The translations under genes were made by a program, and so were the position numbers. Below are positions 1 through 64,000 of a stretch of DNA of 64,000 bases, piece after piece. The DNA lies in NCBI GenBank assembly GCA_963750165.1, contig CAVVPN010000003.1, positions 480,001 through 544,000 on the forward strand, written 5' to 3'. Source of the stretch: an uncultured Gemmataceae bacterium. GTDB lineage: Bacteria > Planctomycetota > Planctomycetia > Gemmatales > Gemmataceae. The notes beneath the pieces were generated by a model. That model had not been told where the DNA came from. It made no database searches and saw nothing but the letters and a program-made list of their open reading frames with translations. Within the stretch, counting starts at the first letter, position 1. Each line of letters starts with the position of its first letter.

Positions 1-84
1 ACCTGGGCGCACCCGGCGCGGGCCAACGGCCGGCTGTACGTCCGCGACAGCAAGGAGCTGATCTGCGTGCAGCTCGCGCCATGA
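1..84 (+). CDS. 3' end of PQQ-like beta-propeller repeat protein (partial)
   Basis: Frame 1 reads TWAHPARANGRLYVRDSKELICVQLAP*, the typical C-terminus of planctomycete PQQ-binding-like proteins. Confidence 0.7.
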   Translation, partial: TWAHPARANGRLYVRDSKELICVQLAP

Positions 85-91
85 GGGTTTT

Positions 92-312
92 GGTCCGAGT
101 TCGTAGTACCGCCTTCAGAGAGCGTCCAGCTTATAAGTGGTGCAGGGAAAGGGTTTACAGCAAGAGGGTTACGTCTCGGAAGAGGCTTTTTTCTTCAGGT
201 ATTCCCGGACCCCCTCCACCCCCATTTTGGGCCCCCTGGCTCGCCGTAACTCCTTAATTACCAACACTTGAAAGCTGGACGCTCTCTTCAGGCGGTACTA
301 CGAACCCGGACC
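92..312. repeat. REP-like palindrome split by a MITE
   Basis: Arms GGTCCGAGTTCGTAGTACCGCC (92-113) and GGCGGTACTACGAACCCGGACC (291-312) are inverted repeats with one mismatch. Confidence 0.8.
118..286. mobile_element. 169-bp MITE (IS5-like ends)
   Basis: TIRs GAGAGCGTCCAGCTT..AAGTG match at 20/22; flanked by direct repeat TTCA (114-117, 287-290); no ORF. Confidence 0.8.
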
Positions 313-338
313 CGAAGCCTCTGCTGAAGAAGAGTTCC

Positions 339-1541
339 GTGAACCGTCAACCCTATCAAACGCCGCCGCGCCGCTGGGAGAGCCAGCTCAGCCCCTGGTG
401 GGTGCGCCTGTGGCGCCCGCTGCGCCGCCGCGCCCTGCGCCGCGAGCAGAAGCTGGCCCGCATCGACGTGGCCGACCTGGACCAGCTCCGTCAACCCCTG
501 GCCGAAGGCGCCGCGGTGCTCATCACCCCCAACCACGCCTTCCACTACGACTCCTACGCGCTCATGGAAGCGGGTGACCAGCTGGACCGGCCGTTCCATT
601 TCCTGACCGCCTGGCAGGCGTTCGCCATGAGCAACCGGTTCGAGCGCTGGTCGATGCAGCGGCACGGCTGCTTCAGTATCGACCGCGAGGGCAACGACAT
701 GCCGGCCTTCCGTCGCGCCGTGGCGCTGCTGCAGGAGAGCCCGTATCCGCTGGTCATCTTCTCCGAGGGAGACATCTACCACACCAACGACCGGGTGACG
801 CCGTTCCGTGAAGGTGCCGCCGCCATCGCACTGGCTGCCGCTCGCCGCGCTGACCGGCCCGTCGTGTGTGTGCCGTGCGCCCTCAAATGCTGGTACGTCA
901 GCGACCCGACGCCCGAGCTGAGCCGCGTGCTGTCGCGGTTGGAGGAGCGCTTGACCTGGCTGCCGCGGCCTGACCTGCCGCTGGTGGAGCGCGTCTACCG
1001 GCTGGGCGAGGGCCTGCTGGCCTTGAAGGAACTGGAGCACCTGGGCGGGCCGCGCACCGGGACGGTGCCGGCGCGCACCGCGGGCCTGATCCGGGAGGTA
1101 CTCGGCCGCCAGGAACGGCAATACGGAGTGGACAGCGCCCCGGACGCGGTTGTGCCGGAGCGCGTCAAGGAATTGCGGCGGCGGTGCATCCTGGCGCTGG
1201 AAAAGCCGGGGGCGGATGCGGCCCGGGTTCGCCGCGACCTGGAGGAACTGTTTCTGGTGACGCAGCTATTCAGCTACCCGGGCGATTACGTCCGCGAAAA
1301 CCCCACCGTCGAGCGCGTGGCCGAGACGATTGACAAGTTGGAGGAGGACGTGTTGCAGGCGCCCTATCCGGGCGTGCGCGGCGTGCGGCGGGTGCTGATC
1401 CGCTTCGGCGCCGCGGTGCCGATTCCCACCGAGCGGCAGAAACGCGACGCGGTGCGGCAACTGTCCGAGAACCTGAGCGGCCGGGTGCAGGGGCTGCTTG
1501 ATGACATGAACCGCACCGTTTCGCGGTCGCGCGTTGATTAG
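339..1541 (+). CDS. PlsC-like phospholipid/glycerol acyltransferase
   Basis: NHAFHYD (HX4D) motif, FSIDRE, IFSEG motif. Confidence 0.85.
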   Translation: MNRQPYQTPPRRWESQLSPWWVRLWRPLRRRALRREQKLARIDVADLDQLRQPLAEGAAVLITPNHAFHYDSYALMEAGDQLDRPFHFLTAWQAFAMSNRFERWSMQRHGCFSIDREGNDMPAFRRAVALLQESPYPLVIFSEGDIYHTNDRVTPFREGAAAIALAAARRADRPVVCVPCALKCWYVSDPTPELSRVLSRLEERLTWLPRPDLPLVERVYRLGEGLLALKELEHLGGPRTGTVPARTAGLIREVLGRQERQYGVDSAPDAVVPERVKELRRRCILALEKPGADAARVRRDLEELFLVTQLFSYPGDYVRENPTVERVAETIDKLEEDVLQAPYPGVRGVRRVLIRFGAAVPIPTERQKRDAVRQLSENLSGRVQGLLDDMNRTVSRSRVD

Positions 1542-1560
1542 CGGCGGTTGGCGTTTGGGG

Positions 1561-1617
1561 GTAGCGGAAGTCGCCAGACTTCCAAAGCCGCTACGGAAGT
1601 CTGGCGACTTCCGCTAC
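1561..1617. repeat. REP-like palindrome
   Basis: GTAGCGGAAGTCGCCAGACTTCC / GGAAGTCTGGCGACTTCCGCTAC, perfect 23-bp arms, between convergent genes. Confidence 0.85.
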
Positions 1618-1672
1618 GAACAGACCGCTACACCCGACCGCGATGCGCACTGGCGGCGGCGACGCCGCCGAG

Positions 1673-4600
1673 TCATTTTGTCGGCGGTATCCGCAGCAGT
1701 TCGGCCTCCCGGCGCAGGATCTGGGCCTCCAGCCAGTTGTGACGGTGAAGGTACAACGCATCGGCGTTGGCCGGTAGTTCGCCGCCCAGCGCGTCGAGCC
1801 AGGCGCTGGCCTTGTCCAGCCAGCGTCGCGCTTCGTCCGGCTTGCCCAGTTTCTGATATGTCATCGCCAGCCAGAGCCAGTTCAGGACCGCCGCGCCGGG
1901 CCGGGCCTCGGCCTGAAGACTCCGTTCCAGCAACGGCACGGCCTTCTTGAACTGGTTCGCCCGGTAACGCAAGGCCCCCTGTTCCGTGAGGGACCAGAAG
2001 GCCGTCGCGAATTGCTGCAATTCCTGCGCGCTCACTTGCTCCAGGAGCGACACATTCTCGACCGCGCCCGGGGCCAGGGTACAGGCGCGGGCCACGAGAT
2101 AGTGGCGCACCTTGTTGAAGCGTCCGCCCTCCAGCATCCACTTGCAGGTTTGCCGGTAACCCTTCCGATCTCCCGACAGCAGTTGCACGGCGGCGTATTC
2201 AAACCAAACCTCGCTATCTTTTACATGCCCGTCCTTGATGAGTTGCGCGTAGACTTCGGCGGCCTTGCCCCATTGCTTCTGGTCGATGTGAGCGCGCGCC
2301 AGTTCAGGGGTCCTGCGCGGTCGCGCGACGCCAGTTCCTTGACATCGGCCCAAAGCTGCTGCCAGGCTTTGCGTTCCTCCTCGGGCAGTTTGGCAAGTGC
2401 GTCCGGGCCGCGGACACCGGCAAGTTCCTTGCACTGCTGCCATTTCCCAAAGACGCTGCGCGTCCATCATTGCATCGCCGCCCCTGGCGTTGTTGGATCG
2501 TTTGACCCAGGCATCAACGTCAGCTCTCAACCACTCCAGAGCCCGCTTGCGCAGCGCGGCTTTCGCGCGGTCATCGAGCTTGGCCGCGTCTTCACCGGAA
2601 CCACATCCCCCGAGTGCAGCCGCGCAGGCCGCGTGAAAACGGTGTTTTGACTCAAGATCATCGGCGAGCGCCGGTTGCCTGGTGAAAACGACATCGTAAA
2701 GCCGAACGGCTGCGAGAGGCAGTCGCCTGTGTGTGCAGCACCACCCGGCCAGCGCCCCCACCGTGGCGGGGTCCTCGGGGAATTCCTTCCCGGCAAGAAG
2801 CGCAGGGAGCCTGGATTCAAGCGGTCGGAGCTGATCGCAAAGGTCGAGGTAACGGCGCAGTTCAGCGTGTCCCGTTGGGCCCACCTGGGGTAAGTCCAGG
2901 GCGTGCTGGGCGGCTGCCTGGGCGTCGGCGAAGCGCCCCACGCACAGGAGCGACTCCACGAGGAGGTGTCGAGCGCCGAGGTATTTGGGAGCGTCGCCGT
3001 CCCTGAGTTCGGCGGCCGTCAGTTGCCTTTTCGGATCGAGACTGCGGATGAGCCACTCAAATTCGCCAATGGCCTCTTCGTGCTTTCCCAGTTCTTGCAA
3101 GGTCAGGCCCAGCGCATGATGCGCCACGGCGTTGAGTGGATCCAGTTGGACCATTTTTCGGAAGGCGCGAGCGCCTGCTCAGGTCGCCCGGTTTTCCGCA
3201 GCGCCACGCCAAGGTTGTAATTGGCCAGGATGTGCTTGGGATTGAGGGCAAGCGCTTTCCGGAACAGCGGAATCGCTTCTTCATCCCGCCCGGCGACGGC
3301 GACGGATACGCCCTGGTTGAAAGCCACCTGGGCAGTGATCGGTTCGGCATTGAGCAACTTCTTTCCTGCGACGAGCACCTCGTCCGCACGTTTCGCCTTG
3401 AGCAAGGCAGTGGTGAGGTTGTTGCGCAGGACTTCGTTGTTGGGATCCAGCTTGCAGGCCTGGCGGAGCACCAGGATGGCCTCGTCCAGTTCGTCGGCAA
3501 GGAGCAAGGCACATCCCAGGTGGCTGAACGTCCACGGGTTTTCCGGACGCAGCGTGATCACAATGCGAAAGTACGCCACCGACTCCTTGAATTTGCCGTC
3601 GCGCCAGTAAGCCAGGGCCATCGCCCAGTTCAGCCGGAAGTCAGCGGGGCGGCGCCGAATCGCCTCCCGCAATAAGCCGAGGCCTTCGGACCGGGCGTCG
3701 AGATTCCACAGCAAGGTCGCCAGGATGGCCAACTGGTGCGCGGGCACCGGTTTCGACACCTTCAAGGCGTTGTCGGCCAGTTGGCGGAGTTTTTGCTTGT
3801 CGCCCCACACGCCAGGATCGCGCAACCGATCGCCCCAGGCCGGATCGGGATCCGCCAACCGGGCAATCCGGAGCAATTGCTCCTGTTCGGCGCGCGGTTC
3901 AGCACGTAGGCAGCCAGCGCCCACTCGTCCAGGGCGGACACGGTTTTGTCGGCCAGCGGCGTGGCGCGGATGCGTGCCGCCGTGACGGCCGCATCCCCGT
4001 CCACGTTGAACCCCGCCTGGATGAACGCCTTTCGCGACTCCGTCGCCAGCAGCTGAAAGTCCACAGGGTGTGGCGAAGAAACATTCCTCTCCGACACGGA
4101 AGCCACGGCGGCTTGAAGAATGTCGCCGAGCAACTCGGCAAACTGCACGTCCGCTTCCGCCCGCGCAGAGCGCACGCGCAATTCGCCGGAATCGGCAACC
4201 GCAAGATGACTTTTGCCCTCGGTTAGAATCACCCTGGCCTCCCGCCAGCGCTCGAGCTTTGCCGATTTGTAGGCCTGGTCAATGACGGTTTCGATGGCCT
4301 GCCGCGCGTGTGCCTGACGACGCTCCTTTTCCGTCTGGCGGAAGTTTTCCTGTTGGCACCACCAGGTGGTGGTTCCGACTGCCGCCGTCACCGCCAGCAG
4401 GGCCGCCACGATGAGCGAGGCGACCGCGGGTCGCCGGCGTGCCCACTTCACGGTGCGCTCGAGAGCGCCAACGGGCCGGGCCAGCACCGGTTGGCCATCG
4501 AGAAAACGGTTCAGGTCATCGGCCAGGTCCTGGGCGCTGGCGTAGCGGCGGATGGGGTGCTTTTGCAGGCACTTCAGGCAGATGGTTTCCAGGTCGCGCG

Positions 4601-5525
4601 GGATTTTGGGATTCAGGCGCGATGGCGGCGTCGGCTCTTCGCCGAGGATCCGCATCTCAATGGCGGCGGCAGATTGTCCGGTGAAGGGTGGCCGGCCCGT
4701 GAGCACCTCGTACAGCATCGCCCCGAGCGCATACACGTCCACAGCGGGCCCGATCGCGTGCGCCTGCCCCAGCGCCTGTTCGGGCGCCATGTAACTGGGC
4801 GTGCCCACCCGCGCGCCGCTCAAGGTAAACTCAGGGCCGCCCGCAATGGATCGTGCCAGGCCGAAGTCCGTGATCTTGGGAATACCATCGGCCGACAGCA
4901 GGATGTTGGCCGGCTTGAGGTCGCGATGAATGAAACCGCTCTGGTGCGCGAATTGCACCGCGACGGCCAGTGTGGCAATCAATTCGGCGGCCCGGGTCGC
5001 CGGTTGCGGGGTGCCGGCCAGTTGCTGGGCTAAACTCCCTCCCTCCACAAACTCCATGATGAAGTAGTGCCGGCCGGCCACTTCGCCGACATCATGGATC
5101 TGCACGATGTTGGGGTGCCGCAGCGCCGCCACGGCCTCGGCTTCACGCCGAAACCGTGCCAGCTCCAGCGGACTCGCATAAGGGCCGGCCAGCAGCATCT
5201 TCACGGCGACGAAGCGATTGAGTTTGCGGTGGCGCGCCTTGAAGACCACGCCCATGCCGCCCCGGCCGAGGACGGAAGCCACGTCGTAGCCGTCGATGTG
5301 CGGCGGTTCGATTTCGGAGTTCAGCAAGAGCGAGTTGTCCTCGCGATTGGTCGAGCCCGGTGACGGGAACAGGGCTTCAATTTGGTATCCGACGCGCTGC
5401 ATGCGATCCCAGCGCTGGCGTACCTCGCACAATAAATCGGGGTCCCCCTGGCAGACCTCTTCGGGGGTGCGCTGGGAGTCCAGCATCTCTTCAAGCAACT
5501 CCTGGATGCGCAGTTCGTCAGGCAT
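1673..5525 (-). CDS. Ser/Thr protein kinase with TM segment and TPR repeats (several frameshifts; ORF pieces 3762-5525, 3103-3924, 1673-3154)
   Basis: [30 protein letters not shown] motifs; TPR-like repeats continue across consecutive frames. Confidence 0.85.
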
Positions 5526-5553
5526 CGGTTTCCCCCTGACAATGATCCTGGGC

Positions 5554-6180
5554 TTATGCCTCGCTGGGCGGTCGCGGCCCCGCCTGCAGGTCGGACAGCT
5601 TTTCCGCCAGCAGCATCAAGCTGCGATTCAGACGGCGCTGAATCGTCTTCGCCGAGACGCTCAGCAGGTTCGCTGTCTCGGTCTGACTCATCCCCTGAAT
5701 GCGTACCAGGCTGAAGACTTCGCGCTCGTCCTCGGGAAGGTCGTCGATCGCCTCCAGCATGCGACGGGCGTTCAGACTGAGTCCCGAACCGCTGCTTTCC
5801 GGTGCGGGCGGCAGTCCGTCGGGCAACGCCACGGCGAGCTTCTGTTCGTCTAGGCGGCGGGCCAGGTCATTCAGCTCCCAGCGGATGTGCTGGCTGGCCA
5901 GGCCGAAGAACCGGCGCACAGTCGGCGGATGGGCCTCCCGCATGGCCTTGAGCAACCGTTCCACCACCGCGCTGAGCACCTCATCGGCCTGGGCGTTCAG
6001 CGGCGGACGGGTCAGGCGCGGGTAGCTCTGGTGCAGAAGAGTCGCGCACAGGAGGTGCAGTCGCTGCACGGCCCGGGCCAGCAAGGCGCGGACGATCGGC
6101 TCGGCGGGCGTGTCGCCGCGCACCCCCGCTAACTCGTCCAGGTAACGCTGGACCGCCGCCGTCGTGTGTGTGTCGTCCAT
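5554..6180 (-). CDS. ECF sigma factor (kinase-associated, planctomycete type)
   Basis: MDDTHTTAAVQRYLDEL...; region-4 LPEDEREVFSLVRIQGMSQTETANLLSVSAKTIQRR; directly upstream of the kinase. Confidence 0.85.
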   Translation of the reverse strand: MDDTHTTAAVQRYLDELAGVRGDTPAEPIVRALLARAVQRLHLLCATLLHQSYPRLTRPPLNAQADEVLSAVVERLLKAMREAHPPTVRRFFGLASQHIRWELNDLARRLDEQKLAVALPDGLPPAPESSGSGLSLNARRMLEAIDDLPEDEREVFSLVRIQGMSQTETANLLSVSAKTIQRRLNRSLMLLAEKLSDLQAGPRPPSEA

Positions 6181-6318
6181 CGTCCACGGTGCCTCGACCA
6201 CCGGCGCTGCCCGCGCCGTTTTCGCTGTCCACCCGTTTCGCCCAGCATTGGTAGAGAGGCTTCGACCCGGCACGGTGAAGCGCGGAGCCCATCTCATCTT
6301 ACGGGAAAGCAGGCTGCC

Positions 6319-6720
6319 ATGAACCGACTCAAGGGAAAAATCGCCGTCGTCACGGGCGCCTCCCCGTCCGGTGGTAGCGTGGTCAACATCAGCTCCGTGG
6401 TCGCCACACTGGCCCCGCCGAACGTTTCCGTGTACAGCGCCACCAAGGCAGCGATGAATGCCATCACCCGGTCCCTGGCCCAGGAGTTGGGGCCGCGCCA
6501 GATTCGGGTGAACGCGAATAACCCCGGCGTGGTCGAAACCACAGGGACGCACGCCGTTGGGCTGGCCGAGGCCGAATCCCGCAAGCAGACCGAGGCGCTG
6601 ACGTCGCTCGGGCGGATTGGCCAACCCCAGGATATTGCGCCGACCGCGGTCTTCCTCGCCTCGTCCGAATCCGCCTGGATCACCGGCGAAACGCTCTACA
6701 TCACCGGCGGGCGGTATTGA
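6319..6720 (+). pseudogene. SDR oxidoreductase with large in-frame internal deletion
   Basis: MNRLKGKIAVVTGAS jumps straight to GGSVVNISS..YSATK; Rossmann GxxxGxG and central part absent; only 133 aa. Confidence 0.8.
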
Positions 6721-6763
6721 TGTCTTCGCTCAGACCGCACTTGCTTACATCGGAGGAGCACGC

Positions 6764-7702
6764 ATGGCTATCAGCAATCCCATCCTTGTCACCGGCGCGG
6801 CAGGCAAGCTGGGCGGAGTGGGCCGCACGGTGGTGGAACTGCTTCGCCAGCGCAACCTGCCTGTCCGCGCACTGGTTCATCGCGAAGACGAACGTGTCGC
6901 TGCGCTGCGTGCCAGCGGCGCCGAGGTCGTTGTCGGCGACCTCACCCGTGCCGCAGACATCGCGCGTGCCCTGGAGGGTTGCCAGCGCCTGTACTTCGGC
7001 ATGAGCGCGGCGGTGGCCTACCTGGAGGCCACGGTCATGGCCGCCGCCGTCGCCCGCGAACATCGCGGTCTGGAGGTGTTCGTCAACATCTCGCAGATGA
7101 CGGTGTCGCAAATGAGCCTGGCCAAGATGACCGACTCTCCGCAGCAGCGGCAACACTGGCTCGGCGAGCAGGTGCTGAACTGGTCCGGTTTGCCTGTCGT
7201 CCACATCCGGGCCACGGTTTTCCTTCAAAATCCCTTCTTCCTCGACTGGGCCGCGGAATCGATCGCCCGGGACGGCACGATCCGGCTGCCGTTCGGCACC
7301 GGGCGGACCTCACCGATCGACGCGCGCGACGTTGCGGAGGTGATCGCGATCATCCTGGCGAGTCCGGCCGCCCACGTCGGCAAGGTCTACGAACTCACCG
7401 GGCCGCGGTCCCAGGATCTGCACGCCCTGGCGGCGGAGTATTCCGCGGCACTTGGTCGAACCATCCGCTACGTCGATGTGCCCTTCGAGCAATGGCGCGA
7501 TGGGGAGCTGCGCAGTCGCCAGTTGCCGGACCACGTCTTCGAGCACCTGCTGACGATGGCTCGCCTCCACGCCGCCAACCGCTACGACCGTCTCACGAAC
7601 ACGGTCGAGACGATCACCGGGAAGCCCGCGACGAGCGTCCGTGACTTTATGGCGCGGCACGCGGGAGCATTTTCTTTGTCACCCTCTGACACCAGGAGGT
7701 GA
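6764..7702 (+). CDS. NmrA/NAD(P)H-binding family protein
   Basis: ILVTGAAGKLGGVG, GKVYELTGP; GGAGGAG RBS. Confidence 0.85.
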   Translation: MAISNPILVTGAAGKLGGVGRTVVELLRQRNLPVRALVHREDERVAALRASGAEVVVGDLTRAADIARALEGCQRLYFGMSAAVAYLEATVMAAAVAREHRGLEVFVNISQMTVSQMSLAKMTDSPQQRQHWLGEQVLNWSGLPVVHIRATVFLQNPFFLDWAAESIARDGTIRLPFGTGRTSPIDARDVAEVIAIILASPAAHVGKVYELTGPRSQDLHALAAEYSAALGRTIRYVDVPFEQWRDGELRSRQLPDHVFEHLLTMARLHAANRYDRLTNTVETITGKPATSVRDFMARHAGAFSLSPSDTRR

Positions 7703-7704
7703 GC

Positions 7705-9144
7705 ATGTCTCAACCCGAACGCTATGAAGTCCTCATCCTCGGCAGCGGCGCCGGCGGCAAGCTCCTGGCCTGGCACCTGGCCAGGTCAGGGCGGCGGACG
7801 GCCGTCGTGGAACGCAAATGGATCGGCGGCTCCTGCCCGAACGTCAACTGTTTGCCCAGCAAGAACGAAATCTGGAGCGCGAAGGTCGCGGATCTGGTTC
7901 ACCACGCGGCGAAGTTTGGCCTGGTGACGGGCTCGATTGCGATTGACATGGCGCGGGTGCGGCAGCGGAAACGCGACATGGTCGAGGGCCTGGTCGCCCT
8001 GCACCTGGACCTGTACCGGGCCAGCGGTGCCGAGCTGGTCATGGGCGCGGGGCGGTTCGTCGCGCCGAAGACCCTTGAGGTCCGGCTGAATGACGGCGGC
8101 ACGCGCGTGCTGGCCGGGGAGCGCGTGTTCCTCAACGTGGGAACCCACGCCACCATTCCGCCGATCTCCGGCCTGGCGGAGGCGGGGCCGATCACCAATA
8201 TTGAACTCCTCGAACTCGACCGGCTGCCCGAGCACCTCGTCGTCCTCGGCGGCGGGTATGTCGGCCTGGAGTTCGCCCAGGCGTACCGCCGCTTCGGCAG
8301 TCGCGTCACCGTGGTCGAGCACGGGCCGCAGCTCCTGGGCCGCGAGGACCCGGATGTCGCCGCGGAACTCCTGCGCGTGCTCCGTGCCGAGGAAATCGAC
8401 ATCCTGCTCGGGGCCGAAGTGCTCCGGGTCGAGGGCCGCTCGGGAGAAGGGATCCGCCTGCGCGTGCGGACGGCCGAAGGCGAACGGCTCCTCGCCGGCA
8501 GTGACATCCTGATCGCGGCGGGGCGCACGCCCAACACCGCCGGGATCGGATTCGATGTGGCCGGCGTCCAGTTAGACGCGCGGGGCTACATCAAGGTCAA
8601 TGACCGGCTGGAGACGAGCGCGCCCGCTGTCTGGGCGATTGGCGAGTGCGCCGGCAGCCCCCAGTTCACGCACGTGTCCGAGGACGACTTCCGGGTCATC
8701 CGGGACAACCAGGCCCCCCTCACCCTACCCTCTCCCCCCACGGGGGAAGAGGGTAGGGTGAGGGGGGCCGGAGGCAAGCGCAGTACCCGCGACCGCCTCA
8801 TTCCCTACTGCCTGTTCACGGACCCGCCGCTGGCGCGGGTCGGCCTGAGCGAAGGGGAAGCCCGACAACGGGGGCTCGCCATCCGGGTCGCGAAACTCCC
8901 GATGAACGCCGTGCTGCGGACGCGGACCATCGGCGAAACCGCCGGCTTCATGAAAGTGCTCGTCGAGGCAACGGGCGACCGCATTCTCGGCTTCGCGATG
9001 ATCGGCCCCGAGGCCGGGGAGGTCATGGCCGCGGTGCAGCTGGCGATGCTCGGCGGGCTGCCCTACACGCTGTTCCGCGACGCCATTCTCGCGCATCCGA
9101 CGATGGCCGAGGGGCTCAATGCCCTGTTCGCCGCCATCGCGTAA
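7705..9144 (+). CDS. Class I pyridine nucleotide-disulfide oxidoreductase (MerA/RclA/Lpd-like)
   Basis: GSGAGG, GGSCPNVNCLPSK redox disulfide, GGGYVGLE, HPTMAE; no C-terminal CC pair. Confidence 0.9.
   Translation: MSQPERYEVLILGSGAGGKLLAWHLARSGRRTAVVERKWIGGSCPNVNCLPSKNEIWSAKVADLVHHAAKFGLVTGSIAIDMARVRQRKRDMVEGLVALHLDLYRASGAELVMGAGRFVAPKTLEVRLNDGGTRVLAGERVFLNVGTHATIPPISGLAEAGPITNIELLELDRLPEHLVVLGGGYVGLEFAQAYRRFGSRVTVVEHGPQLLGREDPDVAAELLRVLRAEEIDILLGAEVLRVEGRSGEGIRLRVRTAEGERLLAGSDILIAAGRTPNTAGIGFDVAGVQLDARGYIKVNDRLETSAPAVWAIGECAGSPQFTHVSEDDFRVIRDNQAPLTLPSPPTGEEGRVRGAGGKRSTRDRLIPYCLFTDPPLARVGLSEGEARQRGLAIRVAKLPMNAVLRTRTIGETAGFMKVLVEATGDRILGFAMIGPEAGEVMAAVQLAMLGGLPYTLFRDAILAHPTMAEGLNALFAAIA
8712..8769. 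repeat. Palindromic element inserted in frame inside the oxidoreductase CDS
   Basis: GGCCCCCCTCACCCTACCCTCT...AGAGGGTAGGGTGAGGGGGGCC; encodes APLTLPSPPTGEEGRVRG. Confidence 0.85.
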
Positions 9145-9184
9145 CGAAGGGTAATCAACCTGTCCCGAGAAAGGAGCCTGGACC

Positions 9185-9664
9185 ATGTTCAAGACGAAGA
9201 ATGACCTGCCCGAAACCGCCCGCGTCAAGGTGATCGAGTTGCTGAACGCACGCCTGGCCGACTGCACGGACCTGCAAACGCAGACCAAGCAGGCGCACTG
9301 GAACGTCAAGGGGCCGAACTTCATCGCCCTGCACGAGCTGTTCGACAAGATCAACGAGGACGTGGAGGACTACGTGGACGATCTCGCCGAGCGAGTGGTG
9401 CAGCTCGGCGGCGTGGCCGAGGGGACGGCCCGGATGGTGGCGAAGCGCAGCGCGTTGGCCGAGTACCCCGCCGCGGTGGACGGCCGCAGCCACGTGGAGG
9501 CGCTGTCCTCGGCACTGGCGACGTTCGGCAAGGCGGCGCGGAAGGGCATCGGCCAGGCCGACGAACTGGGCGACCTGGACACCGCCGACCTCTTCACCGA
9601 GATTTCGCGCGGCATCGACAAGTGGCTGTGGTTCGTTGAGGCGCACCTGCAGGCGGAGCGGTAA
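9185..9664 (+). CDS. dps: DNA starvation/stationary-phase protection protein Dps
   Basis: KQAHWNVKGPNFIALHELFD, DDLAER, DKWLWFVEAH. Confidence 0.95.
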   Translation: MFKTKNDLPETARVKVIELLNARLADCTDLQTQTKQAHWNVKGPNFIALHELFDKINEDVEDYVDDLAERVVQLGGVAEGTARMVAKRSALAEYPAAVDGRSHVEALSSALATFGKAARKGIGQADELGDLDTADLFTEISRGIDKWLWFVEAHLQAER

Positions 9665-9748
9665 CCGAGGCGGGGGATGCGTCCGGTCGATCTCGTCGAG
9701 CATGACCGCAGCTGAAGCGAGCGCCACCAAGCCCCGTGGGAGAAGCCG

Positions 9749-10663
9749 ATGACAACCGCCGGGCTGGACGTGCGGCCGGAAGTGCAGACGGCCCTGCGCG
9801 AAGGCCGCTCGGTGGTGGCGCTGGAATCGACGCTGATCGCACACGGGCTGCCCTGGCCGGTGAACCTGGAGACGGCCCGGCAGGCGGAGGCGGTGGTGCG
9901 CGCGGCGGGCGCAGTGCCCGCCACCATCGCGGTGCTGCACGGCCGGCCGACGGTGGGCCTGGCCGACGCGGAACTGGCGGCGCTGGCGCAGTCTCGGGAC
10001 GCTCTCAAGGCCAGCCGGCGCGACCTGGCCGCGGCGGTGGCGCTGCGGCGCACCGCGGCGACCACGGTGGCGGCGACAATGTTCCTCGCACACCGGGCCG
10101 GCATCCGCGTCTTCGCCACCGGCGGCATCGGCGGCGCCCACCGCGACGCCCGGCAGCCGTGGGACATCTCCGCCGACCTGACGGAACTGGGCCGGACGCC
10201 CGTCGCGGTGGTCTGCGCCGGGGCCAAGAGCATCCTGAACATCCCGCGGACGCTGGAAATCCTGGAGACGGAGGGGGTGCCGGTGATCGGCTACGGCACG
10301 GACACGTTCCCCGCCTTTTACGTGCGGAGTAGCGGCGAACCGGTGAGCGCCCGCGTGGACACGCCGGCGGAGGTGGCGGCGCTGCTGGCGGCGCACTGGG
10401 AACTGGGCGGCGCCGGCGTCGTGCTGGCTCAACCGCTGCCGCCCGAGCTGGCCCTGCCGGCCGCTGAGTTTGACACGGCCTGGGCGCGGGCGGAGCAGCT
10501 GGCCGTGGCGGCGGGCGTGCGCGGCCAGCAAGTGACGCCGTTCCTGCTCGCCCGCCTGGCGGAGTTGACCGGCGGCAAGACGCTGACCGTCAACCAGGCA
10601 CTGATCGCGGCCAACGCCCGGTTGGCGGCCCAGGTGGCGGTGCAGTTGCCGCTGGTGGCGTAG
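9749..10663 (+). CDS. psuG: Pseudouridine-5'-phosphate glycosidase
   Basis: VVALESTLIAHGLPWP, ATTVAATM, FATGGIGGAHR, DISADL, GAKSIL. Confidence 0.92.
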   Translation: MTTAGLDVRPEVQTALREGRSVVALESTLIAHGLPWPVNLETARQAEAVVRAAGAVPATIAVLHGRPTVGLADAELAALAQSRDALKASRRDLAAAVALRRTAATTVAATMFLAHRAGIRVFATGGIGGAHRDARQPWDISADLTELGRTPVAVVCAGAKSILNIPRTLEILETEGVPVIGYGTDTFPAFYVRSSGEPVSARVDTPAEVAALLAAHWELGGAGVVLAQPLPPELALPAAEFDTAWARAEQLAVAAGVRGQQVTPFLLARLAELTGGKTLTVNQALIAANARLAAQVAVQLPLVA

Positions 10664-10711
10664 CGGGCCGGCTGCCCAGTGGCGCCGGGCGACAGGAGGG
10701 AGCCCGGGCGC

Positions 10712-10912
10712 TCACTCCGTGTCGGGCATCGGCTGGTACGGCTCCCAACCTTGCCACTCGTGATACTGCCGCATGGCGTCTTCCCAGGTCGGTGCCTCGA
10801 ACACCTTCAAGCAGTGCAGGAGTCCATCCGCCGCCCGCAGGGTCTCGGGCAACTCACAGCCCGCGATGAACGTGTCCGCGACACCGCCCTTGCCCCACGC
10901 AGAGTATTGCAC
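10712..10912 (-). CDS. Small hypothetical protein
   Basis: 66-aa ORF with purine-rich RBS, ending WEDAMRQYHEWQGWEPYQPM; co-oriented behind the HD gene. Confidence 0.55.
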   Translation of the reverse strand: MQYSAWGKGGVADTFIAGCELPETLRAADGLLHCLKVFEAPTWEDAMRQYHEWQGWEPYQPMPDTE

Positions 10913-10936
10913 GGCTTCCCCTCTGGCGAACTGAGG

Positions 10937-11431
10937 TCACGCACCCCGACTGCGCTGGTACGCCCACTCGATGGTTGATTTCTTCCGGGCAAACTCCGTG
11001 CAGAGGTAAATCGGGTTCGGTCGAATCCGCACCCGGCCAAGGTCGAGCCGATCCGCGTCCCAGCAGGTGACCACGGTCACATCGCCGCGGATCTGGCCCA
11101 GCGCGTGATCGCGGATCGCCAGGTGCAGAAGGGCGAAATCCTCGTCGCCCAGGTGAAGCAGCGTGCCGCGCAGCGACTCGGCGAACTCCGCCGCCCGTTC
11201 GCCGTGGCCGGGGTCGCTGCCGTCGTCTTCCCGACAGCAGTCGTGCAGGAAGGCGAACAACTCGACGATCAACGGGTTGGCCCCGCTGTGCCGGGCGATG
11301 CGCACGCCATTCTCGCGGACGCGCTGCCAGTGGGACACGCCATGAATGCCGCGCAGGTTCATGACGAAGCGCTTCCGGACGGCCTGCACCACTTGCTCGA
11401 AATCCGTCTTGCGCGGGTTGTCGCTGGACAT
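10937..11431 (-). CDS. HD-domain protein
   Basis: HGVSHWQRV, FAFLHDCCR, CWDADRLDLGRV. Confidence 0.85.
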   Translation of the reverse strand: MSSDNPRKTDFEQVVQAVRKRFVMNLRGIHGVSHWQRVRENGVRIARHSGANPLIVELFAFLHDCCREDDGSDPGHGERAAEFAESLRGTLLHLGDEDFALLHLAIRDHALGQIRGDVTVVTCWDADRLDLGRVRIRPNPIYLCTEFARKKSTIEWAYQRSRGA

Positions 11432-11516
11432 CGGTAGCTCACAATTGGGTAGAGGTTTTCAGCCCAGGGAAGGACACCGCCGTGGAGCCAGGGTTCGGGC
11501 CGACCGCAGCCCCGAT

Positions 11517-12496
11517 TCAACCCGATTGCCCATTTCCCGACAGCGGCGCCGGCGCTGGTGCCTGGTGCAGCAGCCGTGCGAACGCCCCCTCGCCGCCGTC
11601 CTTGCGCCAGTGCGCCCACCACGCCTCGAAGCGCTTGCGCTCCTGGGGCAACCGCTCCTCGTGGAAGTGCAGCAGTCCCTCAATGCCCGCTTTGAAGCGC
11701 TTCCACTCCTTCGGCAGTCGCGCCTGCAGCGCCCGGGCCAGGTCGCGCAGCCGGGCCGTGGCCACGTGACTGTCGTTGGCCCGGCCCAGGATTTCCTGCA
11801 TCTCCTCGACCGCGGCATAGTGGACGGATCGGAACTCCGGCGCGAAGCAGTCCGCGAACACCTCCATCGCGTAGCGCAGCCGCTTGCCCACGAGGCGCAC
11901 CCGGTGCAGGTGTTCGTAGTCATGCAGGTCGCGTGTGCCGGCCAGGGTCAGTTCCTGGAGCAGGGCCAGCAACACCGGCCGGGCAAGGTCCAGCAGCGTC
12001 GCCGTGCCGGGGCCAGGGTCGCGAAGCGCCGCCAGCGTCTCGAACTGCAGGCGGTCGAACGGCGCCGGGAACTCCGGGTTGGCCGCGAGCAGATGCTCCT
12101 GGGCCCGCTCGCGCTGCACCAGGGCGTGGCCGCACAGGAAGTCCAGCCCCGGCCGCTGCCGCGCCGGCCGCCCGACCCCCTCCCGGGCCAGCGCCTCCAA
12201 AAACACGTCCCAGTCCCGGGCCTCTCCCGCGGCGCGGCGCACGGTCCGCAGCTGCTTGGCGCGGTTCGGTACACCTTCTTCGGCAGGCACAGCCCAAAAA
12301 TATCCAGGGCGGAGCCGGCCCGGCGGCTGCCGACGCGCAACTGGTGGACGTATTCGGTGTCCTGCTCCGAGTCGCGCAACGCCAACTCAAGGTGGTCGCG
12401 CACCGCCTGCAGCCGCAGCCCGAGCACCCGGCGGGCGGCGTCCGCCACCGGCGTCGCCGCTGTCAATTCGCTGATCCATTTGCCGACTGTCGCCAT
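11517..12496 (-). CDS. CHAD-domain protein (frameshift near 12290)
   Basis: YVHQLRVGSRR in the 5' frame; RDWDVF, LHRVRLVGKRLRYAMEVF, QEILGRAND in the 3' frame. Confidence 0.85.
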
Positions 12497-12650
12497 GCCA
12501 CCTCCTGGCTGAATCGTTCGGCACCATTGTACGCGGCGGCCGACTTATCGGGGAATGCGGATCGGGCCAAGGTCCATTGACCCCGCCGCGCCGCTCTGGC
12601 ATCATGCCCTGCCAATACCCCGGGACGCCCTCGGCACACGGAGGTTGCCA

Positions 12651-14278
12651 ATGCCGGCCGCCGCTCCGCCCTGCCCGCGCACGCTGCGCAACTGCCTGCC
12701 CTTCCTCTGGACGCACACCCTCTTCCCCGCGGCGCCGGCACCGGCCGGTCGTCCACGTGTCGCGGCCGTGCTGCTCCTGCTGCTGCTGCCGGCGGCGCTG
12801 CTCTACCCGTGCCTGTCGTTCTACCTCTTCGAGCCGGACGAGGGCCGCTACGCCGAGATCCCGCGCGAGATGTTGCAGCGCGGCGACTGGGTGGTGCCGC
12901 ACCTGTTCGGCGCACCCTACCTCGACAAGCCGCCGCTGTGCTACTGGCTGGTGACGGCCAGCTACGCCGCCTTCGGCACGCACGACTGGTCGGCGCGACT
13001 GGTGCCGGCGCTGGCGGTCCACCTGGCGGTACTGCTGACGTACCTGCTCGGCTGCCGCGGCCTTGGCGAACGCACCGCCTTCTTCGGAGCGCTGCTGCTG
13101 GCGCTGGCGCCGGGCTTTTTCGGCATGGGCCGGCTGCTGCTGCTCGACGGTCTGCTGGCGCTGTGGGTGACGCTGGCATTGTTCGCCGGCTTTGAGGCGC
13201 TTCGTGCGGCCCCGCTGCGGCGCGGCTGGTGGCTGCTGGCGGCGGCGGCGTGCGGCCTCGGCGTGCTGACCAAGGGGCCGGTGATTCTGCTGCTGGCGCT
13301 GCCGCCGTGGTGCCTGTACGCGCGGTTGACGCCGGGCGCCGCACGGCCATCATGGCGGGCCTGGGCGACGTTCGCGGCGGTGGTGCTGGCGCTGCCGCTG
13401 CCGTGGCTCGTCGCGATGTGCTTACGCTCCCCCGACTTCGCGCAGCACTTCTTCTGGGAGCACAACGTCGTCCGCTTCCTGAGTCCGTTCGACCACCTGG
13501 AGCCGGTGTGGTTCTACGGTCCCATCCTGCTGTGGGGCCTGCTGCCGGCGACGCTGCTGCTCTGGCCGTTCCTGCGCTTCCTGGCGTCCGGCGACGCGGC
13601 CCAATACCGCTGTCCGGCGCTGGGCTTCACGCTGCTGGCGGGCGGCTGGGGCGTGCTGTTCTTCTCGCTCTCCGGTTGCAAACTGCCGACGTATGTGCTG
13701 CCGGCGTTCCCGCCGCTGGCGCTGGCGCTCGGGCGCTTCCTGACAGTGACGCGCTGGGGCGCGGGCGGGCACTGGCGGGGCTGCTGACGCTGGGGCTGGT
13801 GGTGCAGGCGGCCAGTCATTACGTGGTGGTGCCGTGGTATGCAGCCTACCGCTCGCCGGCGGACCAGTGGCCGGAGATCGCCAGGCACTGCGGCGACCGC
13901 GACACGCCGGTGCTGTGCTACCCGCGCATGGCCCATTCGGTAGCGTTCTACCTGGAGCGCAACGACGTGCGCAGTTACCGCAGCAAGGAAGTCGCGCTGT
14001 TGCTTCAAGAACTGCGAGCGCGACCGCGGACGGTGGTGCTGTGTACACACCGGCACTCGCTGCAGGCGCTGCGGCAGTTTTTGCCGGCGGACCTGCGCGT
14101 GGTGGAGCAGACGCACTTCGGGCTGAAATTGCCGGGGTTGAGGGACGCGGTGGCGCGGCAGGTCAACGCGCGCCTGGGCGAGACGGCGCTGGGGCTGTGC
14201 GATCTGGTGGTGGTCGAGCGCGTTGGGCCGCCGCGGGTCACGGAGGTCGGCGCGGCGTTCGAGGCGGAGTGGCCGTGA
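12651..14278 (+). CDS. ArnT/GT39-like membrane glycosyltransferase (frameshift near 13780)
   Basis: EPDEGRYAEIPREM, YLDKPPL, LTKGPV, KLPTYVLP; multiple TM segments. Confidence 0.88.
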
Positions 14279-14570
14279 GGGGCTATCGTGGTTATCTGAA
14301 CTGTCGCACGTTTTCATGAACAGATGCGCACTGGCAGTTTTGACCGTCGGCCCGTGAAAGGGAAAGGGGTTCCTCAGCCCCGAAGCGCGGCGGGCGGTTC
14401 GCGCCGGGATAAGCGGGTTCCTGAAACAATTCCTGGAGTCGAACCCGTCCTTTCTCGATTTCGCCCTGCGCCGGCAAACCTCGTAGGAAGAACGGAACGG
14501 GACGGTCGCGTGATCCAGGTTTGAAAGCGCCGCGCAGACAGCAGCGGGTACACATCCTTCGGAGGCATCC

Positions 14571-14993
14571 GTGACGACGTTTCTGGAATCCGCCCAACAA
14601 ATGCTACGGGGCGAGCAGCAACCGCCGCCCATCGCCTGCCTGCTGGGGTTCACGCTGAAGGCCATCGAGCCGGGGCGGGCCGTCTTCGAGCTGGCGGTGG
14701 ACGCGCGGCACCACAACCCGATGGGCACGCTGCACGGCGGCGTCTACTGCGACCTGGCCGACGCCGCGATGGGCTACGCCTACGCCGCCACGCTCCCGGA
14801 GGGCGAGAGCTTCACCACCATCGAGTTGAAAATCAACTTCCTGCGGGCGGTGCGGCAGGCGACGCTGACCGCCGAGGCGACGGTCATCAAGGCCGGCTCC
14901 ACGCTGGGCTACGTCGAATGTGAGGTCAAGGACGAGCAGGGCCGACTGGTCGCCAGGGCGTCGAGCACCTGCATGAAGCTGAAACGCGAATGA
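14571..14993 (+). CDS. PaaI family thioesterase
   Basis: HHNPMGTLHGGVYCDLADAAMG, TTIELKINFLRAV. Confidence 0.92.
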   Translation: MTTFLESAQQMLRGEQQPPPIACLLGFTLKAIEPGRAVFELAVDARHHNPMGTLHGGVYCDLADAAMGYAYAATLPEGESFTTIELKINFLRAVRQATLTAEATVIKAGSTLGYVECEVKDEQGRLVARASSTCMKLKRE

Positions 14994-15005
14994 GGGCAAG
15001 ACGGC

Positions 15006-15386
15006 TCACTCGGTCACGGTGATGTTCCACGACCGGGCGGCGCCGTCGGGGTCGAGCGGGTTGATGCCCTCGACGTGGAACCGGCCCACCTTCTCGGCCC
15101 GGTAGATGTAACTGATGGTCTTCCACGAGATGGAGTAGGACGGCAACTCCGGGGACACGCCGTTGACGCGCACGACACACGCGACGGGGCCATCGCCCTT
15201 GGGGCCGAGTGGTAGGTGCAGCACATCGCCGACCTGCGCCGTGACCTCGACCTGGCCCACCGGCACGTCGGTCCAGGTCGCCACTTCGAGGAAGTTGCCG
15301 GAGGGCGAGTTTAGCACGAACGCCCAGCCCGTACAGCCGACAGCCGTGCCGATCAGCGCCGCCACCGCCAGTGAGAGCAGTCGCAT
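15006..15386 (-). CDS. Hypothetical secreted or lipoprotein
   Basis: AAGGAG RBS; MRLLSLAVAALIGTAVGC signal-like N-terminus; beta-rich remainder. Confidence 0.6.
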   Translation of the reverse strand: MRLLSLAVAALIGTAVGCTGWAFVLNSPSGNFLEVATWTDVPVGQVEVTAQVGDVLHLPLGPKGDGPVACVVRVNGVSPELPSYSISWKTISYIYRAEKVGRFHVEGINPLDPDGAARSWNITVTE

Positions 15387-15450
15387 AGCGACTCCTTTGC
15401 TTTTGGGATGGCGGCTTGTATCCGCGATCGGTCGCGCGGTCAAGGGCTGT

Positions 15451-15512
15451 TTCGTGGTGCAGGCGTCTCGCCTGCGGATCCGGTTCCGCAGGCGGGACGC
15501 CTGCACCACGAA
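15451..15512. repeat. REP-like palindrome
   Basis: TTCGTGGTGCAGGCGTCTCGCCTGCGG / CCGCAGGCGGGACGCCTGCACCACGAA. Confidence 0.85.
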
Positions 15513-15518
15513 GAATGG

Positions 15519-16886
15519 TCAGACCACCTCGGGCATTGGGCTCACGTCCTGATCGACCAGGTACTGCGGCCGGCCGTTGGGGTCGAAGACGCGCACCACG
15601 TTGGGGTTCAGCCCAATGTTGCGGTACAGCGTGGCGAACACCTCCTGGAAGCGCACCGGCCGCCGTGCCGCGGTGCCGCCCTGGCGGTCGGTGGCGCCGA
15701 TGACCTGGCCCGTCCGCATGCCGCCGCCGGCCAGCAGCGCACAGGACACCTGCGGCCAGTGGTCGCGGCTGGCGTTGCGGTTGATGCGCGGCGTGCGGCC
15801 GAACTCGCCCCAGACCACCACCGACACGTCGCGGTCCAGGCCGCGCACGTGCAGGTCGCTGACCAGCGCCGAGACGCCCGAATCGAGCAGCGGGTGGTTC
15901 TTGCGGCACTCCGGGAAGTTCATGCCATCCGGCCCGTGCCAGTCCCAGCGGCTGAAGTTGAGCGTCACCACACGGGCGCCCGCCTCGACCAGTCGCCGCG
16001 CCACCAGCAGGTTGCGGATCATGCGCGGCGCCCCGTCACGCTGGAAAGTCGGGTCGTCGGTGCCGTAGTTTGCCAGCACGCGCGGATCCTCGCGCGACAC
16101 GTCCAGCGCGTCCACCAGCCGCGATGACGTGAGGATGCCCATCGCCTGTTGTGTGAAGGCGTCCATGCCGTCCATGGTGCCGCGCGTGTCGATCTGGCGG
16201 TTGAGCGTGTCGAAGGAGCGCAGCAGCCGCGTGCGCTCGTGCAGGCGGTCGAGGGTGATGCCCTGCAACGTCATGCCGGCGGCCTGCATGCTGCCGCGGC
16301 GGCCGACGAGGTTGAACGGGTTGTGGCCCATGCCCAGAAAGCCGCCGCCGTATGGGTCGCCCCAGCGCGACTCGCCCGTGGCGTACATCAGCGACAGGTT
16401 CGGCGGCACATCAATGTTCGTCGGCCCCTGGAAGCGCGACACCCACGAGCCCATCATCGGCCAGTAGGCGGCGGTCTGCGGCGTCTTGCGGCGGCCGGTC
16501 ATGCACTGGAACGAGTCGTGCAGGCCGTCGCAATCGACCAGCGAGCGGATGAAAATGAACTTGTCCGCCATGCGGGCGATGCGCGGGAATAACTCGCAGA
16601 TTTGAATGCCGGGCACGTTGGTCGCGATCGGGTTGAACTCGCCGCGGATTTCGCGCGGCGCCTCGGTCTTGATGTCCCACATATCCAGGTGCGGCGGACC
16701 ACCCGGCAGGTAGATGTTGATGATGGCCTTGTGCTGGCTGCCGCGATCCTGGTTGGCCTCGGCGCGCAGCAACTGCGGCAGCATCAGGCCGCCGGCGACG
16801 GAACCGCCGATGGTGAGGAAGTCGCGGCGCGTCAGGCCGTCGCAGAACCCGCCGTTGCGGTTCGGTTTGCCGAAGATCGTCAACAT
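15519..16886 (-). CDS. DUF1501 family protein (Tat-like RRDFL)
   Basis: CDGLTRRDFL, YLPGGPPHLDMWD, WDWH, WGEFGRTPRIN, RDHWP. Confidence 0.92.
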   Translation of the reverse strand: MLTIFGKPNRNGGFCDGLTRRDFLTIGGSVAGGLMLPQLLRAEANQDRGSQHKAIINIYLPGGPPHLDMWDIKTEAPREIRGEFNPIATNVPGIQICELFPRIARMADKFIFIRSLVDCDGLHDSFQCMTGRRKTPQTAAYWPMMGSWVSRFQGPTNIDVPPNLSLMYATGESRWGDPYGGGFLGMGHNPFNLVGRRGSMQAAGMTLQGITLDRLHERTRLLRSFDTLNRQIDTRGTMDGMDAFTQQAMGILTSSRLVDALDVSREDPRVLANYGTDDPTFQRDGAPRMIRNLLVARRLVEAGARVVTLNFSRWDWHGPDGMNFPECRKNHPLLDSGVSALVSDLHVRGLDRDVSVVVWGEFGRTPRINRNASRDHWPQVSCALLAGGGMRTGQVIGATDRQGGTAARRPVRFQEVFATLYRNIGLNPNVVRVFDPNGRPQYLVDQDVSPMPEVV

Positions 16887-17117
16887 GGAGACTGCCTTTC
16901 CGGTGGGGGTCACGGGGTTCGGAGCGGGTGGTGGGAGGGAGACCAGCCCGGCAGGTTTATTTCTTTCTGTACTTTATCAACCCGTGCGCCCGCAGGCAAA
17001 GGAAAAGCGAGCATCTGCGCGACCGTACGGGCCCCAAGAACGGAACGGGCCCGGTCCGGTTTTCCGAAAACGGAAACCAAACCGAGCCCGTAGTGCAGTT
17101 GCTCACGGCGCCGGCGC

Positions 17118-18024
17118 TCACGCGGCCTGCGGGCCGCGGGTGAACCGTGACCGTAGGCGGCGCCACGCCCCGGTCATCCCCAAAGCGGACAGGCTCAGTC
17201 CCATCAGGGCCAGGGAGGTCGGTTCGGGGGTGTTGACGAGCGCGACCGTGCTCAACTCGACGTAGTCGAAGGCGGTGTACGGTTCGTTGGGGGCATTGAA
17301 GTCCACTTTGAGGTAGCCTTCGTTGCCGGTGAACACGTCGCTGTAATTCAGCACGGCCGTGGCCGACTGGATCAGGCCGTCCTGATTGCCCCCCTGCGTC
17401 ATCACGTTGATCGTGTCCTTCGAGCCGTCGAGCCGGGTGATCTGGATCGTGGCCGGCGTCACGTCGTAGTCACCGAAGACGAGGTTGAAGTAGATGGGGT
17501 TCGCCGGGTTGAACTGGCTCGGGTCAATGGTGAAATCGAAGACGAAGCCCGGCTGGTTCGGCAGAACCCCTGGAGACCCGTCGGGGAACGCGCCGCCCGC
17601 GCCGTATTGCGGGTTGGCGGCGGTGCCGCCGACAAAGACCTGGTTGTTGGCCTGGCTGGTGCCGTAGCTGGTCGAGAGCGAAATGTCCGTGTACTTCGAG
17701 CCCGTCGTCCCCGAATTAATGGCGGTCACGCCGGCGCCTGCAAAGTTCAGCGCGTCATTCTTGGCCATCGTGCTCCGCAGGTCGAAGTCGTCGCCCGAGC
17801 CGGTCGCCACAGACCCATTCCTGTTCAGGTCCGGCAAGAAATCGCCGTTGGTCAACACAGCGGAGTTGAGCGGGTTCACGGACCCACCGTTGGCCGCCTT
17901 GAAGCCGTCGCCATTGCCGTAACCGAAGCCGTTGATGTCGCCGATCTGCACGATCATCCCGGCGCGCACCTCAGCCTGCGCTGAGGGTTAGCAGGGCAAG
18001 CCCTGCGATGAAGAACCTCTGCAT
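17118..18024 (-). CDS. PEP-CTERM sorting domain protein (frameshift in the signal peptide near 17975)
   Basis: C-terminal TPEPTSLALMGLSLSALGMTGAWRRLR; upstream MQRFFIAGLALLTLSA lies in a shifted frame. Confidence 0.85.
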
Positions 18025-18248
18025 CACACACTCCCACGATCAAACAAACGGGCACCGCTTGTGAACGTAAGAAGAGGACTGTTGTAGTGTTTCAAAATGA
18101 TAGGAGGAGTAGAACACGCTACAGACACCAAGTCAAGCGAAAATCTTTTTCTTTTTTTCGCCGCTTTAGCACTTGAACCTTCACGCGAAGCGGCCATCCG
18201 CAGAGCGATGGACCGGGCGCTTTGGCGCTTCCTGCTGTGAAAGACGCT

Positions 18249-18307
18249 CCGTGGCACAGGCGTCCCGCCTGTGATTCCTCAACACAGCGGGGACGTCTGT
18301 GCCACGG
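18249..18307. repeat. REP-like palindrome
   Basis: CCGTGGCACAGGCGTCCCGCCTGTG / CACAGCGGGGACGTCTGTGCCACGG; related to the 15451 copy. Confidence 0.8.
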
Positions 18308-18322
18308 AGGCGGGGTGTTGGT

Positions 18323-19170
18323 TCACTTCACGTTCTTCAATGGATGCAGCTCGATCTTGCGGAAGAACACCTCGGCCCCCTCGGACTGGAAGAGAATCTT
18401 GCCCCTGGTGTGGGAGCAATTGGTGCCGTGGTTGACCACTTTGCCGTTGAGGATGTTGGTGATCTCGCCGCCGTTGCAGACGCACTCCAGCTTGTTCCAC
18501 TCGCCGACGGGGTTCTCGACGTCGTTCTTGCCGCGGAAACCGACCTTGTCCGCGAAATTCGGATCGCGGCCGGACCAGTTAATGCGGCCGCCCTTGAACT
18601 CCTTCGCCGGCGCCTTGGGGTTGTAGTACCACTCCTTGTGCTCCTTCGGCACGAAGTTCAACCGCTGCTCCGCGGTGACCGTCAGCCGCGGCGTGTTTTT
18701 CCCGCTCACCAGGATGAAGTCGCCGGTGCCGCCCTCGATCATCTGGCACTCGATCGACTCCAGCCAGACGCCGCCCGCCGCGCCGTCCGCGCCGACGCAG
18801 TGCAGCAGAATGCCGCTGTCGCGCGCTCCCTTTTGCGCGGCGGCCAGGTCTTCGGGCCCCACTTGAACTCCACCACCAAGCGGTAGTTCTCGTACTCCTT
18901 CTCAGTGACGAAGCAGCCGAACACCTTGCCCGAGACGCGAATCATGCCGTCCTGGACCGTGAACACCTTCTCGGGATCGTTGTTCTTGCCGTACTTCGGC
19001 TTGCCCTTCTCCGGCGCGCCCAGGTAGGTGTAGAAGTTCGTCAGGTCCTTGCCGTTGAACAGCTTGATGACCTGCTTGACCTCATCGGCCTGCGCCGGCC
19101 GTCCGCTCGACGGCGCCAGACACGCCATCAGCGCCAGCGCCGCCCCGCCCGCCCATACCCAGCGTTTCAT
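18323..19170 (-). CDS. DUF1080 (3-keto-disaccharide hydrolase-like) protein (frameshift near 18860)
   Basis: Signal peptide, LFNGKDLTNF, YENYRLVVEFKWG, DSGILLH, GEWN, GKILFQSEGAEVFFRKIEL. Confidence 0.88.
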
Positions 19171-19198
19171 GCCTCGTCCTTTCGTCTGTGACTGTGGA

Positions 19199-19230
19199 CT
19201 CCCCTCGCCCCCTGAAGGGGGCGAGGGGAG
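19199..19230. repeat. Short GC palindrome (CCCCTC/GAGGGG family)
   Basis: CTCCCCTCGCCCCC-TGAA-GGGGGCGAGGGGAG. Confidence 0.7.
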
Positions 19231-19242
19231 CAAGACCAAAAC

Positions 19243-20826
19243 TCACGCCCCCTGCTTGCCCCTGTCCGGTTCCGCCCGACCGCCCAGCCGGCGCAGATGC
19301 AGCCCCAGCGCCGTCAGCGCCGAACTCCACAGCACACCGAAGGCCACCGGCGCCCACTCCAGCCGCAGCGCCATCAGCACCGCGACGCTGAAGAAGATCA
19401 CGCCGATGGCGTAACAGCGGCCCCAGTAATTGCTGCCCATCACGAAGAACGCCAGGCCCGACAGCACTCCCGAGAGCGGGTACAACACCAGGTCCTGCCA
19501 GTGCTCCGGCGCCGCCGGCCCCGGTTGCAGCACGTCCTGCCACACCAGCACGCGCATCAGCAAGAAATTCACACCGTAGGCCGCCAGGTAGCCGAGCCAG
19601 ATCGTCCACAGCTCGCGCTCCGCCGGGCTGGTCGGCAGCAGACGATCGCTGCGGTTCCACCAGAACAGCGCCCCGATGAGCACGAACTGCGACACCCGCG
19701 CCACCGCCACCAGCCCCGACGGCTGCCGCGTCTGCGTCAGCACGAAAATCAGCAGGTGCTCCGCCAGGACGATGCCCGCGGTCGTCAGCACCATCGCGCT
19801 CCAGGTGTGGAACGCCACGTCGTGCTGACTGCGGTCCAGGGCGCGCGTCAGCCAGTCGAGCATGTTGGCGCAGCGTGCCGAGATGCTCTCACCGTTCAGG
19901 TAGCGCTGCAGGTCCTCGGCCAGCGCCTCCGCGGTGAGGTAGCGGTGCCGCGGGTCCTTGTCCAGGCACTTCAGGCAGATGGTTTGCAGGTCGGCGTCCA
20001 CCTTGGGGTTGAGCAGCCGTGGCGGCACTGGGTCGCGCTCCAGCACCTGCATAACCGTGTCCATCGGCGTCTCGGAACGGAACGGCGGCCGGCCGGTCAG
20101 CAGTTCGTAGAGCACGGCGCCGAGGCCGTACACGTCCGTCCAGGGGCCGAGATCCTTGATCTTGCCGGCGGCCTGCTCGGGGGCCATGTAGCTGGGTGTG
20201 CCGAGCACGGCGCCGGTGCGCGTCTGGCCGGAGTCGCCGCCCAGGCGCTTGGCCAGGCCGAAATCGGTGACCTGCGGTTCGTCGCTGGCATCGACCAGGA
20301 TGTTCGATGGCTTCAGGTCGCGGTGCAGGATGTTGTGGCGGTGGGCGAAGTGGACGGCCCGTGCGGTCAGCTGCACATAGCGGGCGGCAACGCGGCTCGG
20401 CAGCGGTCCGGTGGCCAGGCGCTGGGCCAACGTGGTGCCCTCGATGAACTCCATGCTGAAATAATGCTGGCCGTCCAGTTCGCCCACGTCGTAGACCGTG
20501 ACGATGTTCGGGTGCGACAGTTTGGCCGCCGCCTCGGCCTCGGTGCGGAAGCGGGCCAGGTCGTCCGGCGTCGCCAGGCGGCCCGCGAGGATCATCTTCA
20601 GTGCCACGATGCGGTCGAGCGTTTTTTGTCGTGCCTTGTAAACGACGCCCATGCCGCCGCGGGCGATCTCCGCGAGCAGTTCGTAGTCGCCGAAGGTGGT
20701 GTTGGGCTGAAAGGGGCCGGGGCCGTGCGGCGAATCGAGCTGCGTCAGCTGATCGGGGTCCACGGGCGGCCCGATGGCCACGGTGGCCGGGCTCTTGGAG
20801 TCGGCGGCAGGCAACCTATCGGCCAT
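19243..20826 (-). CDS. Ser/Thr protein kinase with C-terminal multi-TM domain
   Basis: [26 protein letters not shown]; about six hydrophobic segments at the C-terminus. Confidence 0.92.
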
Positions 20827-20962
20827 GTCTCGATCTCAACGCGGTGACGACGCAGGGGTGTATGGTTGAATGTAGGAGCCGCCGGCTCGCGACGCAATGG
20901 CCTGGCCGGCTATCATAGCAAATGAACCTCGCCCCCAGTTGCTCATGGAGAGGAGACGCATC

Positions 20963-22138
20963 ATGAACCCGTCCGACGCGGCCCGGCTGCTGGCCGACGT
21001 GGAGGCCTTCTGCCAGGACATCCACGATATTGAAGAACTGTGCTACGTCGAGCACAGGTACAACGACCAGCTGATCCCGCTGGCGAAGAAGCATAACGTT
21101 CTGGGCATGCCAGTGCCAGCGGCTTACGGCGGCCGCGGCGCCGACACCGTGACCTATGCCCGCGCCCTGGCGCGCATCGGCCGTGAAGGAACCGGCGTGC
21201 GCACGTTCTTTTCGGGCCACACCTCCATCGGCCAGTATCCCATTTTCAACTGGGGCAACGAGGAGCAGAAGCAGCGTTATTTACCGGCGTCGGTGCGCGG
21301 CGACAAAATCCTGGCGTTCGGCCTGACGGAGCCCGAGGCCGGCAGCAATCCGCTGCAACTGCAGACGACCTACGAGCGCAAGGGCGACAAGTTCCTGCTC
21401 AACGGCGTCAAGTACCTGATCTCGAACGCCGGCATCGCCACGACGGTGGTCACGTTCGCTTACCCCAAAGGCGGCCAGGGCCGCATTAGCGCGTTCATCG
21501 TCGATCTGACGGACGGGCCGACGTGCGTGCGCGAGGACCTGGTGGCCAAGATGGGCATGCCGACCGCAAACACGGGCATGTTCGAGTTCATCAACCACGA
21601 GGTGCCGGCGGCGAACCTGCTCGGCGAGGAGGGCAACGGCTTCCGCATTGCGATGGGCACGCTGGTCAGCGGCCGGTTGAGCGTGGCGTCGGGCTGCCTG
21701 GGCGTCATCGAGGACTGCCTGGCGGAGTCGGTGCACTACGCGCAGGAGCGCGAGCAGCACGGCAAGCCGATCGGCAAGCACCAGCTGGTGCAGGAGCACC
21801 TGGCGCACATCGAGATGGACCGCGTGGCGACGGAGGCGCTGGTGTTCAAGGCGGCGGCGGCGAAGGACCGCAGCGCCGCGGACCCGGGCAACGCGGCACT
21901 GCGGGCCGAGGCGGAACTGCTGGCGGCCCAGGCGAAGCTGTTCGCGTCGAATGCGGCGTGGGACGCGGCGGACCGGGCGGTGCAGGTCTGGGGCGGCAAG
22001 GGCTGGTCGCTGCTGTTCCGACCGGGCCGGCATCTGGTGGATGTGCGCGTGTGCCGGATTTATGAGGGGACGGATGAGATTTTGAAGCTCAAGATCGCAG
22101 CGAGCTTGCTGGGCAAGGAATTCGAGGCGTACAAGTAA
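20963..22138 (+). CDS. Acyl-CoA dehydrogenase
   Basis: FGLTEPEAGSN, LNGVKYLISN, REQHGKPIGKHQLVQ, RIYEGTDEI. Confidence 0.92.
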   Translation: MNPSDAARLLADVEAFCQDIHDIEELCYVEHRYNDQLIPLAKKHNVLGMPVPAAYGGRGADTVTYARALARIGREGTGVRTFFSGHTSIGQYPIFNWGNEEQKQRYLPASVRGDKILAFGLTEPEAGSNPLQLQTTYERKGDKFLLNGVKYLISNAGIATTVVTFAYPKGGQGRISAFIVDLTDGPTCVREDLVAKMGMPTANTGMFEFINHEVPAANLLGEEGNGFRIAMGTLVSGRLSVASGCLGVIEDCLAESVHYAQEREQHGKPIGKHQLVQEHLAHIEMDRVATEALVFKAAAAKDRSAADPGNAALRAEAELLAAQAKLFASNAAWDAADRAVQVWGGKGWSLLFRPGRHLVDVRVCRIYEGTDEILKLKIAASLLGKEFEAYK

Positions 22139-22229
22139 AGGCCCATCCCCGGTCTGGTCGTGGTGCAGGCCCGCCCGCACTCTGGTGGTTGCCGGGGCGG
22201 CTATCAATATGGAAGGGAGGGCAGTAGCC

Positions 22230-23153
22230 ATGCGTATCTTCCTGATGGGCGGCACCGGTCTGGTCGGCACGCGACTGATTCGCCGGCTGCTCGACCGCAA
22301 CGATCAGATCGTGCTGCTGACGCGGCGGCCGGAAGTGGCCCAGCAGAAGTGGGAGAACAAGTGTACCGTCGTGGCCGGCGACCCCGTGCAGCCCGGCGCC
22401 TGGCAGGACGCGGTCGCGGACTGCGACGCGGTGGTCAATCTGGTCGGCGAGGGCATCTTCAACCGTCGCTGGTCGGCCGCGTTCAAGGCGCAGCTGCGCG
22501 ACAGCCGTGTCAAGAGCACGGAACACGCGGCCCAGGCGCTGGTGCGGTCGCCGCGCACAGCGGACGGCCGGCCCCGGGTGCTGGTCAACGCCTCGGCCAT
22601 CGGCTACTACGGCCCACACGGCGACGAGGAATTGACGGAAGTGGCGCCGCCCGGTAGCGACTTCCTGGCGCAACTGTGCGTTGCCTGGGAGCAGGCGGCG
22701 CAGGCGGTGGAGGCGGCGGGCGTGCGGCTGGTGATCGTCCGCGTCGGCGTGGTGCTGGATTGCGCGGGCGGCGCACTGAAGCAGCTGCTGACGCCGTTCA
22801 AGCTGTTCGTGGGCGGCCCGGCCGGCTCGGGCAAACAGTGGATGAGCTGGATTCACCACGAGGATTTGATCGGCCTGTTCCTGCTGGGGCTGGACAATGC
22901 CGCGGCGTCCGGGCCGCTGAACGGCACGGCGCCGCGGCCGGAAACCAACAGGGCGTTCTCGAAGGCGCTGGGCCGCGCCCTGGGGCGGCCGAGTTTTCTG
23001 CCGACGCCGGGATTCGTGCTGCGCGTGCTGCTCGGCGAGGTGGCGAACGTGGTCACGAAGGGCCAGCGGGTGTTGCCGCAGAAGGCGCTGGCGCTGGGCT
23101 ACCCGTTCAAGTTCCCGGAGATCGACGTGGCACTGCAGGACGTGCTGGCGTGA
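22230..23153 (+). CDS. TIGR01777 family epimerase/oxidoreductase
   Basis: GGTGLVG, NASAIGYYG, GSGKQWMSWIH, GQRVLP. Confidence 0.92.
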   Translation: MRIFLMGGTGLVGTRLIRRLLDRNDQIVLLTRRPEVAQQKWENKCTVVAGDPVQPGAWQDAVADCDAVVNLVGEGIFNRRWSAAFKAQLRDSRVKSTEHAAQALVRSPRTADGRPRVLVNASAIGYYGPHGDEELTEVAPPGSDFLAQLCVAWEQAAQAVEAAGVRLVIVRVGVVLDCAGGALKQLLTPFKLFVGGPAGSGKQWMSWIHHEDLIGLFLLGLDNAAASGPLNGTAPRPETNRAFSKALGRALGRPSFLPTPGFVLRVLLGEVANVVTKGQRVLPQKALALGYPFKFPEIDVALQDVLA

Positions 23154-23160
23154 GGACGGC

Positions 23161-23850
23161 TCACATGCCGAGTTGGCGGGCCAGGCTGACGCAGTATTCC
23201 ACCGCGCCGCCGACGCCCTCGGTCAGCGCCTCCAGCCGGCCCACATCGCGCGCGACCCAGCCGAGCAGGGGCTGCGCGGGCTGGTCCTGGTCCGCCCGCC
23301 GGGCGGCGTGCAGCGCGAAGTAGAACGCGGACAGCGCCAGCTGCCCGGCGACGTACGGCTGCTCGCCATGGTTGATCGGCAGGGCCTGGTACAGGGCGGA
23401 ACTCACGGTGTCGATGGTCGCCGCCGACAGGCGCCGGCCATGGGCACAATCCTCGAGCAGGGGCCACACCGGGCCGGTCAGTCGCCGATGGGACGCCGAC
23501 CCAGCCTCGGCATAGCTCAGACACCACTGGGCGACGCTGAACAGTTCGGCCTGGCTCAACCGGGGCGCCCGCGGCCGCGGCGGCACTTCGCTGAAGACCG
23601 AGACGGCGATGGTGCGACGGTGGTCCACGTCCGTGAGCACCTGGCACGCCCCTTCCAGCGCCAGGCACAGCAGGTGCGGATAACCGAGGGCGCGGGTGGC
23701 GTCGCGGCGCCGGGTCAGGCCGGCGTTGCGCAGTGCTGTGACGGCCAGGTCGAACGGGCCGGCGTTCACGTCGCGGCCGCCGATCTTCTCGGCGACCATG
23801 AGCTGATCCAGAATGGTTTCCAGCGATTCGTCCACGGCCGCGGCCCTCAC
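23161..23850 (-). CDS. Hypothetical protein
   Basis: 229-aa ORF whose start overlaps the stop of the PIN fragment (GTGA). Confidence 0.55.
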   Translation of the reverse strand: MRAAAVDESLETILDQLMVAEKIGGRDVNAGPFDLAVTALRNAGLTRRRDATRALGYPHLLCLALEGACQVLTDVDHRRTIAVSVFSEVPPRPRAPRLSQAELFSVAQWCLSYAEAGSASHRRLTGPVWPLLEDCAHGRRLSAATIDTVSSALYQALPINHGEQPYVAGQLALSAFYFALHAARRADQDQPAQPLLGWVARDVGRLEALTEGVGGAVEYCVSLARQLGM

Positions 23851-24040
23851 GAGCCCGTCGCCCCGGCGCTTGCCGGCGGCTGCCAGCTGCCCAGCCAGAC
23901 GACGGCCGGGGGCAGGGTCGTTAGCTTGTCCACCAACCTTTGGTCCGCGGTGATCAATTCCACTTGCTCGCGCTGAGCCAGGGCCACGTAGCAGGCGTCG
24001 TAAGCGCTGATGTTATGGGTCAACGCCAGGGCCAGAGCCC
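23847..24040 (-). pseudogene. 5'-truncated PIN-domain (VapC-like) toxin
   Basis: RALALALTHNISAYDACYVALAQREQVELITADQRLV is a PIN C-terminal half; the N-terminus is replaced by a repeat. Confidence 0.75.
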
Positions 24041-24188
24041 GTTGTGGCCCGGTCTCCCCCGTTGTGGCCCGGTCTCCTGACCGGGCCACGGCTTTGACCG
24101 AAGGTCTCCTCTACGGAGTCACAAGCATTTGGGGAGACCTTCGGTCGGGCCGAGTGGCCTGGTCCGGAGACCAAGCCACAACAGGGCT
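24038..24188. repeat. Composite palindromic repeat with partial tandem duplication
   Basis: CCGTTGTGGCCCGGTCTCC twice in tandem; GACCGAAGGTCTCC / GGAGACCTTCGGTC; GGAGACCAAGCCACAAC. Confidence 0.8.
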
Positions 24189-24205
24189 CTTACAATCCGC
24201 AATCG

Positions 24206-25378
24206 TTAAATGCCGCCGCCACCGCTGAACTCCATCTCCACGTCGAGCGGTAGCCGGCTGTTCTGCTCGGCAAAGGCGTTCATGTCGTAGAACAGCAGGT
24301 CCACGTCGCTGCGCTGGTCGTGGACGCGGCGCGTCGCCGCCACATGCACCGGCCGCGGCCGGGCGTGGTGGATCAGATAGCCGCCGTTGCCCGCCGCATG
24401 TTCCAGTGGCTGCACCCGGCCCGATTCCGCGGTCGCTCGCGCCAGCAGCGTGTAGTCGCCCGGCGCCGCCACCTCCCACAAGTACTCCCACATCGTCCAC
24501 GAGTACGGCGCCTGCTGGCCGATCAGGTCCGCGCGCCGCCAGCTGCGGCCGTCGTCCCAGCTCAGTTCCACACGGCCCACCGCCTCCGGCCCCGCCCAGG
24601 CGACGCCGAAGATGCGGTTGCTGCCCAGGCCCAGCACCTCGCCCTCGCGCGGCCGCAATAGCTCCGACTTCACCTCCATCGGCCCGACCACCACCGTTTC
24701 GGGGCCGTGCGGGCCAGGCCGCTCCACCGTGTACTTGACCGACTGGAAGTAACCCTGGAACGGCTGGTCGAGCACGACGAGACGCTTCAGCCACTTCACC
24801 GACGCGACGCCGTACCAGCCCGGCACCAGCAGCCGCACCGGGTAACCGTGGTCCGCGTCGAGCAGTTCGCCGTTCATGCGCGTCGCCAGGATCGTGTCCG
24901 GGTCGAGCGCCTTGCCCAGCGGCAGGCTGCGCGCGAAGGCCATCGGCTCCGGATGGTCCGGCTCGGTGCCCACGTCGTAGCCCTCGAACAGCACCTCCAC
25001 GGCGCTGGCCTGCAGGCCGGCGCGCTGTAGCAGGATGCCGACCGGCACGCCGGTCCACTCCGCGTGGCCGACGGCGCCCGCGCCCCACGGCACCCCCGGC
25101 TGCCGCTGCGCCAGGAACGACCGGCCGTTGCCGGCGCACTCCACGGTGCTGAACACGGAGCGCTCCGGCAGACCGCCCAGCTCCTCCCAGGTCAGCTCGA
25201 ACGGCTGCCGCACGCAGCCCTCGACGCGCAGCCGCCACGCCGCGGCGGTCACGTCCGGCACCGGGAAGTGGTTGCGGACGAAAAAGAGGCGGTTTGGCGT
25301 CACCCAGCCGCGGACGCTCTCCAGCGGCGTCTCGCTGTTCTCCGGCTGGGCGGTCACGATCTTGCGCTGCTCGGCCAT
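24206..25378 (-). CDS. Molybdopterin-dependent sulfite oxidase family enzyme
   Basis: FFVRNH, TVECAGNGR, FARSLP, MNGELL..DHGYPVRLLVPGWYGVASVKWL. Confidence 0.92.
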   Translation of the reverse strand: MAEQRKIVTAQPENSETPLESVRGWVTPNRLFFVRNHFPVPDVTAAAWRLRVEGCVRQPFELTWEELGGLPERSVFSTVECAGNGRSFLAQRQPGVPWGAGAVGHAEWTGVPVGILLQRAGLQASAVEVLFEGYDVGTEPDHPEPMAFARSLPLGKALDPDTILATRMNGELLDADHGYPVRLLVPGWYGVASVKWLKRLVVLDQPFQGYFQSVKYTVERPGPHGPETVVVGPMEVKSELLRPREGEVLGLGSNRIFGVAWAGPEAVGRVELSWDDGRSWRRADLIGQQAPYSWTMWEYLWEVAAPGDYTLLARATAESGRVQPLEHAAGNGGYLIHHARPRPVHVAATRRVHDQRSDVDLLFYDMNAFAEQNSRLPLDVEMEFSGGGGI

Positions 25379-25388
25379 GAACGGCTCC

Positions 25389-25922
25389 TTATATTCCTGC
25401 GGCGTCGCAGAACTCCTCGATCATCAACTCCTCGCCGCGGCCGCGCTCCGTCAGCGAGTAGGTGCCCATGACCAGCAGCGGCGGCGAATAGATGTGCAAC
25501 GTCACCAGATCAGCGTCGCCGGCCTGCAGGTTGGAGACCTGGTGCAGGTCGGTGTCCTCGCTGCCGACCACGCCGCCCGGGGCCAGGTCGCGCGAGCCGA
25601 TCGCCTTGACGTGGCCGTTCGGTGCGAACTCGAACAGCGTCTCCGTCATGGTGCCGCGCAGCACACGCACGCCGCAACTGGAGCCGCGGTGGTCGTGGAT
25701 CGGCGACCGCTGACCGTTACGCCAGCACAGCACCCACAGGTTGTACCAGTCGCTGCCGCGGACCAGGTTGCGGCGATAGGACCGCTCCGAGAAGCGCACG
25801 AAAGGGGCCACCTCGCCGCTTTCCAGCCGCAGCGGCCCGAGTTCGGCCAGCAACTCCGGCAGCGGCGCGCGCCCCCGCAGCGCGTCGAGGTAGTCGAACA
25901 ACTCATTGAGTGTACGGGCCAT
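25389..25922 (-). CDS. Cysteine dioxygenase family protein
   Basis: YRRNL, LCWRNGQRSPIHDH, LHQVSN, VTLHIYSPP. Confidence 0.9.
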   Translation of the reverse strand: MARTLNELFDYLDALRGRAPLPELLAELGPLRLESGEVAPFVRFSERSYRRNLVRGSDWYNLWVLCWRNGQRSPIHDHRGSSCGVRVLRGTMTETLFEFAPNGHVKAIGSRDLAPGGVVGSEDTDLHQVSNLQAGDADLVTLHIYSPPLLVMGTYSLTERGRGEELMIEEFCDAAGI

Positions 25923-26328
25923 GATGCGGCCTCCCTCCTGCTTTTTTCCGCGACTTGCAGCGGAAAGAAAATCCGCCTCGCCCTGAGAGCGCCATTGTAT
26001 GAAGCCTCCCGGGCAAGACACAAGCCGCCTGCCATCCTGCGGCCGATCTGAGCCTGTCTCGATCCAATTTTTTCTTTTTTTCCTGTCCCCTCCCCGGCGC
26101 GGATTGCGCTTACCTGATAGACGGCCCTCGCCCTTCTGCTACGATCACCGGCCGGCCCGTCCGGATTCTCGGTCGGGGCGCTGGCCCAGGCGCCCCCGAC
26201 TTTTTCCCGCAGCCGAGCCGACCCGGCGTGCCGTCGCCCGTTCGACTTTTTGATTGCCCGATAACGGACGACCTTTTATGATTGTGAAAAGGATTAAACC
26301 TGTATTTCTCCGTCGGGTCGTCCTGCCC

Positions 26329-26899
26329 ATGTCCTCAGGATCCGTCACCCACTGGCTCGGCCAGTTGCAAGCCGGTAACCATGACGCCGCCCAGCCGCTC
26401 TGGGAGCGCTACTCCGAGCGCCTGGCGGCCCTGGCCCGCCGCCGCCTGCGCGCGCCCCCGCGGCGCCGCCGATGAGGAGGACGTGGTCCTCAGTGTCTTC
26501 GACAGTTTCTTCCGCGATGCCCGCGCCGGCGTCTTCCCGCAACTCAACGACCGCAACGACCTGTGGCGCCTGCTCGTGCTCCGCACCGCTCGCAAGGCCG
26601 TCAGCCTGGTGCGCCACGAGCGCGCCGAGAAGCGCGGCGGCGGTCGCGTCGAGAGCTGCGACGAACTGGAGCAAGTGCTCGGCGATGAGCCGTCGCCGCC
26701 CTTCGCCGCCCAGGTGGCCGAGGAGTACCGCCGTCTGCTCGCCCTGCTGCCCGACGAGGAACTCCGCCAGATCGCCGTCTGGAAAATGGAAGGCTACACC
26801 CTGGAGCAGATCGGCTTTAACCTCGATTATGAACCGCGCACCGTCAAGCGTCGGCTCCAGCTGATCCGTTGCCTGTGGAAGCAGGAGGCACCACCGTGA
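26329..26899 (+). CDS. ECF sigma factor (kinase-associated; frameshift near 26455)
   Basis: MSSGSVTHWLGQLQAGNHDAAQPLWERY, then ADEEDVVLSVFDSF, DLWRLL, EGYTLEQI..RTVKRRL. Confidence 0.85.
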
Positions 26900-28975
26900 A
26901 CGTCCTCCCCGACCTGGACTCCTGGCCACCCGAGGTGCTGCTGCACGTGGACGCGGTCTGCCTCCGCTTCGAGAAGGCCTGGCGCTGGGCCACGGCCCAA
27001 CCTGGAAACCTATCTCAGCGAGGCCGACGACACCGCTCGGCCGCTGCTGCTACAAGAACTGCTGGCCCTGGACCTGGCGTACCGCACCCGCAGTGGCCCG
27101 CCGCCGCGGCCGGAGGAGTACGTCGGCCGTTTCCCCGATCACGGGGACGTGGTGCGCTCGGCGTTCGCGGACGTCTTTCCAGACGGCCCGCTGGCCGGCG
27201 GCAGGAAGGTCGCGGGCCATGAGATCCTGGAAGAACTGGGCCGCGGCGGCATGGGGGTCGTCTACAAGGCCCGACAGCTGAAGCCGCCGCGGCGGCCGCT
27301 GGTCGCCCTCAAGATGATCCTGGCCGGCCCCCACGCCGGCCCCGCCGCCGCCGAGCGCTTCCGCCGCGAGGCCGACGCGCTGGCCCAGCTGCAGCACCCC
27401 AATGTCGTGCAAATCTACGAGGCCGGTGCCTGCGACGGCCTGCCGTACTTCACCATGGAGTACGTGACCGGCGGCACCCTGGCGGCGCGGCTGGACGGCA
27501 AGCCGCTGCTGCCGCGCGCGGCCGCCGAACTGGCCGAGACGCTGGCCCGGGCGGTCCACGCACTGCACCAGAGCAACGTGATCCACCGCGATCTGAAGCC
27601 GGCCAACATCCTGTTGACGGCGGACGGCACACCCAAGGTAGGCGACCTCGGCCTGGCCCGGCGGCTGGACAGCGCCTTCGGCGCAACGCAACTCGGCCAG
27701 GTGATCGGCACCGTGGCGTACATGGCCCCGGAGTTGGCCGACGGCCGCGGCGCCGAGGCCGGCCCGGCCACGGACATCCATGCCCTGGGCGCCATGCTCT
27801 TCGAGTTCCTGACGGGCAAGCCGCCGTTCCAGGCCGACCAGAAGTTGGCGGCGGCGCTGCAACAGTGCCTCCACCACGAGCCGGCGTTTTCACGGCAAGA
27901 CCAGCGACGCATCCCCCTGGACCTGCAACTGATCTGTCTGAAGTGCCTGGAAAAGAACCCGGCGGAGCGCTTCCGCAGCGCTGACGAGCTGGCCGACACA
28001 CTGCGACTGTTCCTGGACGACCAGCCCATCCCGCTGCGACCGCCCGGCTGTCGTGAGCGTGTCGGGCGCTGGCTGCGACGGCACCGGCTGGCGGCGGGCA
28101 TGGCGGGATTGCTGCTGCTGACAGTGGCGGTGACGGCGGGACTCGCGGCGCTGCTGCAACAGGACCGGCCCGCCGAGGAGCGGCCCGACCCGGCGCTGCT
28201 GGCGCGGCAGGACGCGGAGCATCGGTTGGCGGCGGGCGCGGCGGTCACGCTGGTCGGCGACCTGGGGCCGCCGGGGTACTTTGAGTGGGCCTGGGGCGAA
28301 CAGCAGGCCAAGGCTTCGACGACGCAGGCCCGGCCGTTCCAGGTCAGCGCCGTCGGGCTGGCCCTGGTCGAATTCCCCTACGCCGCCCGGCTGAAACATT
28401 ATCGGTTGCGGGCGGAGGTGCGGCACGACGGCAGCCCGGACAGGGGCACCGTGGGCATTTACTGCTGCCGCCAGAGCTACAACGGCCTGGTGCCGCTCAC
28501 GTCGCTGCTGTGCCTGCACTTCGCCGACAGCGGCCGACCGTTATTCGACAAGCAAGGCATCATCCTGCCGAAGCCGGCGCAGTTTGAGTTCCGTTACCTG
28601 GAGCCGCACCCGAACGGCACTTTCGACCTACCCGTTGGTCTGCGCGGGTCCAGGCCCTTTTTCGCGGCCCGGCCCAACTTCGGTGATCCGCCCGCGCCGT
28701 GGCGAAGGTTGACGCTGGAGGTGGGCCCGAAAACCGTGCGCGTGCTCTGGGCCCTGGAGCGCAACCGCCAGGAGCTGGTGACCGAGATGCCGCTGGCCGC
28801 CGCGCTCGCCGAGGCCCGAGTGGTCCAGGACGCAGTGAAGCAGGCCGACCCGAAAAAGTTGCTGGCCGGAGTGGAACTGGAAATCCCGTCCCAGGGGGGC
28901 CTGGGGCTGTTTGTCCAGGATGGCAGTGCGTCCTTCCGCCGGGTAGTGCTGGAGCCGCTGCCGGCGGGGCAATAA
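26896..28975 (+). CDS. Ser/Thr protein kinase with TM segment and DUF1080-like C-terminal domain (frameshift near 26990)
   Basis: VDAVCLRFEKAW N-terminus; GRGGMG, HRDLKPAN, DLG, GTVAYMAPE; ends GGLGLFVQDGSASFRRVVLEPL. Confidence 0.85.
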
Positions 28976-29009
28976 CGCAGCTCCGGGTTCTTCAAGTAAA
29001 GGAGAGTCC

Positions 29010-29303
29010 ATGCCGTCCATCACCCTGAACACGCCGGCGGTCACCGTCACGGAGACAGGACTGGTCATCACGGCTTCCGGCAGCACCAGCGATGTCTCGG
29101 ACCTCTCCACCGCACAGGTTGAGTGTCGGGTGGTGCTGGGCACCGAACTGGACCTGATCGCCACGGGCGTGGGAGTATCCTCCGACGGCATGGGGGGCAA
29201 CAGCTGGTCCACCGGCTTCGGCGCGGCCGAGGCGCCGTTGTTGTCCGGACTGCGCGTGACGGCGCTCCTGTTTGTGGACGGAGGCGCTGGCGGACTCGGG
29301 TGA
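29010..29303 (+). CDS. Small beta-rich hypothetical protein (paralog A)
   Basis: AAGGAG RBS; shares VECRVxLG..W..F..LRVxAxLF with the next ORF. Confidence 0.65.
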   Translation: MPSITLNTPAVTVTETGLVITASGSTSDVSDLSTAQVECRVVLGTELDLIATGVGVSSDGMGGNSWSTGFGAAEAPLLSGLRVTALLFVDGGAGGLG

Positions 29304-29353
29304 CGTGGCCGTTCCTTATCCTTGAAACGCACGCCTTTGTGGAGAAACTGACG

Positions 29354-29680
29354 ATGGCATTCACGATTGACACGGTGAACGGCTCCACAAACTTCAGCAA
29401 GCCGGTGACCGGGGCCACGCTGGCGTTTACAGGAACGGTGCCGGCGTCGCTCGGCATGGCGCCCGCCCCGGCCGTCCGGGTGGAGTGCCGCGTTCTGCTG
29501 GGCGTCGGCAACAACTGGATCAAAACCAACTGCCGGATAACCTCCGGCACCACCTGGCAGGTGACGTTCCCGGTGCTCACGCCGCCGCTGGGCGTGAACC
29601 TGCGCGTCATCGCTCATCTGTTCAACGGCACGAGTCTGGTGTCCACGGTTTGCCAATCGTTCAGCTTCGCCACCTCGTGA
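29354..29680 (+). CDS. Small beta-rich hypothetical protein (paralog B)
   Basis: GGAG RBS; VECRVLLG..WQVTF..LRVIAHLF. Confidence 0.65.
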   Translation: MAFTIDTVNGSTNFSKPVTGATLAFTGTVPASLGMAPAPAVRVECRVLLGVGNNWIKTNCRITSGTTWQVTFPVLTPPLGVNLRVIAHLFNGTSLVSTVCQSFSFATS

Positions 29681-29690
29681 CGCTGGCCGG

Positions 29691-30377
29691 TCACAACCCG
29701 TACTGGCGCACCTCAACGCGGTCGGGGTGCTGCACCAGGACGGTGTGCGCCAGGCCGACGAACACGCCGGTGCCGACCACGCCGGGGATGGCGACCACTT
29801 CGCACTCCCACTCGGTCGGCTCCTCCAGGGCGCCGATGCGCACGTCGAGGATGTGGTTGCCGTTGTCGGTCACGAAGGGCTGGCCGTCGTGCAGCCGCAG
29901 ATCCGCCGCCAGGCCCAGGGCGTGCAGCCGGCGGCGCACCAGTGGCAGGCCGAACGGCACCACCTCCACCGGCACCTTGCCGTGCGCGCCGAGTTGTGGC
30001 ACCAGCTTCTCCGGCCCCACCAGCACGACAAACTTTTTGGCCGACACGGCGACGATCTTCTCGCGCACCAGGGCGCCGCCGTAGCCCTTGATGAGGTCAC
30101 CGTGCGGGTCCACCTCATCGGCACCGTCGAAGGCGGCGTCGAGCGTGTCCACGTCATCGAGGGTGGTCAGCGGGATGCCGAGTTGCCGGGCCAGGTCGGC
30201 GGACGCCTGCGAGGTGGGCACGCCGCGCATGCGCAGCCCCGCCTGGACACGGTGACCCAGGGCGTGGATGAAGCTGGTGGCAGCCCGGCCAGTGCCGAGG
30301 CCGATGACGCCGCCGTCAGCGACCCATTGCAGGGCGTGCTCGGCGGCGCTCGGCGGTGCGGGGACGTTGGTGGACAT
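29691..30377 (-). CDS. rpiA: Ribose-5-phosphate isomerase A
   Basis: GLGTG, DGADEVD, IKGYGGALVREKIVA, TDNGNHILD. Confidence 0.95.
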   Translation of the reverse strand: MSTNVPAPPSAAEHALQWVADGGVIGLGTGRAATSFIHALGHRVQAGLRMRGVPTSQASADLARQLGIPLTTLDDVDTLDAAFDGADEVDPHGDLIKGYGGALVREKIVAVSAKKFVVLVGPEKLVPQLGAHGKVPVEVVPFGLPLVRRRLHALGLAADLRLHDGQPFVTDNGNHILDVRIGALEEPTEWECEVVAIPGVVGTGVFVGLAHTVLVQHPDRVEVRQYGL

Positions 30378-30416
30378 GAGAATCCCCCCTGGCAGATGGA
30401 ACCCTGGGCGAATTCG

Positions 30417-31070
30417 TTATACGCTGGCGTGCGGCGGTGCGCCGGGGGTCGCGGGGACATCTGTGGCTGCGGGAGCGCTCAGGGAGGAGGCGCCGGCCGG
30501 GGTGGGCGGGCGCAGGGCCAGGGCCAGGGCAACCCACGTCCAGCCGGCCAGCAGCATGTCAATGCCAACGAACAGGCCGACCACCCACAGCGAGGACTCC
30601 GGCCACTGCCGCCAGATCAGGACGCCGAGCAGGGTAGCGATGACGCCGTTGAGCAACACCCAAAGGCGGCCCGCAAACTTCTCGGTGGCGGCGGCGATGA
30701 TGCGGAACAGGCCGCCGATCACCAGCGAAATCGCGATGAACAGCGTCAGGGTGGCCAGGGACAGGAACGGTCGGTCGATGAAGACCACGCCGACGGCCAG
30801 GTACAACAGGCCGGCGATCAGGTGCAGGAAGAAGCCGCCCCACTGACGGGCCATGAAGGCGTTCACCAACTGCAACCCGGCGCCCACCATTAATAGGACG
30901 CCCATCAGTTCCACGGTCAGGACCGAGCCCAGGATCGGACTGGCGATGAAACACAGGCCCACCACTGCCAGGAGGATGCCGATAATCAGCAACACCATCC
31001 AGTTTTGCCGCAGCTGTCCGAGTTCCAGATCTTCCGGGCTGCTGGGAAGGAAGCCGCCACCCATGACCAT
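30417..31070 (-). CDS. HdeD/DUF308 family membrane protein
   Basis: Six TM segments; WPESSLWVVGLFVGIDM. Confidence 0.88.
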   Translation of the reverse strand: MVMGGGFLPSSPEDLELGQLRQNWMVLLIIGILLAVVGLCFIASPILGSVLTVELMGVLLMVGAGLQLVNAFMARQWGGFFLHLIAGLLYLAVGVVFIDRPFLSLATLTLFIAISLVIGGLFRIIAAATEKFAGRLWVLLNGVIATLLGVLIWRQWPESSLWVVGLFVGIDMLLAGWTWVALALALRPPTPAGASSLSAPAATDVPATPGAPPHASV

Positions 31071-31483
31071 GATCGCCTCGCTTTCTTGGACTTGAAGCAC
31101 CGCGGCCGCGGGCCCGCGACGGAGTTGAAAGGCTCTATGCAACAGAGTAGTCAGAAGGCCGAGATTTGCCAGTGAAAAGTCTGTGATGCCTGGGAAATGG
31201 CCGTAATCAGGACTTCTACGGCATCGAATTGGCGGTTCGTGTTTGAGTGGATGGAGAGTCTGCGCGTCCCCTGGGGCAAACAGGGGTATGTGTGAGATGA
31301 GATGAAAGCCTTCCCTGGCACCATCTAATTATACCGCTGAGAGCGCTCCCGGGGAACTGCTCCTGCGGGTGCGCCGCTCGCCGAAGCGCGGCTCGGACGA
31401 CAGAGGCCCTTGACCTGGGCCGGCGAGTTCATTCAAATAAACGACAGCGTTGGCGCATCATACCCCTTAACAGGAGGCGCGGC

Positions 31484-32059
31484 ATGGCACAGCCACCGAC
31501 GCCATCCCGGATCGGTTATCTTCAGGCCAGTGATGGCGAATTGCTGACGCGCTTCCGTGCCGGCGACGGCCAGGCCCTGGACACGCTCCTGGAACGCTAC
31601 GAGTCGATCCTGTTTCCCTTTCTGCTGGGCATTCTCAAGGACCATCACCAGGCCGAAGACGCATTGCAGGAAACCTGGTGTCGGGCGCTGCAGCACGTGG
31701 ACCGCGTTGACTGGGATCACCTGCGCGGCTGGCTGTTCACGGTCGCCTACCACGAGGCGATGCTGCTCAAGCGCCGCCAGAAGGCCCGTGTCGCTGGCGA
31801 GGAGGGCCAGGATCTGGTGGCGGACGCCACGCCGGGGCCGCCCCTGCTCGCGGAACAGCGTGAGGAGTTACAGCGACTGCGGCAGCTGATCGAACGGTTG
31901 CCGCCGGCCCAGCGCGAGGTCATCCGCCGCCGGATCTACGAGGGACAGCGCTTCCGCGACATCGCGGATGAGTTGCACTGCCCGCTGAACACTGCCCTGG
32001 CCCGTATGCACGAGGGGTTGAAACGCCTGCGCCTGCTCCTGGGAGCCGACCATGCCTGA
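31484..32059 (+). CDS. ECF RNA polymerase sigma factor
   Basis: AEDALQETW, LRGWLFTVA, LPPAQREVI, FRDIADELHCPLNTALARM. Confidence 0.92.
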   Translation: MAQPPTPSRIGYLQASDGELLTRFRAGDGQALDTLLERYESILFPFLLGILKDHHQAEDALQETWCRALQHVDRVDWDHLRGWLFTVAYHEAMLLKRRQKARVAGEEGQDLVADATPGPPLLAEQREELQRLRQLIERLPPAQREVIRRRIYEGQRFRDIADELHCPLNTALARMHEGLKRLRLLLGADHA

Positions 32060-32664
32060 CCGCCACAGCGCCCGGGACGCCGACGACCTGCTGGCCCTCC
32101 AGGCGTTGCTGTACGCCGGTGGCGCTCTGTCGGCAGGCGAGGCGCACGCCTTCGAGCAATTGCTGAGCCAGGACCAGCGCGCCGCGAAGCGCTCGGACTC
32201 GCTGCCCGTGCGGTCCACACCGCCGACCCTGACACCGACCCGGTTCCCGACCCCGCCTACCGCGGGCGGCTGCGGGCGCGCTTCGCGCCGCGGCCGCCTT
32301 TGTGGGCGTGGCTGTGCCGGCGGCGCAGTTACCCTGGTCATCCGGCGTTCTGGGGTAGCGCCGGTGCCGCCGCCGCCGCGGTGCTCGTGCTGGTCCTGCT
32401 CCGCGCCTTCTGGGCCGAGCCCAGTCCCTCGCCGTGTGCCGCCCCCGCAGCCGTACCGGTTCGGGAGGCCCAGGCGCCCCACGGCACCGAGCTGATCGAG
32501 CCGGCCGACGAGCGCGAAGAGGCCCACATCTGGGCCGAGCTACCGCACGGCGATCACCTGCTGAAAGCTCACCACGAGGAGGCGCAACGCCGCGCCCGTT
32601 CCGAACGGCTGTCGCGCCTGGAAGAGAGCCGGTTGCGGCGCAAACCCCAGCGTACCACCATTAA
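32052..32664 (+). CDS. Putative anti-sigma factor (frameshifted; end approximate)
   Basis: Overlaps the sigma stop; ALLYAGGALSAGEAHAFEQLL N-terminus, with a single TM in a shifted frame. Confidence 0.6.
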
Positions 32665-32679
32665 GCGAGGAACCCCCGG

Positions 32680-33267
32680 ATGCGGACCCTTCGTAGCGGA
32701 CATCTGCTGTGCTGGGCGCTGTCGGTCGTCGCGGCGGCGCTGTGCGCCTGGCTGCTGTCCCGGCCGGTCCAGGCGCAACCGGCCGCCGACAACCTGCCGC
32801 GCTTCACCGAGGAGCGCGAGGCCGCGGCCCGGTTCTTCGTCAAGAAACACCTGCCCGAACTGCTGCCGGTGCTCGACACCCTCAAAAAGTCCAGCGTCGA
32901 GGACTACCAGCGCGAGATTCGTGAAATCTTCCAGGTGACCGAACTGCTCGCCGACCTGCGCGACGACAGGCAGCGCCACGAACTGGAAGTAAAAATCTGG
33001 GTCGCGGAGAACCGCGCGCACCTGCTCATCGCCCGGCTGTCCACGCCCAACGCGGAGGAGCGCAAGAAAATCCTGGGCCAGTTGCAGGACATCTCCCGAC
33101 AGCTGGTGGGCCTGGACCTGGAAGTGCTGGAGCACAAGGCGGAGCAACTCGACCGCGAACTGGGCGAGATCAAGGACGAGGTCGTCCGCATCCGCGACAA
33201 CCGCGACAAGCAGGCCAGGGAACGCTACGAGGCGCTGCTGCAAAAGGTCAAGAAACGGAAGATGTAA
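32680..33267 (+). CDS. Hypothetical exported helical protein
   Basis: Signal peptide followed by a charged coiled-coil-like region; third gene of the ECF operon. Confidence 0.7.
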   Translation: MRTLRSGHLLCWALSVVAAALCAWLLSRPVQAQPAADNLPRFTEEREAAARFFVKKHLPELLPVLDTLKKSSVEDYQREIREIFQVTELLADLRDDRQRHELEVKIWVAENRAHLLIARLSTPNAEERKKILGQLQDISRQLVGLDLEVLEHKAEQLDRELGEIKDEVVRIRDNRDKQARERYEALLQKVKKRKM

Positions 33268-33275
33268 AGCAGCGG

Positions 33276-33337
33276 GATCCACAGATAACACAGCTAAAGA
33301 CAAATTAAGAGGTCTTTAGCTGTGTTATCTGTGGATC
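33276..33337. repeat. Palindrome (CCACAGAT family) between convergent genes
   Basis: GATCCACAGATAACACAGCTAAAGAC / GTCTTTAGCTGTGTTATCTGTGGATC, perfect 26-bp arms. Confidence 0.85.
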
Positions 33338-33345
33338 AATCTTCC

Positions 33346-34002
33346 TCACCGAGCCGCGAAATCCACGATCACGTGCTGCCCCGCCCGCACGCGCACCGTG
33401 CGGGTCTGATCGACGGTCCCATTCGGGCTCTGCCAGCGCGCCCGAATTTCATAGCCGTAGCCGTCGCCTGGCGGTACTGGCGGCGACCGGAACTCACGCC
33501 GGGCTCCCGTCTGAGTGGTCTTGCTGCCGTTGAACCAGACTTCCGCGTTGGCCGGCACCCGCACCGACACCGACACCGGCGCCGCAACGCCCGTCCCCGC
33601 GTCGGCCATTGGCGGGACGTTCGACTGCGCATTGCTGGGCGAATCGGTATTGTTCTGGTCCGAACTGATAGTGCTCTTGTAGGTGCTCGGCACGTACGAA
33701 TAGGGCGAGCTGAGGCTCAGGCCGTTGTAGTAGGCGAAGCCGTACGGGCTGTAGGAACTGCCCGGTCGCGCCAGGTAGGGGCCGCTGCCGTAGGTGTACG
33801 GGCCGTAGCCGTAGGTGGCGTAAGGGCCGTAGCCGCTGTAGGCGTAGGCTCCGGTGAGGCCGCCCAGGGGGCGACTGGTGTATGGGTAGAGCCCGCCGCC
33901 AGAGCCGCCGAACCGCTGGGCCTGGGCCGCCGCCGGCACACCCAGCACACCCATGCTCACCAAGACCGCCGTCAACCCGGGCCCGAGCACGCGCGTCCAC
34001 AT
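33346..34002 (-). CDS. TIGR03000 planctomycete domain protein
   Basis: Signal peptide, Y/G-rich low-complexity region, VRVPANAEVWFNG..TTQTG..REFRSPP..YEIRARW. Confidence 0.9.
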   Translation of the reverse strand: MWTRVLGPGLTAVLVSMGVLGVPAAAQAQRFGGSGGGLYPYTSRPLGGLTGAYAYSGYGPYATYGYGPYTYGSGPYLARPGSSYSPYGFAYYNGLSLSSPYSYVPSTYKSTISSDQNNTDSPSNAQSNVPPMADAGTGVAAPVSVSVRVPANAEVWFNGSKTTQTGARREFRSPPVPPGDGYGYEIRARWQSPNGTVDQTRTVRVRAGQHVIVDFAAR

Positions 34003-34192
34003 GATGGCACCCTCTGGGCGAAACGAAGAAACGCAACGCTCCCCTTCAACAGGCTATTGTCGGACCTGGCGTCTGCTCCTGCAAGGGCACCCGTGTATTC
34101 CGGGCGTCAGGCGCCTCGACCCGATCAACGCACTTTGCTATGAATGACCGTGGGAAGGCTTACCGCCATTCCGCGAAAGGAGAGTGCCCGTG

Positions 34193-34726
34193 ATGCGCAA
34201 CCTGATCCTGACGTGTGCCGCACTGCTGGGAACCGCGGCGCTGTTGACCGCCGAGGAGAACGCCGCCGAGCACGCCCGGGCCAACGCGTTCGCCGCCAAA
34301 CTCAAGGCCAAGGTCGAAACCGTCAACACCGACAACGGCCCCGCCATCGTCTCGCTGGACTTCGGCAGCATGCCCGTGCAGGACCGGGACCTGTACATCG
34401 TGGCTGGCCTGCGGTCGATGCGCGACCTGTATCTGGACGGCACCAAGATCACCAACGCGGGCCTGGCCCAGCTGGCCAACCTGAAGAAACTGCACATGCT
34501 CGACCTGGCCAACACGCAGATCGGCGATGCCGGCCTGGTGCATCTCAAAAGCCTGGCCAGCCTGGACTCGCTCTTCCTGGACCGCACACAGGTCAGCGAC
34601 GCCGGGCTGGTCCACCTGAAAGGACTGAAGAACCTCAAAATGCTCGACCTGACCGGCACCAAATGCACCAGGGAGGGCGCCAAACAACTGCGCCAGGCGC
34701 TGCCGAATTTGCAGATCAGCCAGTGA
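34193..34726 (+). CDS. Leucine-rich repeat exported protein
   Basis: 24-aa repeats LxLxxTxIxDAGLxHLxxL. Confidence 0.9.
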   Translation: MRNLILTCAALLGTAALLTAEENAAEHARANAFAAKLKAKVETVNTDNGPAIVSLDFGSMPVQDRDLYIVAGLRSMRDLYLDGTKITNAGLAQLANLKKLHMLDLANTQIGDAGLVHLKSLASLDSLFLDRTQVSDAGLVHLKGLKNLKMLDLTGTKCTREGAKQLRQALPNLQISQ

Positions 34727-34740
34727 GCGGTCGCGGACTC

Positions 34741-36803
34741 TTATGGTGCGGGATTGGTAAACAGCGGCCGCAGTTTGGCACGGTTGGCCGTCAAGCGCTG
34801 CTCATCCTCCGGCAGCAGGTAACGTCCCCGCACCAGGTCGGCGCAGGCGGCGGCAAAGCGCTTCTGATACATCGCGAAGTCGCTGTAGCGCTCCTCCAGC
34901 GATTGCCGTGGATCACCCGTTTTCTGCCGCTCCACCCTGGTGCGCGGAAACGGCAGGTACGAACCCGTCAGGCTCACCAGTGCCCCGGCCGCCCCGAAGT
35001 CCGGCCGGCGCACATTCCAGCCGGTGTAGGTCGCCAGCGGCACCATCACCTCCGGCGGCAGCAGCGTGCCCAGGTCGTTGCCGTCCACGTCGCACTTCGG
35101 CACGCGCACGACGTAGTGGCCGAGGATCTTCGGCGGCACCTCCGTCAGCAGGCCATGCGTGTAGAACTGCGGCCCGTTGTCCTGCGCCGCGGGCTGGTGA
35201 ATCCGTTGCGGATACTTCACGCCCGGAATGTTCGGAAAGCCCGTCGCCTGCTGGTGCCAATCGACCAGCGTCTTGTTTTGGATGTGCGGGTAGACGCTCG
35301 GCGGCGGTGCCTTGCCATCGACCACCCAGGCGTCGAGGGCGTCGAGCAGCGCCCGCAGCAGCGGCCGGTAGTCGCCGGGGTTGGCCAGGTGCTCGCCGAT
35401 GCCGCGCGCAGGCGGGTCCGCGGCCGGGCCGTGCTGCGTGCCGCCGAAAGCGTAGACGCGCACGTTCTCGGGGATCACCACATCCTTGATGCCGAGCGGA
35501 TCGGTATGGACCAGCGAGCCGGCGCGGTGCCAGTACTCCGCGGCGCTCTGTGTGTGCATGACGCGCGGCATGGCCTTCGGCGACTCCGCTCGCAGCCGCT
35601 TCAGGATGCCGTCCGTGCGCTTCGTGAGCGGGTCGGTCAGCTCGCCGTAGGTGAACGGGAAGCGGTCGGTGGGGTAGAGGTGTTCCTCGTGCTGGGCGTT
35701 GTGCCGCGTCGGCTGGGCGAAGCGGTGGTTGAAGTGGCCGAGGCCGCCGCCGGCGACATGCGGCATCACGCCATCGAAGACCATGCGGTCCTGCTCGTCG
35801 GCGTTGAAGCCCCAGTACAGGAACTCCCGCAGAAACCGGCCGCTCTGCGATACGCCGAAGCCGTGCGCACGGTTGAACGCCGCCTTGCCCGTCTTGCCGG
35901 TGAGCGGGTTGCGTTTCGAGGTGTCGTGGCGTAGAAACGAGATCAGGTCGCGCGTCGCCGCGAAGCCAACGCCCTGCATGATCGGTCCCTGCACTTCACA
36001 GATCAGTTCATAGATGTACCCCGGCTCGAAGCCGTCTTTCAGGTGCAACCGCACCTGGGGCAGTGTGCCGGGTACGCCCTGCTTGACCGTCGGCACCGCC
36101 AATCGCTCCAACTTCCACTGGTCGCGCGGCACCACCACGCGCTTGTCCGTCTCGTGCTGCCGTTTCGTCAGTACGCCCTCGGACTCGCCCTGGGCGGTCG
36201 GTGGGTAGCTGCCGTGGTTGTCGCGCCGCGCCAGCGGCAAGCTCTTCACTCGCTTGTCGGCAACCATCTCGTAGCGCACCAGGCCGCGGATGGGCTTGCC
36301 GTCGTCGGTGGCGATGGGGGCGCGGAGCAGCAACCGGTCGCCGCCGGGCAGCAGTTCGCCGATCCAACCGCACCAGACCACTGTGTAGCCGCGGCGCATC
36401 AGGAAACCGTTGCCCGGCTCGGCGGCGCCGGCTGCCGTGTTGAACATGCGCAGCGCCAGCTTGTTGCCGCGGTTGTTCACGTCGTAGAACAGTGCCCCGT
36501 TGCCTTTGCTCAGATCCTTCGGGGCCAGGATGTACACGTCCGCCTCGAACTCAACCTTGCCCTGGGCGTTCCGGGCGCGCGGTCCAGATCGACAATCACG
36601 CGGTTGTGCTTATCCTTGGGGTCGATGGCGAAGTAGGCGACGCCAGCGATGATCTCATAGGGGCCGGTGTCGCCGAAGCTGACGCCGCCGGCGTAGGGCT
36701 GGCGCGTGTGTACGACCAGTTTCACCAGCTCGGCGTGGGCGGCCGACGCCGGCAGGAGCAGCGCGAGGAGCGCGAACAGGAGAGCGCGGCGGTGGGTGGA
36801 CAT
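34741..36803 (-). CDS. Secreted alpha/beta-hydrolase domain protein (frameshift near 36570)
   Basis: Signal peptide, FGDTGPYE, YDVNNRGNK, GVSQSGRFLR, EYWHRAGSL, GTQH, DVDGN. Confidence 0.85.
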
Positions 36804-36904
36804 GATGAACCTTTCTTGAACGCCGGGACCAGGGGTTTCGGGGCCGAGCCCGAGCGCCAGCGCGGGGCCAGCGCTGCCCCGCGCTGGCGCTCGAACTCGG
36901 ATTC

Positions 36905-37339
36905 CTACTGCTGCCGGGCATGCACGTCATTGATGAAGGTGCGTAACACCTGGGCTTCCGGCGCCTTCCACGCCGATCCGTTTTTGGGCGGCGGCATGCG
37001 CCGCTTGGGGCTTGGGTCGGCGACGCGCTCCACGAGGTTGCCGGGGTCGTCCTTCAGCAAGAAGCCGTCGCGCAGCAGCATGGTGAAGTCCTTGTCAGCG
37101 TTGCCGCTGAAACGCAGCGTTCCACCACCCTTGGCGTGGCAGCCGACACACCCGTCCTTGCCATTGCGCTGCAGCAGCGGCCAGATTTCCTTCTTGAAGC
37201 GCACCGCGAAGGCGGCGCGGTCCTCGTCCGAGAGCCGGTCGAAGGACTTCTTCTGACCGGCCCCGAGTCCCGGCAACCCGGACCAGGCGGTCGCCAACCC
37301 CAGCAGCCCCAGCAGCAGCACACAGCGTCGCGCTCGCAT
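36905..37339 (-). CDS. Exported protein with a single CxxCH (planctomycete cytochrome-c-like domain)
   Basis: FKKEIWPLL..CVGCH..RRMPP; signal peptide. Confidence 0.7.
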   Translation of the reverse strand: MRARRCVLLLGLLGLATAWSGLPGLGAGQKKSFDRLSDEDRAAFAVRFKKEIWPLLQRNGKDGCVGCHAKGGGTLRFSGNADKDFTMLLRDGFLLKDDPGNLVERVADPSPKRRMPPPKNGSAWKAPEAQVLRTFINDVHARQQ

Positions 37340-37556
37340 GAGATCGTCTCGCTTTTCCAAACGGGATTAATTACACTACCTTGGCAAGAGCGTACCAGCG
37401 CCGGCGGCCCCGGCCAAGGGGCGAAATTACGAAACTTCGGCCACCGCCAGGCGGTAGTTATAACACGACCTTGCGCTGCCCGGCCGTGCCGTGTGCCGCA
37501 AGGTTCCCGACTCGCGCTGATCGTTTCTTAACCGACTCAAACAGGGGGAGAGAATC

Positions 37557-38450
37557 ATGCGGACGCATGTGTGGACGCTGACGCTGCTGATGCTGGCGGG
37601 GCTCGGCCTGCCGGCCCAGGCGCAGACCAAGATGGAGTGGAAGTTCACCGAGGGCGAGAAGTTTTACATCGAAGAGGTCAGCGACCAGAAGCAGCAGATC
37701 ACCGTGATGGGCCAGGACATCAAGATGGCCAGCAAGACGACCAACATCTCCAGCTACACCGTCAAGCGCGTCGCCGGCAACGCGGTGACGATGGAGATGA
37801 AGGTCGAGTTCATGGAGGTCAAGTCGGACGGCAACCAGTTCGGCGGCGGCATGGAAAAGATGCAGGAGAAGATGCAGGGCGCCACCTTCACCTTCACTCT
37901 GGAAGGCGGCAAGATCACCAAGTTCCAGGGTCACGCGGAGTTCCTGAAGAAGCTGGCCGACGGCGACGAGAACATGGCCAAGTTCGGCAAACTGATCTTC
38001 ACCGAGGATCTGCTCAAGAAGGGCATTGAGGAAGCGTTCACCAACCTGCCGACCCGGGCGGTTAACCGCGGCGACAAGTGGACCAAGGACCGCACCCTGC
38101 CGCTGGGGCCGCTCGGCAAACTCAAGTTGGTCAACCAGTACACGTTCAAGGGCTCCGAGAAGGACGGCGATCTGATCACCTACACGGGCTCGCTTAGCTG
38201 GGTGGCGCCCAAGGACGGCGCAGGCTTCGGCGACATGTTCAAGATCAGCAAGGCCAACTTCAAGTCCGACAATGTCCGCGGCAGCCTGCTGTTCGACGCC
38301 AAGGCTGGCCGCCTGGTGCGCACCACCAGCTCCATGACCATGACCGGCTCGATGACCATCGACGTGATGGGCAACGAGCTGGAGATGCAGATGACCCAGG
38401 ACTCTGCCAGCACCACGCGCGTCCTGCGCAAGAACCCGCGGGCGAACTGA
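37557..38450 (+). CDS. DUF6263-like exported protein (paralog 1)
   Basis: Signal peptide, MEWKFTEGEKFY, LPTRAVNRGDKW, FDAKAGRLV. Confidence 0.75.
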   Translation: MRTHVWTLTLLMLAGLGLPAQAQTKMEWKFTEGEKFYIEEVSDQKQQITVMGQDIKMASKTTNISSYTVKRVAGNAVTMEMKVEFMEVKSDGNQFGGGMEKMQEKMQGATFTFTLEGGKITKFQGHAEFLKKLADGDENMAKFGKLIFTEDLLKKGIEEAFTNLPTRAVNRGDKWTKDRTLPLGPLGKLKLVNQYTFKGSEKDGDLITYTGSLSWVAPKDGAGFGDMFKISKANFKSDNVRGSLLFDAKAGRLVRTTSSMTMTGSMTIDVMGNELEMQMTQDSASTTRVLRKNPRAN

Positions 38451-38453
38451 TTG

Positions 38454-38512
38454 GTCAGTGGTCCGTGGTCCGTTGCAACGGACCACGGACCACTGACAAC
38501 TGACAACTGACG
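38454..38512. repeat. Heptamer-based palindromic repeat
   Basis: GTCAGTGGTCCGTGGTCCGTTGCAACGGACCACGGACCACTGAC followed by AACTGAC twice. Confidence 0.8.
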
Positions 38513-38548
38513 ACCGACAACAGACATCTCTTAGCGGAGGAAAGTACG

Positions 38549-39438
38549 ATGCTGCGACGTGCCTGCGGGCTGGCACTGCTGGTGCTGGCGGGGCTGGGGC
38601 TGCCGGCCCGCGCCAGACCACCCTGGAATGGAAGTTCAAGGAGGGCGACAAGTTTTATGTGCAGGACGTCAGCGACATGCGATTGTCCCTGTCCGTGGCC
38701 GGCAAGGATTTCAACCAGAAAGTCAAGACCACCATCGTCGAAAGCTACACCGTCAAGTCGGTGACCGGCAAGACCGTGCGGATGGAGAAGAAGACCGAGT
38801 CCGTGGAGGTGCTTTCCAGCGGCGACAGCATGGGCGGCCAGCTCGAGAAGATCATGGAAAAACTCAAGGGAGCCAGCTTCATCTTCACGCTCACCGACGG
38901 CAAGGTGACCAAGTTCGAGGGCTACAACGAGTTCCTCAAGAAGGTGTCCGGCGACGACGAATACGCGACCAAGTTCGCCAAGGAGATGCTCAGCGAACGC
39001 CTGCTCAAGAAGTCCCTGGAAATGACTTTCGGGGAACTGCCCAGCAAGGCCGTCAAGGTCGGCGACACCTGGTCGCAGAACAACACCATTCCGTTCGAGC
39101 TGGGCGACTTCAAGGCCGCACAGGACTTCACCTTCAAGAAGCGCGACAAGGAAGGCGCCGAGTTGACCTTCAAGGGCAACATCACCTTCGCGCCACCCAA
39201 GGGCGCCGGCCTCCTCGGGGGCATGCTCAAGATCGTCAAGGGCAAGGCGAAGTCCGACAACTTCAAGGGCACCCGCGTTTTCGACATCGAGAAGGGCCGC
39301 CTCGTCCGGGCCACCAGCGCGATGCAGGTGCGCGGCGCGCTGACTGTCGAGATCATGGGCAACCAGCTCGACCTGGACTTCCGCATTGATCAAACCACCA
39401 CGACGCGCATGCTGGCCAAGAACCCCAAGTCCGACTGA
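38549..39438 (+). CDS. DUF6263-like exported protein (paralog 2; frameshift near 38610)
   Basis: LEWKFKEGDKFY, LPSKAVKVGDTW, FDIEKGRLV. Confidence 0.75.
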
Positions 39439-39443
39439 AGCAA

Positions 39444-39501
39444 GGGATGAGGGATGAGGGATGAAGGATGAACAGCTAGATTCATCCCTCATCCCTCATC
39501 C
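39444..39501. repeat. Heptamer-based palindromic repeat
   Basis: (GGGATGA)n ... (TCATCCC)n. Confidence 0.8.
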
Positions 39502-39519
39502 TTTTTGGGAGAGTGATTC

Positions 39520-40419
39520 ATGGTCCGACAATTGTTGCCGGCGGCGGTCCTGCTCGGCGTGGTCCTGGCGGTGCCGGCCGTGGCCCGGGCGCAGACCTCC
39601 CTTCGCTGGCAGCTCAAGGCCGGTGAAAAATTCTACGTCGAGGAGGCCATCAAGGCCGACCAGAACGTCACTGTCATGGGCATGAATCTCAAGCAGACGA
39701 CGACCACCCGGCGGGTGTCGCAGTTCACTGTGAAGGCCGCCGACGCTGGCGGCTACCAGCTGGAGCAGAAGATCCTGACCTGGACTGCCAAGCAGGAAGG
39801 CGGCGCTGCCCCCGACGACGGCAAACTGGACAAGGTGGCGCGCGGAGCCACCTTCCGAATCCACCTGGCCCCGAACGGCACCCTGTCGCGCTTCCAGGGC
39901 TACGAGGACTTCCTGAAGAAGATCGGCGATCAGGACGCGAACGAGGCCAAGGTGTTCCGCATGATCCTGACGGAGGATGCCATCAAGTCGCCGCTGGAGA
40001 TGATCTTCAGCGTCCTGCCGGCCAAGGCGGTCAAGCAGGGCGATCAGTGGCAGCAGAAGTTGAAGGTGCCGACCGGCCCGATGGGCACGTTCCTGTTTGA
40101 CGTGGACTACAAATACCGCGGGGCGATCAGTGGCGACCTGGTGGAGTTCGCGATGCGGGGCAAGTTCGAATACAAGCCACCGACCAAGGAGGTGGAAGGG
40201 GCGCCTTTCACGATCAAGAAAGCAGACCTGAAATCGACCGGCTCGACCGGGACCGTCACCTTCGACGCCCGGGCGGGCCGCCTGGTGCGGTACACCTTGA
40301 CCATGCCGGTCAGCGGGTCACTGACGCTGGAGGTCATGATGAACCAGCTGGAGATGAGCCTGGACGGCACCGAGACGCGGACGATCCGCCTGCTGACGAA
40401 GAACCCCGTGACGGATTAA
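39520..40419 (+). CDS. DUF6263-like exported protein (paralog 3)
   Basis: LRWQLKAGEKFY, LPAKAVKQGDQW, FDARAGRLV. Confidence 0.75.
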   Translation: MVRQLLPAAVLLGVVLAVPAVARAQTSLRWQLKAGEKFYVEEAIKADQNVTVMGMNLKQTTTTRRVSQFTVKAADAGGYQLEQKILTWTAKQEGGAAPDDGKLDKVARGATFRIHLAPNGTLSRFQGYEDFLKKIGDQDANEAKVFRMILTEDAIKSPLEMIFSVLPAKAVKQGDQWQQKLKVPTGPMGTFLFDVDYKYRGAISGDLVEFAMRGKFEYKPPTKEVEGAPFTIKKADLKSTGSTGTVTFDARAGRLVRYTLTMPVSGSLTLEVMMNQLEMSLDGTETRTIRLLTKNPVTD

Positions 40420-40431
40420 GGCAGTTTGATC

Positions 40432-40607
40432 ATTCACCACAGAGAACGCGGAGAGCGCAGAGCAAAGACAAAAGAGGAACCACAGATAGCACAGATGGAA
40501 CACAGATAAAGTCCTTTTCATTTGGTCTTTATCGGAGTTCATCTGTGTCATCTGTGGATCGATTCCTCGGTCTTCTCTCTGCGCGCTCCGCGTTCTCTGT
40601 GGTGAAT
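40432..40607. repeat. Nested palindromic repeats
   Basis: Outer arms ATTCACCACAGAGAACGCGGAGAGCGCAGAG / CTCTGCGCGCTCCGCGTTCTCTGTGGTGAAT; inner CCACAGAT..CACAGATG / CATCTGTGTCATCTGTGG. Confidence 0.85.
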
Positions 40608-40615
40608 CCTCCGGG

Positions 40616-40843
40616 TTAGCTTGTTTCACCATCCGAAGCCAGCTCCCCGGCTTGAAAGCCGCAGTCGCGGTGTGAGCCATCGCAGAACGGCCGGCGCCGC
40701 GAGTGGCCGCAGCGGCACAGGGCCACGAACTCCTTGCCCTCGGGCAGCGCGAACTCGTTGCCCTGGTGATCGACAACGCGCACGGGCCCCTGAATGACCA
40801 GGGGCCCGTGTTCGCGCAAACGCACGGTGATCGGCGTGCTCAT
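40616..40843 (-). CDS. CDGSH iron-sulfur domain protein
   Basis: ALCRCGHSRRRPFCDGSH. Confidence 0.95.
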   Translation of the reverse strand: MSTPITVRLREHGPLVIQGPVRVVDHQGNEFALPEGKEFVALCRCGHSRRRPFCDGSHRDCGFQAGELASDGETS

Positions 40844-40855
40844 GACGCGGCCTCG

Positions 40856-41558
40856 TCAGTCGGAGTCGTACTTGTCGCGCGGCTCATACGGAGCGAAGTT
40901 CCGGGCCACCTCGCGGCTGATGCGGTCCAGGAACTTGGCGCGGAACTGCACCGGCCCCATGTCGCTGAGGTCAATGAACCGTTCCTTCGGGTACGTACAC
41001 TCGAATTCCTGGTCCCAGGGGACGTTTTCGCCTTCGGGCTTGTCGGTTTCGGTCACCTTGATGTAAATTTCCGCTTTGCCCTGATAGATCTGCGCCTGCC
41101 GGCCGCGGTTAAACAGGGTCATGTGGTTGATCTGCAGGGTGACCACGAAGTCGGCCCCCAGGCTCTCGCCCAGCTTGCTGGCCTTCATGGTCCGCCAGGT
41201 GGCCGCGTTCCGATTCAGGAACGATTTCACCTTGTAGTACGGCACCAGCGTCACCTTCGGGACGTTGTCCTTGAAGCGTCCCTCCAGTTCCTTGGTCAGC
41301 AGCTGGCCCAGGTTCTCGTCCATCCGCGCCAGATCGCTGCTGACCTCCAGGTTCTCGAACGTGGAAATGATGGCGATGCGCGTCTCCTTGTCCTTGCGCC
41401 AGCGAGAAAACCGGATCCTCGATCCGATCGGGCATCAGGAAGTAGGACAGGATCGTCAGCGGGCTGCAGCCGAGGACCGGCAGCGCCAGGGCCAGCAGCA
41501 GCACCGCCAACCCCCAGCGGCGCGGCAGGCGAGCGGGAACATGCGTCCGTGTCAACAT
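40856..41558 (-). CDS. Hypothetical lipoprotein (frameshift near 41395)
   Basis: Lipobox-like PVLGC; continues in the 40856-41323 frame. Confidence 0.65.
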
Positions 41559-41597
41559 CGGCCTCTCCTCCGTGAGGACGGGCCGCGCACGGCCTCG

Positions 41598-42083
41598 TCA
41601 GAGCAGCAGGATGACCACCACCCAGCGCAACAGCATCAGCACAAAGAACGCGACCACCAGCCGCGTCATGGTCCGCTCCACCGAGCGGACGAACAGGAAC
41701 CGTCCGGTCAGCACACAGGCAACGCTCCAGGGCAGGAACAACATGCAGAAGGCCGCCAGCAGCGCCCCGACCACATTGGCCTGCGCGGCGTTCCACACGT
41801 CGCCGCGCACCATCAGGGCGAAGCTCGTGGTCATGCCGCACGACGGGCACGGCAGTTTCGTCATCTCCTTGAAGGTACACTCCGGCAGCCCCAGCTGGCG
41901 GTGCGTCTCCATGCGCAGCGGCTGTCCGCCCCGATACGGGTCGAGGTAGACCGCCGTGGCGAAGACGGCGCTCAGCCCCAGAGCCAGCGCGACCAGCAGC
42001 AGCCGCATCCAGGGTCGCAACCGTTGCCGTGCCGGCAACGGCTCGTCCCAGGAATCTTCCGAGGAGTAAGAGGGCGGCACCAT
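41598..42083 (-). CDS. DUF2752 domain membrane protein
   Basis: HRQLGLPECTF..LPCPSCGMTTSF. Confidence 0.88.
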   Translation of the reverse strand: MVPPSYSSEDSWDEPLPARQRLRPWMRLLLVALALGLSAVFATAVYLDPYRGGQPLRMETHRQLGLPECTFKEMTKLPCPSCGMTTSFALMVRGDVWNAAQANVVGALLAAFCMLFLPWSVACVLTGRFLFVRSVERTMTRLVVAFFVLMLLRWVVVILLL

Positions 42084-42158
42084 AGCGACGAGCTTTTTCG
42101 GCTGCAAGAGCAAATCTCCCGGTGAGGTATCGACTGCTGGCGGGGCCGGGAAAAGGGG

Positions 42159-42214
42159 TGACCCCCGTTTACGTTTCGCGGGCTGCTACCCGCGCCAGAC
42201 GTAAACGGGGGTCA
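42159..42214. repeat. Palindrome/hairpin downstream of the HTH gene
   Basis: TGACCCCCGTTTACGT ... ACGTAAACGGGGGTCA. Confidence 0.7.
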
Positions 42215-42222
42215 ACGAGCGG

Positions 42223-44448
42223 TCAATTCTTGAACTTGTCCTTGCCAACGATCAGTTCGCCGACGGTCTTGGTGAACAGCCCCGGCGACTTGTAGCCGGA
42301 CATGCTCTGCAGCAGTTCGAAGCCCATCAGCACGACCAGGAACATGACAGCGACGCACGGCACCAGGAAGAGAACCGGCACGACGCCCCACCGCGCCGGC
42401 TTGATGATCCGCTCGCGGACCACCTCCCGCACCGGCGCGTCCGCCAGGTCGTCCTCCACGTCGATGTCGCCTTCGTCCGTGTCCACGTCGAGATCGCTGA
42501 AGCTGGCGCCGCTCTCGTCTTCCTCGTCGTCGGGCACCGTCTTGCGGGCCGCCTTTTTGGCCGGGGCCTTCCTGCGCGGCTGGTCGTCGTCCAGTTCCTC
42601 CTCGTCGAGGGCGACGACCTCGCTGCCGCTCTCCTCCTCGTCGGCGGTCTCCTCGTCCGCCCCGAGCACCAGGTCGAAGTCGGAAGTCTCCTCGTCCACG
42701 GCGACCGCTTCCGAGCCGGACTCCTCCTCCAGTTGCGGCACATCCAGGTTGTCGCCCTCGAAGATGTCCTGCTCGGCCGCCTCGGCCAGTTCGGGCTCCT
42801 CCGCCAGCGGCGACAGGCCGCCGCTGTCGTCGAGCGTCAACTCGAACTCGCTGTCCGAATCGGTCGGGCTGCCGTCTCCCTCCTCCAGCGTCAACTCGAA
42901 CTCGCTGGACGCCTCCGCGGCGGCGCTGCCGCCGCTGTCGTCGAGCGTCAGCTCGAACTCGCTGGACTCCTCCGCAGCGGCGCTGGTGCCACTGTCGTCG
43001 AGCGTCAACTCGAACTCGCTATCGCTGGGGGCCGCCGGGCCGGGCTTGGGGGTGGTCGAATCGGCGTCCAGGCTCAGCTCGAACTCGATCTCGTCGCTGC
43101 CGTCGCCGCCCTGCTCCAGCGAGATGCCGCTGTCGGCCGGGTTCTCCAGCGAGATGCCGCTGCGCGGGGCTTTCAGGTCCGCCGGCGGGCTCGCGCCCAG
43201 GTCCACGGAGCCGTCGTCGGGGATTTCCAGCGAGAAGTCGTCGCTGCCGGTGTCGAGCGGCGACGAGCTTTCGCCGGCGGGCGTCAGCTCGAAATCGCTG
43301 CTGCTGTCCTCCATGCTTTTCTCGGGCTGCCGGCTTTTCTCGGACTGCTGGGCCACCAGCGACGAGTCGTCGGGCTCGGGCAGGCCGATTTCCGGCTCCG
43401 ACAACTCGAACGGCGAAGTGGTCGGGAACTTGAGCTTGGAGGGGGGCTGCGACTTCTCGGACGGCAGCAGCCCAGCCTTTTGCCGCTCCTCGTCGAGGTT
43501 GATCTCCTCGGTAGCCATGCCCTCGTCGCCGTGGTACGGCGGCGCCATGTCGTGTTCCAGGCGGATGTCGCTGTCGGTGGCGGACGGCGGTGACTGCTTG
43601 CCCAGGGCGACATCGTCGCTGTCAGCGCCGACGATTTTCACGTCGCTGTCGCTGTCGGTGGTCACCAGGCGGGCGTCGCTGTCGGTGTGCTCGCTGGGCG
43701 GCAGGCCGGCGTCACGCTGCAGGTCGATGGTGGACTCCCGCTTGACGGGCGACGGCGGGCCGCCGCTGGGACGCGGTGTTGGCGGGCCGCCCAGGCCACT
43801 GCTGCGCGGGCCGAGCTTGCTGCTGCGCGGCGCCGGCGAGCGTGGGCTGGATTTGGGGCCGCCCATGCCGACATCACTGTCGCCGCCAGCGTCCAGCTCG
43901 AAGTTGATGTCGCTGCCGTCGGCGACCAGGCGGACATCGCTGTCGCTGCCCGGAGGGCCGGGCGGCGGCGATTTCGGGCCCTGGCTCACCGGGGCCGGGC
44001 TGCGCGGGCCGGTATGGACGGCGCTTTTGGGACCGCTTTTCAGCCCACTCCTGGTTCCGCTCTTCGGCCCGCTTTTGGGCGGGCTTTTGGGGCCGCCCAT
44101 GCCGACGCCGCTGGGCGCCTCGTTGAACATATCCGTGCCAACGCCGATGTCCTCGTCGTCGGAGGCCAGGTCAAAGCCGAAGACCTCTTCCTCGCGGCTC
44201 TTGACCGGCGCCTGAGGGGCGGGCGGTTCGGCCGGCGGTGACGCGGGGGTTTCGTCCTGGGGCAGGTCGTGGTCGCTGCCGATGCCACGGCGGCGGGCCA
44301 ACTCCTGAATGTCCTGGACGCGGAAGCGCCAGGTGCCGCGATCCTGGAAGGCGCGGATTTCGCCCTTGCGGGCCATTTGCTTCAGCTCGTCGGCCGGCAT
44401 GTGCAGCACCTTGGCGGCCTCGTCGAGCGTGTAATATCCTTGTGCCAT
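42223..44448 (-). CDS. Excisionase-type HTH protein with long acidic repeat region and C-terminal TM anchor
   Basis: YYTLDEAAKVL..IRAFQDRGTWRFR; repeats SEFELTLDDSG, SDSDVRL, GPKS; hydrophobic helix near the C-terminus. Confidence 0.85.
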   Translation of the reverse strand: MAQGYYTLDEAAKVLHMPADELKQMARKGEIRAFQDRGTWRFRVQDIQELARRRGIGSDHDLPQDETPASPPAEPPAPQAPVKSREEEVFGFDLASDDEDIGVGTDMFNEAPSGVGMGGPKSPPKSGPKSGTRSGLKSGPKSAVHTGPRSPAPVSQGPKSPPPGPPGSDSDVRLVADGSDINFELDAGGDSDVGMGGPKSSPRSPAPRSSKLGPRSSGLGGPPTPRPSGGPPSPVKRESTIDLQRDAGLPPSEHTDSDARLVTTDSDSDVKIVGADSDDVALGKQSPPSATDSDIRLEHDMAPPYHGDEGMATEEINLDEERQKAGLLPSEKSQPPSKLKFPTTSPFELSEPEIGLPEPDDSSLVAQQSEKSRQPEKSMEDSSSDFELTPAGESSSPLDTGSDDFSLEIPDDGSVDLGASPPADLKAPRSGISLENPADSGISLEQGGDGSDEIEFELSLDADSTTPKPGPAAPSDSEFELTLDDSGTSAAAEESSEFELTLDDSGGSAAAEASSEFELTLEEGDGSPTDSDSEFELTLDDSGGLSPLAEEPELAEAAEQDIFEGDNLDVPQLEEESGSEAVAVDEETSDFDLVLGADEETADEEESGSEVVALDEEELDDDQPRRKAPAKKAARKTVPDDEEDESGASFSDLDVDTDEGDIDVEDDLADAPVREVVRERIIKPARWGVVPVLFLVPCVAVMFLVVLMGFELLQSMSGYKSPGLFTKTVGELIVGKDKFKN

Positions 44449-44608
44449 GGCTTCGTCCCGTGAGTGCGCCGGCGGCGCGGCGGTTCAAGAAGGGTAGGGC
44501 GAGAGGTGCGCAAGGGCCGCGCGGGCCGCACTGTACCTTTATCGATTGTAAAGCGCCGGACCTTGAATGCAAGGGACTTTGCTTACTGCGGTGGGTGACC
44601 AGAAAAGA

Positions 44609-44754
44609 GAAACCACGGCATACACGGAAAACACGGAAAAAAACCAGAATATACAAGTGGCCCGGGTTGTGGCGCAGCGCGGGCGATCATTGGCTCTTCC
44701 CGATCATCTTTTTGCTGTCTTTTTTTCCGTGTTTTCCGTGTATGCCGTGGTTTC
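44609..44754. repeat. Palindromic repeat (ACCACGG family)
   Basis: GAAACCACGGCATACACGGAAAACACGGAAAAAA / TTTTTTCCGTGTTTTCCGTGTATGCCGTGGTTTC. Confidence 0.85.
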
Positions 44755-46009
44755 AAACCGCGTTCAGGTTGCCCGCGGCGTCGAAGGTCAGCGGCTGCGC
44801 GGCGCCGAGAACGTCGAACGGCACCGGCCCACGCGGCAACTCCAGACACGGCTCCGACACCTCCAGTTCCTGCACGGACAACGTATTCTTGATGTGCAGG
44901 ATGCGCGCCTCTTCCGGCTCACGCGCACCGATGATCTTCAGTGCCGCGTCGATTACCTCGCGGTCGGTGTCGAAATGGACCGGCAGGTTGGCGCCCTCGG
45001 GATAGCCGGAGGTCAGGCAGTTGATGGTCGTGGCGCGGTAGTCCATCGCCTTGACCAGCCGCGTCGTTGTGAAGTCGGCGAAGCCGATGCCGGTGGCGTT
45101 GCCGTGCGTTTTGTGCGACAGCTCGCGCACGAAGATGAAGCGCATCTGCGGCTGGCCGCTGGGAGCGCCGCCCTTGAAGGCACGCTTGCGACCGACCACG
45201 TTCGTGTCCATGCCGGAGCCGCTGATCTCCTTGCCAATCTCGTCGATGATGAGCAGGTCCGCCTCCTGGTACGGCAGCCGCGCCAGCCATTGTTTCGCCA
45301 GCGCCAGCAGGTGTTCCTCGCGCGGCTCGAAGTCCGCGGGCGCGACCGCCTCGACCGCCGCCGTCTCGTCGAAGGCGTTCTCCACCAGGCCGAGGCCGAA
45401 CGCGATCCGCGCCTTCTCCCGCATGGTGCGGCCAACCGCGCGCACCACCTGGTCGTAAGGGTGTTCGAGCAGCAGACGGTGATAGTGGGCGGCGCCGACG
45501 TGCTTGCCCAGGCCGATCATCATCATCTTGAGCAGGCCGCTCTCGACGGGGCCGTGGTAGCTGGTGTGCGGCTTGACCCGGGCGACGACGCCGATGTGGT
45601 CCGCCTCGGAGGCGTGTTTGTCCAGGTAAACGGGGAAGCCCTCGGCGGTGTGGCCGAGCGTGACGACCTCCATCGCCGCGCAAATCGGAGCGCCGACGTA
45701 GGTTTCGGTGATGCCGTAGCTCTCGATGAGCTTGCGCTGGCCCTCGGCGGTGCCGCCGCCGTGGCTGCCCATCGCCGGCACCAGAAACGGCCGGGCGCCG
45801 AGGTCCTTCAGGAAACTGACGGTGGTCTTGAGCACCAGCGGAATGTTGGCGATGCCACGACTGCCGGCGGTCAGCGCCACGCTCTGGCCGGGCTTGATCG
45901 TGCGGCCGAGGTCGAGCTTTGCCAGCGTCGCCCGCACGGCGGCGGCGACGTTCTCCAGTTTGTTGTTCTCGAAGCGCTGACGCAGACGCAGCATCTTGGG
46001 GTAGGCCAC
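44753..46009 (-). CDS. Lactate racemase-like (LarA/DUF2088) domain protein
   Basis: TAGSRGIANI, PAMGSHGGGTAEGQ, RVKPHT, ESGLLKM..GLGK, IGKEISGSGMDTNV. Confidence 0.85.
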   Translation of the reverse strand: MAYPKMLRLRQRFENNKLENVAAAVRATLAKLDLGRTIKPGQSVALTAGSRGIANIPLVLKTTVSFLKDLGARPFLVPAMGSHGGGTAEGQRKLIESYGITETYVGAPICAAMEVVTLGHTAEGFPVYLDKHASEADHIGVVARVKPHTSYHGPVESGLLKMMMIGLGKHVGAAHYHRLLLEHPYDQVVRAVGRTMREKARIAFGLGLVENAFDETAAVEAVAPADFEPREEHLLALAKQWLARLPYQEADLLIIDEIGKEISGSGMDTNVVGRKRAFKGGAPSGQPQMRFIFVRELSHKTHGNATGIGFADFTTTRLVKAMDYRATTINCLTSGYPEGANLPVHFDTDREVIDAALKIIGAREPEEARILHIKNTLSVQELEVSEPCLELPRGPVPFDVLGAAQPLTFDAAGNLNAV

Positions 46010-46189
46010 GGTTCACCCTGGGTTGAGGAGGGCTGGTGGGAAGTCACAAAGGGGATATTTTAGCAGAAACCACCCGCGCCAGTAGAAGTGAAAATTAAAA
46101 AGAGCAGCCTGCCTTGACGCGGTCGGCAGCTATGGGTAGCGTCCCGCCGCGATTTCGCTCCCTCAGCCCGCAAGAAGGAGGTGCCTGGT

Positions 46190-46942
46190 ATGCAAAAGCG
46201 CTGGCAAATGCTGGCGGTGGGCCTGCTGGCCCTGACCACCGCCCCGGTGAGCGCCGGCCTGCGTGAACTCTCCACCGTGGAGGCCGCGGTCGGCGTGCTA
46301 AAAACGCTCGCCGCCGACCCGCACAAGAGCATCCCGCCGGAGGTGATGCGGGAGGCGCGGGGCGTGGTCATCATCCCCCATGTCGTCAAGGCGGGGTTGA
46401 TCGTGGACCGGCGGTTCGGCCGCGGCGTGCTCTTGACGCGCCGGCCGGACGGCAGTTGGAGCCACCCGGTCTTCGTTACGCTGGACGGCCACGGCATTGG
46501 TCTGGAGGCCGGCGTCGAGGCGACCGATCTGGTGCTGGTGTTCCGCACCGAGAAGAGCCTGGAACACATTCTGCAGGGCAAGGGCCAGGTGACGCTCGGC
46601 AACGACATCGCCATCGCGGCGGGGCCGTTCGGCAAGGAACTGGAAGGTGCGGCGACGCTGCGAGCGAAAGCCGAGGTCTTCGCCTACGGGCGCAGCCGTG
46701 GGCTGTTCGCCGGCGTATCGCTGGAGGGCGACTGTGTGCATAGCGATACCCAGGCCAACGAGGAGTTTTACCACATCCGCGGCTGCCAGCCGGGACACAT
46801 TCTGGCGCTTACTGGTCGGTCCACGGTGGCGGCGGTGGAGCAGCTCAAGGAGCAGGTGGGCCATATGAGCGCACCACTTCCCGTCCATGTCGTGCCGCCA
46901 CTTGCACCGGGCGTCCATCTCGTTCCGGTTCCCAGACGGTAA
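46190..46942 (+). CDS. SYLF/Ysc84 lipid-binding domain protein
   Basis: IIPHVVKAG..GRGVL..WSHPVF, TDLVLVF, YGRSRGLFAGVSLEG. Confidence 0.9.
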   Translation: MQKRWQMLAVGLLALTTAPVSAGLRELSTVEAAVGVLKTLAADPHKSIPPEVMREARGVVIIPHVVKAGLIVDRRFGRGVLLTRRPDGSWSHPVFVTLDGHGIGLEAGVEATDLVLVFRTEKSLEHILQGKGQVTLGNDIAIAAGPFGKELEGAATLRAKAEVFAYGRSRGLFAGVSLEGDCVHSDTQANEEFYHIRGCQPGHILALTGRSTVAAVEQLKEQVGHMSAPLPVHVVPPLAPGVHLVPVPRR

Positions 46943-47006
46943 TCCGCGGCAGCGGCGATGTGGTCTTCACCGTGGAGCCGCGAGCGAAGAAGTAAAAGAA
47001 TTAGAG

Positions 47007-47096
47007 TCGTCATGAACTGAAGTTCACCCAGAGTTCATGAAAATTGGCCGCTACTACTGAACGTACCATCAGGAATGCGGCCTATTCACAGAGCAG
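47007..47096 (+). mobile_element. 90-bp non-autonomous mini-IS110-like unit
   Basis: Starts TCGTCATG..ATGAAAAT and ends TATTCACAGAGCAG, mirroring both ends of the adjacent IS110. Confidence 0.65.
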
Positions 47097-47156
47097 TGGT
47101 CATGTGGCTGCGCGACTCCCTGAAACGATGAAAATGGGGTCAGCGCCGGCTATGTT

Positions 47157-47310
47157 GTCTGTAGCTTTGCTCTGGATGAAGGCCGATTGTCGCTTGGTGC
47201 TTCGAGCCCGCAGAGCCGTGTGGCCTGGACATCGCCACGAACCCGAAACTGTCGCCCCGACCGTCGGGGAGCACGCAGGGTAGATTGGTGCTTTTTGCGA
47301 TGTCCTCCGG
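47157..47310 (+). ncRNA. Candidate IS110 bridge RNA (element 1; ends approximate)
   Basis: Structured left non-coding end downstream of ATGAAA-17-TATGTT; contains CAGGGTAG identical to the element's right end. Confidence 0.5.
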
Positions 47311-47335
47311 GGCAGAGCCGAATCCGGAGGCTGCC

Positions 47336-48574
47336 CTGGACATTCTCTACCGTTGTTGTGCCGGACTGGACGTTCACAAGAAGACCGTGGTCGCCTGCGT
47401 GCGCCGGGTCGATGGGGCCGGGGCAGCGTCTCAGGAGATCCGCACCTTCGGGACCATGACCTGCGATCTGCTGGTCTTGTCCGATTGGCTGGCCGAGCAG
47501 GGCGTGGAACAAGTGGCCATGGAATCGACCGGCGTTTACTGGAAGCCCGTGTTCAACCTCTTGGAAAGCCGCTTCGCCGTACTGCTGGTCAACGCCCAGC
47601 ACAGCAAGCAGGTGCCCGGGCGCAAGACGGACGTCAAGGATTGTGCCTGGATCGCGCAGTTGCTGCAACATGGTCTGCTCCGCGCCAGTTTCGTGCCCCC
47701 GCCGCCGATCCGGGAGTTGCGCGACCTGACGCGGCAACGTGCCCAGTTGGTCGTCGAGAAGGCCACCGCAGCCAACCGCATCCAGAAGGTGCTGGAGGAC
47801 GCCAACATCAAGCTGGCCTCGGTCGCCACGGACGTGCTGGGGGTTTCCGGCCGGGACATGCTGGAAGCGCTCATCGCCGGTGAGGACGCTGCGGAGAAGC
47901 TGGCCGACAAGGTGCGCAAGCGGCTGCGCAACCAGATCCCTGCCCTGCAGAGCGCCCTGCGCGGGCGCGTGACCGCGCATCATCGCTTCCAGCTGCGGTT
48001 GCTGCTGGATCACGTGACGCATCTGGAGGAACTGATCGGCCGGCTGGGGAGCCGGATCCAGGAGGTGATGGCCCCTTTTGCCGAGGCGGTGGCGCGGCTG
48101 ACGACGATCCCGGGGGTGGAGCAACGCGCGGCGGAGACCGTGATCGCGGAGATCGGACCGAACCTGGAGCAGTTCCCCAGCGCCGACCATTTGGCGTCGT
48201 GGGCGGGGATGTGCCCAGGGAATAACGAGAGCGCCGGCAAGCGTCAGAGCGGCCGGACGACCAAGGGGAGTCGGTGGCTGCGGCAGATGCTGACGCAAGC
48301 GGCCTGGGCGGCCAGCCACACGAAGGACACGTATGTGGCGGCGCAGTACCGGCGGCTGGCGGCGCGTCGGGGCAAGAAGCGTGCGTTGGTGGCCTTGGGT
48401 CACACGCTCTTGGTGATCATATACCACCTGCTGAAGCAGCGAACGACCTACCAGGAGTTGGGCGGAGACTTCCTGGAGCGCTTGGAGCCGGACCGGCAGA
48501 CCCGGCAACTGGTCAAACGACTGGAGAAGTTGGGCCATAACGTCATCCTACAACCAAAAGACGATGCCGCCTAA
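47336..48574 (+). CDS. IS110 family recombinase/transposase
   Basis: GLDVHK, MESTG, KTDVKD (DEDD); CPGNNESAGK; GGAGG RBS precedes a CTG at 47336. Confidence 0.95.
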   Translation: MDILYRCCAGLDVHKKTVVACVRRVDGAGAASQEIRTFGTMTCDLLVLSDWLAEQGVEQVAMESTGVYWKPVFNLLESRFAVLLVNAQHSKQVPGRKTDVKDCAWIAQLLQHGLLRASFVPPPPIRELRDLTRQRAQLVVEKATAANRIQKVLEDANIKLASVATDVLGVSGRDMLEALIAGEDAAEKLADKVRKRLRNQIPALQSALRGRVTAHHRFQLRLLLDHVTHLEELIGRLGSRIQEVMAPFAEAVARLTTIPGVEQRAAETVIAEIGPNLEQFPSADHLASWAGMCPGNNESAGKRQSGRTTKGSRWLRQMLTQAAWAASHTKDTYVAAQYRRLAARRGKKRALVALGHTLLVIIYHLLKQRTTYQELGGDFLERLEPDRQTRQLVKRLEKLGHNVILQPKDDAA

Positions 48575-48593
48575 CTGGTTATTTTCAGGGTAG

Positions 48594-48713
48594 CAGTTCC
48601 CAGTCGCGTGGACCACAAGTCGTGGGACGGCTCTCCAGAGCCGTCGGGAGAACGCTGACGGCTCTGGAGAGCCGTCCCACGACTTGTGCGCTACCCAAAC
48701 GCGAACCGCTCTA
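48594..48713. mobile_element. Palindromic MITE carrying a REP hairpin; left tip displaced to 47002-47006
   Basis: Rejoined left end TAGAG|CAGTTC matches the reverse complement of GAACCGCTCTA at 10/11; inner 32-bp arms at 48614-48645 and 48657-48688. Confidence 0.7.
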
Positions 48714-48768
48714 GTTAACAGGGTTCGAGCACTGGGATTTCCGCCCAGCGCTCGAACCCTGTTAACTA
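48712..48768. terminator. Long hairpin (terminator or repeat) downstream of the Cys/Met-rich gene
   Basis: TAGTTAACAGGGTTCGAGC..GCTCGAACCCTGTTAACTA. Confidence 0.5.
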
Positions 48769-48791
48769 ATGCCTGATGCCTAACGCCGAGA

Positions 48792-49253
48792 TCAGCAGCA
48801 GCAGACGGGCATGCCGTTCATCATGACGCAGCAGGTGCAGCCGGCGGTCACCATGGCGCTCATGCAGTCGCAGCAGGACTGAATCATGGCGCTGCAGTCC
48901 TTGTCGCCGCTGGTGCAGGTGATGCACACGCCGTCCTTGGTCATCTCGCACTTGCACATGCCCATCGTCAGGTTGCAGCAGCACATGACCATGCCGTTCA
49001 TCAGGCAGCAGCAGCTGCACATGGTGCCGGCCAGCGACGTACACAGGTTCTGCAGCGTGGTCGCGGCCATCTTGTCGTCACAGACGCACGTGACCTTCAT
49101 GCCGCCCGTGACCTTCTCGAACTTCATCTTGCAGCGCGGCATCATCGCCACGTTCATGGGCATCATGCCCGGCATGGGCGTGCCCATGGTCGGCGTCATC
49201 ATGCCGGGCATGCCCATGCCCAGGTTCGTCGGGTTCGTCATTGTGTTCATCAT
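48792..49253 (-). CDS. Cys/Met-rich hypothetical protein
   Basis: 153 aa with 25 Cys and 30 Met (hand count); internal two-fold repeat; AAGGAG upstream; high-GC3 codons. Confidence 0.8.
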   Translation of the reverse strand: MMNTMTNPTNLGMGMPGMMTPTMGTPMPGMMPMNVAMMPRCKMKFEKVTGGMKVTCVCDDKMAATTLQNLCTSLAGTMCSCCCLMNGMVMCCCNLTMGMCKCEMTKDGVCITCTSGDKDCSAMIQSCCDCMSAMVTAGCTCCVMMNGMPVCCC

Positions 49254-49409
49254 GATCCACTGTCTCCTTGACCAGAAAGCTCCCCACCGGGCGGCCAATC
49301 CGCTGACCGCTCCTCGGGTGGGAAAGCATGACGTGCAGGGGATAGCATACCCTTTTCGGCGCCGTTGGCAATCGTTGCGCAACTTGTGCAGGCTGACCGC
49401 CCGCCCTGG

Positions 49410-50071
49410 TCACTTCAGTTCCTTGAAGCGGACGTTGCGGAACTCCACGCGGTCGGTGTGGCTTTGCAGGCCGATGTGGCCGGTCGTGCGGGCCAACCCG
49501 GGATGCTCCTTCGCCACGGCCGGATCGCGCAGGTACCAGTTCAGGTCAGCGTCCACGACGGTCTTGCCATTGAGGAGCACGGTCACGCGGCGGCCGTAGG
49601 CGCGGACGGTCAGGTCGTTCCACTGGCCGGCGGCCTTGCCGGCGCGGCGTGTCGGCGGCACCACATGATAGATCGAGCCGGTGTACTGGTAAAAGTCGAT
49701 CTTCGCGTAACTGGGATGGTTATCATCCAGGATCTGAATTTCCATGCCGACGCGGCTGATGTGGCCTTCTTTCGCGCGCGGAGGTAGACGCCGCTGTTGC
49801 CGCCGGGCTTCAGGCGGTACTGGAGCCGCAACTCGAAGTTGGCGTACTCGCGCTCGGTGCCCAGCCAACCGCCGCCCGCGCCCGCGCAGACGACCAGATC
49901 GCCCTCGATCTTCCAAACGTCCTTCTTGCCGGCGAACTGTTTCCAGCCGGTCAGATCACGGCCGTTGAACAGCGGCTTGAAGCCGTCCGCTTTTTCCTGG
50001 TCGTCCTGCGGCGCAGCCGCCAGCGGGGTTAGGAAAAGCAGCGCCGCCAGCGGGGAGAGGAGTCGGTGCAT
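49410..50071 (-). CDS. DUF1080 protein (frameshift near 49780)
   Basis: LFNGRDLTGW, GGNSGVY, EIQILDD, GQWN, GHIGLQSH..VEFRNV. Confidence 0.88.
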
Positions 50072-50109
50072 GGAGCGTCTCGATGATGAAGTGGGGGTCG
50101 GACCTTCGG

Positions 50110-50325
50110 TTACTGCCGCTGGCACCACGGTGCGCCGCATGGTGGGCCACTGCCCTCGCAGCGCAGCGGCAGACCGGCGCCGCTCGCGGCCGGCTTCGCC
50201 GGAGCGCTCAGCAACCGCTCCAGCCGGGCGCTGCGGCACGACGGGCACGTCACCGCCTCGTCGCCGAACACCAGTTCCTCAAAGGCGTGCTGACACTCCT
50301 GACAGACGTACTCGAATAGCGGCAT
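50110..50325 (-). CDS. FmdB family zinc-ribbon protein
   Basis: MPLFEYVCQECQHAFEEL..CPSC. Confidence 0.9.
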   Translation of the reverse strand: MPLFEYVCQECQHAFEELVFGDEAVTCPSCRSARLERLLSAPAKPAASGAGLPLRCEGSGPPCGAPWCQRQ

Positions 50326-50349
50326 CGCTGGCTCCTCTGGCTCCCCACG

Positions 50350-51300
50350 TCACGAGCGCCGGCGACGGTACATGTCGCTGGCGCGCTGCAAAATCTGCTT
50401 TTCGCTCTCGGTCAAACTTTCCTGGCCGTAGCGTGCGACCTTCTCCAGAACCGCGTCCAGCTTGGCCTCGAGTTGCTCGTCCATGTCACCAGAGACCGGC
50501 GGTGGGCCAGCCGCGACGCGCTGCCGCACCTCCTCCTCGCCGCGGAAGACGCGCAACTTCGGCCGCGACCGCGCCCGCTTCCACGCCCGAAAATCGGGAA
50601 CCCATGACAGCAGGTGCCAGTGTGCCTTGTAGTACGCGAAGGCGAAGCCCGCCCCGGCCAGGTGGACCACCACCGCCGTGCCCGTCTTGATGCCGCCGAC
50701 GAACACGAAGGCGTCCTGCGCCACCTGGAACACCACGAACAACCAGATCGGCACCGGCAGTATGAAAAAGAGCAGGATGACGCGGCGCGGAAAGTGACAG
50801 GCGCATAGCACCATGACCGCCGTCACCGCGCCGGACGCCCCCAGGCAGTACGTCGAATGCGGTTGACCGCCCAGCAGCCAGCCGGGAGTACGGCCGTCGC
50901 CGGTCAGCAGCCACAGCGCTTCAAAGGCCACGCCGCCGGCCACCGCCGACACCAGGTAGATCGCCAGGAACTCCTTCGGCCCGTACAACGTTTCGATGTC
51001 GTTGCCGAACCACCAGAGAAAGAGCATGTTGAAGACGATGTGCCAGATGGTGTGGGTGTCGTGCAGGAAGGCATAGGTCAGCAGCCGCCACACCTCGCCG
51101 TGCATGACGCGCGCGGTGTCGAGGACGAACAGGTCCGTGACCAGGCCGAAGCTGGTCCGCGTCATCGGCGTCAGCAGCTGGGCGATGAACAGGGCGACGT
51201 TGATCGCCAGCAGCCATTTGATGACCTGACCCTGCATCCCGATCGCATACAGGAAGCTGGGCCCTTCGCGGCGGTAATACTCACGGTCGTAAATCCCCAT
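50350..51300 (-). CDS. Rhomboid family intramembrane serine protease
   Basis: WRLLTYAFLH, HIVFNM, GASG, HLAG; C-terminal LDAVLEKV..G.ESLT. Confidence 0.93.
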   Translation of the reverse strand: MGIYDREYYRREGPSFLYAIGMQGQVIKWLLAINVALFIAQLLTPMTRTSFGLVTDLFVLDTARVMHGEVWRLLTYAFLHDTHTIWHIVFNMLFLWWFGNDIETLYGPKEFLAIYLVSAVAGGVAFEALWLLTGDGRTPGWLLGGQPHSTYCLGASGAVTAVMVLCACHFPRRVILLFFILPVPIWLFVVFQVAQDAFVFVGGIKTGTAVVVHLAGAGFAFAYYKAHWHLLSWVPDFRAWKRARSRPKLRVFRGEEEVRQRVAAGPPPVSGDMDEQLEAKLDAVLEKVARYGQESLTESEKQILQRASDMYRRRRS

Positions 51301-51320
51301 GACCGCCCATCCCCTCCGCA

Positions 51321-51404
51321 AGATTGCAGATTGCTAATCGCAGATGGCAAATTGAAAGACAGACAGGTTGTTGGTTTGTCAATTTGCAATCTGCAATTTG
51401 CAAT
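51321..51404. repeat. Heptamer-based palindromic repeat
   Basis: (AGATTGC)n ... (GCAATCT/GCAATTT)n. Confidence 0.75.
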
Positions 51405-51416
51405 CGAATTTCCGGT

Positions 51417-51899
51417 TCAAGGTGCCTGTTGTGCCGGCTGGCGGAACAGCACCATATCATGTCGGCGGATGATGACGCCGGGCCGGCTGTCCAGCCGCGG
51501 CCCCATGGTATAGACCCCGAACTTGCCGGTGGTCGTCTCGGCCAGGTACAGCGCCGACTGGCCGTTGGTAACGATGCCGGTCGTCATCAGGAAATGCACG
51601 TTCTGCTTGGGTTGGATGCCGAACTCGCCCACCAGGTCCACCTCCGCCCAGGCGATGATGCGAGCGGTGTTGCGGTCGATGACCGTGCCCAGCAGCTTGC
51701 CGGCACGGTAGTCCAGCAGCCAGACGCCCTCGGTCTGCGCATTCGGCAGGACCGCCACGTGGCCGGTGCAGAGGATGAAGTCCTCATAGCGGTCGTTGTA
51801 GGCGTGGACCTCCTTCGGTTTGCCGACGTACAGCCACACGCCGCCCGCCCCAAGGACGAGCCCTACCAGTAACGCCAACCACTGGTTGAGTCCTTTCAT
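51417..51899 (-). CDS. Hypothetical protein with N-terminal TM
   Basis: GGAGG RBS; WLLDYRAGKLLGTVIDR, LYLAETTTGKFGVY. Confidence 0.7.
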   Translation of the reverse strand: MKGLNQWLALLVGLVLGAGGVWLYVGKPKEVHAYNDRYEDFILCTGHVAVLPNAQTEGVWLLDYRAGKLLGTVIDRNTARIIAWAEVDLVGEFGIQPKQNVHFLMTTGIVTNGQSALYLAETTTGKFGVYTMGPRLDSRPGVIIRRHDMVLFRQPAQQAP

Positions 51900-52057
51900 G
51901 CCACCGCCTCCGCACGCGCCCGGCAGTCCTGCCGGGCCAGGTCTGCGCCAGCGCCGCCAGCAATCACTATACCAAAGGGACAGCGGCGACACCACTGTTG
52001 TTGGCTCGCCGCGCCAACAGGGTTTACCCTCTTCCTTTTCTGACGAAGGTGCCCCCC

Positions 52058-53113
52058 ATGCGCAATCACCTCGTCCGCCGGTTTGTCGCCCTGCTTTCCG
52101 GGCTGCTGCTGTTCGCGGCCGTGGTGGCCGGCTGCCGCAATCCTCCCGGGCCGCCCCCGGACGAAACGGGGGGCAAGGGCGAGCGCACCGTCTTTTTCTG
52201 TTTCTGGAACGCGGAAAACTTTTTCGACGACCAAGACGATAAGCGCAAGGGCCCGGGCGACAAGGAGTACGACCCCTGGTTCGCCAACCACCCGGAGGTT
52301 CTCAAGTTGAAGCTGGAGAAGCTGACCGAGGCGTTGCTGAAGATGAACGACAGGAAAGGCCCGGACATCATCGCCCTGGTGGAGGTCGAGAGCGTCCGCG
52401 CCGGCGAGTTGCTCAAGGACGCCCTGAACGCCAAACTGGATAAATCCCTGGCGTACACCAGCGTGGTGATGCGGGAGGTGAAAGTGGGCCGGCACATCGC
52501 GCCGTGCGTCATCACCCGGCTGCCGGTGGAGGCGGATCGAACGCAACAGCTCGACAAGAAGATGCGCATCCTGAAGATGCACGTGATAGTGAATGATCGA
52601 GAACTGGTGCTGTTCGTGACGCACTTCACATCGCGGCTGAGCGGCGGCAAGGAGCGGCGGGCGGAGTACGGCAACAAGATTTACGGCGCCTACCGGGCGA
52701 TGGTCACGAACAACCCGAAAGTCGATGTGCTGGTGTGCGGCGACTTCAACGACGGGCCGGACGACGTGAGCATTGTGCAGCACCTGCACGCGGTGGGCGA
52801 CCGTGCGGCGGTGCTGAAGTCGGGCGACGAGCCGAAGCTGTTCAACCTGATGGCGGGCAAGGACGCGAAGGAATACGGCACCTACTACGAGGGCCACTGG
52901 GACATGTTCGACCAGATCATGGTGTCGCCGGGCATGCTGGACCGTCAGGGTTGGTGGTGCGACGAGGCGTCGGTGCGGCCGTTCAAGGAGACGGCGCGGC
53001 CGAAGGACCGGCTGGGCCGGCCGTGGCGCTTCGGCAACCCGAACGACATGGCACCGCGCGGCTACAGCGACCACTTCCCGGTGACGCTGCGGCTGCACGT
53101 GCAGGGCGGCTGA
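52058..53113 (+). CDS. Endonuclease/exonuclease/phosphatase family lipoprotein
   Basis: VAGC lipobox, WNAENFFD, EVE, GDFND, FDQI, YSDHFPV. Confidence 0.92.
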   Translation: MRNHLVRRFVALLSGLLLFAAVVAGCRNPPGPPPDETGGKGERTVFFCFWNAENFFDDQDDKRKGPGDKEYDPWFANHPEVLKLKLEKLTEALLKMNDRKGPDIIALVEVESVRAGELLKDALNAKLDKSLAYTSVVMREVKVGRHIAPCVITRLPVEADRTQQLDKKMRILKMHVIVNDRELVLFVTHFTSRLSGGKERRAEYGNKIYGAYRAMVTNNPKVDVLVCGDFNDGPDDVSIVQHLHAVGDRAAVLKSGDEPKLFNLMAGKDAKEYGTYYEGHWDMFDQIMVSPGMLDRQGWWCDEASVRPFKETARPKDRLGRPWRFGNPNDMAPRGYSDHFPVTLRLHVQGG

Positions 53114-53170
53114 CGCCCTGGCACCGCCGCCCTGCCCAGGGGCAAATTCGGCGAAATCCTGGAATCCTGC

Positions 53171-53200
53171 TTGTAAAGGCGCGTGTGTGCCTGCTATACT
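53171..53200 (+). promoter_or_regulatory. Sigma70-like promoter
   Basis: TTGTAA-18 nt-TATACT with TG extension. Confidence 0.55.
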
Positions 53201-53296
53201 TTGAGAGGAAAGTGAGTTGGAACCCCCCGCAGGGAGCGATCACTACTCCCTTCGTCGATTCCCACCTGAAGACTCCCAATCAGAAGGAGGAGCCTC

Positions 53297-53443
53297 GTGA
53301 TTGAACTGGGGCTGCCGGAAATGCTGGTCATGGCGCTCGTGGCCGCGACATTCTGCTACCTGCGCTGGCCGTTGCCGAAGGCCGTGCCCTGTGTGGCCCC
53401 TGCCAGGAAAGCCGCTCCCGTCCGCCCGAAGCCGCGCCGCTGA
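53297..53443 (+). CDS. 48-aa single-TM small protein (TatA-like N-terminus)
   Basis: AAGGAGGAG RBS, GTG start; MIELGLPEMLVMALVAATFCYLRWPLPKAVPCVAPARKAAPVRPKPRR. Confidence 0.6.
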   Translation: MIELGLPEMLVMALVAATFCYLRWPLPKAVPCVAPARKAAPVRPKPRR

Positions 53444-53604
53444 GGCGCTGGCGCCCGACCGTCAGCCGGAGTTGTTTGCCCGGCCTGAATTCGTGCTTGT
53501 GTTGCAGAATCGAGGGCTGTTATAGTGGCCAGAGAGCGGGTAACGTGGCCCCGCCTGGCAAAGCGGCCCGGTCCAGGTGCCACCGATCGAACGAGGATAC
53601 TCCG

Positions 53605-53907
53605 ATGACATCACTGTTGGCGATCTTCAACCTCGGCACCCCGGAAATCATCGTGCTGCTGGTGCTGGGTGTGCTACTGTTCGGCCGTCGGCTGCCCGAA
53701 GTGGGCCGCTATCTCGGCAAAGGCATTGTGGAGTTCAAGAAGGGCGTCAAGGGTCTGGAAGACGAGATGGACATCAACGGCAACGCCGCCGCCGCGCAGG
53801 CGCCGCAGGTGACCAGTGAGCAGATCCGCGCCCCGCAGCGTGTCGCGGCCACCGCGCCGAAGTTCGAGGACGCCCCCGCGAACATTTCCGCGCCGCCGCG
53901 CGTCTAA
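53605..53907 (+). CDS. tatA: Twin-arginine translocase TatA/TatE subunit
   Basis: LGTPEIIVLLVLGVLLFGRRLPEVGRYLGKGIVEFKKG. Confidence 0.93.
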   Translation: MTSLLAIFNLGTPEIIVLLVLGVLLFGRRLPEVGRYLGKGIVEFKKGVKGLEDEMDINGNAAAAQAPQVTSEQIRAPQRVAATAPKFEDAPANISAPPRV

Positions 53908-53998
53908 TCCAACGACGACCGGGTTGCCTGTTCCTGTGGTCGGCGGCGGGAGCGTCCGCAACAATGCCGACGACAGCAACAGGCAACCTGCTTTAGCC

Positions 53999-54071
53999 GG
54001 GCGCTTAACTCAGCGGCTAGAGTGCTATCCTCACACGGTAGAAGTCACTGGTTCGAATCCAGTAGCGCCCA
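53999..54071 (+). tRNA. tRNA-Val(CAC)
   Basis: GGGCGCT/AGCGCCC acceptor stem, anticodon loop CTCACAC, GGTTCGAATCC T-arm; CCA not encoded. Confidence 0.93.
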
Positions 54072-54180
54072 CTCAGCTTAAGTCCTTTGCCGAACGCATT
54101 TTAAGCGTACCCATTCGCGGTGAATGGTGCAGCCTGGAAGTGAAAACTTCTCCGTAGTCTACGGAAAACGGGCTTGCATC

Positions 54181-55083
54181 ATGTCCAAACGTACCCCTTC
54201 CCTTTGCCGCCACAAGGCGACCGGCCAGGCCGTCGTGCGGATCGACGGCCGCGATTTCTACTGCGGCGCCTACGGCACCCCCGAAGCCCAGGCCGAGTAC
54301 GACCGCTTGATCGCCGAGTGGCTGAGCAGCGGCCGCTGCCTGCCGGAGGCCGCCGACACGCTGACCGTCAACAAACTGATCCTGGCGCACTGGCGCTGGG
54401 CGGAAGCGTACTATCGTTGGGGCAAGCGCGGCGGTCAATGTCTGCGATATGCCCTGGCAGTCCTCCGCGACCTGTACGGCCACACCCCGGCCAAGGAGTT
54501 CGGGCCGCGTGCCCTGAAAGCGTGCAGGCAACGCATGATCGAAAAGCGCTGGTCCCGCACCTACACGAACACGCAGACGAACCGCATCCGCGGCTGCTTC
54601 AAGTGGGCCGCCGAAGAAGAATTGTTGCCCGGCAGCATCCACCAAAATCTGAACGCCGTGGCCGGTCTTCAGGCTGGGCACACCGAGGCCAGAGAAACCG
54701 AGCGGGTCAAGCCCGTGCCGCAGGAGACGGTGGACGCCACGTTACCGCACCTGCCGAAGCCCGTCCAGGCGATGGTGCGGCTTCAACTCCTGACCGGCTG
54801 CCGGCCCGGGGAGGTGTGCGCCATCCGGCCGGTGGACCTGGACATGAAGAACCCGGCGTGCTGGGTGTACCGCCCCGGCAGCGACCAGGGACCACACGGC
54901 CAGCACAAGACCGCTCATCACGGACACGACCGGCTCATCCTGATCGGCCCGAAGGCCCAGGAGGTGTTGCTCCCGTACCTGGGGACGAAGCTGGACGCCT
55001 ACTGCTTCAGCCCGGCGGAGTCGGAGGCGCAACGCAACGCGGCCAGGAAGGAACGGCGACAGACACCCATGACGCCCAGCGAC
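54181..55083 (+). pseudogene. Tyrosine integrase, 3'-truncated
   Basis: RHKATGQAVVRIDGRDFYCG N-terminus, LTGCRPGEV, HKT; HxxR/H/Y motifs absent and the frame runs on into unrelated sequence up to 55587. Confidence 0.85.
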
Positions 55084-55706
55084 ACGTCGAAGATCATCGG
55101 TTTTCTCCTGTTCGTTCTTGGTAACACGCTTTGCCGTCAGAACCTCCGGAAGGCTACCAATCGTGACGGCAGCGGTGGTGACGGTGGCAGCCCACGCCAT
55201 CGGCGAGTTGGGCGTCCGCGGGTTGTCATTGAGCACGTGGACCCGGCGCTTGAGGTCGCCCCGGCAGGGCGATCCGGTGGTCGCTACTGTGCTGCAACGT
55301 CAGGCCCATGCGCCGACTCCCAGGAAAACCCCCGCGCCCATCCGGGGGCGCCGCGGGAATGGTATCAACGGCCGCTGGCGTTTCAAAAGGGGCGGGGGCA
55401 ACCCCGCCCCGGGATCGCGGCTGACCCAACTGCGGTTTGGAGCGTGATGGCCCCCAATGTCGGGGCTGGGCACCCCGCCCCGGAGTTAGCCCCGCCGCAT
55501 GCTCTGACAGTCACCACCGCAGTGACCCACACTACCCGCGCAGCCAGGGGCGGACGTAGCGGCCTGCGGCTACCCGTTCTGGGCTAGAGTGAGGCCGGGT
55601 CAGCCCCATCCGGGCTGCGGGTCATCGCTTCCGGTTAAGGAAAACCATCACCGTTTGGAAGATGATACTGAGCATCGGCAACGTGAGGCGAGGTCGCTGC
55701 TCGCGG

Positions 55707-56477
55707 TCATATTTCCTTCAGTGTCATGTCACCTTCTTCGGTGCACGCTTTGACGGTGTAATGGGCTCCGTTGTCGAGGCGGTGCTTCTTTGGTGCATCC
55801 CAACCGTTTGCTGTAATGCGGATAGCGTCTCCCGCTGCCAGAGAAAGGCCCGCCGGAGCGTGGACGGCGAAGTGGTCTGCTCGCGGAGGTGATACCGCAC
55901 GAAGCAATTCATCTCCTCCAATTCGGTCGCCTGCTCTAGAAGCTCCCGAATCTCGGTGGGGCTGAAGGACCTCCGTGCCGTCGTATCTTTCCCGATCAGC
56001 TTTCTCAGCTTCCGTCCAAGCCAGCGGCCGAAGCGTCTCGAATGCTCGCTCATCCTTCCACTTCCCTTCCGCCTTCAGCCCGCGGATCTCGGCGGTGATT
56101 CCGTCTTTCTCAACGTGCGTCGGCGCCACGATCAGAACGGGCTTTTTCGTTCACCGCCGCCACGTAAGTCATCGACCTGGAGCTTGTTGCGGTCGAAGAT
56201 CGGCACCCGATGAATGTAGTCCAGATCGATGAGCATGTCACGGGCTTTCAGAAAGTCGCCCGCGTCGCTCGCGGCGCCGGTCTGTTTGTACATTCCTTTC
56301 TGCCTGCGGATGTCCCGCAACTCGGCGGCGGGGAGGTTCGCGTATTCCTGAAGCACGTTGAACATGTTGCCGTGTCGCCCGCCGCTCTTGTGCTGCTTCG
56401 AGTCGCGGCACCGCAAGTGCCGACGGATGCCGCGGTCGATGTGACCCAATTATTCTCGCTGCGCGAGAACGCCATCG
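55707..56477 (-). pseudogene. Degraded MobF/TrwC relaxase-helicase fragment
   Basis: AELRDIRRQ.G.YK, WTEAEKAD, LAAGDAIRITANG..HRLDNG..YTV; broken frames; interrupted by IS110 element 2. Confidence 0.7.
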
Positions 56478-56504
56478 CCAAGGAACCGGGGGCGCTATGT
56501 TAAG

Positions 56505-56695
56505 CCCTGGCGGTGTGTGTCTCGACTCGGGCGGAAGAATGGTGGCGCAGACTCCCAGGAGTCTTCCCCGTATGTGACTCTGAGCCGGGGAGGTTTTCGG
56601 CCTCATCACTGGTGACCCCGACCCGGGGGCTCCGCCCCCGAGCGCGTGGTTCCCGTTTGCAACAGTGACTCGTGTTTGACCACTGCCGCCTCCCC
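56505..56695 (+). ncRNA. Candidate IS110 bridge RNA (element 2; ends approximate)
   Basis: Multi-hairpin left non-coding end after TATGTT; contains TTGCAAC identical to the right-end donor sequence. Confidence 0.5.
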
Positions 56696-56756
56696 CGCAC
56701 ACCGCCTCTGGGCACGCCCATTCCTTTCCCGCTCCTGTCCTTTGCGGAGTCCTCCC

Positions 56757-58271
56757 ATGACGGCACCCACGGCCAGACACCCACCCGCCTCCCCGCCTCC
56801 CGGCGCCCAGCCCGCGCAGGCGCCGGCCCACCGCCAGGCCTACCGCCGGCGCAAGACCCGGGCCCAGGACCGGCGCGACGCCCGTCAGCGGCGGGAGGCC
56901 GCCCGGGTCGAGGCCCTCCCCCTGCAACGTCCGCACGCCGCCGGCATCGACGTCGGCTCCCGCTCCCACTGGGTCTGCGTCGGCTTCACCACCGACGCCC
57001 ACTCCGGCTTGATTCAAGAGTTCCCGGGCCACACGGCCGGCCTGCAAGCCGTTGCCGCCTTCCTGCGGGAGCATCAGGTCACCTCGATCGCCCTGGAATC
57101 GACCGGCATCTACTGGATCCCCCTGTACGAACTGCTCCAGGCCGAGGGGTTTGAGGTCCTGCTGGTCGATCCCAGCTACAGCCGCCAATTGCGCGGGCGC
57201 CCCAAGACGGACCGCCGCGACTGCCAGTGGATCTACCGGCTGCACAGCGTCGGCCTGCTGGCGGCGGCCTTCCGGCCCGATGAGCGGACCTGCCAGTTAC
57301 GGGCCTACCTGCGGCAGCGGGCCAACGTGATCCGCCAGGCCAGCCAGCACGTGCAGCACCTGCAAAAGGCGCTGGAGCAGATGAACCTGAAGCTGACGGA
57401 GGTCCTCAGCGACATCACGGGCCTCACCGGGCGGGCCATCCTCCGGGCGATCCTGCGCGGGACGCGGGCGCCGGAGAAGTTGGCCAGGTACCGCGACAAG
57501 CAATGCAAGGCCAGTGAGGTGGAGATCGCCCAGGCCTTGACCGGGTCGTACCGGGAAGAGCACCTGTTCGAGCTGAGGCTGGCCTACGAGGCCTGGCAGT
57601 TCTCCCTGGGGCAAGTGGCGAAGGTGGACGCGCAGGTCGCCCTGCAGTTGGGGCGGATGAAGTGCGACCGCGCCTTGCCGCCGCTGAAGCCGAAGGCGCG
57701 GCCGAAGCGCCGCGCCGACTCGCCCCGCTTCGACGTGCGGACGGCGTTGTACTACGTGGTCGGGTTGGATTTGACGGAGATCGAAGGGGTCAGCGACTTG
57801 ACGGCGCTGACCGTGGTCAGCGAGATCGGCCCGGGGGTGTCGCAGTTCGCGACGGTGAAGCAGTTCTGTAGCTGGCTGGGGCTGTGCCCCAACTGGAAGA
57901 AGACGGGCGGCCGGGTCAAGTCCAGCCGGACGCGCCGGGGGGTGAACCGCGCGGCGCAGGCGCTGCGGCTGGCGGCCCAGAGCCTGCACCACAGCCAGGG
58001 GGCCCGGGGCGGGTTCCTACGGCGCATGAAAGGGCGGCTGGGGGCGCAGGCGGCCGTGACGGCGACGGCGCACAAGCTGGCGCGCATCGTCTACCTGGCG
58101 CTGAAGCACGGCCTGCCGTACGTGCGTCAAAGTCAGGAGGAGTACGAGGCCCAGATGAAAGAGAAGCAGATCAAGGCGCTGTGGCGGAAAGCACGCCAGC
58201 TGGGACTGGACATCGTTGAGCAGGCGGCGGCCGGCGCTCCGGCAGCGGCCGCGGCGTCGGCGCAGGGGTAA
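56757..58271 (+). CDS. IS110 family recombinase/transposase
   Basis: GIDVG, LESTG, KTDRRD (DEDD); CPNWKKTGG; ATAHKLAR. Confidence 0.95.
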   Translation: MTAPTARHPPASPPPGAQPAQAPAHRQAYRRRKTRAQDRRDARQRREAARVEALPLQRPHAAGIDVGSRSHWVCVGFTTDAHSGLIQEFPGHTAGLQAVAAFLREHQVTSIALESTGIYWIPLYELLQAEGFEVLLVDPSYSRQLRGRPKTDRRDCQWIYRLHSVGLLAAAFRPDERTCQLRAYLRQRANVIRQASQHVQHLQKALEQMNLKLTEVLSDITGLTGRAILRAILRGTRAPEKLARYRDKQCKASEVEIAQALTGSYREEHLFELRLAYEAWQFSLGQVAKVDAQVALQLGRMKCDRALPPLKPKARPKRRADSPRFDVRTALYYVVGLDLTEIEGVSDLTALTVVSEIGPGVSQFATVKQFCSWLGLCPNWKKTGGRVKSSRTRRGVNRAAQALRLAAQSLHHSQGARGGFLRRMKGRLGAQAAVTATAHKLARIVYLALKHGLPYVRQSQEEYEAQMKEKQIKALWRKARQLGLDIVEQAAAGAPAAAAASAQG

Positions 58272-58594
58272 AGAAGCGGAAGCGGGTAGCAGAAGTGGTG
58301 GGCCGTGGGGCGGAGGAGGAGGACGAGGAAGGAGAGCCAATCAGACAAGTCCGTGGCCCTGGCGGGGCACCCTGCGCCGAGGAGAACCAGGGAGAAAGAT
58401 CGCCTCGCTGCTCTGGGCAAGCCATCGGTGGGAGGTTCCTTGCAACCTCAGCACCCAACAGCATGACACAAGTACGCTTCGGGGGTCGGGACCGCCGCGC
58501 GCACGGCCATCCGGGCACACCGGTTTTCGAGCCTTTCCCACGCCGACACGGTAAAACACGACATTTCCGCGGTCTCGACCCCTCCCACCGGGGC

Positions 58595-58737
58595 GCGCAC
58601 TTGCTGCGCGTACAGCGGCAGGGCCCGGGTGCCCGCCGCCAAGGCCGCGCGGGCGACGGTGACAGGGGATTTCGTGGTGAACATGCCCCGTTAGAGAAGC
58701 CTCGGAATCTCATGGATTCCGAGGTTTTCTACGGAGT
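58595..58737 (-). pseudogene. Stub of a DDE (IS5-like) transposase with its left end
   Basis: MFTTKSPVTVARAALAAGTRALPLYA resembles the N-terminus of a planctomycete DDE transposase; preceded by hairpin AGAAAACCTCGGAATC..GATTCCGAGGCTTCT. Confidence 0.45.
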
Positions 58738-58758
58738 TGGCGCGGCCCCTTCACAGGG

Positions 58759-59139
58759 CTATTTCTTCTTGGCTTCGCGGAATAGCGGAGCCTGAGCCAG
58801 GGTGAAGAGAACGACTTCCTCGCCGGTAACGGTGCTGATGTCGTGATGCAGGCTCAGCACCTTGACGCCAGTGGCCGCCTGGAGCATGGCCTCCAGGAAG
58901 GGGCGGGCGGTTTCAACCAGCTGAGTCCGGACTTGTTTGAGCAGGTCTCTGCCCTTCTCTGGCGGGAGCGTTTTGACCAGTTGTTGTTCGGCCGCGGTCA
59001 ACACCCCCATGAGACGGACCACGAGCAGGTCAGCGATCAGGTGGGTGTGGATGTCCTTGGGACCACGGCCCATGTACTCCAGTTCAAAGCGGCGCATGCC
59101 CTCGGAGACGGCGGCTTCGATCTCCCCTTGCGTTTTCAT
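58759..59139 (-). CDS. DUF2294 / MpsC family protein
   Basis: MKTQGEIEAA..YMGRGP..LLVVRLMGVLTAAE..VLSLHHDISTVTGEEVVLFTL. Confidence 0.9.
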   Translation of the reverse strand: MKTQGEIEAAVSEGMRRFELEYMGRGPKDIHTHLIADLLVVRLMGVLTAAEQQLVKTLPPEKGRDLLKQVRTQLVETARPFLEAMLQAATGVKVLSLHHDISTVTGEEVVLFTLAQAPLFREAKKK

Positions 59140-59262
59140 GGCAGCCTCAACGAGCCTCCGGTGCCAGTCTCAGGTCTGCACGGGAGAAACGCCCGCACCG
59201 GCGGAACGCGGTCCTCGACTCCAACCAACCTGCATATTATCCGACGCGGGGCCATAATCCAC

Positions 59263-59290
59263 TTGTATTTTGGCTCCTGCCCCGTAGAAT
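59263..59290 (+). promoter_or_regulatory. Sigma70-like promoter
   Basis: TTGTAT-16 nt-TAGAAT in an AT-richer intergenic stretch. Confidence 0.6.
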
Positions 59291-59296
59291 AGCTTT

Positions 59297-59460
59297 GAGA
59301 GGGCTGACATCGCTGATTCTCGGTCGGCCCCGAAATCCCTTGATTTGCTGTCGTCGGATGACTTGATAAGGGGCAACCCGGCTGAACCGGGGGGTCCGTT
59401 GACGAGTATGCCGGCGTGGTCGGAATACCCAACGGTGTTCGGCCACGCCGGCTTTTTTTT
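59297..59460 (+). ncRNA. Candidate structured leader RNA (riboswitch/attenuator) or sRNA
   Basis: Lies between promoter and intrinsic terminator; stems GGGCTGAC/GTCGGCCC, TCGTCG/TGACGA, GGG-GCAA-CCC, CCGG-CTGAA-CCGG. Confidence 0.5.
59410..59460 (+). terminator. Intrinsic terminator upstream of a start codon
   Basis: GCCGGCGTGGTCGGA..TCGGCCACGCCGGC followed by T8; 47 nt before ATG 59508. Confidence 0.8.
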
Positions 59461-59507
59461 CGCAAACGGTGGTGCGGAGCGGCCGTGATCACCAAAGGCT
59501 AAACAGG

Positions 59508-59978
59508 ATGAACCAGTCCAACGCAACCATGGCGCAGCAGATCGCCCAGGCGGCCAGCGCGTTCGAGCGGCGGCGGACCGGACACGGGCCCAGGTCCGTT
59601 ACCGTGGTCCTGAGCGCGGACACGCTGGTGATCACGCTGCACGGCGCCCTGTCGCCGGCGGAAACGGTCCTGGCGAGCAGCCCGGCGGGCGCCGCCCAGG
59701 TCCAGGAGTTTCACCGGCAGTTATTCACGAACTCGTCCGAGGAGTTGCGCCAGGAGATCAAACGGATCACCGGGGTGGAGGTACGCGAGGCCGCCTCGGA
59801 GGTCGAGACGACCACCGGCACCGTCGTCCAGGTGTTCACGACCGGGACCATGGTGCAAGTGTTCCTACTGGCCCACGGGGTGGCGCCGGGCACCTGGAGC
59901 GGGGCCGACCCCGGCGTTTTGGAAAAAGCACCACAGCTCGATGGCGAACTTAAGGGGCAGCGGCCAGGCAGCCTGTGA
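59508..59978 (+). CDS. DUF2294 / MpsC family protein
   Basis: AQQIAQAASAFERRRTGHGPRSVTVVLSADTLVITLHGALSPAE..ITGVEVRE. Confidence 0.85.
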   Translation: MNQSNATMAQQIAQAASAFERRRTGHGPRSVTVVLSADTLVITLHGALSPAETVLASSPAGAAQVQEFHRQLFTNSSEELRQEIKRITGVEVREAASEVETTTGTVVQVFTTGTMVQVFLLAHGVAPGTWSGADPGVLEKAPQLDGELKGQRPGSL

Positions 59979-60044
59979 CGCGGGAGCGTGTCCCGCGTGG
60001 GGCGAACTCGGCCGAGTCCTTTCCAGGTGTGAGGAGTGATGAAC

Positions 60045-60332
60045 ATGACCGTGGGTACCCTTCTGAGTTGGATGTTGTGCGGGCTGATCGTGGGGCTGAT
60101 TGCACGCCTCCTGGTCCCTGGGCGTCAGAACATGAGCCTGCTCCTGACGATGGTCCTGGGGATCGTCGGGGCGGTCGTGGGCGGCTTCCTTTACTCGTTG
60201 ATTCAGGGGGTGCCGGCAGAGCCGTTCTCGCTTGCCGGCAACGCCTGGCACGGCTGGATCGTGGCTATCCTCGGGGCCGTGCTCGTGCTCTGGGCTTACG
60301 GGGCCTACTACCCAAGGCGGTGGTGGCAGTGA
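60045..60332 (+). CDS. GlsB/YeaQ/YmgE family stress membrane protein
   Basis: [33 protein letters not shown]. Confidence 0.9.
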
Positions 60333-60456
60333 CCTCCGCGTGTGGCGGGCGCCCCGTCCAGGGGGTATCGACGGGGCAACCACGCCTCCCGCCCGCTCCG
60401 GCGCCACCCCGGATTCTCGTGGATTGGACGAAGTCGAAAGGATAATTCCGCAAGCC

Positions 60457-60693
60457 ATGACCACCGAAGCACAAAACGTCAAGTTCCGCCGGCAGATGGC
60501 CAGGCTGACGGCCAGCCGGTTGACTCCCGACAAGGTCAAGATGCCCCCCCGTGAACAAATCCGGATCAAACGGCGCTGCAACCTGTGCGGCCGGGCGCGG
60601 GCGGTGTACCGCAAGTTCGGCATCTGCCGCATCTGCTTCCGCAACCTGGCCAGCGACGGCCTGATCCCCGGCGTCCGTAAAGCGAGTTGGTAA
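60457..60693 (+). CDS. rpsN: Ribosomal protein S14 paralog (Zn-binding type Z, extended)
   Basis: [37 protein letters not shown]; 78 aa; not in an spc operon. Confidence 0.9.
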
Positions 60694-60721
60694 GCAGATC
60701 ATTCTTCATTGAGGAGGTTCC

Positions 60722-61009
60722 ATGGCCGCCACCACAGCACAACAACAAGAACTGCGCGAGAAGGTTTCGGCCCTGATTCAATTCCGGTTTGAAGGCGATT
60801 ATCGCAAGGCGTTCGACCACTACGACAGTCGCCAAAAAGACGGCAAGATTGACAAAGTCGAGTTGAAACGACTCCTCGCCGACGCCGGCGTTGGCAGCTG
60901 GCTCACGCGGGATGCGTGGGCGGACGGAATCATCACTGCCCTGGACACCGACCAGGACGGTACGATTTCTTCGGTTGAATTTGAGAAGACGTTGCAGGAG
61001 TCGTCCTGA
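60722..61009 (+). CDS. EF-hand calcium-binding protein
   Basis: FDHYDSRQKDGKIDKVEL and LDTDQDGTISSVEF. Confidence 0.88.
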   Translation: MAATTAQQQELREKVSALIQFRFEGDYRKAFDHYDSRQKDGKIDKVELKRLLADAGVGSWLTRDAWADGIITALDTDQDGTISSVEFEKTLQESS

Positions 61010-61039
61010 TATTCTTCCCCGAACTCAAGAGAAACTAGC

Positions 61040-61897
61040 ATGTCCGTTGCAACCGCGCCGCCGCCGACCGCAGTCCGAACCGCGCCGAGTGAAATCCGCG
61101 TCGTCAGCCACTCCAACCTGTTCTACTGGTGGCCGGTCTGGGCCGTCGGCTTCGTGCTGAGCTTCCTGACCATGATCGACGGGCACTTCCTGGTCATCGT
61201 CCCCGGGGGCGCCATGGCGTTGAAAGACGCCGCCGTGACCGCCGAGATGGACGGCAAGACGACCACGTTCAAGAAGAATGATGTCCTCGTCCTGCCCAAG
61301 GGTCACCTGCCCGGGGCAGACGGCGTCCTCGACCAACCGCACCTGCACGCCGCCAACAACCGAGGGTATGGCGTGCTGTTCGCCACCGTGCTGCTGCTGG
61401 TCATCTTCATCACCAACGTCCCGCTGCGCGGCCTGTGGTCGGTCATGGTCATTGGCCTGATCATCCTGCTGTCGATCATCTTCCAGCTGGCCGGCTTCTG
61501 GGAGCACATCCTGCGTGAGGCATCCCTGCTGGATGTCCGCATCAACGCCGCCGGCTACTTCCTGATCTCCAGCGTGCTGTTCGGCATGTGGCTGTTCACC
61601 ATGCTGCTGTTCGACCGTCAGATCCACATGACCTTCACGTCGGGCCAGCTGAAGGTCCGGACGGAGATCGGCGGCGGCGAGAAGGTCTACGACGCGGTCG
61701 GCATGACGCTGGAGAAGCAACGCAGCGACCTGTTCCGGCACTGGCTGATCGGCCTGGGCTCAGGCGACCTGATCGTGCGGACCTCGGGCGCCCAGGCTCA
61801 CCAGTTCGAGATGCCGAACGTGCTGTTCATCGGCCGCAAGGTGCGGGCGATCGAGGACCTGCTCCGGGAGAAATCGATCGTCGCGGCGCCCCATTAA
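61040..61897 (+). CDS. Hypothetical membrane protein
   Basis: About four TM segments; SHSNLFYWWPVW; C-terminal GLGSGDLIVRTSG..PNV (bPH-like). Confidence 0.75.
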   Translation: MSVATAPPPTAVRTAPSEIRVVSHSNLFYWWPVWAVGFVLSFLTMIDGHFLVIVPGGAMALKDAAVTAEMDGKTTTFKKNDVLVLPKGHLPGADGVLDQPHLHAANNRGYGVLFATVLLLVIFITNVPLRGLWSVMVIGLIILLSIIFQLAGFWEHILREASLLDVRINAAGYFLISSVLFGMWLFTMLLFDRQIHMTFTSGQLKVRTEIGGGEKVYDAVGMTLEKQRSDLFRHWLIGLGSGDLIVRTSGAQAHQFEMPNVLFIGRKVRAIEDLLREKSIVAAPH

Positions 61898-62010
61898 CAG
61901 AGCGAAGGGAACCGGCGAAATACGGTCGGGGAAAGGGCCATTCAGCTACAACGTGCTTCAGGCATCAGGGTGATCGAGTGCCAGCCCCGCATGTGAGGGG
62001 GGAGGGAACC

Positions 62011-62454
62011 ATGCTGAGGAAAAGTCGTCCGGGCATTCTGGTAGTGGACGACCTGGTGGACGCGGCCGACAGCTATGCGATTCTGCTCGAACTGTGGGGG
62101 TATGACACCAGGGTATGCTACGACGGGGCCACGGCCCTGGAGACCGCCCGCGCTTTCCGGCCCCAGGCCGTGCTGCTGGACGTCGCCATGCCCGGCATGG
62201 ACGGCCTCCAGGTGGCCCGGCGCCTCCGAGGGTGGCCCGAGTTTGCCACCACCGCGATCATCGGCATCAGCGGCTACTGCGGGGCGACCTACCGCAGCCA
62301 GGCCCTCCAGGCGGGGTTTGACCGCTACCTGGCCAAACCCGTGGACCCCGATGGCCTTCGGGACCTGTTAGGCCACTTCGCCCCGCAACAGGTGCTGTTC
62401 GACATGTTGGAACCCGAACAACAACCAGTGGCGATTTCCCAAGTGCGGTCGTGA
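62011..62454 (+). CDS. Single-domain response regulator receiver
   Basis: LVVDD, LLDVAMPGMDG, ISG, YLAKP. Confidence 0.9.
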   Translation: MLRKSRPGILVVDDLVDAADSYAILLELWGYDTRVCYDGATALETARAFRPQAVLLDVAMPGMDGLQVARRLRGWPEFATTAIIGISGYCGATYRSQALQAGFDRYLAKPVDPDGLRDLLGHFAPQQVLFDMLEPEQQPVAISQVRS

Positions 62455-62469
62455 AAACGGAGGTTCCCC

Positions 62470-62694
62470 ATGTTAGTCTTGACGCGGAAAAGTCAGGAAG
62501 CGGTTGTGGTTGGCGGTGCCAACGGCTTCGAGCACCTGCTCAAGGTCACCGTGCTCGACATTAAAGGCGGCAAGGTGAGACTGGGCTTCGAGATCGATGC
62601 CGCCATCCCGATCCATCGCTGGGAGGTGTGGGAACGCATCCGCGGCGGCCACCGGCCGGATGGCCCAGAAGGAGAAGCCCCCATAGGCGAATGA
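62470..62694 (+). CDS. csrA: Carbon storage regulator CsrA/RsmA homolog
   Basis: MLVLTRK..VTVLDIKGGKVRLGF..IHRWEV. Confidence 0.9.
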   Translation: MLVLTRKSQEAVVVGGANGFEHLLKVTVLDIKGGKVRLGFEIDAAIPIHRWEVWERIRGGHRPDGPEGEAPIGE

Positions 62695-62742
62695 GTGAAA
62701 ACACCTGGAGTTCGGTCTGAACTTGTACCAGAAAGTCTCATC

Positions 62743-63090
62743 ATGTCCGTCAATTGCGATGTGATCCTGCGCTGGAGTGCGACGCCGGGACAGCTCAGGG
62801 CCGTCGGCTCTGCCCTGTGGCTCTGGTGCAACCGTACCGCGGGGAACGCGGGCATCTACCAGTACCTCGACAGCCAGGCACTGGCCGACCTCATCGCCGG
62901 CCGGCTGCCGGGTGCAAACGAAACGCCACGACAGGACGATGGGCGCGGCGCCCATTTCCGGGTGCGGGACGAAGCGTCCCAGAATCGCCAGGAGTCCATC
63001 GACCGTCTGCGCCGGGAGCTGCCGGCCGAGGGGGTCGAGGACGTCGTGGTCGATGGCGTCAGTTGGAACCTGTCTACGAATAGAAATTGA
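62743..63090 (+). CDS. Hypothetical protein
   Basis: 115-aa co-oriented ORF within the cluster. Confidence 0.65.
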   Translation: MSVNCDVILRWSATPGQLRAVGSALWLWCNRTAGNAGIYQYLDSQALADLIAGRLPGANETPRQDDGRGAHFRVRDEASQNRQESIDRLRRELPAEGVEDVVVDGVSWNLSTNRN

Positions 63091-63151
63091 CGCCGGCCGC
63101 GACGTTCGCGGCCGCGTCCGCCCAATCTCAGACTCTCGAAAGGGGTCAGCC

Positions 63152-63319
63152 ATGGGCTTGCTGTTGTTGATCATTCTGGTCGTGTTACTCCTGGGCGGTT
63201 TGCCGTCCTGGAACTACAGCCGCAACTGGGGCTACGGCCCGAGCGGCGCCGTGGGGTTGCTGGTGGTGGTCGTGCTGGTGCTCGTCGTCATCGGGACCGT
63301 TCACCCGTTTAACTTCTGA
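63152..63319 (+). CDS. DUF3309 family small membrane protein
   Basis: LLLGGLPSWNYSRNWGYGPSG. Confidence 0.9.
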   Translation: MGLLLLIILVVLLLGGLPSWNYSRNWGYGPSGAVGLLVVVVLVLVVIGTVHPFNF

Positions 63320-63386
63320 GCGGCGGAGTTGGCCCGGTGAGGAGACCGCCCTCGTTTCGGAGACCTCATCGCCCGAGGAATACATC

Positions 63387-63638
63387 ATGACTATTTGGGA
63401 TTGGATCGCCGGCAACTGGAAGGAACTCATTGGCAAAGCGCAGGAGAAGTGGGGCAAACTGACCCACGACGAACTGATGGTGACGGCCGGGAAGCGTGAG
63501 CAACTCGCCGGCCTCCTGCAGAAACATTACGGCTACCAACGGACCCACGCGGAACAGCAACTCGACGAGTTCGCGGCAACGCTGCGAGCCCACGCGGAGA
63601 AGGAAGTCGAACAATTCGCGCAGACGCTGACGCCGTGA
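63387..63638 (+). CDS. CsbD/YjbJ family stress protein
   Basis: WDWIAGNWKELIGKAQEKWGKLTHDEL..GKREQLAGLLQKHYG. Confidence 0.92.
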   Translation: MTIWDWIAGNWKELIGKAQEKWGKLTHDELMVTAGKREQLAGLLQKHYGYQRTHAEQQLDEFAATLRAHAEKEVEQFAQTLTP

Positions 63639-63839
63639 GTTTGCTGAAGCGCTGGCGCAGCCGCATTGGAACAGAGCCGATGATGCCAGGCCCGGGCCTG
63701 GGGCCTCAAGAATGCGCTCGGAACCATTCCTGAGGCCCACTTTCCGCCCTCATTTCCGACCGTCTCGCCCGACACTTTGGGAACCGCTCGATCGCAAAAT
63801 GAACGTGAGCGGTCCCGGCTTAGCGAAAGGTGATTCCGC

Positions 63840-64000
63840 ATGAAGAGGTTAATCGTTGGTTCGTCGGTGTTGGCGCTGGCGCTGGTTGCCTTCACCGGCT
63901 GTGGTGATCGGGGCACTTCGGGCGGACCGGGGGCCACCGACTCAGGCACCAAGCAACCCCTGATCGGTCAGGTGGACGATACGTTCAATCTGAGCGTGCC
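63840..64000 (+). CDS. Lipoprotein, partial (runs off the window)
   Basis: MKRLIVGSSVLALALVAFTGC lipobox; AAGGTG RBS. Confidence 0.7.
   Translation, partial: MKRLIVGSSVLALALVAFTGCGDRGTSGGPGATDSGTKQPLIGQVDDTFNLSV

Follow-up and report, generated by a model that had tools for sequence, protein, structure and literature searches.

The window considered here, i.e. the whole stretch of 64,000 nucleotides that was analysed, comes from a genome (G000) of 9.6 Mb that is 93% complete. Two insertion units lie in tandem within it, at the tip of a palindromic repeat, and their parts are collected in Table 1. The upstream unit, a gene-less derivative referred to below as the mini, has the form TCGTCATG...ATGAAAAT...TATTCACAGAGCAG, and the downstream unit, a full element of the IS110 group, has the form TGGTCATG...ATGAAAAT...TATTTTCAGGGTAG. 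Their boundaries, the motifs at their ends and the AG found at each of three junctions (47005-6, 47095-6 and 48592-3) are as described in the initial annotation of the sequence, and the right boundary of the full element was obtained independently from three contigs of public runs, all of which end at 48593.

Table 1. Features of the two-unit locus, in window positions
Feature	Position	Strand	Remarks
Left tip of host palindromic repeat (TAGAG)	47002..47006	+	AG core at 47005-47006
90-bp non-autonomous IS110 mini	47007..47096	+	12 copies; DNA fold z -3.9
Mini, left end	~47007-47044
Mini, hairpin spacer	~47046-47082
Mini, right end ...CAGAGCAG	47089-47096
Full IS110-group element	47097..48593	+	Single copy in G000
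Inner left-end segment, directly repeated by donor loop 5′ strand	47116..47127	+	Putative displaced donor match
Probable internal promoter (ATGAAA, 17 nt, TATGTT)	47128..47156	+	Predicted
Predicted bridge RNA region with two guide loops	47165..47310	+	Fold z -1.67 (weak alone) and covariation
Target loop 5′ strand, pairing with core and right flank	47186..47194	+	Covariation
Target guide CAGAGCCG (relatives: CAGAGCAG), spelling the right end found in the mini and in sibling elements	47211..47218	+
Donor guide CAGGGTAG, identical to the right end of this element	47276..47283	+	Covariation
IS110 recombinase gene, 412 aa	47336..48574	+	Pfam domains
Right end TTTTCAGGGTAG with AG core	48582..48593	+
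Rest of ~125-bp palindromic REP-like repeat	48594..48713	.

The host repeat was represented in G000 by 21 matches of at least 94% identity over at least 110 bp, 20 of them other copies. It is apparent that 17 of those 20 begin with TAGAGCGGTTC and are thus empty at the tip that is occupied in the window, as had been anticipated. With AG at every junction and empty tips of this form, insertion took place at the AG core and no target duplication was produced. The tip restored by removal of both units had been described as the inverted partner of GAACCGCTCTA; this holds for 10 of the 11 bases, and the partnership is imperfect, the window having CAGTTC and the consensus CGGTTC. With TA at both ends and a length of ~125 bp, the repeat could be either a MITE or a REPIN-like doublet. 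The intervals between loose copies of its ends (seven pairs of >700 bp) revealed no transposase gene when the longest ORF was assessed by eye, and none of the four Y1_Tnp matches in G000, considered as possible Y1_Tnp/RAYT partners, has a copy of the repeat within 1.5 kb. A second, unrelated palindrome of 57 bp (48712-48768) adjoins the host repeat and gave 13 BLAST rows in G000, on both strands. On the other side, the 59 bp preceding the insertion (46947-47004) match the end of a gene at G000:C4:951149-951207 with 95% identity, and the repeat that comes after the gene there differs from the one in the window.

The protein encoded by the full element contains the DEDD_Tnp_IS110 (PF01548, E 5.9e-28) and Transposase_20 (PF02371, E 1.3e-23) domains, both over the cut-off, and its closest transposases are records from Planctomycetota; no PDB match was obtained with phmmer at E≤0.001. 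Residues D12, E63, D99, D102 and S299, which we take to be catalytic by analogy with IS621, are invariant. The element occurs as a single copy in G000, where the other full-length IS110 matches are at most 52% identical to it and two short C-terminal fragments are 64-71% identical to its recombinase. The bridge RNA region is situated within a left end of approximately 240 bp, and the right end comprises approximately 19 bp. The element in the window looks damaged: the recombinase gene opens with CTG in place of the ATG of relatives, Ser stands at a position where Ile is conserved, and C47217, at the core of the target guide, is A in four contigs from three public runs. These three changes may be mutations or consensus errors.

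A -10-like hexamer was observed 16-18 nt past the ATGAAA motif in 31 of 79 distinct elements (the sample is described below), whereas non-overlapping offsets gave 1-6 of 79. The minis keep ATGAAA in their left ends, and none of the 12 in G000 has a -10-like hexamer scoring at least 4/6. This pattern suggests that full elements carry an internal promoter that would have been lost by the minis; a strict sigma-70 scan for a promoter in the full element returned nothing. Expression of the RNA and present activity of the element are judged here from sequence. The contigs compared came from 4 of 22 public runs, with at most 11% of sequence words shared; they show relatives only, and neither a circle junction nor RNA ends were seen in them.

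With regard to the mini, BLAST and motif searches of G000 revealed 12 gene-less IS110 units in all, so that the proposed search for others yielded 11. Ten of the 12, measuring 88-90 bp, are close copies with 73-100% identity, and the other two (77 and 86 bp) are distant ones with the same ends and other flanks. Because these ten and two copies share their ends, the mini is not a chance arrangement. TTAGAG precedes all 10 close minis, as against only 0.027% of AG sites, and repeat sequence (e.g. CGGTTC or TGGTTC) comes after nine of them. Each mini is built from a left end of approximately 38 bp, a hairpin spacer and a right end of approximately 14 bp, and the fold of the window copy as single-stranded DNA is better than that of 200 out of 200 shuffled sequences. 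The proposal of a non-autonomous IS110 derivative that consists of ends and lacks a guide is borne out for the mini, which exists in multiple copies: both ends are present, there is no recombinase, and several copies lie at the programmed target of a helper. Its mobilization in trans, which had also been proposed, is indicated by the copy number and the flanks.

The same architecture was found in 15 of 252 genomes of the family, including G000, with 42 matches and none in a reversed control. Among 30 units retrieved from those 42 matches, 28 measured 86-93 bp. A short-spacer pattern was found in 2 of 208 genomes, both instances being doubtful, and a long-spacer pattern in 3 of 208. Units of 66 bp (locus L005), 102 bp (locus L157) and approximately 150 bp (genome G002) were also observed. 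Ninety base pairs is therefore the commonest size of a mini and not the minimum, as shown by the units of 66 and 77 bp. The suggestion that the mini would define the minimal donor of this recombinase family is contradicted by those natural units, and also by IS621, for which a donor of 22 bp is reported to be used in trans (PMC11208160).

A conserved structured RNA in the middle of the mini was considered and rejected, since RNAalifold, applied to seven hand-cut segments, gave four pairs and almost no covariation. Neither the mini nor the bridge RNA region had an Rfam match at the gathering score; below it, only hairpin-driven miRNA matches were obtained. In genome G006, the three minis that were retrieved, out of five present, have their first ~41 bp and their programmed flank in common with a resident full element, and the same is true of the mini in genome G001 (n=1). 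This sharing is the best natural evidence from which movement in trans would be deduced. Minis L248, L261, L247, L254 and L245, which come from several genomes, together with window positions 47050-47075, have a common TGAAC...ATCA core in the spacer, with left ends that differ and match those of local full elements, and with little structural covariation.

Guides were mapped across relatives of the full element. The loci comprised 79 from genomes, 80 from metagenomes (the best 80 of ~590 confirmed stretches per scan) and that of the window, a total of 160, of which 91 were parsed and yielded 79 distinct elements. The 69 unparsed loci comprised 39 with no target guide, 20 with no left end, 6 with no right end, 3 at an edge and 1 with no donor guide. 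The parser demanded guides ending in AG, and the window's own variant was explicitly permitted. The 8 nt after GCCCG, i.e. the target guide, repeat the left flank and the core, with an average of 4.85 of the 6 non-core bases matched (n=79), compared with 1.87±0.13 (maximum 2.39) in shuffled controls. The 8 nt after GCACG, i.e. the donor guide, match the element's own right end (5.66 versus 3.32±0.13 when shuffled, n=79), and the 5′ strand of the target loop pairs with the right flank (3.69 versus 2.33±0.14, n=77), poorly so (4/9) for the window's own right flank. No signal was obtained between the 5′ strand of the donor loop and the outermost left-end bases (3.03 versus 3.03); that strand instead repeats bases lying 20-31 bp into the left end (5.37 versus 4.12±0.13, n=63). 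These margins are overstated, because the shuffles ignore kinship, but the matches are visible row by row across the elements.

When these assignments are applied to the window, the target guide agrees with the right end of the mini at 7 of 8 positions, and the relatives' form CAGAGCAG agrees at all 8. The corresponding values for the repeat tip are 2/8 and 3/8. Since the target guide fits the end of the mini and misses the repeat tip, the full element appears to have been aimed at the mini and not at the repeat. To judge from the guides, the mini and the full element did not use the same target. The adjacent IS110 was examined as the helper of the mini and was rejected on account of the mismatch between its guide and the repeat tip; it is probably not that helper.

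A better candidate was found in a different IS110, termed family B, which is present in G000 only as four truncated remnants. All four stand after TTAGAG and have the TCGTCATG start and the CACCCAGAG.TCATGAAAAT motif, as do the close minis, and the family B target strands CGTTAG(A/C)G and TGAATCGCT spell the repeat tip. In three of the four remnants the guide core is CG rather than AG. Neither G000 nor the matches in the 252 genomes of the family yielded an intact copy of family B. One remnant (L209, G000:C11:300521-300655) stops precisely at the DNA encoding its own target guide, and a remnant from a different genome (L198, G010:C112) starts exactly past its target guide DNA; it appears that guide-coding DNA was mistaken for a left junction in both, giving self-targeted deletions. 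The replacement of A by C at the guide core occurs in both families (window 47217; remnants C4:900694, C11:1579149 and C11:1956506), and is possibly inactivating or possibly a guard against self-targeting. Transposase-less elements of approximately 330 bp were also observed (G000:C3:1242450-1242776, C3 ~1243490-1243678 and C4 ~1041350-1041620), two of them without a left end. They contain a bridge-RNA-like region in which the donor guide, CAGGGCAG, fits the right end of five close minis, and they could supply donor-loop RNA in trans.

The insertion of a full element behind the right end of another was observed in further genomes. G001, from the same family as G000, contains four copies with recombinases 86-88% identical to that of the window, and all four follow TTTTCCGAGCAG. 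Upstream of them lie a 91-bp mini in one case and a full host IS110 with the same left end as that mini in another, the remaining two sites having no element. The 12-mer TTTTCCGAGCAG occurs seven times in G001, against 1,970 occurrences of the 8-mer C(A/C)GAGCAG; the target guide agrees with the flank at all but one base (7/8). The pattern of guide plus context was found in only 2 of the 252 family genomes, G000 and G001. The possibility that TTTTCCGAGCAG lies within the left end of the docking element was rejected, as the mini in the window ends like its nine close free-standing copies and, in locus L083, a TTTTCC...GGAAAA palindrome straddles the insertion point. A 201-nt public contig crosses a related mini-IS junction.

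In G002, a lineage at 57% identity with the guide AAGAACAG has nine copies, seven of which lie directly behind right ends of the host family. Five host-derived minis, two full host elements, one right end of the lineage's own (a donor-type tandem) and one non-element sequence were found upstream. Seven of the nine family-type right-end motifs in this genome are occupied, as against 632 AGAACAG 7-mers. Composites of mini and IS may have moved as units in G002, so that the sites would not all be independent, with at least three distinct types of upstream unit. A third lineage is represented by L157, a single metagenome contig, in which the preceding 102-bp mini ends in the guide sequence, CATAGGAG. 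When docking was mapped on a quick maximum-likelihood tree, its presence in four elements required three changes, a number as low as that being obtained in 26 of 500 shuffles; the three could be one gain and two losses. Another relative, in L031 (~1220), has the guide CAAAAAAG and is situated at TTTTAAAAAAAG, which we take to be an IS3-type frameshift motif from its appearance.

The reading that we favour, to which a probability of approximately three in four may be given, is that the locus would have arisen in two RNA-guided insertion steps, each the work of a different IS110 element from a single AG-core subfamily, with the second element docking on the right end of the mini. A family B helper, acting in trans, would have placed the mini at the repeat tip TTAG-AG-C(G/A)GTTC; both the identity of this helper and the order of events we infer from flanks and guides. 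A second IS110, with the target guide CAGAGCAG, would then have inserted at the right junction of the mini, giving the head-to-tail arrangement. CAGAGCAG equals the commonest Planctomycete-type right end of the AG-core subfamily; sibling elements and their minis would serve as the preferred landing pads of this second element. There are 382 CAGAGCAG sites in G000, and an 8-nt guide is too short for the selectivity observed, so a second layer of specificity is needed; an additional preference for the subterminal motif TTT(T/A)C probably narrows the choice of site. A second specificity layer has been reported for ISPpu10 (10.64898/2026.03.19.712850).

Other explanations of the junction were weighed. 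The donor loop of the full element, and not its target loop, might have recognized the right end of the mini as similar to its own. Half-match and DBL-DBL reactions are reported for IS621 (10.64898/2026.08.31.748434), donor half-matches are kept at the boundaries of tandem repeat units (10.64898/2026.08.14.744561), and the pattern can be seen in L190, L005 and L117, where the target guide does not fit the right end lying upstream (4/8). In the docking elements, however, the target guide outperforms the donor guide (7-8/8 versus 6/8 in the window, 7/8 versus 5/8 in G001 and 6-7/8 versus 4/8 in G002), and their target guides fit no other flank, which makes this explanation unlikely. It is similarly improbable that the target is an ordinary chromosomal one, which came to resemble sibling ends by drift or by copying of the donor loop, with docking a by-product of a liking for TTT.C-N5-AG. 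Such an origin would accommodate the sites at which no element lies upstream, i.e. two of four in G001 and one of nine in G002. A left flank like a right end was found in 10 of the 79 elements, four of them (L064, L107, L138 and L152) having no upstream element, and a broad preference for TTT.C may play a part; only 4 of the 79 combine docking with a guide that matches. Against it are the occupancy of family-type right ends in G002 and the occurrence of the pattern in three separated lineages, whose guides differ and fit the ends of their respective local hosts.

The initial annotation had the adjacent IS110 as the helper and the repeat tip as the target of both units, at a site that collects cassettes. 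The AG core and the end motifs are indeed common to the two units, and ISPpu9 and MITEPpu9 are reported to act in this way (PMC12288879). We consider that model very improbable, given the poor fit of the target guide to the repeat tip described above, the divergence of the left ends of the mini and the full element outside the shared motifs, and the single copy of the full element. Two insertions have been taken at this site, as a cassette-like behaviour would have it, but the other 11 minis stand alone, none having a further left end behind it.

Parts of this arrangement have precedents. ISPpu9, an IS110-group element of Pseudomonas putida KT2440, has an AG core, end boxes of 43 and 16 bp and REP targets, and its non-autonomous module MITEPpu9 occurs alone or in tandem and forms circles that require the transposase (PMC12288879). 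The tandem arrangement of a full element and a non-autonomous IS110 module within REP sites is thus already published (PMC12288879). The window resembles that system in its AG core at the junctions, its long left and short right ends, its REP-like target and the occurrence of the module both by itself and beside a full element; a native promoter in the left end, as opposed to a junction promoter, is also a feature of ISPpu9 and is only predicted here. The two differ in that MITEPpu9 carries the ssr9 sRNA gene between its A′ and B′ boxes, whereas the mini in the window consists of ends and a hairpin: it has ~38 bp between its ends, no -10 after ATGAAA and no Rfam match. Moreover, MITEPpu9 is found downstream of the element that serves as its helper, the ends of the two being nearly identical, while the mini lies upstream of the full element and would belong to a different one.

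The element in the window is read as working like IS621 (PMC11208160), with a different layout. Features in common are the DEDD and Transposase_20 recombinase, a long non-coding left end with two guide loops, guides that match target and donor, a 2-bp core, REP targets and a donor that would be mobilized in trans, as the 22-bp IS621 donor is when recombined with bridge RNA. The core differs, being AG on the coding strand and CT on the other, and the order of the guides is therefore reversed with respect to IS621. In addition, the fourth guide matches the segment 20-31 bp inside the left end and not the donor bases beside the core.

The growth of tandem IS110 loci has been put down to donor half-matches (10.64898/2026.08.14.744561; 10.64898/2026.08.31.748434). 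Expanded loci with non-coding repeat units beside the transposase (n=468) and with tandem modules (n=437) have been described (10.64898/2026.08.14.744561), and transient tandem cargo repeats have been reported for CazIS110-1 (10.1101/2025.10.25.684509). The window shares with the expanded loci repeated insertion at occupied sites. For those loci it is ascribed to half-matches by the donor of the resident element, whereas in the window the junction would be explained by the target guide of the second element.

Elements of the IS110/IS1111 type that target the ends of other elements include IS4321 and IS5075, found in Tn21-type inverted repeats. The docking described here would likewise represent RNA-guided parasitism of the terminus of another element. 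It differs from theirs in that a right end belonging to the same IS110 subfamily is targeted, with the element landing just outside the host and leaving it uninterrupted. No published IS110 target guide aimed at the right ends of sibling IS110 elements was found in the sources covered, which lay outside ISfinder/TnPedia, most subscription journals and bioRxiv supplements.

By itself, the mini is a further example of the published MITEPpu9-like kind. The docking lineage, if confirmed, would provide a guide-level cause of tandem IS110 arrays besides the donor half-match, and a natural case of a bridge recombinase landing on the donor end of another. It seems more likely than not that some IS110 lineages have programmed the target guide against sibling right ends at least three times, a form of RNA-guided piggybacking within one family that would build head-to-tail arrays at harmless, pre-selected sites, and that in the AG-core subfamily the fourth guide is directed at a site 20-31 bp inside the left end. 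The latter position would explain why minis keep ~40 bp of the left end and why their sizes cluster at 86-93 bp. The AG-core subfamily is widespread and uncharacterised, with a donor guide that is apparently displaced, and the covariation map and the size-clustered minis constitute ready substrates for defining its donor.

Two further observations were made downstream of the locus. A small protein rich in Cys and Met, with CCC motifs and no Pfam match, is encoded on the minus strand at 48792-49250, and its relatives are plentiful in one public RNA run. A second, distant IS110-family gene (32% identity) is situated 10 kb downstream, at G000:C3:536940-538223 (window ~56940-58223).

Follow-up and report, generated by a model that had tools for sequence, protein, structure and literature searches.

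Organization of the locus

The window analyzed here is a stretch of 64,000 nt from an uncultured Gemmataceae bacterium of the phylum Planctomycetota (assembly GCA_963750165.1, contig CAVVPN010000003.1, positions 480,001 to 544,000). In its last part, two genes of the MpsC/YbcI family (DUF2294, PF10057) flank a structured leader RNA. The features of the locus are as follows (window positions):

58759-59139, minus strand: class I MpsC/DUF2294 gene, divergent (PF10057, E = 1.5e-35); candidate RNA-binding antiterminator
59263-59290, plus strand: predicted sigma-70-type promoter TTGTAT-16-TAGAAT (TTGTAT 59263-59268, TAGAAT 59285-59290)
59297-59330, plus strand: 5' hairpin, variable in sequence and not part of the conserved core (MFE fold)
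59352-59357, plus strand: 5' antiterminator strand CGUCGG; for its UCGG core, pairing with CCGG 59411-59414 is predicted
59358-59410, plus strand: conserved rod, candidate binding site (covariation)
59410-59460, plus strand: intrinsic terminator, stem 59410-59452 and T8 59453-59460 (covariation)
59508-59978, plus strand: class II MpsC/DUF2294 gene, first behind the terminator (PF10057, E = 1.2e-25)
60036-63638, plus strand: co-oriented downstream cluster (ORFs and Pfam matches)

Both flanking proteins are members of the MpsC/YbcI family, scoring 122 and 90.1 bits against a Pfam gathering cut-off of 23, and neither has a Pfam match besides PF10057. The downstream cluster codes for a transglycosylase-associated protein, ribosomal protein S14, an EF-hand protein, a membrane protein, a response regulator, CsrA and CsbD. 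The S14 gene (60457-60693) and the EF-hand protein gene (60722-61009) are thus located within a putative stress operon.

The leader partly has the outline given in a first-pass annotation of this DNA. The TTGTAT-16-TAGAAT promoter sequence is present and is the sole TTG..TANNNT site on either strand of 59140-59520; a consensus promoter scanner, in which this site went unscored, returned no promoters in 58000-64000. The 5' hairpin, originally placed at 59301-59330, was recovered around 59297-59330 in the MFE fold. The strong hairpin with T8 is likewise there, ending 47 nt before the MpsC ATG at 59508, with CAGGATG spanning the start codon. The folding energy of the 170-nt leader is -82.4 kcal/mol (z = -4.43), lower than that of any of 200 shuffles. 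The annotation had overlooked the divergent MpsC gene (58759-59139, minus strand) and the multi-copy nature of the RNA.

A tRNA-Val gene followed by a phage-type integrase gene (phrog_1, E = 2.2e-18) lies at 53999-55100, 5 kb upstream, and an IS110 transposase gene at 56646-58271. Therefore, the stress cluster is probably part of an integrated island.

A multi-copy RNA family of Planctomycetota

The window element (59352-59460) is one of eight full copies in its own genome, as detected by BLAST and profile searches. By iterated searching from patterns of the 5' core and of the terminator we collected 296 instances after the removal of duplicates (mean identity 70%, effective number 187). In the genome collection, the 5'-core pattern occurs at no fewer than 127 loci, 121 of them titled Planctomycetota. 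The terminator-only pattern, which leaves the 5' part free, occurs at 137 loci or more (an estimated ~1500 stored stretches), with Planctomycetota accounting for 79 of the 80 matches listed first. When 139 terminator matches were inspected for the 5' part, it scored at least 20 in 121, between 10 and 20 in nine and below 10 in another nine. The family is thus nearly all planctomycetal. Its distribution across genomes is patchy: the motif is present in 9 of 41 relatives, plus one further genome with a copy cut by a contig end, and at E <1e-12 in 5 of the 150 genomes of a phylum sample (RNA-model searches scored 24 or 89 candidates per genome).

The assumption that the leader belongs to no known family agrees with a cmscan search against Rfam 15, which returned no matches to E = 10 for 58800-59900. 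At ten family loci Rfam yielded two chance matches, both well under the gathering threshold and located outside the elements, and at ten further loci none at gathering. In the literature, as represented by titles and the beginnings of abstracts, we found no description of the leader RNA, of MpsC as an antiterminator or of any link between MpsC/YbcI and RNA; supplements and subscription journals may hold an earlier listing. Nothing was found joining DUF2294 with a riboswitch, and searches for COG5609/DUF2294/PF10057 gave unrelated fungal work only. The main texts of PMC11109978 and PMC8632094 contain no planctomycete motif and none of the terms 'Planctomyc', 'ybcI', 'ndhF' or 'bicarbonate', although their supplements may bear on the matter.

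Several copies deserve separate mention. A second copy in the same genome lies 14 kb on, past the window end (G000:C3:553255-553373, minus strand), facing the cluster and ahead of a CsrA-like gene. Six more copies, together with six more MpsC genes, are found within ~90 kb (G000:C3:1940589-2029757), where one class I gene (2014898-2015277) is split over two frames. Tandem copies with a terminator each occur at L187:1436-1676 and L245:162-412.

Two mutually exclusive folds

Mutual information computed on a sequence-only alignment placed the top pairs in two registers, the rod (column sums of 80) and the terminator (sums of 173). The rod was then evaluated on 90 sequences, namely the window copy and 89 members of the terminator-only sample, in which the 5' strand was not fixed. 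With its basal pairs it is 88.2% paired, two-sided changes are seen in 17 of 17 rod pairs, and the covariation score of 0.302 (0.177 in shuffled data) was reached in none of 500 shuffles, which ignore kinship; the effect is large and register-specific. Slid registers gave a pairing of 23-45% and scores of 0.128 or less. For the terminator, 93.6% of the cells are paired, 15 of 20 pairs show two-sided change and, again, none of 500 shuffles reaches the observed value. Conservation and covariation of the leader, which had been proposed as a check, are thus supported for the rod and the terminator of a family of 296 instances.

The rod consists of a 3x3 internal loop (AHG/AAG), an ACU/AGU stem, A·G mismatches, the segment GGGC-AA-CCC/GGG-GG-GCYC and a variable apical loop. 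The non-canonical columns 16:64, 31:49 and 32:48 covary in the rod register. Conserved oppositions (n = 296) are A·G at 14:66 (276 instances), G·A at 16:64 (287) and A·G at 31:49 (276). This fold replaces much of what was first drawn for the leader. The TCGTCG/TGACGA closing helix and the GNRA-capped GGG-GCAA-CCC stem found no support (62.6% and 47.0% paired; covariation not clearly above shuffles, 38 of 500 of which reach it). The CCGG-CTGAA-CCGG stem is real, but it is only the tip of the longer rod and not an element of its own. Consequently, from the suggested layout of an attenuating riboswitch we retain an attenuator with an overlapping terminator, whereas the proposed aptamer fold is unsupported.

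The rod and the terminator would compete for the same strand: UCGG at the rod base is predicted to pair with CCGR in the 5' arm of the terminator. The antiterminator pairs 11:69, 12:68 and 13:67 are kept in 89-90 of 90 sequences; 22 and 45 of the 90, respectively, have the outer two pairs disrupted. Because the antiterminator pairs are nearly invariant, they show no covariation; their mean pairing probability in 76-nt transcripts is 0.95-0.97 (n = 266). When truncated transcripts were folded, sequence upstream of the terminator arm captured it in 265 of 267 members; after shuffling of the upstream part this happened in 38%. In the full-length fold the terminator is favoured, by 7.7 kcal/mol in the window and by a median of 10.0 kcal/mol in 265 members. 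As for the 5' hairpin, at least 35 nt precede the core in 138 of 171 leaders, and folding energies below -8 kcal/mol were obtained for 95% of these. Overall, covariation supports two mutually exclusive folds, the overlapping pairs themselves being invariant. Two general hallmarks of an attenuator, an intrinsic terminator before a gene and a conserved, exclusive alternative fold, are found here.

Promoters and genes associated with the RNA

The promoter pattern of the window recurs across the family. Within 130 nt upstream, 171 of 290 members have TTG-N16-18-TANNNT; in a stretch lying more distally it occurs in 5 of 290, and shuffled sequences average 21.7. Its commonest form is TTGCTT/TACAAT, and the spacer is 16 in 126 of the 171. 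An independent promoter between terminator and ATG was looked for as well: in this leader the pattern has no match there, and across the family the pattern is 3' of the terminator in only 5 of 291 cases.

First genes were compiled for the 184 copies with at least 600 nt downstream. An SD-led ORF lies behind 160 of them, at a median distance of 55 nt, and its start falls within 120 nt in 137 of 184 compared with 25 in the antisense control. Class II MpsC is the commonest first gene (47 of 184; 41 by the SD rule). The 118 other distinct first ORFs, 66 with a Pfam match and 52 with none, include DUF3309 (8), transglycosylase-associated (5), CsbD (4), ice-binding-like (4), sigma factor (4), ferritin-like (3), Hsp20 (3), YflT (2), DUF1328 (2), BON (2) and DUF2934 (2) proteins; KaiC, S30AE, baeRF12, CsrA and others occur singly. 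These are general-stress and dormancy families. Judged by such gene content, the many RNA copies may form a general-stress/dormancy regulon; we found none described for Planctomycetota, and the RNA would mark a candidate. The first-pass annotation had tied DUF2294/MpsC to inorganic-carbon transport, a link that is not supported for this RNA: carbonic anhydrase, SbtA, SulP and MpsA are absent from the 118 non-MpsC first genes, and four queries of its own genome gave no SbtA, beta-CA or SulP match at E = 1e-15.

MpsC classes I and II

A class I MpsC gene stands head-to-head with the RNA in 49 of 190 instances, and the full window arrangement recurs in 28 of 170 copies; any MpsC gene at all is present in the flanks examined of only 69 of 170 copies. 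At the level of genomes, all ten motif-positive genomes among the 41 relatives have MpsC matches (two of them partial). Matches below E = 1e-50 occur in 8 of the 10 motif-positive relatives vs 1 of 31 motif-negative ones. In the 150-genome phylum sample, an MpsC match is present in 4 of 5 motif-positive genomes; matches below 1e-45 are found in 3 of 5 motif-positive genomes vs 0 of 145 others, and weaker ones in 7 of the 145. The exceptions are G097 (89% complete), motif-positive with no MpsC match, and G014 (80% complete, 1330 contigs), a class I MpsC genome with no motif match. Related genomes are not independent, and the co-occurrence may also reflect co-inheritance on islands.

A quick tree built on 94 rows keeps class I (support 100) and class II (SH-aLRT 98) apart as separate groups. 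All 26 class I and all 40 class III proteins carry R25, R42, K68, R71, H98 and D100, and R64 and R79 are kept in nearly all of them. Class II has mostly lost these residues (R42 to T, K68 to Q, R71 to H and others). The pI of class I proteins is mostly 6-8, not strongly basic, and their conserved R/K/H/D residues could bind an anion instead of RNA. The predicted class I structure (pLDDT 93) gave no clear match in fold searches: VIA gave Z = 6.7 at best, Foldseek returned none at E = 0.001, and RbfA (Z = 5.3, rmsd 4.0, 88 aligned) is within background. HutP, CAT and ANTAR folds are absent from the rows listed for this search, itself one without any clear match. By sequence, the class I protein has no solved relatives; there is also no usable Atlas match outside PF10057. 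At L312:2452-3648, an MpsC domain is fused with three BON domains.

The published standing of MpsC is that of a neighbour of mpsAB: its deletion gave no phenotype, and it is dispensable for MpsAB transport (PMC6689103). In the same work, mpsA expression drops at 5% CO2 (PMC6689103).

Class III MpsC loci

Inspection of weaker MpsC matches brought to light a further group, class III. We sampled the best 80 of 521 loci, from Planctomycetota, Desulfobacterota, Nitrospirota and others. Of these best 80, 62 have a terminator hairpin within 450 nt downstream of the MpsC gene and 9 have one within 500 nt upstream; the terminator arm is captured by a rod in 54 of 61 cases, compared with 44% of shuffles. 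At class III loci the profile of the window rod gave four matches, each with an E above 2 and each away from the elements, and 20 class III loci had only tRNA matches in Rfam. Because the window-rod profile misses class III RNAs, the RNA type tracks the protein class.

Among 70 ORFs downstream of class III genes in the same best 80 of 521 loci, 40 have a Pfam match: SbtA (7), SAICAR synthetase (6), beta-CA (6), MpsA-like (5), hexapeptide proteins (4), HMGL-like (2), MpsC (2) and, one each, PEPCK, POR, isocitrate dehydrogenase and five others. We infer that the four hexapeptide proteins are gamma-CA. The inorganic-carbon link therefore belongs to class III MpsC with a different RNA, not to the window RNA. 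The rods, at times two in series, precede SbtA, carbonic anhydrase, SulP, MpsA, PurC or carboxylase genes. Lineage-specific rod-plus-terminator RNAs behind class III genes are seen at L308:4240-4336, L310:4150-4231, L313:2250-2346 (minus strand) and downstream of the match in L314-L393; the class III loci probably hold several further uncatalogued RNA motifs. At L345:1885-2253 and L384:3243-3593 a second, degenerate MpsC with most of the conserved basic residues gone sits behind the class III attenuator, in parallel to class II.

In Bacillus subtilis, ybcI presumably lies in the ndhF operon. A 158-nt RNA of that species, ncr181, maps between adaB and ndhF on the same strand (PMC2965217). A 2026 B. 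subtilis preprint describes the regulation of carbonic-anhydrase and bicarbonate-importer genes as still to be explored, and its available part does not mention ybcI or a leader (10.64898/2026.09.08.750065); the corresponding part of PMC7857571 has nothing on regulation. The class III relatives are a candidate route for the regulation of bicarbonate-uptake genes.

A proposed model of MpsC-dependent antitermination

The leader family is real and uncatalogued; it covaries and has a promoter and an overlapping terminator. It adds to the known repertoire a well-supported RNA regulatory class that is absent from Rfam and widespread in Planctomycetota. That it acts as a transcription attenuator is very probable. 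With moderate confidence, we further propose from sequence and predicted folding that this attenuator is OFF by default and is switched ON by class I MpsC, a predicted RNA-binding antiterminator that would clamp the rod. According to folding predictions, the rod and the antiterminator pairs would form first, in a 72-nt transcript, and the full-length RNA without a factor would fall into the terminator. A factor sitting on the CGG-AHG-ACU/AGU-AAG-CCG loop would block strand invasion, so that RNA polymerase reads on. The bound factor would likely be class I MpsC. Its degenerate class II counterpart, made only on read-through, would likely tune it as a feedback partner. The input signal might be CO2 or bicarbonate, as suggested by the class III relatives only. 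A regulator gene upstream of, or opposite, the attenuator and an RNA that tracks the protein class are what is expected for a protein-RNA pair. If the model is true, it provides the first function for the MpsC/YbcI (DUF2294) family.

It might be argued that the RNA is instead an ON riboswitch class, whose rod binds a small molecule or ion (a second messenger, an alarmone or a cation) and for which class II MpsC is merely a regulated gene. The near-invariance of unpaired and non-canonical nucleotides throughout the phylum would fit such a reading, as would the tandem copies and the many copies per genome ahead of unrelated stress genes. There is also a precedent in the Na+-I riboswitch (DUF1646 motif), an ON switch, as the window RNA would be, with overlapping aptamer and terminator and several copies per genome (PMC9337991). 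However, that riboswitch has stems P1 and P2 and a conserved P2 loop, in contrast to the one rod with a variable apical loop, the lack of an Rfam match and the different genes seen here. The window RNA has a single rod, and no sign of a junction or pseudoknot appears among the top 50 covarying pairs. Moreover, a riboswitch would leave unexplained both the divergent class I gene, which would be unregulated, and the position of class III MpsC upstream of rods that differ in sequence. We therefore regard a riboswitch as the less likely, though quite conceivable, reading.

A general RNA-binding protein such as CsrA, acting through the GGA at columns 12-14, is a still poorer candidate for running the attenuator, and we consider it quite improbable. 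The GGA is 97-100% conserved, 28 of 184 copies are followed by a CsrA gene in the next 2 kb, and there are four CsrA-like genes in the genome itself. Nevertheless, the GUC-GGAH-GAC hairpin shows no covariation, G9-C18 is broken in 47 of 89 sequences, and pairing with the terminator arm accounts for the GG. The CAGGATG at the start codon, initially read as a CsrA site, is present, but GGATG occurs in only 4 of 49 MpsC starts examined, and the suggested CsrA input is not supported. In sponges of the CsrB/RsmY type, GGA motifs are shown in conserved hairpin loops; with one GGA, an unsupported hairpin and such rare start-site motifs, the window RNA resembles neither a sponge of this type nor a CsrA target.

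Considered on its outline, a ~165-nt multi-copy RNA delimited by its own promoter and a strong terminator, the family might consist of trans-acting small RNAs serving as a protein sponge, with the downstream genes incidental. The co-oriented ORF at a median of 55 nt, the rarity of the promoter pattern behind the terminator and the conserved overlap of rod and terminator make this very improbable. Type III toxin-antitoxin pairs have the layout promoter-RNA-terminator-gene, and their RNA array serves a single toxin gene. An antitoxin RNA belonging to a similar pair, or the end of a mobile element, would suit this layout, the patchy spread and the island setting, but is barely credible given that class II MpsC is not first in 137 of 184 copies, that the other first genes are diverse, that only three tandem pairs occur among 296 instances, that the eight copies of the window's genome have varied flanks with no target duplication by eye, and that no transposase family is found among the first genes or recurrent neighbour representatives scanned.

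Returning to antitermination by MpsC, a broader scheme is possible though doubtful. DUF2294/MpsC proteins might be CO2/bicarbonate-sensing RNA-binding antiterminators, class III serving carbon uptake and carboxylation in several phyla, and class I, equipped in Planctomycetota with a separate RNA and a degenerate feedback partner, having been rewired to a mobile general-stress/dormancy regulon.

Comparison with known systems

Attenuation as such is a known mechanism, to which a new RNA and a new candidate protein family are added here. Antiterminators already described are the subject of PMC12591593, the available part of which mentions neither MpsC nor the DUF. BglG, SacY and LicT act through their CAT domain on RAT. 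For BglG, RAT is a stem-loop that the bound protein stabilises and that, like the window rod, partly overlaps an intrinsic terminator (PMC12591593). RAT is ~30 nt long, whereas the window rod is ~65 nt, has A·G-rich loops and has no Rfam match. CAT/PRD families are absent from the 16 window proteins, 44 neighbour representatives and 118 first genes scanned.

Two other RNAs invite comparison. WRC-39-1, known as the yjbJ motif, is a terminator-bearing candidate before a CsbD-like stress gene, like the window RNA (PMC11109978); its 40 representatives are all from Streptococcus, and it is set apart here by its description, not by sequence. ANTAR targets have dual hexaloop hairpins (10.1101/2020.09.27.315978), compared with one rod with a variable apical loop in our case.

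The hut genes are arranged in the order regulator-terminator-operon. Class III MpsC loci match this order, whereas the window has its candidate regulator in divergent orientation. HutP of B. subtilis is a small protein that works by ligand-activated antitermination (PMC12591593), which resembles the role proposed for class I MpsC.
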